Assembly: GCA_021399395.1 (NCBI GenBank)
Contig: JAAFKJ010000146.1
Location: forward strand, 1 to 33,693
Length of the DNA stretch: 33,693 nucleotides
DNA from: Candidatus Heimdallarchaeota archaeon
Lineage (GTDB): Archaea; Asgardarchaeota; Heimdallarchaeia; Heimdallarchaeales; Heimdallarchaeaceae
Reading direction: 5' to 3'
Each line of letters starts with the position of its first letter. Positions within the stretch are counted from its first letter, which is position 1. The translations under genes and the position numbers were made by a program. Under the pieces are notes generated by a model. It was not told where the DNA came from. It ran no database searches and saw only the letters and a program-made list of their open reading frames with translations. Below, one piece after another: positions 1 through 33,693 of this stretch.

Positions 1-78
1 GGGTGAGACTGCACCTGATAATAAACCTGCTCCAAAAAGAGCTAAGAAATGCCACCATTCAAAGTATTCAAATAACAT
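1..78 (-). CDS. 5' end of a membrane protein running off the window, possibly TSUP/TauE-SafE family
   Basis: ATG at 78 reads MLFEYFEWWHFLALFGAGLLSGAVSP, open to the edge, with AGGATGA upstream. The hydrophobic GLLSG motif resembles TauE N-termini, but only 26 codons are visible. Confidence 0.5.
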   Translation of the reverse strand, partial: MLFEYFEWWHFLALFGAGLLSGAVSP

Positions 79-196
79 CTAATCATCCTATATTGTTTTA
101 CTGTGTGTTAATAGTTATTTAAAACTTTAATGTAAGAACAAACATTACCACAGTAAAGGAGAAATGGTTTTAAACACAGAAAAATAATTATGGATA

Positions 197-1054
197 ATGA
201 GTACAGAAAAAGAGGAGAAAATAGCCGAACATTTATTCTCTCTAATTGATAAGAAATCAATTTGGGAATTAGAAATTTTCTCCTCAATTCTAAATATTCA
301 TCCTGAAGATCTTGCTGGATTTATCAAACAGTTTCCAATGGCATATGGATTATCGATTCAAGGTAAGAGATTGTACATCACACATGAATTAGTTCGAGAT
401 GTTCTAGACGAAGTCAAACTGAAATTTATTGAATGGTATCAGAGAGTTGCACCTCGAGAGTACTCACAAGCTAAGAGAACTGAAGAAATAAGGAAAGAAC
501 ATTTTATAGACGACCGTCCTGAAAGAATCTCATCTAAGATAAAGATAAGCGTTTATGGAAATAACTATGTAGTTGAAGATGTTCTAAATGATTTTCTAGC
601 CAGAGAAGGTTTAAGCCCTTCTTTCCAATATACAGGCGGTTACGAACCTTTCGATTTCCAAAAGACTATAGGTAACGATATTTACAACTGTCAATTTTTA
701 TTAATTGATTACAATAGAGATTTTCTCTCTCTAGCTCCACTTCTTTTCGAAATGCCTGAAGCATTTTTGTTCATTTTCAATCCATTAGATAAACTTCAAA
801 TTGATAGACTTGTCAAAATGATTCAAAGCCTTATTGCTAAGCGTAAGAAAGATATTCTAGTAACATTTCTAGCAATAGTTGGAAAGGATATTGAATCAAC
901 CGCATTGGATGAAATTACTAGTACACTTTCATATCTTGTCGAATTTCTTGAAGAAAAACCAGTTTACAAAGTATCATTCGCAATTCTATCTTCTAATGAT
1001 CAAGTTGAAAGAAAAATGAATGATTTAATCCAAACAGCTAAGATGCTTTTTTAA
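197..1054 (+). CDS. Hypothetical protein: N-terminal wHTH/PCI-like domain plus C-terminal degenerate Rab/Ras-like (pseudo-GTPase) domain
   Basis: 285-aa ORF. Residues ~114-285 follow the small-GTPase pattern (KISVYG...FQYTGGYE...CQFLLIDYNRDFLSLAPLLFEMPEAFLFIFNPLD) but lack GKS/T, DxxG and NKxD. Confidence 0.6.
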   Translation: MSTEKEEKIAEHLFSLIDKKSIWELEIFSSILNIHPEDLAGFIKQFPMAYGLSIQGKRLYITHELVRDVLDEVKLKFIEWYQRVAPREYSQAKRTEEIRKEHFIDDRPERISSKIKISVYGNNYVVEDVLNDFLAREGLSPSFQYTGGYEPFDFQKTIGNDIYNCQFLLIDYNRDFLSLAPLLFEMPEAFLFIFNPLDKLQIDRLVKMIQSLIAKRKKDILVTFLAIVGKDIESTALDEITSTLSYLVEFLEEKPVYKVSFAILSSNDQVERKMNDLIQTAKMLF

Positions 1055-1763
1055 CACCTTTAGAAGATTCTAGTTCCTTATTCATCAGATGTTCTTCAAC
1101 TAATTCCAGTAATTTTGGATATGCTCTAAAAGATATAAACAGTGGGTAGAACCCTATACCTAACCCCAAGATAGAAGCAGCGAATGCAACAATTCCAATG
1201 ATTAGGAAAACTACTCCTAAAGTGTTGTTAAAGAAACTACTAATTAAAAGAAATATATACCCAAAAGATTGTACCAGATAGGAAATCATGATAAATGTGT
1301 TGGGAAATTTTGCTATGTATTTCTTAAAATAATACGTTTTAAGATCCTTCCTAAATAAGAAGAATCCAAAAGAAAATAGAGGACCAACTAAAATAAGAAG
1401 TACGATTCCAACAAGGGTAAGAATATAAACAATGGTAGGGTGCTCCTTAAACACTTCAGCTATGATTAGAATCAATATTGCAACAAGAAATGTCACCGCT
1501 CCAGATATTATAAAATATGCTGATTTTTTTACATGACTCCAATCAGCAAGCGGGTCATAGGACAGATTGAAAATACCCCAACTGAATCCAATATAGCCTA
1601 AAAGTATTGGAATCATTAAAATATGATGATTCTTCCAGCCGGGTAGTAGTAATACTTGAAAACCATCAGTTAGTGCTACAAAACCAATGTGAAAGACTTG
1701 AAAGAAAAAAACCATGATCAAACTGTTATTTATAATCTTAGAATGTTGCTGACGACTAAACAT
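1038..1763 (-). CDS. Multi-pass (~6 TM) membrane protein, paralog 3 of a tandem triplet
   Basis: Six hydrophobic segments. The GFFLFRKDL and GFYPLFISF motifs match the two upstream paralogs. Start overlaps the upstream stop. Confidence 0.8.
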   Translation of the reverse strand: MFSRQQHSKIINNSLIMVFFFQVFHIGFVALTDGFQVLLLPGWKNHHILMIPILLGYIGFSWGIFNLSYDPLADWSHVKKSAYFIISGAVTFLVAILILIIAEVFKEHPTIVYILTLVGIVLLILVGPLFSFGFFLFRKDLKTYYFKKYIAKFPNTFIMISYLVQSFGYIFLLISSFFNNTLGVVFLIIGIVAFAASILGLGIGFYPLFISFRAYPKLLELVEEHLMNKELESSKGVKKAS

Positions 1764-2433
1764 CTTTCTCTTCCTCTTCGAATATCTCTAATTCCTGCCC
1801 ATGACTCCATACTTGTAGAATCTTCATGGTCGAAGTTAGTCCTAGAAATCCCAGAAGTATCAAGAATGTTGCAAATAAATAAACATAGAATGCAAGATTC
1901 TCCTGCCAAAGTTGAAATGAAGTCTCTCCAACATAGGAACCATACCAACCTATTATTGAAGGAACTAGATAAACAAGAAAACCTAATGCAAGAAAATATT
2001 GCCCTTTTCTTTCAATAATCTCATTTTTTGCTAAGTTGTCGATATTGATTTTTAAGAATATAAATGCTGTAACAAGAACTACTGCTTGACATACTAATAT
2101 AGAAAGATTAAGGAAGACTAGAGGTTCAGTGGTCCAACTAGCTCTTAAGTTTGTGTAAGTGAATATTATGTTAAGTATGTCTAATCCTGCAGAAGTGAAA
2201 AGCAATACTGGAGCTATAATCCATTTTGAATAGTTTTCTAGTTCTCTACCTAACCTAATTAGGCCTATTCCAAATAGTACCAGAGCACAATCAAATGCTA
2301 CATCTGCGATCAAAGTCATTTCTTGAAAATCAACAGCGATGATAGTAACAGCTGCTACCCTTATCATTTGGACAATTGTTAAAATCCAAGCGGAATAAAA
2401 AAGATGTTTTGTGATATCTTTCAGATCATTCAA
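1756..2433 (-). CDS. Multi-pass (~6 TM) membrane protein, paralog 2 of a tandem triplet
   Basis: TTG start, six hydrophobic segments, RKGQYFLALGF motif shared with 2443-3387, acidic C-tail. Confidence 0.8.
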   Translation of the reverse strand: MNDLKDITKHLFYSAWILTIVQMIRVAAVTIIAVDFQEMTLIADVAFDCALVLFGIGLIRLGRELENYSKWIIAPVLLFTSAGLDILNIIFTYTNLRASWTTEPLVFLNLSILVCQAVVLVTAFIFLKINIDNLAKNEIIERKGQYFLALGFLVYLVPSIIGWYGSYVGETSFQLWQENLAFYVYLFATFLILLGFLGLTSTMKILQVWSHGQELEIFEEEEKDV

Positions 2434-2442
2434 AAGAATAAC

Positions 2443-3387
2443 CTACTTTTTAAGATAAGGGTTAACTTCCCCACATTCAGCACAAAATGCAGAATCTTCA
2501 TCTAACTCTAATCCACATTTAACGCAAAACATTTTCTTTTTGGTTGGGTCTTCTTCTATTAGTAAATCCTCAATCGGATCAACTTGTTGTTGCTGAGTCT
2601 GAGTTGACGGAGGGGTAAATCCACCAAATAATCCTCCAGATCTTCTACCGAATATTCCGCCACCAGAAGGACGTTGCTGAGCAGCTGCTTGTTTTCTCTC
2701 CTCCATCTGTTGGAAAAGTTCATCTGGTATCTTATCTAGTACCAAAAATGCCCTTCGCAAATACCAGAATCCTAGAACCATTAGTACAAGTGATCCCATA
2801 TCCAAGAAGTAGTTAACCCAAAGTAAGATATCATATCCTTGTGCAACTATTGGATTTGCGGGATCTGTATAATCTATGTAGGTTTCAGCTGGTATAATTG
2901 TATTTATTATCATACTTAATGATAAAAATCCGAACCCCATAGGCAGAGACATCTGACCTTTGTAGATATTTCTCTTTTCTGCTGCATAAGAGTCAACTGA
3001 ACGTCTAAGTTCATAGAATCCAACTGTTAAACTTAAAGTAGCAACAATTTCTATCAAATTTGTTGGAAGCAAAGATAATCGGGTTATCTCAATAGCTCCT
3101 GCAGCGTAGAGAATATACAGTGTCTGCACAATTATACTAAGTTGAGATGCAATAAATATCAATATTGTGGTAATTAAAATGATTTTGTTCTTTTCTTCTT
3201 TATAGAAACTTAGAAACCCAAAAGCGAGCCACATGATAGCACCAATTTTTATTACTTCAAATCCTATCTGGAGATAAATTACTATATCTCCAACATTTAG
3301 AAAAACAATAAACATGCTAACCATCATAACTAAAACATATATTAGAGCTGAATTTGTTATGCTTTTTCTGGATTTATCACTTATCAT
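2443..3387 (-). CDS. Multi-pass membrane protein with G/Q-rich linker and C-terminal zinc ribbon, paralog 1 of the triplet
   Basis: About 6 TM, then QQRPSGGGIFGRRSGGLFGG..QQQQ and CVKC-x10-CAEC. GGTG SD-like sequence upstream. Confidence 0.85.
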   Translation of the reverse strand: MISDKSRKSITNSALIYVLVMMVSMFIVFLNVGDIVIYLQIGFEVIKIGAIMWLAFGFLSFYKEEKNKIILITTILIFIASQLSIIVQTLYILYAAGAIEITRLSLLPTNLIEIVATLSLTVGFYELRRSVDSYAAEKRNIYKGQMSLPMGFGFLSLSMIINTIIPAETYIDYTDPANPIVAQGYDILLWVNYFLDMGSLVLMVLGFWYLRRAFLVLDKIPDELFQQMEERKQAAAQQRPSGGGIFGRRSGGLFGGFTPPSTQTQQQQVDPIEDLLIEEDPTKKKMFCVKCGLELDEDSAFCAECGEVNPYLKK

Positions 3388-3490
3388 TCTAACACCAACT
3401 TTGTCATACAGTATTTAAATATGCGGAGTAATGACTTCAAAATCAAGAAGAAAGGAAAATATATAAGTACTCCCAAATAACTTTTTTTTG

Positions 3491-4114
3491 ATGAGAGTTT
3501 CTTCTTCTCTATCCTTACTTGCATGTATAATTGGTTTTCTTACTTTATTGATTCCAGTTTTGTATAGTACAGCAGGTTATGCGCTGACTTGGATGGATAT
3601 ACAAGAAACTCCACCATTGTGGATTTTCATAGCTACAACTCTTATCGTAGCTGCTCATGATATAAGTTGGCTTGAAGGAATCAAATTCATTAGAGGGTCT
3701 GATATTAGAGTTTTTAGAATTATTCTAATCGCAATAGCCATAGGCATGGCTTATGCTATGGAACTCTCCGTAAATGTTCGTCTAACTTCCCAGACCTTCT
3801 GGCAATCAGCACTGTATTTCGATATCCCTAATGATACTAATGTTCTAATGGAATATAGTATTCTTTATTATAATATGCAAATTGTTCAAGTAACTGATAT
3901 TACTTTTAAATCAACTTTGGTCTCTTCTGTTTTCTCACCAACCAATCACATCTTTGTCTTCAAAAATTTTGCAGGATTAGGTTATCATTTGATGAGATCT
4001 TGCAGAGTCATACTCATCTTTGCATTCATTACAGCGTTCTTAGAAAAAAGTCTCAGAATCTCTCGGGTTATAAAGAACATAGATGCTGATCAAATCAAGA
4101 AAACTAAGCCTTGA
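3491..4114 (+). CDS. Hypothetical membrane protein (~4 TM)
   Basis: Hydrophobic segments at the N-terminus and near the C-terminus. ATG at 3491 (TTG 3488 is an alternative), about 25 nt after an ATATATAA box. Confidence 0.75.
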   Translation: MRVSSSLSLLACIIGFLTLLIPVLYSTAGYALTWMDIQETPPLWIFIATTLIVAAHDISWLEGIKFIRGSDIRVFRIILIAIAIGMAYAMELSVNVRLTSQTFWQSALYFDIPNDTNVLMEYSILYYNMQIVQVTDITFKSTLVSSVFSPTNHIFVFKNFAGLGYHLMRSCRVILIFAFITAFLEKSLRISRVIKNIDADQIKKTKP

Positions 4115-4174
4115 TGACAATAGTTTTTAATTCTTCCTCATTTTCTATTTATAGAAATCTTCACGTTGATAGAC

Positions 4175-5233
4175 ATGACATCATCAGTATTTGTTCCATA
4201 TATTGCTCTTTTAGTTCTAGATGATACAGGCATGTCTCTTCGTAGTACCAGTCCCATTCCTGAAATTTCAACAGATGAAATCATTGGTATTGGGAATTTT
4301 TATAGCCCCGTTGTTTCAGCTTCTTCTCCTAACTTAGAGATTTATGGGCCTTTGCCGATACCTCATTTTGAAAAATACCATTTACTAATTGTTACCTTTA
4401 GGAAGAAGGATTCGATAATATCAGACCCTAGGGCTAAGTATAAAGAAACTCTTTCATTTTGTCAATTACTGATTTTTTACAAAAAAGAAAATGATGAAAA
4501 AGTTAAATTCGGTCATGGACAGATTTATACTACTGTAGATATATTTCTTCAAGAATTTGATGATGTAGCTGCAATTGGTGACAACGAGCTTCTAAAATTA
4601 AGTGAAATGCTTATAGAGAACGTTTTATTGGATGATCAAATCAAATCAAAGAGCATTGAAGATATTGTGAGAGATATTGCATCTCGTTTTAATACAATCC
4701 AACAAATCTCTCATTTACTCAACAGAAGAACAAAAATTGGTATAATCTCATCTGATTCTCTCTCATACAACTTAATTATACAAGCATTATTTCACTACCA
4801 AAATATTGATTTTATATATCAATTGGATCGGAATGAATTCATAACTAGAATTGACACCTATTTCATGAGAATTGTTCTTACACTTCTTTTTGACACAGAA
4901 AAGATAGCAGGTAAAGATTATTTTAGAGAAATGGATTATTATGTTTATTTAGCTTCTTGTGAAGAGCAAGAAAGCTGTAAAAGTCACATAGAAAATATAG
5001 ATTCTTTGTTCGAAAGAGATCCAAAAGCAAAAGTGTTTTTTGTTACAGCTGAAAGGGCTGAGCAATTACCTTTAGAACACAAAAAATATCTATTTCATGA
5101 AACTGAGAGAAGAAAGAATCTGAAATTAATGATATCTGTTGGAGATATTTTCAGAACACTAGATAATGCTATCTACCTAATTTTAAACGACATATTGGAG
5201 TTAAGAAAAATAATCTTGAGTCAAAAAAAATAA
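4175..5233 (+). CDS. uDENN/longin-like domain fused to a degenerate small-GTPase-like domain
   Basis: N-terminal LLVLDDTG..P / YGPLPIP / FxxKD...DPR pattern recalled from Asgard longin/DENN-like proteins. C-terminal KIGIISS...DYFREMDYYVYLASCEEQES mirrors Rab [19 protein letters not shown] without a P-loop. TTG 4166 is an alternative start. Confidence 0.55.
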   Translation: MTSSVFVPYIALLVLDDTGMSLRSTSPIPEISTDEIIGIGNFYSPVVSASSPNLEIYGPLPIPHFEKYHLLIVTFRKKDSIISDPRAKYKETLSFCQLLIFYKKENDEKVKFGHGQIYTTVDIFLQEFDDVAAIGDNELLKLSEMLIENVLLDDQIKSKSIEDIVRDIASRFNTIQQISHLLNRRTKIGIISSDSLSYNLIIQALFHYQNIDFIYQLDRNEFITRIDTYFMRIVLTLLFDTEKIAGKDYFREMDYYVYLASCEEQESCKSHIENIDSLFERDPKAKVFFVTAERAEQLPLEHKKYLFHETERRKNLKLMISVGDIFRTLDNAIYLILNDILELRKIILSQKK

Positions 5234-5372
5234 TAGACTCTAATCTGGTTTTAGGTTTGGTATAACTGCTACAAGAATTCCGCCTGGTCCAACCCTACTT
5301 CCAACTTCAATCTAATTGACTTTATCTTGAGAAACTTTTTATTACACAAATGTCAGACTATAGTTGATTATC

Positions 5373-7304
5373 ATGGTAGTTTTTGAAGTTAATGAAGTCA
5401 CGCTCTACAAGATGGGAATTGGATGGTTAAGTTCGCAAGCATCTTTTAAGGATAAAGAAGTTAGTTTTCCAGTTCTTGTTAAGAATCAAGATGATTTTCT
5501 TAAAACATTTCATGTAGATGTAACAGGTGATATTATGCTATCTTCAATTGCTTTTGATACCGAAGAATCCAAGGATTTAGAAATAGATCATGATAGAGAT
5601 GCTTTGACATCTATAATCAACATTCTTTCTGGTTCGAGAGTAACTGTAGATACAAAAGATGAGAAAAATATTGAAGGTAAATTGATAGGTTATCAAATAA
5701 TGGATGCCTGTGAGGAGGCATCTAGACTTGAAATTATTCTGATGACTGATGATTATAAGATTCATCATATATCTTCTAACGATTTGCAAAATATTCTTCC
5801 TCAAGAAGAATTCTTTAAGAAAACTATTCTAGAACAGATAGATTTGCTCTCAAAAAGCAAAAAAGAGAATGTGAAGAATATAAAAATAAATTTCACAGAT
5901 GAAGGTGAAAAGGATGTTACAATTTCATATTTATCAGAACTTCCCGCTTGGTTATCTTCATATAGAATTTATAACATAGATGATAAAAATGCAGTTTTTG
6001 AATTATGGAGTCTTGTAACAAATAATTCTCAACAAGATTGGATAGATGCAAAAATTCATCTTATAACTGGGCTACCCTTATCTTTCAGGTATGATATAAG
6101 TTCCCCTTGGATTATCGATAGACCTTTTGTGCAAAGACCAAAGCAAATGGGAATCAATGTGATGACTCCTGAAGCTGACTATGACATGAAACCCAAAGTA
6201 ATGCCCTCAACAGCTCCTGGAAGAGGTGCAGCTAGAATGAAATCTGCTAAAAAAATGGATAGATTGGTCGGTTTAGCTGAAGAACCCGTGGCAGAACTCT
6301 ATGACTATGCTGCTGTGTCTGAAGATTCTGCAGAAGTTATAACTACAACAGAGAGTATAGCTTTCAGTTTAAAGCAACTAGTAACTATCAAAAAGGGTGA
6401 ATCAGCTCTGTTACTTCTTCATTCAGCAAAGATTCCAAAAGAAACAATAAACATCTACAATCAACATCAACATGCAACTCATCCTTTCAAGGCTATAGAA
6501 GTTGAAAATACTGTTGGTTATGGTTGGGAAGCAGGGCCTGTAACTTTGTATGAAAAAGGGATCTATGCTGGGGAATCTATGTTACCCAGAGTCACTAAAG
6601 GAGACAAACAGATCTTACCCTATTTAGTTGAACAAGATATTATGATCAAACAGGAAGAATTCACTACAACTAAGAAAATAGGGATATCTCTTTCAAATCA
6701 ATACTATGTTGAAACTTATCTTAACACTAAAACTTTCAAACTAGAACTCGACAACAAAAGTGATGAAGAAAAGGTAGTTATTGCTGAAGTACCAAAACAA
6801 TATGGGTATAAAATCAACAAGAAGAAAATGAAATTAGATTCAACCGAAACAGCTAATTTCTTCAGAACAAAAATTACTTTGGAACCAAAAACAACCATTA
6901 AAGTTGAAGTACCTACTGAACGAAAGACATCCGAAAGTGTATCTATCGCTTCAATCTCTGATGAATATCTAGATGAGTTATTAAAACTTGAAACCTTGAA
7001 AGCTAATCAGATTTCGATTCTAAAGAAAATAAAACAACTTAGAAAAGAAAAATACAAAATTAATGAACAAGTGGACTCTGAACAATCTAATCTTAATAGG
7101 ATTGATAATGAATATCAAAGAATCACAGAGTCAATAAAAGTTTTAACTAGTGAAGGCGATGAAGCTAAAACTAGATCAAAATATGTTGAAAGAATGAACA
7201 ATCTTTTTGAAACAATGGAAGAAAAACGAAAGCTTCTGGAAAAACAACAAACTAGATTAGATGAAATTGATGAGGAAATCTATAAAATCTTAGATGATCT
7301 CTAA
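5373..7304 (+). CDS. DUF4139-like protein with C-terminal coiled coil
   Basis: VTLYKxGIGW N-terminus, ISYL..PAWxxSYR, VTNNSQQDWxxxKIHLITG, GPVTLY motifs. Heptad-rich C-terminal ~100 aa. TTG 5364 is an alternative start. Confidence 0.75.
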   Translation: MVVFEVNEVTLYKMGIGWLSSQASFKDKEVSFPVLVKNQDDFLKTFHVDVTGDIMLSSIAFDTEESKDLEIDHDRDALTSIINILSGSRVTVDTKDEKNIEGKLIGYQIMDACEEASRLEIILMTDDYKIHHISSNDLQNILPQEEFFKKTILEQIDLLSKSKKENVKNIKINFTDEGEKDVTISYLSELPAWLSSYRIYNIDDKNAVFELWSLVTNNSQQDWIDAKIHLITGLPLSFRYDISSPWIIDRPFVQRPKQMGINVMTPEADYDMKPKVMPSTAPGRGAARMKSAKKMDRLVGLAEEPVAELYDYAAVSEDSAEVITTTESIAFSLKQLVTIKKGESALLLLHSAKIPKETINIYNQHQHATHPFKAIEVENTVGYGWEAGPVTLYEKGIYAGESMLPRVTKGDKQILPYLVEQDIMIKQEEFTTTKKIGISLSNQYYVETYLNTKTFKLELDNKSDEEKVVIAEVPKQYGYKINKKKMKLDSTETANFFRTKITLEPKTTIKVEVPTERKTSESVSIASISDEYLDELLKLETLKANQISILKKIKQLRKEKYKINEQVDSEQSNLNRIDNEYQRITESIKVLTSEGDEAKTRSKYVERMNNLFETMEEKRKLLEKQQTRLDEIDEEIYKILDDL

Positions 7305-7334
7305 TCGTTCTTCCTCTCTACTTCCTTCTTTTTT

Positions 7335-8063
7335 CTATTTTGTTCTTTCTTCTAACCAAACATCGATTTCTTCAAACAACTGTTTTCTTCCAGCGTCTTT
7401 TGGTATTACATGACCTCCTCTCTGAATCTGTAAGATTTTTTTGTCCTTTGATGAGACACTGTAGTAAATTTTCTCAGCATGTTTAAGAGAGATAGTAGGG
7501 TCATTTTTGGAATATACAATTAAAATTGGTATTTCTATATCTTGCATCTTTTTCTTATTAATTTTAAAAAGTTTAAAGAGTTGACTAACAGTCTTGATAG
7601 GATAGACCCCATAACTTTGATGTGTTTTAAGAGAATCATTGTCTTCCCATCCCTTTTCTTCGTTTCCATGGAATGGATAGAGTAAGTGTACAAATGGTAG
7701 ATATGCCAGGAGCCACATTCTCCAATCTGGTGAAAAAGCTGGTGCTGCTAAAGCGATTATTCCTTCAATATCGGGATTATTAGCACCCAGATGAAGTGTA
7801 ATTGCTCCTCCTAAAGATAGACCACAAACATAAACTGATTCAAAGTTTTGTTTCAAAATATTCAATTGTTCTTGCGCATAATTCGTTAATTCGTACCATT
7901 TTCGGTCTTTTAGATCTTCTACAGATGTTTCATGTCCTGGAAGAACAATATTTTCGACATAAATCTCTTTGTTTCTCAAGTGTTTTGCTAAAGGTTCCAT
8001 CTCATAGTGAGTACCAGTGAACCCATGGATTAAAAGAAAAGCAGTTCTTTCCTCCTTACTCAT
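7335..8063 (-). CDS. Carboxylesterase / monoacylglycerol lipase (alpha/beta hydrolase)
   Basis: LIHGFTG oxyanion motif, LPGH, GLSLGG nucleophile elbow, catalytic D (NDPTI) and H (GGHV). ATG 8087 is an alternative start. Confidence 0.9.
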   Translation of the reverse strand: MSKEERTAFLLIHGFTGTHYEMEPLAKHLRNKEIYVENIVLPGHETSVEDLKDRKWYELTNYAQEQLNILKQNFESVYVCGLSLGGAITLHLGANNPDIEGIIALAAPAFSPDWRMWLLAYLPFVHLLYPFHGNEEKGWEDNDSLKTHQSYGVYPIKTVSQLFKLFKINKKKMQDIEIPILIVYSKNDPTISLKHAEKIYYSVSSKDKKILQIQRGGHVIPKDAGRKQLFEEIDVWLEERTK

Positions 8064-8168
8064 ATAATCAGTCCTATTCTTTAACATTAAAAATTTTTAG
8101 CATGAAAAGAGAAGAAAAGGTACTATAATTCAGAAAAACTCAAAAAGAGGAAGATATAAGTTAATTTC

Positions 8169-8786
8169 GTGATAGGTACTCCTACATTCTACGTACTCAT
8201 TGGAATCATGTCAGCAGTAGTTTTGGTATGGCTGATATTAGTGATATATAGAAGGGTAAGATATGAAGTCTTTCTTGTATTGGGATTCTTGCTAATAATT
8301 CTTTCATTGACTCTTACAGGAGAGTATTCTGGAACATATTTGCTCTCAGCTCAAAATGAATTCATCTATCAGGTGGCGTCGATAACAGTTGCAGGTGTTG
8401 CCTTCATATTTGTCATTCTAGGATTGTTTTCATTGAATAAGAGATGGATCAAGAAAAGAGGTACAGATAATTTGAATAGTTTTAGGAACTTAGCATTTTT
8501 CGCATATGTAAGACATCCAATTACATTTAGCAGTATGTTGATTTCAATATCTTTGATGATGCTAATTCAATCGATTCTTTCAAATGTACTCGCTGGATTG
8601 GCACTCATTATATTTACAATTTCATCATTTGAAAAAGATACATTCTTACAGAAATTGTATGGTTATCCTTACAAAGTATATAGTCGACAAATTCCACGAT
8701 TCAATGTCTTTCATGGGATGATACGCTCATTTATCATCAGAGAAAAAGATAAAGGTAATGCTGATGATTTTGTAATCTATGATTGA
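8169..8786 (+). CDS. Isoprenylcysteine carboxyl methyltransferase / PEMT-like membrane protein
   Basis: TM helices, FFAYVRHP motif, and LxxxYGxxYxxYxxxIPRF C-terminal motif. Confidence 0.7.
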   Translation: MIGTPTFYVLIGIMSAVVLVWLILVIYRRVRYEVFLVLGFLLIILSLTLTGEYSGTYLLSAQNEFIYQVASITVAGVAFIFVILGLFSLNKRWIKKRGTDNLNSFRNLAFFAYVRHPITFSSMLISISLMMLIQSILSNVLAGLALIIFTISSFEKDTFLQKLYGYPYKVYSRQIPRFNVFHGMIRSFIIREKDKGNADDFVIYD

Positions 8787-8806
8787 TTTTATTCAAACTT
8801 AGTCAA

Positions 8807-9259
8807 TCATTTGATTATTTCTTTTATAATGGAGGGGCAAATATCTACTATACCTTCAAAATTTTTCAGCTCATTGATAAAATTATCAAGATCAGCATCA
8901 TCTTTCATCCAACATTCTAACATTATCATATGATCACCACTGGATGAATACACTCGGAGAATTTCATCTATGTTCTTTAGTTTTTGGAGTGTTGAAATAT
9001 AGGTTTGAGGTGTTGTGTCGATACCTAGTAAGACTCTCATGCCTAATCCTATATTCTTTGGATTAACATCTATCGAATATCTTTCAATAGTACCTTGTTT
9101 TTCCATCCTTCGAACACGTTTTCTAATCGCTGTTTCAGTAACATTCAGTTCTTTTGCAATATCAACAAAAGATCTCCTGCTGTTCTGTAGCAAGATACGA
9201 ATAATCTCGTGGTCTGTTATCTTTGAAGATTTAGTTTTAGTGTCTGAAATTCGAACCAC
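8807..9259 (-). CDS. lrpA: Lrp/AsnC family transcriptional regulator (LrpA-like)
   Basis: [41 protein letters not shown] HTH, and a RAM domain with SSGDHMIM. Confidence 0.9.
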
Positions 9260-9277
9260 CTAATTTTGAAATTCGGA
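9243..9277. promoter_or_regulatory. Two 13-bp quasi-palindromic Lrp-type operator sites
   Basis: TCTGAAATTCGAA (9243-9255) and TTTGAAATTCGGA (9265-9277) lie 22 bp apart, just upstream of the prx TATA box. Confidence 0.55.
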
Positions 9278-9281
9278 AACA

Positions 9282-9289
9282 TTTATATA
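9282..9289. promoter_or_regulatory. TATA box in the divergent lrp/prx intergenic region
   Basis: TTTATATA about 30 nt upstream of the prx ATG. GGTGA SD at 9311-9315. Confidence 0.65.
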
Positions 9290-9319
9290 AAGATATTCTT
9301 TCTTCAAAATGGTGACATT

Positions 9320-9988
9320 ATGTCCTTAAAAGAATACGAAGAAACCGGAAAAATACCTCTAATAGGTACTATGTTTCCAAAAATGGTTGTTCAAACCACA
9401 CACGGAATGAAGAAATTACCAGGAGATTATAAAGGTAAATGGGTAGTTCTATTTAGTCATCCAGCTGATTATACACCTGTATGCACAACAGAATTTGTTT
9501 CTTTCCAGAACCATTATGATGAGTTTCAAGCAATGAATACAGAGTTGATTGGTTTAAGTATTGATCAAGTTTTTAGTCACATTAAATGGGTAGAGTGGAT
9601 AAAAGAGAACCTTGATGTTGAGATTAAGTTCCCAATAATTGCAGATCACGGTGAAGTAGCCAGGACACTTGGTATGCTCCATAAAAAGGGAAGCAGCACT
9701 GTAAGAGCAGTATTTATCTTTGATCCAAAAAGTATCATACAAGCTATCCTATACTATCCTTCAGAACTCGGAAGAAATATGAAAGAAATAGTTAGAATGA
9801 TTAAGGCTTTACGAATATCCTCTCAAAATAATGTTGCAATGCCTGCAAACTGGCCAGAAAATGAATTGTTTGGAGACGATGTTATAGTACCTCCAGCAAA
9901 AGATGTTGATACAGCCAAAGAGCGACTTAATGACGATTCAATAACCTGCCTTGATTGGTGGTTATGCCACAAAAAGAGACCAGCTTAA
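9320..9988 (+). CDS. Peroxiredoxin, archaeal Prx6 type
   Basis: [15 protein letters not shown] active site, [14 protein letters not shown]-terminal CLDWWLC. Start placed at ATG 9320 after a GGTGA SD. Confidence 0.95.
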
Positions 9989-10056
9989 ATCTCTTTACAC
10001 TTTTTTTCTATGTTTTTTAGGAAATAGATATATTGTAGTTCATATTTGCAAAGATA

Positions 10057-10899
10057 ATGAGTCTAAAGATAGATCATGTTATAACAAAGGATAATCCAGA
10101 GGTAAAAATCCAGGTAGGTATCTTTGAATCACAAAATTCTAAAGAAAATGCTTTGCCGATTATCATTGTTCCTGGTTGGTTAAGTGCTATAGATAATTTT
10201 GCACCAATGGCTGAGGCTTTGCAAAAATATAGAACAGCGATAATCTATGAACCAAGAGGTTTTGGAAAATCATTGACTCCTCACAAGAAGGGACTATTTA
10301 GCCCTGAGGAATACAACAACGAACTTGGTAGAATAATCGAACATCTGAAGCTCAAAGATAGAGAATTTCTCATGCTGGGAAGTTGTTCTGGTGCTTCTCA
10401 GATGTATAGTTATTATCTTGACGGAGAAGGATCTAAACCTATAGTTTTAGCTGCTTTCAACTCTCAAGAAAAATACAAGATGCCGTTTTTCATACCTGTC
10501 TTGGGAGTGATTCCAACATTTGTCATGAAATTCGTCCAAAAGATGATCATTGTTATCTATGGATTCATTTTGAAATTGAAAAAAACTGGTGAATCTCCCA
10601 ACGTAACTTGGGCAAAAAATAGATTGAAGTTGAACGATGACTGGAGTTTGAGAAGACATGTCATTGAATTTACTAATAAGTATGATATTGTAGGAAGACA
10701 AAAAGAAATTGATGTGCCGATAATAACATTCACAGCTGAAAAGGATCATTTTGTAAATCCTGAAATATCAAAGAAATTCATTTCTCACAAAGATTCTGAG
10801 CTCGTTACTTTGAAAACTGAATTGCATAGAATACACGAAGGACGAGAACAAGAGATTGCAGAATACATTCAGAAGTTTATTGAAAAATTGAAACTCTGA
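10057..10899 (+). CDS. Alpha/beta hydrolase with Cys at the nucleophile position
   Basis: IVPGW, YEPRGFGKS, elbow G-S-C-S-G, D (EKDHFV) and H (LHRIH). Confidence 0.8.
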   Translation: MSLKIDHVITKDNPEVKIQVGIFESQNSKENALPIIIVPGWLSAIDNFAPMAEALQKYRTAIIYEPRGFGKSLTPHKKGLFSPEEYNNELGRIIEHLKLKDREFLMLGSCSGASQMYSYYLDGEGSKPIVLAAFNSQEKYKMPFFIPVLGVIPTFVMKFVQKMIIVIYGFILKLKKTGESPNVTWAKNRLKLNDDWSLRRHVIEFTNKYDIVGRQKEIDVPIITFTAEKDHFVNPEISKKFISHKDSELVTLKTELHRIHEGREQEIAEYIQKFIEKLKL

Positions 10900-10903
10900 T
10901 TTA

Positions 10904-11767
10904 TCAAGAAATAGCTGGTAATAGAGATACGATTATCGTACCCATTCCTGTATTACTACCAATGATTGGAGTGGCTGGAGTTACATAACTTCTGTCAATT
11001 TTCCTCTTCTTCTTCAATCGTTTTATTATTGTATTAGCACCTTCTTGATTGTTAACATGGCAAATTACTAAATTATAAGTGGTTGTGGAATTGGTTCCTT
11101 TTAGTGCTAACTTTGTTAATCTGTTTATCATTGATCTATTAGTAAAAAAACCTGGTAACCTTGATTCTAAAGAACCCGGTCTTTCCATCTCTGCTATTGG
11201 TTTAATTCCGATTAGTTTAGTTAAATTTAAGATGAATTTAGATTTCAATCTCCCAGATCTGTAAACATTGTCAAGAGTATGAAAACCAACATTAAGATAA
11301 TAATTATCAATAGCTTTTGTGATTTTTTCAGTTATCTCTTTGACGGAATTTCCCTTCTCAGCTAGTTCCGCAATCGTGAGTGATACCAACCCTTGAACAC
11401 CAGAAGCTGATTCTGTATTAATTATGGTAACTTGGTTTTTGAATTCCTTAGCTGCAATTCGTACAGCTAAGAAAGTTGAACTGCTCAGATCCTTTGCAAC
11501 TGATACACAGAATACATGATCATATTCTAATTCTTCTAAGCTATCTTTTATGTGATTGACAAAATCTGTTGGTTCTGGATTAGAAGAAGAAGGTAGAAAA
11601 TCTGATTTTTTTAATTTTTCATAGAAATCAGCAACTGAGATATCAATACCTAACTTCCATGGTTTATCTTCAAAGAAAACTATATGGGGAATTCTCACAA
11701 TGTTGAATTTTTCTAATAATTCCTCTGGTAAATCTGCAGCTGAATCTGTTATAACTCTGATTTTCAA
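10904..11767 (-). CDS. DegV family fatty-acid-binding protein
   Basis: ITDSAADLP, PSSSNP, LSSSTF, INTESASG.QGL, TLDNVYRSGR, IKPI motifs. TTG start. Confidence 0.9.
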   Translation of the reverse strand: MKIRVITDSAADLPEELLEKFNIVRIPHIVFFEDKPWKLGIDISVADFYEKLKKSDFLPSSSNPEPTDFVNHIKDSLEELEYDHVFCVSVAKDLSSSTFLAVRIAAKEFKNQVTIINTESASGVQGLVSLTIAELAEKGNSVKEITEKITKAIDNYYLNVGFHTLDNVYRSGRLKSKFILNLTKLIGIKPIAEMERPGSLESRLPGFFTNRSMINRLTKLALKGTNSTTTYNLVICHVNNQEGANTIIKRLKKKRKIDRSYVTPATPIIGSNTGMGTIIVSLLPAIS

Positions 11768-11855
11768 ATGAGTTCAAGCTAAAACTATCATTATTGCTAA
11801 AAAAAGTTTGTCCCAAGGAGAATACCCTCAAAACCTTTAATTATTTACTATTGTA

Positions 11856-13625
11856 ATGAATATTGATATGAATACGAAAAAACTAATTGACAGCTCAATG
11901 GCTAGAATCAAAGCAGACATTATCTTAAGGGGAGGAAAATATGTCAATGTTTATACTAAAGAACTGTTGAAAAGTGATATTGTAATTACTGAAAATAAAA
12001 TCGTTCATATCGGTTTAGATACAACCGAGTTTGAAGGAGAAAAAACAAAGATTATCATGCTGGAAGGTGAAATTATCTGTCCTGGTTTGATTGAGTCTCA
12101 TATTCATATTGAATCATCAATGTTGACTCTTCCTGAGTTCTCAAAAGCTGTAATTCCTCATGGAACAACTACATTAGTAATTGATCCTCATGAATTAGCA
12201 AATGTTTCAGGAATTCCTGGGTTGAATATTCTAATTGAAGAAAGCAAGACCCTACCACTTAGATATTTGATCGAAGCTCCTTCATGTGTGCCCTCTTTAC
12301 CAGGATTTGAAACATCTGGTGCAGTCTTGGACAAGGATGATGTAGAAGAGCTAATGGCTAGAGATGAAATCTTTGCTTTAGCTGAAATGATGAATTATCC
12401 TGGTGTTTTCTTGGGCTTTGATGAGGTAGTAAGTAAAATTGATTCAGCGAAGAAGTATGATAAAAAAATAGAAGGCCATGCCCCTCTACTCAAAGGTAAA
12501 GAATTACAAACATACATTGCAGCTGGTATCTCTTCTGATCACGAAGCAACATCAAGTGAAGAAGTATTAGAGAAGTTAAGGTTAGGGATGAAAATGCAGA
12601 TTCGTCAAGGCTCCTTTGCAAAAGACCTTGAAAACATCTTTGCTGATTTGGATTTAGATGGAATTGATACAAGAAATATAATTATGGCAAGCGATGATAG
12701 AAATCCAATAGATCTGAAAGAGCAAGGACATCTAGACTACACATACAGGTTACTGTTAAAATCTGGTATAAATCCGTTGGAAGCAATTCAAATGCTTACT
12801 CTGAACACAGCTATACATCTAGGATTACAGGATGTTATAGGTGGGATTGCACCTGGAAAAAATGCTGATTTAGTAGTAATAGATAATCTTGAAGATTTTG
12901 AAGTAAAATCGGTAATTGCTGATGGTAAGATAATTTACAATCAAGGTGAACTTATTTGGAAAGAGCAATCTAAAACTTATCCAGATTTCATTTTAGATTC
13001 TTTGAGAAATCTACAAGTTCCATCTGTTGAAGACCTCAAAATAGCTACAAACAAAGAGAAAGAAACAATAGTAAGGGTTATCGGTGTAGAAGATCACTCT
13101 CTTATCACTCAGAAACTTACCTCAACCCTGCAAGTAGAAAACGGAGTTATTCTTCCTAATCTAGACGAAGATATTCTGCCTATTGTAATAATTAATAGGC
13201 ACACAAATGATGTTAAAATTGGGAAAGGTTTTGTTAAAGGACTAGGAATCAAAGAAGGAGCTTTAGCAAGTACTGTAGCTCATGATTGTCATCAATTGAT
13301 ATGTGTTGGTACAGACTACAATCTGATGTTGAAAGCTATTGAAGTTGTAAAAAATATGAGTGGAGGCCAAGTGGTTGTAACAAGTGATAAAATTACATCA
13401 TTACAACTCAGTTTTGCTGGAATAATGAGTATTAAACCTCTTGAAGTAGTTGTGGAAGAAACTAAAGCTCTACGTGATGCAGTATTTGAATTGGATCCAA
13501 AAGTCTCTGAACCCTTCATGGCATTAGCATTTATTGCTCTACCTGTTATCCCTCATTTGAAAATTACTGATTTTGGATTAGTTGATGCTGATAATTTTGA
13601 GCTTGTAAGTGTTGAATTGGAGTAA
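11856..13625 (+). CDS. ade: Adenine deaminase
   Basis: PGLIESHIHIESSM, DPHELANV, PSCVP, EMMNYPGV, GHAP, SDHE, VAHDCH, LPVIPHLKITDFGL motifs. Confidence 0.95.
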   Translation: MNIDMNTKKLIDSSMARIKADIILRGGKYVNVYTKELLKSDIVITENKIVHIGLDTTEFEGEKTKIIMLEGEIICPGLIESHIHIESSMLTLPEFSKAVIPHGTTTLVIDPHELANVSGIPGLNILIEESKTLPLRYLIEAPSCVPSLPGFETSGAVLDKDDVEELMARDEIFALAEMMNYPGVFLGFDEVVSKIDSAKKYDKKIEGHAPLLKGKELQTYIAAGISSDHEATSSEEVLEKLRLGMKMQIRQGSFAKDLENIFADLDLDGIDTRNIIMASDDRNPIDLKEQGHLDYTYRLLLKSGINPLEAIQMLTLNTAIHLGLQDVIGGIAPGKNADLVVIDNLEDFEVKSVIADGKIIYNQGELIWKEQSKTYPDFILDSLRNLQVPSVEDLKIATNKEKETIVRVIGVEDHSLITQKLTSTLQVENGVILPNLDEDILPIVIINRHTNDVKIGKGFVKGLGIKEGALASTVAHDCHQLICVGTDYNLMLKAIEVVKNMSGGQVVVTSDKITSLQLSFAGIMSIKPLEVVVEETKALRDAVFELDPKVSEPFMALAFIALPVIPHLKITDFGLVDADNFELVSVELE

Positions 13626-13673
13626 AGAGATAGATTTCAGAAGATTTTTAATTTCTCTTATTTTCTCTTACAC

Positions 13674-14393
13674 ATGACTGAATTACTTTACCAGAAAGAT
13701 TCCTATCTAAAGGAATTTGAAGCGGAAATTACAGACGTTGAAGATGACATCATAATTCTGAATAAAACAGCTTTTGCACCAACTGGAGGAGGTTTACAGT
13801 GCGATACAGGGAAAATTATCACTGAAAACGATAATGAATACAATGTTGTAGAAGTTTCATCTAGAGGTGGTAAAGTAAAACATAAACTTTCACCAGTTCC
13901 AGAAATGATTATCAAAGGCACAAAAGCTAAAGGGATTATAGATTGGGATAAACGATATAAACAGATGAGAATGCATACGGCGATGCATTCAATTTCAAGT
14001 ATTCTTTATCAAAGGTACGGGGCTACAGTAACCGGTGGAAATATAACACCCGAAAGAAGTAGGGTAGATTTTGATATTGACCATTTGCGACAAGAAAGAA
14101 TTCAAGAGATTGAAAGTGCAATGAGCGAAATAATAGCAGGAAATCATGTGATTACAGTGTCATTCTTGGAAAGGGTAGAAGCTCTTAAAGATCCTGATTT
14201 AATCAGGACTAAAGTAAATCTTATACCTGAAAGTGTCAAAATCTTGCGAATTGTAGATATCAAAGATGTTGATCGGCAAGCTGACGGGGGAGTTCATGTC
14301 AATAATACGAGAGAAATAGGTACTTTTATCCCATTAAAAACTGAGAATCGGGGTAAGGATAAGAAAAGATTATATTTTACATTAGAAGAGTAA
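13674..14393 (+). CDS. alaX: Stand-alone alanyl-tRNA editing protein (AlaX-M type)
   Basis: TELLYQKDSYLKEFEA, PTGGG..DTG, IDWDKRY..MRMHTAMH, QADGGVHV.NT.EIG motifs. Confidence 0.93.
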   Translation: MTELLYQKDSYLKEFEAEITDVEDDIIILNKTAFAPTGGGLQCDTGKIITENDNEYNVVEVSSRGGKVKHKLSPVPEMIIKGTKAKGIIDWDKRYKQMRMHTAMHSISSILYQRYGATVTGGNITPERSRVDFDIDHLRQERIQEIESAMSEIIAGNHVITVSFLERVEALKDPDLIRTKVNLIPESVKILRIVDIKDVDRQADGGVHVNNTREIGTFIPLKTENRGKDKKRLYFTLEE

Positions 14394-14568
14394 TGCGGAT
14401 TACCCCCTATCTTCTGATTATCATTCCATCAAAATAATCTTTTGACATAAAATAGTGAATCGACCCGATAATCTTCTTCCTAATATTTTTTTCCTTAGGT
14501 TTAACCGATAAGGTTAAAAATGTGTCTTCAACGATAAAACAAGTATTAATGGAAATAAAGTGATATTC

Positions 14569-15549
14569 ATGAGTAGACGCGGTTATATTGGTTTATTTAC
14601 TATTCTTCTTATTCTAGGGTCTTCTTCAGCTCGAATCTGGACTGCTTCAGCTTTAGTTGACAATCAAGATGATTTTAATCTCGCACTTAATGCTGAAGGT
14701 GATGTTGAAGAATCAATAAATGCTCCATCCACAGTAAATATGTCTCAACTAGATCTTTACGATTACTATGAAACTGTTAAAGCAGATCGACGATTTAAGT
14801 GGAAAATTACAGAACTTGAAAGAACAGAAAATTTTCACTTAAAAGAAGGAGATAAGAAACTCAAAGAAGGCGATAAAATTATCTTGATTATGGGAGGCGA
14901 TCCTTGGTTACAAAGGTCACAACCTCATTCTTGGGGTCAAATCTATGTAAACGACGTAATGGCAAGGTATACAAGTGATACCGCTACTGGTAGAGCCATA
15001 TTTAAGTTTCTACAACCAGTTGGTATTAATTATATTGAAAACTTTACATCAACTTATTACAATAGTTCAGAATTTTTGAATGATTATGAAAATAACTACA
15101 ATTACACAGACTTTTTAGCTGATTATTATGGTAATATTTACAATTATACCGATATGGGTAGTGAAGGATTCTTTAATTATGTGGAAACTTCTCCTTTCAT
15201 AAATAGAACTTTCTGGACTTTTGAAGAAAACTTGGTAACATATGAAAACACAATAATCTCCGAAGTAAACAATATTACTGAAATCACTCTAGTATTTGAT
15301 AGACCCACTGGTCTCTTAAACGAGATGTATTATTCTGCATCCTTTATTAATGGTTCAGAGTATTTCGCGGGAGTTAATTTAACACTGATAAGATTACATG
15401 GATGGGGATTGCCTTATTACATTACAACTTGGGTAGTTTGGATCCCAATAATTTTGGTTGTCGTTGGTATAATAGTAGCTTTTAGACTGCATGCATTCCA
15501 AAGGTTGAAACTCTATTTAGAAGCACGAAAATTAGCAAAGAGAGATTAG
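14569..15549 (+). CDS. Secreted, C-terminally membrane-anchored surface glycoprotein candidate
   Basis: Signal peptide MSRRGYIGLFTILLILG, about nine NxS/T sequons, Y/N-rich repeat (YNYTD twice), C-terminal TM plus basic tail. Confidence 0.75.
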   Translation: MSRRGYIGLFTILLILGSSSARIWTASALVDNQDDFNLALNAEGDVEESINAPSTVNMSQLDLYDYYETVKADRRFKWKITELERTENFHLKEGDKKLKEGDKIILIMGGDPWLQRSQPHSWGQIYVNDVMARYTSDTATGRAIFKFLQPVGINYIENFTSTYYNSSEFLNDYENNYNYTDFLADYYGNIYNYTDMGSEGFFNYVETSPFINRTFWTFEENLVTYENTIISEVNNITEITLVFDRPTGLLNEMYYSASFINGSEYFAGVNLTLIRLHGWGLPYYITTWVVWIPIILVVVGIIVAFRLHAFQRLKLYLEARKLAKRD

Positions 15550-15689
15550 TCTTTCTTTCCTTTTTATATTTTTTACTATTAGTTTAGTCAATCTACCATA
15601 AAACGAAAATGTTATATGTTCTTCTAGCATCTTTTTCCTTCCCGAAGAAATATTAATGAAAAACATTATTTCTAATGTGAGTTGATAAT

Positions 15690-17213
15690 ATGAATATATT
15701 AAAAGCAAAAAAAATCAACTATGAAATTGAACGTAATATTGCGATTGTAAATTCGCAAACACTGAGTGATCTCAAGATTAAACACTCAGCAAATGTAAAA
15801 GTAAAAAGTGATACTGGTGAGATTATGTGCGAAGTTTTAAGCACAGATACTTTAATTGAGCCAGGTTTTATTGGTTTAACAGAAAAACTAGTAGACGAAT
15901 TAAAAATTGATTCTGAACAAGCTGTGAAAGTATTTGTTAGACGACGTCCTCAGTCTATAGAATTTGTTAAAACTAAAAGAAAAGGAATGGTTTGGAAAGA
16001 GGGAGAAATAAGGTCTATTGTGAATGATATCTGTAGTGGTCATTACACAGACTTAGAGATTTCTATGTTTACTTTAGCTCAATATTATTTAGGATTGACA
16101 ATGGATGAAATAGCTAGCCTGACAACTTTCATGGCTGAATATGGGACCACCTTGAGTTTCGATGAACCAGTCTATGATAAACACTCGATAGGTGGAATTC
16201 CTGGTAACAAAGTAAGTTTAATAATTGTCCCTACAGTTGCTGCTGCTGGTTTATTAATTCCAAAAACTAGTTCGCGTGCAATTACCTCACCAAGTGGAAC
16301 AGCTGATACTATGGAAGTTCTATGTGATGTTAATTTCACAGCTGATGAAATATTGGAGATTGCACCAAAAACTAGAGGGATGTTGGTGTGGGGTGGAACA
16401 TTAGACCTATCACCTTTAGATGAGATTGTAATCCATCGTGTTGAACAACCTCTAGGTATTGATCCTCATAGTCAGATGCTTGCAAGCATATTTAGTAAAA
16501 AAGTATCTACTGGTGTAGATCATATGGTATTAGATATTCCGACAGGTGAAGGAACAAAGATGCCAACAAAAGAAGATGCGGTAAACTATGCACATGAAGC
16601 AACAGAATTAGGTCGTAGATTAGGTATCTCGATTGAAGCAGCTTTAAGCTACGGTGAACAACCACTAGGAAAAGCTATTGGACCAGCTTTAGAAGCAAGA
16701 GAAGCTTTGAACGTGATTAACGGAAATGGTCCTACAAGTGTGTTTGAGAAGAGTGCAGAGCTTTCTGGTATTCTTTTTGAGATGGCAGGTCTTGCTCCAC
16801 CAGGTCAAGGTGCAAATTTAGCAGCTGACTATATTACGAAAGGAAAAACAAAAGCAAAAATGGAAGAAATTATTGGAGTTCAGGGAGGAAATGCTACTGT
16901 ACAACCTGAAGATATAGTAGTAGGTGAGTACACATCGACAATTGTAGCTCCAAAAGATGGTTACATTGTTAAACTTTCTAATTCTGCAATCAAGAAAATT
17001 GCTAAAGCGGCTGGAACTCCTCGTCACAAGGAAGCAGGAGTTTATCTCCATAAGAAAATTGGTGACTTCTGCAAGAAAGATGATGAATTAATGACAATTT
17101 ACTCAAATAGCGAAGGACGACTAACTGATGCTCTTAATCTTTCAATGAACCTAACACCATTTCTTCTTGAAGGCATGATAATCCAACGAATATCTTCAGG
17201 TCCTAAAAAGTAA
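15690..17213 (+). CDS. deoA: AMP phosphorylase (archaeal NMP phosphorylase, thymidine phosphorylase family)
   Basis: DKHSIGGIPGNK, IPKTSSRAITSPSGTADTMEVL, IGPALEAREAL motifs. ~500 aa with the extra N-terminal domain typical of AMPpase. Confidence 0.93.
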   Translation: MNILKAKKINYEIERNIAIVNSQTLSDLKIKHSANVKVKSDTGEIMCEVLSTDTLIEPGFIGLTEKLVDELKIDSEQAVKVFVRRRPQSIEFVKTKRKGMVWKEGEIRSIVNDICSGHYTDLEISMFTLAQYYLGLTMDEIASLTTFMAEYGTTLSFDEPVYDKHSIGGIPGNKVSLIIVPTVAAAGLLIPKTSSRAITSPSGTADTMEVLCDVNFTADEILEIAPKTRGMLVWGGTLDLSPLDEIVIHRVEQPLGIDPHSQMLASIFSKKVSTGVDHMVLDIPTGEGTKMPTKEDAVNYAHEATELGRRLGISIEAALSYGEQPLGKAIGPALEAREALNVINGNGPTSVFEKSAELSGILFEMAGLAPPGQGANLAADYITKGKTKAKMEEIIGVQGGNATVQPEDIVVGEYTSTIVAPKDGYIVKLSNSAIKKIAKAAGTPRHKEAGVYLHKKIGDFCKKDDELMTIYSNSEGRLTDALNLSMNLTPFLLEGMIIQRISSGPKK

Positions 17214-17690
17214 GGATCTTGAATCTTCGTTAACCTCCTCATCCTCTATCTCTTTTCCTTCTTTTTTCAGAACCATTTTATGCATGTAAAGTGATTGATC
17301 CAAGAATTGGATGTTGAATCCTACTTTTTGCCAAAAAGGAGTTACGAAGGGAGAGCAACAAAGTTGTATTGTATCATCTTCTATGACATTCTGTGTTAAT
17401 ATTTGTGCGCATATTTGTCCAACACCTTTTCGTCTGAGATCTTCTCTGACTTCAAAAACATAAATTATTGGACATCCTACTGACATGAATCCTCCTTCAT
17501 AATCTGGTTCATCTGGTATCACAGCAGAAACTGCAACTATTTCATTTTGCATCATGAACCCATAACACTTGATTTGGTCATCAAAAAACATTCTATAAGA
17601 AGTGAAAAATGGGAAAGAATGAGCAGGTACTTCGTCATAATCTATAATTTGGACATTGATTTCTTCAATTTGAACCAGCTCTTCACTCAT
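17196..17690 (-). CDS. GNAT family N-acetyltransferase
   Basis: Motif A FEVREDLRRKGVG and motif B FWQKVGF. Confidence 0.85.
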   Translation of the reverse strand: MSEELVQIEEINVQIIDYDEVPAHSFPFFTSYRMFFDDQIKCYGFMMQNEIVAVSAVIPDEPDYEGGFMSVGCPIIYVFEVREDLRRKGVGQICAQILTQNVIEDDTIQLCCSPFVTPFWQKVGFNIQFLDQSLYMHKMVLKKEGKEIEDEEVNEDSRSLLFRT

Positions 17691-17815
17691 GTTTTTTATC
17701 CTTCTATAGTAACATATTTGTTCTATGGATAAATAAAATTAATTTTAGTGCTAGTCTGAAAAGCGGAAGACTTTTTACTTCTGAACATCTGTATTACTCT
17801 GTTGAGGAGAACTCT

Positions 17816-19024
17816 ATGTCTAACTTTGATTATGTTGAAGATGCAATGTTTGGAAAATCCATATTCCGAGCTGAATCTACTCTTTATCCCGAATATATTC
17901 CACCTGAATTACCAACGAGAGAAGAAGATATAGCACGATTGGCGAGAAATTTCAGATCTCTTCTCGGTACAGAAGGCTCATTTTCCGTTAATGTAGCAAT
18001 TGTAGGGCATGCTGGAATAGGTAAGACAAATCTGTGCAAATACACAATGAAACGGTTTGAGGAAGCTGCGAATTCTCGAAATATTAATGTGAAATTTCTC
18101 TATTATAACTGTCATTCTTTCAGAAGCAAAACAGCTATACTTAGAAATGTTTTGTCAGAGCATTTCAGAATTCAATCACGAGGTTTTAGTGATGAAGAGA
18201 TTTTAGATATGCTTGTAAAAAGACTTACCAAAGAGGATATCAGGCTAATTATTGCTTTGGACGAAGCTAATATGCTTAATTCTGAAGATATACTAAGTAT
18301 ATTTCATGCTGGTGAGTATTTTGGCTCAGAACAGAGTATGATCTCAACAATTGTTATTTCTAGACCAATTGAATGGCGATCGCTTCTAAATGTACCATTA
18401 TCAGGTCACATACACGATCAAATAGATTTACAAGGTTATAACAGAGATCAATTACTGCAGATTCTCAAATATAGGGCTGAAAAAGCACTTTATGCAACCG
18501 CTTATAGTGATGAAACTCTGAACTTGATTGCTGATATATGTTCTGCTTCTAGAAATGCTAGACATGGTTTAGAAATTCTTTATCGTTCTGGTAAACTTGC
18601 AGATTTAAAGAAAGAAACTTCTATCCTTCCAGACTATATTCGTGCAGCTAAAGCCGATGTTTATCCAGAATTACGAAGGGATGTTTTAGAGGAGCTTAGA
18701 CATCATGAACTCTTAGCAGCTTTAGGAGTCGCTAGAAAGTTAACCAAACAAGGAATTACTTCAACTTCAGTCGATGAAGGTTTTGACAGCTATGTGTTAA
18801 CATGTGAAGAGTACGGGGAAGAAGTAAGAGGAAAATCGACTTTTAGATCAGCTTTAGATACATTAGATAAGGTAGGTATTATTGGTAAAAGTGTTGGACC
18901 CATAGAAGCAGGTAAAAGAGGTAGACGGGCAAAAATAACTACTTTTGATATTCCCGCAACAGTACTGGTAGAAAGAATCGAAAATATTTTATCTAAACCA
19001 CGAAATACTCATGATTTTAGCTAG
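17816..19024 (+). CDS. cdc6: Orc1/Cdc6 family replication initiator
   Basis: YIPPELPTRE, Walker A GHAGIGKT, YYNC, Walker B IALDEA, NARxxLExL, C-terminal wHTH with GKRGR. GAGGAG SD upstream. Confidence 0.93.
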   Translation: MSNFDYVEDAMFGKSIFRAESTLYPEYIPPELPTREEDIARLARNFRSLLGTEGSFSVNVAIVGHAGIGKTNLCKYTMKRFEEAANSRNINVKFLYYNCHSFRSKTAILRNVLSEHFRIQSRGFSDEEILDMLVKRLTKEDIRLIIALDEANMLNSEDILSIFHAGEYFGSEQSMISTIVISRPIEWRSLLNVPLSGHIHDQIDLQGYNRDQLLQILKYRAEKALYATAYSDETLNLIADICSASRNARHGLEILYRSGKLADLKKETSILPDYIRAAKADVYPELRRDVLEELRHHELLAALGVARKLTKQGITSTSVDEGFDSYVLTCEEYGEEVRGKSTFRSALDTLDKVGIIGKSVGPIEAGKRGRRAKITTFDIPATVLVERIENILSKPRNTHDFS

Positions 19025-19254
19025 TTGACACAAATCATAGTCATTGAATTCTTTACACCTTCAACTATGATGTTATTATTCAAAACTTGATTCTTTAATT
19101 CATCCATAGTTTCATATTCAATCTTAACAATTAAATCGTAGATTCCATATACTGCGTAAACTTCGGTTACTTCTTTGATTTTATGTAATCCCTCTTGGAC
19201 CGCTTCAAGCATCCCAGGTTGGACATTTAGAAGAATATAAGCTGCTTGTGTCAT
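19021..19254 (-). CDS. Stand-alone Lrp/AsnC ligand-binding (RAM) domain protein
   Basis: AYILLNVQPG...EVYAVYGIYDLIVKIE...GVKNSMTMI, with no HTH. Confidence 0.88.
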   Translation of the reverse strand: MTQAAYILLNVQPGMLEAVQEGLHKIKEVTEVYAVYGIYDLIVKIEYETMDELKNQVLNNNIIVEGVKNSMTMICVN

Positions 19255-19379
19255 TGTTACAACTCTTTGTATTTTTATTTAGATGTTGCTAATCCATTTA
19301 AAAAAACTAACATTGGGACATGAACAAAAAAGTCCCAGGTTTTAAGGTGAAAAAAAATGAAGGAAACGGCGCTTAGGGA

Positions 19380-20681
19380 CTATCTTGAGGTGATTCTTAA
19401 TCTAGACTTGCATGCAGGACATGTACCATTTCCAACAATCCATTGATATAGATGATTCTTATGATATGCTATATCGCAAGAAGGACATCTGATTAGATTA
19501 CTATGATCATCAATAATCTGCAAACAAATTGAACACTTTACTTTGCTAGGTTCAGAAGTTCTAAGTTCATAATCTTCTGAATTATTATCAAAATTAACTG
19601 CATGTGTAGGTTGAGGTTTATATGATACATTCTCATTTGCATACTGATATTTCTGAGATGGATTGAAATCTATAATGTCTCTTTTCCGTTTTTTCTTTAT
19701 TGAAGATCGTATGAATGCAACTATAATTCCAACAACTATTATTCCTATTATTAGATACTTTAGAATATTCAGAACAAATACAAGGATACCAAAACCTATG
19801 TAATTAGGATGATAATACTCAACATACCACCAGTACTGGTAATCTGAATGGACTAAATCTAGAGGTATTTCGTGTAAACTATAGTCTCCTTTATTCAAAA
19901 ATAATCTTACAATAAATGGCGTGTCCATTTGATCATAAAATAATTTAATAGACATCCAATCTGTTGAATTGTAATTTTCAAGATTAAAACTGAGCCTATA
20001 CCATATTTCCGGAAAAACGTGAGCACCTATGAATATGTAGTTTTCAGGAAACAGAGCCATGGATGCCTCAATGAACTCTTCAGTTTCATTATATTCATCA
20101 TAAACTCCAACAGAGAACATACTGTCATTACTAAAATTCTTTTCAAATCCTAAAACCATTTGAATTACATCTTGATAATTTTCTGTTCTTTCTACTCCAA
20201 AATAAATATCAAATTCTGGTTTACATATTAATTCGTAAGTCCATAGTGTATACTTTTCACTCACAATTAGGTCGTAACCAATTTCTTCTACATTCATACA
20301 ATTGAATACAATTCTAACTATTCCTGCTACTCTTGTATCAGTAGAAAAATAATGTTCTTCAACATCATTGTATGTTATAAGCCAACTTTTCAATTCTGTA
20401 TCATTTGCATCAAATACTAAGCTAATCATCAGCCCTTGATACATCCCTTCGAGATCATCTCCCCAATTATTGACTTGTAATCTAAACTCTAAGTAATCAA
20501 AATCAACATAAGCATATGTTGTTGTTTCATTAAATTCAGAACTTACATTTAGTTGATGAATTGCTTCTTCTGAAGTAAATTGAGTCTCATTCTTAATCTC
20601 TCTACTTAATGTCAAAGTACTAAGAAGTACCATAGAGAGCAGAAGAAAAAAAATGAAAAGGGGAATTTTCGCTTTTCGCAC
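19380..20681 (-). CDS. Type-I single-pass membrane protein with C-terminal RING finger (putative E3 ligase)
   Basis: Signal peptide, ~270-aa ectodomain, TM followed by KKKRKR, and RING C-x2-C-x12-C-x2-C-x4-H-x2-H-x10-C-x2-C with the conserved W. GTG start with GGTGA SD. Confidence 0.85.
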   Translation of the reverse strand: MRKAKIPLFIFFLLLSMVLLSTLTLSREIKNETQFTSEEAIHQLNVSSEFNETTTYAYVDFDYLEFRLQVNNWGDDLEGMYQGLMISLVFDANDTELKSWLITYNDVEEHYFSTDTRVAGIVRIVFNCMNVEEIGYDLIVSEKYTLWTYELICKPEFDIYFGVERTENYQDVIQMVLGFEKNFSNDSMFSVGVYDEYNETEEFIEASMALFPENYIFIGAHVFPEIWYRLSFNLENYNSTDWMSIKLFYDQMDTPFIVRLFLNKGDYSLHEIPLDLVHSDYQYWWYVEYYHPNYIGFGILVFVLNILKYLIIGIIVVGIIVAFIRSSIKKKRKRDIIDFNPSQKYQYANENVSYKPQPTHAVNFDNNSEDYELRTSEPSKVKCSICLQIIDDHSNLIRCPSCDIAYHKNHLYQWIVGNGTCPACKSRLRITSR

Positions 20682-20686
20682 TTAGA

Positions 20687-22789
20687 TCACCTTTTACGTT
20701 TAATTACAACTATAGTTACACCAATACTCAGTAAAGCTATAAAGAGTGACCAAAAGTTGAACGGTGTTGCGTCATATCCTGTCCAGTAATGATCATATGG
20801 ATCATATTCATCTTCATAGTTAAAAGATATGGAAATTTCACCTGTGTGATATTCAGCATAGACTAATATATACAAGTCTTCTTCTGGTAATATTACTTCT
20901 GAAGAGCCAGTGCTAATGTGTTCCCAATTACTTGCATTAAAGACTATTATGCATGTTTGAACTATTTGCGAATCAGCAACAAAGCTTCTATCTCTTTCAT
21001 CATTTCGAATATTATTGACTCTAAATAGATATGCTTCAGTTTTATCAATATCTTCTGTTATACTTTGTTCAAAATTCAAGTTTAGAGGTCTAACATTAGT
21101 TACAACAACTCTAGCAGAGTCCTGGGCTATTAGTGATACCTTTACCAGATGATCCTTTTTAACTGTCACAGTCTGGAATGCTACATCGTTATTATCAAGT
21201 ATAATTGCGGAATCATTGATGTCTGCTGCAAGTGCACTAAAACTATCTGATTGTTTTGAAAAAATTAAACCAAATGAATCTGTTAAAGCATCTCCAATAA
21301 GTTTGCATATTATTCCTTGATTTGGGAGTAATATGTACTCTTTTCTTATGCCTGTGTTTATCAATTCCTTATTTTCTAAATCAGATATATTGACTTCAAC
21401 AATTTCTGTTAAACCTGAATTACCTAACCAATCTTCTGAATAAACTTGGTAATACAGCAGATTGTATGATTGATCGTAAGGAACCGATATAACATAACTA
21501 AAGTTAAAGACTTGGGTAGCATTAGCAATAATCCAGAAATTGATATTATCTGTCTTATAGTAGATATCAACAAAAGCAGTTCCAGTAACATCTTTCACTT
21601 CACACATAATACTGACAAATTTTTCATCTGTTATGAAGTCCTCAGTGATGTAGGTCCAAGAGTCTATCTCGGGGGCGATATCATCAAGTAACACAACAAA
21701 GACTTTGTCGATTGTTTCAACAATATCTAAATCATTTAGATGTGAAAGAGTCACTGTTATTTTGAGATTTAATTCAGTAGCATAGTAAACAACGAGTTCT
21801 CCTATAATTTCTGGTATGTCTCCGGTTTGATATCCATCTCCACCTAATAGAATATAAGTACCGTCAGTATACTCAGCTCCTGATTCTAGTTGTTGTTTTG
21901 TCAAACTGTCAGCTCCACTAGCAGCTATGGAACACAAAATGAAATTTTCAAGCTCTAGATTTTCAAACAACTCATATAACAACACACCATTATAATCTGC
22001 TGTTGATCCGGCACCTATCACCTCTCCTCCATCGCAGGGTTCATCTGTTATTAAAACAATCAACTTAACAACATCTTCTCTCCAATCTAATCTGTTCTGA
22101 GCAACCCAAAGGGCATCTCCCCAAGGTTCATGACTACCCTCAGCATCAGTAAATTTAAGCACACTTACAATTTCTTCAACATTGTTGGTTAAAGGGTATA
22201 CTAGTTCTGAATCAAGATAAGGATTAGAAGAATACCCTCCAAACAGAATTAGACTGATTCGAAGATCAGATACTTGATCACTTATTTCATTAATTACACC
22301 TGCTAATTCATCTGTAAGAGCATCAATCTCATCTCCCATAGAACCTGACTGATCTAGAACTATAGCTAAATCTAATGAATTTGAAGATACACTCGAGTCA
22401 GAAGCTTCTATAATATATTCTTGTGACAACCATGATTCATAAATTCCGAGAGTATCTTTTGTTTCATTTAGAGGATTCATTATTGTACCGTAATCGTTGG
22501 TGTGTGATGCCAGTTCAAGTTGATTTAGTTCTTGTGAAGACAGATTAGTTATATTGAATTGAATAGCGAATGAACTGTCTGGAAGAGTTGAAGGAATACC
22601 ATCTGCCCTATGAGAAGGTAGATCTGATATCATTTCAATAGTAACATTTGCCAGAGGACTTTCCGATAAAAGAACATCCGCTGGGGATTCTAAAATGCGT
22701 TCTCCCTGTCCAAAAACTGTCAGGGAGGGAACAATTAGGCAGCTGATTAGAGCCACCGAAAACAATATTTCTTTTTTATTTAATTTCAA
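20687..22789 (-). CDS. Cell-surface von Willebrand factor A domain protein
   Basis: Signal peptide from TTG 22789 (ATG 22819 is an alternative), MIDAS DQSGS, LDWRxxVVKLIVLITDEP, beta-rich C-terminal domains, and a TPF-TM-KRKR anchor. Confidence 0.88.
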   Translation of the reverse strand: MKLNKKEILFSVALISCLIVPSLTVFGQGERILESPADVLLSESPLANVTIEMISDLPSHRADGIPSTLPDSSFAIQFNITNLSSQELNQLELASHTNDYGTIMNPLNETKDTLGIYESWLSQEYIIEASDSSVSSNSLDLAIVLDQSGSMGDEIDALTDELAGVINEISDQVSDLRISLILFGGYSSNPYLDSELVYPLTNNVEEIVSVLKFTDAEGSHEPWGDALWVAQNRLDWREDVVKLIVLITDEPCDGGEVIGAGSTADYNGVLLYELFENLELENFILCSIAASGADSLTKQQLESGAEYTDGTYILLGGDGYQTGDIPEIIGELVVYYATELNLKITVTLSHLNDLDIVETIDKVFVVLLDDIAPEIDSWTYITEDFITDEKFVSIMCEVKDVTGTAFVDIYYKTDNINFWIIANATQVFNFSYVISVPYDQSYNLLYYQVYSEDWLGNSGLTEIVEVNISDLENKELINTGIRKEYILLPNQGIICKLIGDALTDSFGLIFSKQSDSFSALAADINDSAIILDNNDVAFQTVTVKKDHLVKVSLIAQDSARVVVTNVRPLNLNFEQSITEDIDKTEAYLFRVNNIRNDERDRSFVADSQIVQTCIIVFNASNWEHISTGSSEVILPEEDLYILVYAEYHTGEISISFNYEDEYDPYDHYWTGYDATPFNFWSLFIALLSIGVTIVVIKRKR

Positions 22790-22794
22790 TAGTA

Positions 22795-22814
22795 TCAATA
22801 TATCGATATATTGA
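22795..22814. promoter_or_regulatory. Perfect 20-bp palindrome, candidate operator 1
   Basis: TCAATATATCGATATATTGA is its own reverse complement and lies just upstream of the vWA start. Confidence 0.7.
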
Positions 22815-22858
22815 AACATTAATAAGGATTGTGAACGGGGAAGTGATTGCCCAAAATA

Positions 22859-22878
22859 TCAATATTCCGATATCTTTA
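22859..22878. promoter_or_regulatory. Degenerate second copy of the palindrome, candidate operator 2
   Basis: TCAATATTCCGATATCTTTA matches operator 1 at 16/20 and overlaps the TTTATA box (22875-22880) of the wHTH gene. Confidence 0.6.
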
Positions 22879-22904
22879 TATTGTTCTGTGCGTATACCAA
22901 TTCA

Positions 22905-23264
22905 ATGACAGAGAAGTATTTCAAAAAAATGATAGAACTTCTAGAAGAAATGAATATCCGATTAAAGAATATTGAGAAATCTCTAGGTACAGAAATCTCA
23001 CCAATTTCTTCTTTGGATTTACTTACTAAGATTCCTAAATCTCATCTAGAAACATATTTTGCAATACAAAAACTAGAAGAAGCAACATGTAAAGAGGTTG
23101 CTGATGAAACAGGTAGAGCTTTCAACTTAGAATCCAGATACTTAGTTCGGTTGCACGAACTTGGTTTTTTGGATAGACGACGAGATCCAGTTACTAAACA
23201 AACTAAGGATAATCCCAATAAAAGAGGCACAGAAGTTAAATACTTCTTGAAGGAGAGTAAATAA
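22905..23264 (+). CDS. Winged-helix DNA-binding protein with N-terminal coiled coil
   Basis: KKMIELLEEMNIRLKNIEKSL zipper, then ATCKEVADETGRAFNLESRYLVRLHELGFL HTH. ATG 22905 lies ~25 nt after TTTATA, consistent with a leaderless transcript. Confidence 0.85.
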   Translation: MTEKYFKKMIELLEEMNIRLKNIEKSLGTEISPISSLDLLTKIPKSHLETYFAIQKLEEATCKEVADETGRAFNLESRYLVRLHELGFLDRRRDPVTKQTKDNPNKRGTEVKYFLKESK

Positions 23265-23265
23265 G

Positions 23266-24030
23266 ATGAAGACAATTAGTGTTCATAGTTACAAAGGCGG
23301 AACAGGTAAGACAACTTTTCTGTTGAATCTAGCTGGTTACTTAGCAAAGGAAGGAAAGAAAATTCTGGCAATCGATTATGATTTAAGAGCTCCATCCTTT
23401 CAATCATATTTCAAAATAGATAATCTTGTATCTCTTTCTGACTATCTACTTCATGATAAACCTCTATCAAAAGTCGTTTTTCCATGTCGAGTAGATGATG
23501 AGATGCACTTGGATCTTGTGTTTTCATCAATGGAATTTCTCCAACAACATTCTAAACAGAGAGATCAATTGTCTAGAGATGACTCAAAATTCCTTTCTAA
23601 GATGTTTGAGCTTCAAAGAACCATGTCAAAGAATTATGATTACTTACTGATTGATACAATTCCTGGATTTTTCTATAGATCAATAGACTCAATGATGATT
23701 TCTAATACAATTATCGTAGTTGCAAATCCCAGTACATCAAATATTTTAGGAATAGAAGAATTAAGTAATAATATCTACTCAATGTTAAGTAAAGATACAG
23801 AAATGATTCTATTAATTAATAAGATTGAAGAAGAAGGAATTCAAGCTGATAAAACTATCTTCGAGGAGAATCTTTCAAATCTTAAGAAATTAGGAAAGCA
23901 GAACTTCGATCAATGTATAGAGATTCCTTTTTTCAATATGCTCAGCGAGAGGATCTATGCTTTTGAAGAAGAAACAAATAAAGAATTTATAGAAATAATA
24001 AGTAAATTAGTAAATTTGATTAGAGAATGA
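23266..24030 (+). CDS. MinD/ParA family ATPase
   Basis: Deviant Walker A SYKGGTGKTT, IDYDLRAPS, DYLLIDTIPG, LLINK. Confidence 0.92.
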   Translation: MKTISVHSYKGGTGKTTFLLNLAGYLAKEGKKILAIDYDLRAPSFQSYFKIDNLVSLSDYLLHDKPLSKVVFPCRVDDEMHLDLVFSSMEFLQQHSKQRDQLSRDDSKFLSKMFELQRTMSKNYDYLLIDTIPGFFYRSIDSMMISNTIIVVANPSTSNILGIEELSNNIYSMLSKDTEMILLINKIEEEGIQADKTIFEENLSNLKKLGKQNFDQCIEIPFFNMLSERIYAFEEETNKEFIEIISKLVNLIRE

Positions 24031-25454
24031 GAAAAATGAGTAAAGAAGAGGAATTTCAAAACGAGGAACTTCAAAAAATACAGAATTATCTTAAAGATTC
24101 CCAGAAAAACATTGAAAGGATGAAAAAAGGTAAGAAACCTAGAAGGAAATTTAGGTTCATCGTAAAGGAAAATAAGCTTCTTTTCACATTAATTTCACTT
24201 ATGCTTCTCACTGGTCCTTTTTTCTCACTAATTCAGAATCAAACACCTCCAGAAGTCGTATATCCATACAGTGATGCAATTGCAAATACATTGGATACTC
24301 TGGATTCGAACTTTACAACTGAAGCTGGATTTCCAGTTCATGAGACAGTATCTGAAAATACAAGTTCGGAGTTAATTATCTTATATTCACTGGTAAACTC
24401 TATGTTGATTGATTGTGATCTATTAGCAAAAGAAGAACATGTACTACAGAAAATATCATACATATTTCAAATAATCGAGAATGGTACTTTTAGAGATTTC
24501 AATGAAATTACTACTAAACTTCCAGTTTTTTACCAGTTTCTAGGAATATATACACTTATGCAAGCATATTATATTCTACAAAATACCTCTTATGCATTCA
24601 CTTTCAACCTTATTGATAATGTTATTAATTCAACTATAACTGACTTTGTGCGATATGATATATGGCCGTATTTCTATACGGTATCAGAGGGTACAAATAC
24701 AACGATTTTAGCTGACCAATCTCTTGCAGTAGCTGTTCTAGCTACTTATATGCTGCTAACAGGCATCCAGGAAGTTTTTGGTTGGGATCTTAAAGAGGTA
24801 ACAGAAAGCTTGGTAGATAGGATAGAAAGCCGCTTCTATATTTCCATCTCAAAATCATTTTACCATCAATATGAAATGGATACACATATTGGTTCAGGAT
24901 TATCAACGTGCCAAGATTTAGTGTTCACTTCATTTGGTTTATCAAGAATGGAGAAGTATTCAGCAAGTCACACTTTTCCTATTAGTAGTTCAAGTGTTCA
25001 TCAAAAAGTAATAAATGAACTAGTTGATTTAAATTGGTTAGTTCATGAAACTGATAGAATAGACTCAATTATTCTGATTGAGAACCAAGCATATTTTTCG
25101 ATGATATCCTACCTTTTGAACCTAAAAAACGTAGGTGTAGAAATTCAAAATGCAACTGCAACTTATTTCTATATGGCAGATGGATTCATTGCAGACAAAA
25201 TTGATTCAACAATAACCGCTGAGTCATGTTTGTATGGTTTGATGACCATACTAGTGTCAGATTGGGGTACTATTCAGAATGGTAGGGAATATAATAGCGA
25301 ACCACGACCAACCCCAACAGAGACAGGATATGAACCATCAAATAGTATCAATATTACAATCGTGTTTCTTACAGTTCTAGTATACACTGTTATTTCCAGA
25401 ATAATTGTGAGATTTAGAAAACGAAAAACAATTGGTGACCAGGCCGAGATTTGA
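24027..25454 (+). CDS. Membrane-anchored extracellular helical protein with N- and C-terminal TM segments
   Basis: ATGA overlap with the ATPase stop. Basic N-region and TM, helical body with NxT sequons, P/T linker (PRPTPTET), TM and RFRKRK. Vague (alpha/alpha)-barrel-like pattern, unconfirmed. Confidence 0.75.
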   Translation: MRKMSKEEEFQNEELQKIQNYLKDSQKNIERMKKGKKPRRKFRFIVKENKLLFTLISLMLLTGPFFSLIQNQTPPEVVYPYSDAIANTLDTLDSNFTTEAGFPVHETVSENTSSELIILYSLVNSMLIDCDLLAKEEHVLQKISYIFQIIENGTFRDFNEITTKLPVFYQFLGIYTLMQAYYILQNTSYAFTFNLIDNVINSTITDFVRYDIWPYFYTVSEGTNTTILADQSLAVAVLATYMLLTGIQEVFGWDLKEVTESLVDRIESRFYISISKSFYHQYEMDTHIGSGLSTCQDLVFTSFGLSRMEKYSASHTFPISSSSVHQKVINELVDLNWLVHETDRIDSIILIENQAYFSMISYLLNLKNVGVEIQNATATYFYMADGFIADKIDSTITAESCLYGLMTILVSDWGTIQNGREYNSEPRPTPTETGYEPSNSINITIVFLTVLVYTVISRIIVRFRKRKTIGDQAEI

Positions 25455-25539
25455 ACTCGGGGTCACATGCATGATAGCTTGGAGGAAGCATCCTAGCAAG
25501 TCCCCAAGCATGTATCATACCAAGCTTGACTACCTGGTC
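25433..25539 (-). tRNA. tRNA-Pro(GGG) with 30-nt intron and encoded CCA
   Basis: Acceptor stem GACCAGG/CCTGGTC-A-CCA, D arm GTCA..TGAT, anticodon stem CATGC/GCATG with loop TT-GGG-G|T, T arm CCGAG-TTCAAAT-CTCGG. Confidence 0.93.
25472..25501 (-). other. tRNA intron at canonical position 37/38 (BHB type)
   Basis: ACTTGCTAGGATGCTTCCTCCAAGCTATCA forms CTTG/CAAG and AGGA/TCCT stems. Central helix UUGG/CUAU flanked by 3-nt bulges. Confidence 0.85.
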
Positions 25540-25617
25540 TTGGTTAATCCTCAACAAATGAATTGGATTTTAAGCTTTTCTATGTACAAAAGCTAATAAA
25601 TTGCACTAGTCTCTAGT

Positions 25618-26145
25618 TTATTTGTTTAATAAAATCAGTTCTGAAACACTCTTTAGTAATTCCAAATGGTCCTCTTTCCATCGTTTTTCTTTTTTCACCG
25701 TTTCAAAACCTATGAATCCTATGGGAATCTTCTCCCCTGATATTGGAATTGCTAAAATACTCTTTACACCTTGAAATTCCATTAACTCTTTCATTGATTT
25801 TGCTTCTTCTGTTAACTCGTGAATGCTATTTATCCAAGCAAACTCTAGCTTATCATAAACAACACTTTTGTAAAAAGGGAATAGGTCAATCGGTACATTT
25901 TGTTGATCAGCTTTAACTGAATGGATTCCTCTTTTGCAAAATTCGTGTGTATTATTTGCTATAATAAATCCATTTTCATCTTCAGCGAAAAAATATACAT
26001 AAACTCTATCAGAACCAGAGAATTTTCCTATGTTTTTAATCCACTCTGCAATTTTATCATCTAAGGTACTTTGAGTTTGATTAATCTTTTTCAAACGCTG
26101 AATCTCTTTTTCTACTTTCCTAGATTTGGTACTTTCTGATGACAT
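25618..26145 (-). CDS. Stand-alone GAF domain protein
   Basis: SDRVYVYFF..NTHEFC..G, QGVKSILAIPI...IGFIGFE...WxxxxxxLL pattern of sensor GAF domains, with no output domain. Confidence 0.85.
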   Translation of the reverse strand: MSSESTKSRKVEKEIQRLKKINQTQSTLDDKIAEWIKNIGKFSGSDRVYVYFFAEDENGFIIANNTHEFCKRGIHSVKADQQNVPIDLFPFYKSVVYDKLEFAWINSIHELTEEAKSMKELMEFQGVKSILAIPISGEKIPIGFIGFETVKKEKRWKEDHLELLKSVSELILLNK

Positions 26146-26249
26146 CTGACATATTTAAAGTAATTTTTCAAACATTTAAGAATTTTGGATATTTGATTGA
26201 AATTAGCTTTTTCAGTAAGTATTTTAAACTTTAACACTTTAAATGATAC

Positions 26250-26993
26250 ATGAAACCAAACACTAGTTTGCTTCATGAGATGTCTTGGACTGATATTGAA
26301 AAATTGGATAAAGAAACTACAGTATTCCTACTTCCAGTGGGAAGTACTGAACAACACGGCCCTCAAAACCCTTTAGGAACAGATTTCTTAATTGCTGAAC
26401 ACGTTGCGAGAAAATCTGCATTTTTGTCGATGCAAGCCTATTGCTTGCCAACACTTCCTATTGGAGTTGCCTCTCATCATAGAAACTTCGCAGGAACACT
26501 TTGGACATCACGAGAAACGCTTGAAAAGCTTATAAAAGATGTAATAAACTCAATAAATTACCATGGATTTAAGAAAATCATTGTTATCAATGGTCATGGT
26601 GGTAATACTTCATCAATTATGAATGCCATATCTGATTATAATGACACTAAGGAAACGCTGTGTACTTTGTTTGAGTGGTGGAGAGATGAGGAAATTATAA
26701 ATTCAGTATTTGGTACTCCTTCTGCAATACATGCTGATGCAATAGAAACATCAGCTGTTTGGGCAGTACGACCAGATCTAGCTAAAGAGGAGAGATTAAC
26801 AGGTTTGACTTCTGCGGAAGAATGGGGAAGAAAGATTGGAAATTTATATTTTCCTTCTAGAACTGATCAATTTACTGCAACTGGAATTGCTGGGAGACTT
26901 GAAGGAATTTCGATTGAAAAAGGTGATCAAGCTCTTGAGAAAGTAATAGAGAAACTTGTGAAAGCTATAGAACATCTTTCTATCTATCAATAA
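26250..26993 (+). CDS. Creatininase / creatinine amidohydrolase family protein
   Basis: LPVGSTEQHGPxNPLGTD, SHHxxFAGT, INGHGGN, HADAIETS motifs. Confidence 0.93.
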   Translation: MKPNTSLLHEMSWTDIEKLDKETTVFLLPVGSTEQHGPQNPLGTDFLIAEHVARKSAFLSMQAYCLPTLPIGVASHHRNFAGTLWTSRETLEKLIKDVINSINYHGFKKIIVINGHGGNTSSIMNAISDYNDTKETLCTLFEWWRDEEIINSVFGTPSAIHADAIETSAVWAVRPDLAKEERLTGLTSAEEWGRKIGNLYFPSRTDQFTATGIAGRLEGISIEKGDQALEKVIEKLVKAIEHLSIYQ

Positions 26994-27178
26994 CAGAGAA
27001 ATTAAGATCTATGACGCTCTTTGTCCCTTAAATTGTACAAATTGTTCTTGCAACTCGAATATTCTAAGAAACATTTTGTAGTCTAATCTTATTTTGTACT
27101 TGTAGCCCAATACCTGTCTTTTTGTAATTAGGAGATATGGCGACAAAACAATTTATAAACACTTAAGGGATTTACAAA

Positions 27179-28891
27179 ATGTTCATTATGAAAACTACAG
27201 ATTCATCATCCGAAGCATTAATCCGTCAGAGAATGAGGTTTGAAGCACTAGGAAATGCTTTGAAGAGAGCTTCAAGTATGTCTTCAATGTTCAAAGTTAT
27301 GTTTGCCATTACTCTTATTTTCGGTTTACCTACACTTATTCTTTTGTCCAATCCTTTGAAAGATGGGACAACATTTGGTATTCAGTTACTAGTCTATGGT
27401 TCGAGAGTACTAATTGTTGCTTTAGCATTTTATTTGCTAGCAAGATTTACACCGGAGCTATATACAGCAAAAAATGATTTAAAAATAAAAATCGAAGAAA
27501 TAGGATATCAGCAAGCTGATACTAACTCTGTTGAAGAGAAAAATCTGCTAGTTCGTAACATCCTTTATAGTATCCTCAAAATACTAGTTTTCATTGCATC
27601 AGGTTTTGGTCTATTTCTAATAAGTTCAAGAGTGAATTATGGCTACATAATTGGACAACAAGCAATTTATCTTGCAGCTATAGTGATTATACTCGCTACA
27701 GTGAAATTCTGGAGTAACTCGAAACCCGACTATTCTCCAAGATTAGGCGGAAGGTTAATTGTTCTAGCTTTTGTACCAGCTACCTACTTTTGGGCTTTTG
27801 AGATAATAATTAATTTTTTCAGCGTTATCACAGAATCGAATATAAGATATAACTATACTCAATCGTCTTTTGGATTTGTATATCCTTTCGTAATTCTATT
27901 CTTGATTGTTGCAGTAATGATAACAACTAAGAAAACAATTAGAGAAAAAACTGCTTTACAAAATGCTAGAGAAAATGAATTTAAGAGAGTATCAACTTTC
28001 ATTGAAGAAAAGGGTATCTTCAGAAAATTGAAATATAAATATGATATCTGGTGGAATAAAGTATCTCAGAAAATATCACCAAAGTCAAGAAAAGAAAATT
28101 TGGATAGAAAACCAGGTTCAGTTTTTATTAATAGTATTTGGATTACACTCTTCGTCAGTGTTTTAGCAGTCGCATTTATAGTTCCTTGGAATATCTTCCC
28201 GCAAGATGCTATGCTATTCGTATCTGTTCTAATGATATCTTATCAATTTTCAATGATTAAATATGAAAGAGGAGAGATTGAAGTAATATCTGAACCTAAG
28301 AAAAATGAAGAAATTACCCCTCCTTCAATCAGGACTTATGAACTGTCAAAAATTACCTTAAGGCTTATTCTCTTACCTACAATAATATTTATTGTTACTC
28401 AATATGTTATGAGCGGAATACTTGGAGGTGGAATTCTTACTGCAGATAATAGGATGCTTATACTATTATTTACTTGGATAGCTGTTTTAATAGTGTTACC
28501 AACATCAGTTCAGATGATGATCCTTATATCGAGAGATTTGAAAGATAATCGTAAGTTTAAGAATTTTAAAATGTATTTCACATTATTCATTAATATCCTG
28601 ATATTAGAGTTAATTCTGTATGTAATAACTGTTGTCTCATACTTTGTAGCCTTACAATTCGATTTCCAATTCATCGATACAACAGCACTAATTCTTCAAG
28701 CGGTTATTGTTTTTGTTATGGTCATTTTACCCATAGTTTATTTGCTAATATCTACAAAATTAGATGATAAAGGTTACAGAATTTTGCAAATCTGTACTTG
28801 GGTTCTACTTGGGCTTATAGGTATAATAATCTTCGAAGAATTCCTACACTTTGTTATTGAAGGATACTTCTTGGTACAGTGGCCATGGTAA
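27179..28891 (+). CDS. Large hypothetical polytopic membrane protein (~13 TM)
   Basis: Many hydrophobic segments separated by basic loops. TTTATAAA box at 27152-27159. No family recognised. Confidence 0.8.
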   Translation: MFIMKTTDSSSEALIRQRMRFEALGNALKRASSMSSMFKVMFAITLIFGLPTLILLSNPLKDGTTFGIQLLVYGSRVLIVALAFYLLARFTPELYTAKNDLKIKIEEIGYQQADTNSVEEKNLLVRNILYSILKILVFIASGFGLFLISSRVNYGYIIGQQAIYLAAIVIILATVKFWSNSKPDYSPRLGGRLIVLAFVPATYFWAFEIIINFFSVITESNIRYNYTQSSFGFVYPFVILFLIVAVMITTKKTIREKTALQNARENEFKRVSTFIEEKGIFRKLKYKYDIWWNKVSQKISPKSRKENLDRKPGSVFINSIWITLFVSVLAVAFIVPWNIFPQDAMLFVSVLMISYQFSMIKYERGEIEVISEPKKNEEITPPSIRTYELSKITLRLILLPTIIFIVTQYVMSGILGGGILTADNRMLILLFTWIAVLIVLPTSVQMMILISRDLKDNRKFKNFKMYFTLFINILILELILYVITVVSYFVALQFDFQFIDTTALILQAVIVFVMVILPIVYLLISTKLDDKGYRILQICTWVLLGLIGIIIFEEFLHFVIEGYFLVQWPW

Positions 28892-28914
28892 GGATTTAAC
28901 TTACCAAATCGCTT

Positions 28915-29892
28915 TTATTTTTTCTTAAGATTTATGTAATTACTTAGTCTTTTGACAGGTTCTTCCATATTCGAATCTGCATAGAAGTGAAAGATTCCAT
29001 CTTTATTTGTAAAAGCTGAACAATCTCCTTTGTTGTTCATAGAAAGAATATGTAACACTCCTTCTTCTTTTATTTTCATTAAATCTGTAATTCCAGATCG
29101 TGTTGATTCGTCAAGAGGAAGTTTTCTCTCATATCTGTCAACTACTAATCTTGCAGTTGATAATCTTATAGCTAATTCTCCTGTTCCTGTACATGCTGCA
29201 CCAACTGTTTCAGAACAGTATATACCAGCTCCAAATAAAGGTGAATCACCAACTCTTCCAGGAAATTTCATAGCTAATCCTGAAGTTGAAACTCCGACTG
29301 CCAAATTATTATGTTTATCTAGTGCAATAACATTAGTTGTTCCATGTTTATCAAAACTTAGTTTTCTGTACCAATCTTTTACAGCGTATTTTTCCATAAC
29401 TTCCTTAAGATGATCATCAAATCTCATAAAAAGTTCTCTCACCAAAGTTTGAGCTTCTTGAGGCATTTCTAAACTTTTTCCTTCTATAATATTGTGGTAA
29501 TTTTTGATACCTAACTCATCAATAATATCTTCTTCAATAAAACCTAATGCACGTGCAAATTTCTCTGCTCCTTCTCCAACTAACATGACATGAGGAGAAA
29601 TTTCCATAACTTTCCGTGCAATACTTATAGGATGACGAAAATTTCTTACTGCTGCTATAGATCCAGCTTGTCTGGTTTTCCCATCCATAATTGAAGCATC
29701 CAGCTCTACTGTGCCAAGGAGATTAGGAAACCCATTAAAGCCCACTGTTATATCATAGGGGTTATTTTCGATTAATTTAATGCTCTCCTCAACAGCATCT
29801 AAAGCACTACCACCTTCTCTAAGAATCTTTAAACCAGCTGGTAAACCTACATCAGCGTTACGTGTACCACAAATTGCATAATCAAATTGCAT
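28915..29892 (-). CDS. Ntn-hydrolase: glycosylasparaginase / isoaspartyl peptidase family
   Basis: GGSALDAVE, VELDASIMDG, HPISIAR, HVMLVGEGA, HG-T nucleophile, STSG..KFPGRVGDSP, TGTGE motifs. Confidence 0.93.
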   Translation of the reverse strand: MQFDYAICGTRNADVGLPAGLKILREGGSALDAVEESIKLIENNPYDITVGFNGFPNLLGTVELDASIMDGKTRQAGSIAAVRNFRHPISIARKVMEISPHVMLVGEGAEKFARALGFIEEDIIDELGIKNYHNIIEGKSLEMPQEAQTLVRELFMRFDDHLKEVMEKYAVKDWYRKLSFDKHGTTNVIALDKHNNLAVGVSTSGLAMKFPGRVGDSPLFGAGIYCSETVGAACTGTGELAIRLSTARLVVDRYERKLPLDESTRSGITDLMKIKEEGVLHILSMNNKGDCSAFTNKDGIFHFYADSNMEEPVKRLSNYINLKKK

Positions 29893-29950
29893 TTATGTAA
29901 GAAAAAAATTAGAGTATAAAAAATGTACTCCATGAATTTTTTTGTCATAC

Positions 29951-30262
29951 AGTCATGTTGTGGGTGTTTTATAGAGGTCCTCATAAGATCTGGAAGATGA
30001 CTGGCTTGCAGTCTACACTCACTCTAAGGGACAATTCACGTGTCCTCCTACCCCGTTCACCATACGTTTAAGTATAGCTTTCGGATCGCTTGTTAGTTCC
30101 TCATTCATAGATGGGAGTATAGGAATGGATTCCATTTCTCTTGTACCTTGACCACAATCTATGGTGGGATGTGGTCGGCAAAGTCTACACGAGCGGTAAA
30201 CCCTGTTCCTATACTTTACAACTGTTTGTTCTATATAAACCCAACAAAAATGTAACATGACT
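29951..30262. ncRNA. Candidate ~310-nt structured non-coding RNA, family unassigned
   Basis: About 42% GC by manual count versus AT-rich flanks. Ends pair (AGTCATGTT/AACATGACT). Internal helices AGTATAGGAA/TTCCTATACT, GACCAC/GTGGTC, GACTG/CAGTC, GGACA/TGTCC. TATA-like boxes on both sides. Confidence 0.6.
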
Positions 30263-30357
30263 AGAAAACAGAATTACTTTATAAACACTAATAAAAACAA
30301 GTGAATTGTTGATTACAAAAAAATATCTTTAAGAATGCTTCCGGTAGAACCATCTTA

Positions 30358-31137
30358 ATGTCAGAATTAATGGTAGAATCAAAACAGCTTACGAAATATT
30401 TTAATTCACTTCTGGCTGTTGATAAAATTGATTTAAAAATACCAAAAGGCAAGATTTATGCTCTTCTGGGTCCAAATGGAGCTGGAAAAACAACAACTAT
30501 TCGTATGCTCTTAGGTCTTCTTAAACCTACATCTGGAGAGGTAATTGTAAATGGGGTGAATGTTTCAGTTGAACCTAAATCTATCAGAGGAGAAATTGGT
30601 ATACTTCCCCAGTTTTCAGCTGCATATTATGATCTAACTCCTATGCAAAATATCAATTTCATTCTTGAATTGAATAACATTCCTTATGATGAGGTGAAGG
30701 CTGCTTTAGGAGAATACTTCAAGACGTTGGATATCTCCTATGAATTGCTTAATAAACCATTTTCAAAGTTATCCGGAGGGGAACAAAGATCCATCAGTTT
30801 TATTATGGCTGCAATAACAAATAAGGAGTTCTTAATCCTCGATGAACCAACCTCGGGTTTGGACATTGCACGGGCTAAATATATTCGATCAATCATCAAA
30901 TACCTGGTTGAACAACAAGGAAAAACTGTCCTCCTATCTTCGCACATAGTGTCTGATTTAGAAGAACTTGCAGATTATTGTGGGATTTTGAAGAAAGGCA
31001 AATTAATCTTTCAAGGTAGAAAGGAGGAAATTATTAATGAATATGCTCCCGATTCTCAAGATTTTGAGGATGCAATTGTGAATGCCTTTGGTGCAAAAAC
31101 GAACATAGCTCAAACTTTTATGGGGGGAAGTAAATGA
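30358..31137 (+). CDS. ABC-2 type exporter ATP-binding subunit
   Basis: GPNGAGKTT, LSGGE, LILDEPTSGLD, SSH motifs. Confidence 0.95.
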   Translation: MSELMVESKQLTKYFNSLLAVDKIDLKIPKGKIYALLGPNGAGKTTTIRMLLGLLKPTSGEVIVNGVNVSVEPKSIRGEIGILPQFSAAYYDLTPMQNINFILELNNIPYDEVKAALGEYFKTLDISYELLNKPFSKLSGGEQRSISFIMAAITNKEFLILDEPTSGLDIARAKYIRSIIKYLVEQQGKTVLLSSHIVSDLEELADYCGILKKGKLIFQGRKEEIINEYAPDSQDFEDAIVNAFGAKTNIAQTFMGGSK

Positions 31138-32342
31138 AAAAAGAGAAAGAAAAATCAAAGCAGTTAAGGGCTCTCTTGAAAAAAGATCTTAGACTGCTCT
31201 TTCGTAAAAGAGTTGCGATTTTCGTTTTTGGTGGTCCCTTCATTATGATGTTTCTGTTAATTGGTTTACCATCTCTATTCAGTTCTCAACAAACTATGGT
31301 ATTGCTAATCTGTAGTGATGATCAGCTTTATTCTGGTGTGAATATTGGAAATGCAGTTGTGGATAATATTACAAACTATTTCTCTGTTGATCCATCCATT
31401 GAAGTCCAACCTGTATTAAATTTTTCAGCTGTAAAGGGGACAGAAAATTTCGGAATTTATATCCCATCAAATTTCTCGTTTCTTATAATCTCTGAAACAG
31501 ATACACCATCTTATTTTGAAGTAGATGCAACTCAATCACTGTTTTCAGAGAGCATTTTCAATACGATATATGCTATTACTCACAACGTTATTGCAACAGT
31601 TCTAGCAAACAGAACACTCCCCGTTATTCAGACTATAGAAGAACCCCCAACCTCATTACCTGAAGAACAACTATTGGGACCCAAAGCTGCAGCTATTGCA
31701 ATGCCTTTGAGTTATATGATATTTCTTCTAATAGCCTTAAATTCAGGTTCATACTCAAATATTGGTTTCGCAAGAGAAAAAAGAATGAGAACTATGGAAG
31801 TTTTATTATCTTATACAAAAAAACATAATCAACTAGTAATTTCAAAAACAATAACGGCACTAGTAGCATCTCTTGGTTCAACACTTTCTTATGTTCTTGG
31901 TATTGTAGCTGCTACAAGCTTAACTGGAGGCGGTTCAGAAGGAATTTTCGCGATATTTGGTCTGAACATGCAACTTCTAAATGTTTGGGATATTATAGTT
32001 GTTGTTATATTTGGAGTACTGGCGTTATTAATTTCAACTTTAATTACAATGGCTATAGATAGCAATATCACAAGAGAAGCTTCTGAAAGATTAAGCCCAT
32101 TATTATCCATAGGTTTGGCAATGTTTTTCTATTTTGTTGCAATGACCAACCCTTTAGGAGCATCTACAAGCTTAGTAATCAACCCCTTTTACTGGTGCTA
32201 TAGACTAGCTCTTCTGGCCATATCTGGTAAATTCAATTTTGAAATACTAATTTATCTAGCGTTGATTATAGCTATCATAGGATTACTGATTTTCTTTGCA
32301 ACAAGAGGTATTCAAAAAGAGAAAAGTCTCTATTTAGAGTAA
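31134..32342 (+). CDS. ABC-2 type permease (NatB-like)
   Basis: LLKKDLRLLFR, TM plus large external loop, AREKxxRTMEVLL, LVISK, further TMs. ATGA-type overlap region with the ATPase. Confidence 0.9.
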   Translation: MKKEKEKSKQLRALLKKDLRLLFRKRVAIFVFGGPFIMMFLLIGLPSLFSSQQTMVLLICSDDQLYSGVNIGNAVVDNITNYFSVDPSIEVQPVLNFSAVKGTENFGIYIPSNFSFLIISETDTPSYFEVDATQSLFSESIFNTIYAITHNVIATVLANRTLPVIQTIEEPPTSLPEEQLLGPKAAAIAMPLSYMIFLLIALNSGSYSNIGFAREKRMRTMEVLLSYTKKHNQLVISKTITALVASLGSTLSYVLGIVAATSLTGGGSEGIFAIFGLNMQLLNVWDIIVVVIFGVLALLISTLITMAIDSNITREASERLSPLLSIGLAMFFYFVAMTNPLGASTSLVINPFYWCYRLALLAISGKFNFEILIYLALIIAIIGLLIFFATRGIQKEKSLYLE

Positions 32343-32388
32343 TCTTTCTCTTCTTTTTTTATGATTAAAAACTAAATCTGAAAATAGC

Positions 32389-32868
32389 TCAAGCAGATGC
32401 GATTCCTATCCAAATGTAATAAGTTATGATGTCAACTACCAGAGCTGCAATAAATCCTAAAACTCCAAATAGAATGACCCATATATTTTGCTTTCTAAAA
32501 TCCTTCAACTCTTTGCTAGATTTTATTGAAGCTTGAGGAATTGATGGCTTTTGCTTGTATCTCATACCATTAACAACAATGACTGCTGCAATTATTATGT
32601 TAAAAATCATGATAAAAATATCAACTGGTCTGATTGATCCGATAGTCGAAGTCCAAAGACCGTAAACAGCAGAAGCTGCAAAAAATGGGGTTCCAATAAG
32701 ATAAGGGATAATATATTTGTTACTTAGTATCTCCCAGAATGAAATTGCTTCATTCTGACATCTAGAACATGTATAATCCTTCTCTAAAGACTTAGTATTG
32801 GTTCTTTGCCAAAAATAAATGTTCTTTTCACATTTAGGACAATAGTGAACCCTTTGAACAAATTTCAT
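32389..32868 (-). CDS. Small membrane protein with N-terminal zinc ribbon
   Basis: CPKC...CSRC at the N-terminus followed by three hydrophobic helices. Confidence 0.75.
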   Translation of the reverse strand: MKFVQRVHYCPKCEKNIYFWQRTNTKSLEKDYTCSRCQNEAISFWEILSNKYIIPYLIGTPFFAASAVYGLWTSTIGSIRPVDIFIMIFNIIIAAVIVVNGMRYKQKPSIPQASIKSSKELKDFRKQNIWVILFGVLGFIAALVVDIITYYIWIGIASA

Positions 32869-32919
32869 TGAACCAGATTTTACATGAATATTTTAACTGT
32901 TTCGACATTAGTATATATC

Positions 32920-33693
32920 TCAACTCTTTCGGCTTTTCAATGCATAAATAAGGATAGGAATGGCTGCTACTAACCGGATAACTGTAATGCTTATCAAGAA
33001 AATTCTTAGAATCATGAAAAAACTGTTGTCCATATACTCCATCCCATTTGTGAAATATCCGAATAGAATCCCACACAGAAAAGATCCACAAAAAGTTGCG
33101 ATACCCATCATAAGGTTGTATACTCCAGTATAAGCTCCTCTTGTTTCGGGATCTGCCATATCTAAAATTTCTGCACTTATGGCAACCATAATAGTTCCAT
33201 TACCATATCCTCCGAAGATATTTGCAATGATGATTATATACCAATATGAACTAAAAGCAAGAACTATTGGAACTAGAATTAATGAAGCAAGTCCTACAAC
33301 TATTGTCATTTTTCTGCCAATTTTGTTAACAATTTTTCTAGCGGATATTTGAGCTAAGGCCATTGAAGCAGAAAACACTGCCGATAAAATAGCAACTTCT
33401 GCACTACTTGGATCAAGTCTCTTAAGAACATAGGGCCCTAATGGCCAGAGAAAACTCATTACAAACCACCATACAAGAGTTACCGTGGTTAAAACTGTGA
33501 ATGATTTGTTCTGGAGTATCTTCTTGAATAATCGTAATTTGTTTTTCTGTTTGAATACATTTGTTTCTTTTAATGTAATAACAAAAATCGAAGCAAATGC
33601 AAATAGAAATGAACCACAGAACATCATAAATCTGTATTTATAATCTGTAAGACCTCCTGGAAAGATCCAGTAATTTTCTGGAAAAGGTAAATA
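32920..33693 (-). CDS. MFS transporter, 5'-truncated by the window edge
   Basis: Frame stays open from 33627 to the window end (YLPFPENYW...). C-terminal 6-TM half with KIVNKIGRK (motif A-like) and PETRGAYTGVYN. Confidence 0.88.
   Translation of the reverse strand, partial: YLPFPENYWIFPGGLTDYKYRFMMFCGSFLFAFASIFVITLKETNVFKQKNKLRLFKKILQNKSFTVLTTVTLVWWFVMSFLWPLGPYVLKRLDPSSAEVAILSAVFSASMALAQISARKIVNKIGRKMTIVVGLASLILVPIVLAFSSYWYIIIIANIFGGYGNGTIMVAISAEILDMADPETRGAYTGVYNLMMGIATFCGSFLCGILFGYFTNGMEYMDNSFFMILRIFLISITVIRLVAAIPILIYALKSRKS

Follow-up and report, generated by a model that had tools for sequence, protein, structure and literature searches.

What kind of sequence lies between the asparaginase and ABC-transporter genes of this Heimdallarchaeota genome? 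The stretch of DNA analysed here (the window, 33,693 nucleotides from Candidatus Heimdallarchaeota archaeon) carries at that point an intergenic sequence of about 310 nt with a high degree of predicted structure. The original prediction drew its limits at 29951-30262 and left several readings side by side: a unique new non-coding RNA, a very divergent housekeeping RNA, a leader for one of the neighbouring genes, or the RNA of a non-autonomous element.

The physical description of the locus is sound. GC content is 42.3% in 29951-30262 against 33.4% in the whole window, in agreement with the earlier estimate of about 42%. The large irregular hairpin has a perfect 10-bp base, in which AGTATAGGAA (30116-30125) pairs with TTCCTATACT (30206-30215), and a cap in which GACCAC (30150-30155) faces GTGGTC (30171-30176). 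The two small hairpins, at 29999-30013 and 30029-30045, are both in the sequence, as are the minus-strand motif CCG-AAA-[GCTATAC/GTATGGT]-GAA-CGG at 30052-30085, a direct repeat of AGTCTACAC at 30010 and 30182, and TATA-like boxes at 29914-29921 and 30278-30285. The predicted fold of the plus strand has an energy of -89.3 kcal/mol (z -2.40), which one of 100 dinucleotide shuffles equalled, and that of the minus strand -88.1 kcal/mol (z -2.81), which none of 100 equalled.

A stretch of this size and predicted structure, placed between genes that Pfam confirms as Asparaginase_2 and ABC_tran, could be taken for a new housekeeping-type RNA, an RNase P or SRP RNA that has diverged strongly, or a leader of the asparaginase or ABC-exporter genes. 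In length and predicted structure it is indeed similar to archaeal RNase P and SRP RNAs, but cmscan matches it to neither model. Both RNAs are encoded on other contigs of the same genome: RNase P RNA (RF00373, archaeal) at C55:26514-26837 with 165.3 bits against a cut-off of 84, and SRP RNA (RF01857) at C129:7838-8145 with 95.7 bits, just below its cut-off of 96.5. Their presence speaks against the housekeeping reading, and the leader reading is contradicted by seven congeners that keep both genes and their promoter-like boxes at the locus without the structured sequence. Together with the copy number reported below, these empty sites already refute all of these readings, which we regard as highly improbable.

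Rfam offers no family for the sequence. A cmscan of 29800-30450 gave no family at E ≤ 10 within 29932-30280, the only match at gathering score in the whole window was a tRNA at 25436-25539, and scans of six related loci returned nothing relevant. This silence is due to the absence of any curated model of the omega RNA described below, and not to a new class of RNA. Weak matches to SNORD73, GIR1 and mir-981 were at chance level; that to SNORD73 (E 8.9, 16.4 bits against a 42-bit cut-off) falls at 30357-30410, outside the structured sequence.

What the sequence is becomes clear from its relatives. In its own genome (2.8 Mb in 201 contigs, 81.8% complete), a BLAST search with 29893-30357 found 27 matches at E ≤ 1e-3. 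One copy, on contig C174, is 91% identical and spans window positions 29932-30284, four or five more are about 75% identical over 140-230 nt, and about 20 consist of an 80-nt core (window 30011-30091), many of them near contig ends. An nhmmer profile of the right-end part of the sequence, here called the right-end module, detected 35 copies or fragments. A sequence with some 35 copies or fragments in one genome is not a unique new RNA, and the reading of the locus as part of a non-autonomous element proved to be the right one. An assembly artefact was also considered as the source of the copies, and this was not so. Among sequencing runs, the locus was found in DNA runs and in no RNA run, and contigs of four of the DNA runs show no joint across 29600-30600. 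A single contig spans this interval in two runs of one study, which is not independent support because that study may be the source sample.

The family is tied to tnpB by its larger members. Of 15 copies inspected, 13 have the 80-nt core within an open reading frame that runs in the minus-strand sense of the window and ends ...INADVNAAYNILVKSDPKA..VNGVGGYVMYP.., and seven of these 13 frames are at least 419 aa long. Complete frames of 436 and 437 aa both match PF07282 and PF01385, and the 436-aa frame, the only one scanned with this model, also matches NF040570 (guided_TnpB, RNA-guided endonuclease) with 144.9 bits against a cut-off of 100. The genome as a whole has 22 TnpB matches, 14 of them above the cut-off. 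That the full-length frame might be something other than a TnpB was tested and discarded. The RuvC motifs D, E and D can be recognised by eye in the resident TnpBs, which have Ser at the positions of the Cas12f Zn-ribbon cysteines. A single TnpB sequence had no relative in the PDB at E ≤ 0.001; a profile of 15 TnpB sequences weakly reached Cas12f and OrfB_Zn_ribbon chains (E ~6e-5), over the C-terminal 80 residues.

In full-length copies, the right-end module is the 3' end of the 436-437 aa tnpB gene. This frame ends approximately 15 nt before the right end, as estimated from its stop codon, so its last 50 or so codons coincide with the part of such elements in which TnpB omega RNAs are encoded. 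The module occurs in three subtypes, two of them linked to tnpB and the third, the A-type, being that of the window. The middle of the window's scaffold differs from both tnpB-linked subtypes, while the terminal piece is common to all three. A single consensus fold of the whole module failed because its 3' half cannot be aligned among the subtypes. The window's subtype was never found beside tnpB at any of 13 loci, 11 of which are in nine of the 25 genus genomes and two on metagenome contigs. The metagenome pattern gave three matches in total, namely these two tnpB-less copies and one unrelated chance match. At the other end, five of six short copies that were compared match the 100 nt preceding the tnpB start codon. 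The window's own subtype shares with full-length left ends only the left-end motif and a TATA box.

The short elements could in principle encode a protein of their own. A minus-strand frame of 79 codons from ATG to stop is present in the window copy, and its C-terminus looks like the tail of TnpB: its last 23 residues are 74% identical (BLASTP) to TnpB residues 387-409. However, the frame has no match in Pfam or NCBIfam, and the conserved TATA box falls downstream of its start codon. It has its full length in only one of seven copies, the others reading 59, 18, 27-32 aa or less. With a frame not conserved among copies, a 79-aa protein gene has been ruled out and is scarcely conceivable as the purpose of the element.

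Eight tnpB-less elements in the window's own genome follow one plan, with a left end of about 100 nt, a module of about 125 nt and a right-end module of 160 nt. The limits of the window's element recur in copies from the own genome and from congeners, are common to seven A-type copies, and show that the span first proposed for the unit was too narrow (Table 1). The ends read ATGA..TTTGTCATNTAGTCAT on the left and ATGACAAAAA..TCAT on the right. All seven A-type copies and both metagenome copies have TTAT directly before the left end, and TTAT or TWAT also precedes the left end of full-length copies, which suggests that this flank may work as a TAM. The TATA box of the left end, present in all eight short elements, is the one found 26 nt upstream of the tnpB ATG in full-length copies. 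By this spacing, it would act as a promoter for a short-element transcript predicted to begin near 30205-30213, immediately ahead of the conserved hairpin. A profile of the hairpin module finds eight copies in the own genome; the longer hairpin at 30116-30215 extends it by the 10-bp base, which is specific to the window's subtype. A short linker separates the hairpin module from the right-end scaffold. In full-length copies, the stretch of scaffold hairpin 2 encodes ...NGVGGYVMYP... of TnpB.

Table 1. Features of the tnpB-less element and its flanks (window coordinates)
Feature	Position	Strand	Basis
tnpB-less element, 349 bp; left end from 30280, right end ...TTCAT at 29932	29932..30280	-	BLAST, nhmmer
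Flank TTAT (TTTAT with 30285), 5' of left end; putative target/TAM	30281..30284	-	conserved flank
Archaeal TATA box TTTATATA in left end; putative promoter	30232..30239	-	conserved in 8 of 8 short elements
Extended irregular hairpin module, short elements only	30127..30203	-	RNAalifold, module profile
Cap hairpin GACCAC...GTGGTC, homologous to a hairpin within the tnpB coding sequence	30150..30176	-	45-sequence alignment
Omega-scaffold hairpin 1, CCG-AAA-stem-loop-stem-GAA-CGG	30052..30085	-	46-sequence alignment
Omega-scaffold hairpin 2, GGACAC...TGTCC; invariant GGGGTAGGAGG before hairpin	30029..30045	-	46-sequence alignment
Subtype-specific 3' half of scaffold; ends ...ACATGAC..ATGACAAAAA..TCAT	29932..30028	-	9-sequence A-type fold
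Long-range stem CAGUCAU / AUGACUG	30003-29997 / 29956-29950	-	9-sequence A-type fold
Right-end flank GGAGTACATTTTTTATACTC; predicted guide of read-through omega RNA	29912..29931	-	position only
79-aa reading frame, not a gene; last 23 residues a remnant of TnpB C-terminal tail	30019..30258	-	BLASTP, frame conservation

Comparison with related genomes delimits the insertion. The two flanking genes are 13-116 nt apart in seven congeners, as opposed to approximately 390-470 nt in the window. In an alignment with G001 and G017, homology ends exactly at 29931 and resumes near 30318. The element thus defined sits between the TATA-like boxes that the two divergent genes own and that are conserved in relatives. 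The pre-insertion sequence at the left end cannot be reconstructed, as the intergenic spacer varies between species. These alignments show the element as inserted between the promoters from which the asparaginase and ABC-transporter genes diverge.

Elements of identical extent are present in G001 (89% and 83% identity), in G011 and G013 (76%) and in G018 (75%). Four A-type copies in two species (G000 and G001) occupy four loci with unrelated flanks and are 83-91% identical, compared with approximately 80% for the orthologous genes that flank the window copy, suggesting that the family has been either recently active or constrained. The window copy is flanked by ...TTTAT| and |GGAGTA, and the 3' flanks are not conserved among copies. 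No target-site duplication was seen at any copy that was read. Consequently, the MITE-like outcome that had been named as evidence against a functional RNA is borne out in its first part, the many copies, and not in its second, the duplicated target site.

The long closing helix described at the outset is best understood from the ends of the element. It is a real, imperfect inverted repeat, with 20-nt arms at 29940-29959 and 30254-30273 that are 75% complementary in a repeat search, and it is explained by the two element ends being imperfect inverted repeats of each other. The corresponding repeats of two full copies measure 30 nt (77%) and 21 nt (86%). The helix therefore joins transposon ends, and it probably lies outside any RNA because its left arm is upstream of the predicted transcription start. 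The motif TTTGTCATNTWGKCAT occurs at both ends in inverted orientation, and has 21 sites in the genome, sense at left ends and antisense at right ends. By eye alone, only small local palindromes of the form ATGA...TCAT are seen near the ends.

No Y1 TnpA (PF01797) was found in the own genome (81.8% complete) or in any of 25 genus genomes (72-92% complete); the same search, run as a control, found this family in six of 14 named genomes. As far as is visible, then, the movement of classical IS200/IS605 elements is not available to this family. TnpB has been associated with other transposases, including Cas1 in Asgard archaea, according to the part of PMC10691335 that we draw on. Cas1 (PF01867) was not found in the own genome. 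Four serine recombinases (PF00239) are present there, one of them in an IS607-like arrangement on C28. They were considered as movers and set aside, as nothing ties them to the element.

Covariation between homologs, another check named at the start, supports three hairpins in the element. The two scaffold hairpins were assessed in 46 natural sequences, comprising short and full-length copies from the own genome and its relatives. Across these, 94.6% of alignment cells are paired, and seven of the 17 pairs have changed on both sides (70 cells). Slid controls stay at 50% or lower, and none of 500 shuffles is as good. In hairpin 1, helix 1 is 96.2% and helix 2 91.9% paired, with five of seven inner pairs changed on both sides. 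Hairpin 2 (helix 3) is 96.4% paired, with two of six pairs so changed. The cap hairpin, aligned in 45 sequences, has 95.7% of its cells paired and seven of ten pairs changed on both sides. No shuffle out of 500 attains this level of pairing, and slid controls stay at or below 56%. For the extended hairpin as a whole, RNAalifold predicted 22 pairs in 12 short elements, five of which changed on both sides. The long-range stem is kept in nine A-type sequences, its outer pair being CG in three and UA in three.

These alignments also settle a point that the original prediction had held to be undecidable from G-U pairs. One scaffold pair is GU in 30 sequences and another is UG in 45. Read on the opposite strand, both would be mispaired, so the fold belongs to the minus strand, in the sense of tnpB. 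The window copy itself is slightly degraded. Its alignment rows, as we read them, show two of the cap hairpin's four inner pairs disrupted and a C-U combination at one pair of hairpin 2.

The hairpin module of the short elements has a counterpart in the middle of tnpB. It aligns with the segment encoding G..NLVTFVDNLGNQPIV[IV]KDHGKGIKSI, right after the RuvC-I aspartate, and the cap hairpin corresponds to the codons for VDNLGNQPIV[IV]. When six genes were searched with a profile, the module fell at the same position in every one (best E 0.003; database of 13 kb), and an alignment of 13 short modules with 32 tnpB segments (45 sequences) has a mean column identity of 74%. The cap takes the form GAYAAC-C-TCGG...CCGA-TT-GTTRTC in tnpB and GACCAC-C-TCCC...GGGA-TT-GTGGTC in the short elements. 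Within tnpB, some compensating changes are synonymous on both sides, as when Leu CTC/CTT varies with Pro CCG/CCA. On a tree of the 32 rows, this pair has undergone at least nine changes of state and is never C-A; an underpowered sign test, with three well-supported independent pairs, gave a median p of 0.5.

Synonymous-codon entropy along 15 intact tnpB genes is about 1.0-1.4 bits, but codons 186-210 show 0.46-0.68 and codons 386-416 show 0.0-0.62. The tnpB-less elements retain these two pieces of tnpB. The short elements thus amount to a natural deletion experiment, in which only the 3' omega region and a stretch of about 80 nt after RuvC-I have been retained from a gene of 1.3 kb. This pattern points to an RNA element, acting in cis or in trans, inside tnpB. 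The literature that was searched, a limited collection, gave no description of a conserved hairpin inside tnpB or of this Heimdallarchaeota family.

A bolder proposal, which we put forward tentatively and consider rather unlikely as a whole, is that the mid-tnpB hairpin is a functional nucleic-acid module of this Heimdallarchaeota TnpB family, that the short elements are guide-only satellites, and that the window's right-end subtype is a satellite-only lineage. The module might then be a second, distal part of the guide RNA, a signal for processing or loading, or a handle for some other mobilisation machinery in a genus that yielded no TnpA. If so, what the satellites retain under a promoter of their own would be precisely the two stretches of tnpB that function as RNA, and they would spread on TnpB supplied by other copies.

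That 29932-30280 is a transposon derivative on the minus strand is, in our judgement, almost beyond doubt. The more specific reading that we favour, with reasonable though not high confidence, is a PATE-like, non-autonomous and tnpB-less element of the IS200/IS605 type (IS1341-like, tnpB-only) that probably makes a trans-acting omega RNA. In TnpB systems, as described in the portion of the preprint by Meers et al. used here (PMC10055086), the guide corresponds to the DNA immediately beyond the right end. The promoter of the left end would then drive a minus-strand RNA of about 300 nt, in which the hairpin module and the omega scaffold are followed by a guide transcribed from the flanking DNA. 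TnpB from full-length copies would load this RNA in trans, the complex would cut the vacant site (TTAT plus flank), and repair from a filled copy would keep the element in place. Guide activity in trans is the most likely function to judge from the anatomy and from published systems, and the chances that the element has a trans-acting omega RNA role appear about even. Several observations tell against that role: the absence of tnpB beside this right-end subtype at 13 of 13 loci, a scaffold middle unlike those of the tnpB-linked subtypes, the broken pairs of the window copy, and the Ser residues in place of Zn-ribbon cysteines in the resident TnpBs. Likewise, the inverted-repeat ends and the lack of any Y1 TnpA found sit poorly with a classical IS200/IS605 element.

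Some of the same facts could be read as signs of decay. An inert relic, left by deletion from a TnpB transposon, now decaying and without function as RNA or DNA, would owe its structure to an ancestral omega RNA. In favour of such a relic are the lack of a tnpB partner for this subtype at every locus seen and the broken pairs of the window copy; plainly degenerate deletion products also occur elsewhere in the genome, at C197 and C174:92.0-92.5 kb. We nevertheless consider this somewhat unlikely, given copies in two species that occupy four non-orthologous loci and are more similar to one another (83-91%) than the flanking genes are (about 80%), compensatory changes that keep pairing in tnpB-less copies free of coding constraint, and a TATA box retained in eight of eight short copies. 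A different account, compatible with an RNA role, takes the hairpins as signals of single-stranded DNA, at which some transposase would bind or cleave. Transposition of IS200/IS605 elements proceeds through single-stranded DNA, with hairpins close to the ends serving for recognition, as stated in the part of PMC3119063 consulted, and the inverted motif shared by both ends, the inverted repeats of 20-30 nt and the tolerance of T-G mispairs on the top strand only would fit such signals. However, the hairpins with the best support are internal, 100-250 nt into the element and not beside the cleavage sites. The scaffold hairpins are positioned as are the omega RNA scaffolds of characterised TnpB systems, and the 25 genus genomes searched yielded no Y1 transposase. 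Transposition signals of this kind are therefore an improbable explanation of the hairpins.

The preferred reading, a PATE-like element with a probable omega RNA, can be set against known systems. PATEs were described in haloarchaea as Tnp-less elements derived from IS605- or IS1341-type transposons by deletion of the core (Dyall-Smith et al. 2011, PMC3119063). As far as the available portion of that study goes, the window element shares with them a length too short for a protein, an origin by internal deletion, ends related to those of tnpB-bearing elements, a short conserved oligonucleotide on the 5' side without target-site duplication, and insertions specific to strains or species. It differs in its host, which is of the Heimdallarchaeota type, and in its ends, which form an imperfect inverted repeat of 20-30 nt, whereas PATEs are defined there as lacking ITRs. 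Unlike the PATEs of that account, it also retains a second, internal segment of tnpB (the hairpin), and none of the loci seen joins its right-end subtype to a tnpB gene. Classical IS200/IS605 elements differ as well from this family, whose ends are inverted repeats with 75-86% complementarity. With MITEs, the window element has in common that it is small, non-coding, present in many copies, dependent on proteins made elsewhere, and similar in inverted orientation at its two ends. In contrast to MITEs, it has no target-site duplication, its conserved flank motif is on one side only, and its interior is homologous to the parent gene, a contrast that the consulted part of the haloarchaeal study also draws (PMC3119063).

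A further comparison is with the omega RNA (reRNA) of TnpB systems, again as presented in the portion of PMC10055086 at hand. There, too, the RNA lies at the 3' end of tnpB, overlaps the reading frame and reaches the right end, as the module of the full-length copies does. A covarying structured scaffold, a guide expected from the flank (here predicted) and a motif beside the left end (here TTAT) are further points of agreement. Carriers of omega RNA that lack tnpB and are used in trans are already noted in that work: PATEs often encode omega RNAs, and TnpB made elsewhere must act on them in trans. In contrast to those systems, no Rfam model matches here, the tnpB frame continues through nearly all of the scaffold and stops about 15 nt short of the end, the short elements carry an additional upstream hairpin derived from mid-tnpB sequence, and no Y1 TnpA was found in the genus. 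Circular omega RNAs have been reported in archaea (PMC12558985, from the part of that article available here).

The structured sequence is thus real but ordinary in kind, being selfish DNA and not a new housekeeping RNA. For annotation, this removes one false candidate for a new large non-coding RNA, and it offers a simple recipe for such candidates in Asgard genomes, which is to check for the C-terminal tail of TnpB and for multiple copies. For the study of mobilisation, the locus is a clean case of insertion-polymorphic tnpB-only and tnpB-less elements in a genus in which no Y1 transposase was found. The mobility of PATEs without an intact TnpA was raised as a puzzle for haloarchaea in 2011, in the section of PMC3119063 drawn on here. 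Specialists may find most of interest the retained internal hairpin of tnpB and the transposase-free, insertion-polymorphic setting. At the right end, the flank that would serve as the guide, to judge from its position, overlaps the TATA region of the asparaginase gene.

The tnpB reading frames of two full-length resident copies cover nearly the whole omega-RNA scaffold and end ~15 nt before the right end. Consequently, the last ~50 TnpB residues are encoded by RNA-constrained sequence, and the C-terminal ending of the protein differs among the three right-end subtypes. When the C15 protein is aligned with 14 relatives, the family carries Ser where Cas12f/OrfB Zn-ribbon proteins carry Cys (YTSKSSFLD... 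/ ...FTSAQG..NAD), and the RuvC D, E and D motifs are seemingly intact. One close TnpB relative (L059, 77% identity) comes from a Cloacimonadota-labelled bin, where its contig is 2.8 kb long. The remaining matches in the same search are nearly all from Heimdallarchaeota, with one from a Thorarchaeota bin, and the Cloacimonadota label probably reflects a binning error or transfer.

Shorter forms of the element also occur. Two independent deletion derivatives in the genome of the window retain just 200-300 nt between the left end and the right-end module. A still shorter variant, found at one locus common to three species, consists of an unrelated ~115-nt left part, opening TTTAT|CATGAACC..., fused to a window-type right end and core. 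Another window-type short element, on a metagenome contig, immediately follows a sequence that resembles the 3' terminus of a tRNA gene (...CCGCACCA).

In the window element, the TATA-box region of the left end recurs in inverted orientation at the right end. This second copy reads GTTTTATAGAGG on the + strand and could serve as an antisense promoter directed inward across the omega scaffold; the right end of another subtype likewise carries an inverted TATA-box region. The promoter-like motif of the window element is also found on C28 of the same genome, where GGGTTTATATAG comes after a serine recombinase gene, together with a long ORF from position 1961 of the locus, in an IS607-like arrangement.

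Features of the elements and of other RNA genes (G000, genome of the window; L, loci; C, contigs of G000)
Feature	Location	Details
tnpB ORF through omega scaffold	L011:294-1604	C131
tnpB ORF through omega scaffold	L012:625-1938	C15
Deletion derivative	G000 C197:6174-6643	TnpB N-terminus remnant
Deletion derivative	G000 C174:91990-92545	TnpB N-terminus remnant
Still shorter variant	L033, L034, L035	G009, G013, G014; orthologous locus
Window-type short element	L082:~850-1320	TTAT before element
Inverted TATA-box region	window 29966-29977 (+)	
Serine recombinase gene	L053:1312-1960	G000 C28; 199 aa
tRNA	window 25436-25539 (-)	Rfam match, 51.4 bits, model positions 1-71
SRP RNA	G000 C129:7838-8145	95.7 bits; Rfam gathering score 96.5

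Two other RNA genes were located. The matched positions of the tRNA model are spread over 104 nt of DNA, which suggests an intron-containing archaeal tRNA gene. The SRP RNA scores just below the gathering score and would escape default annotation.
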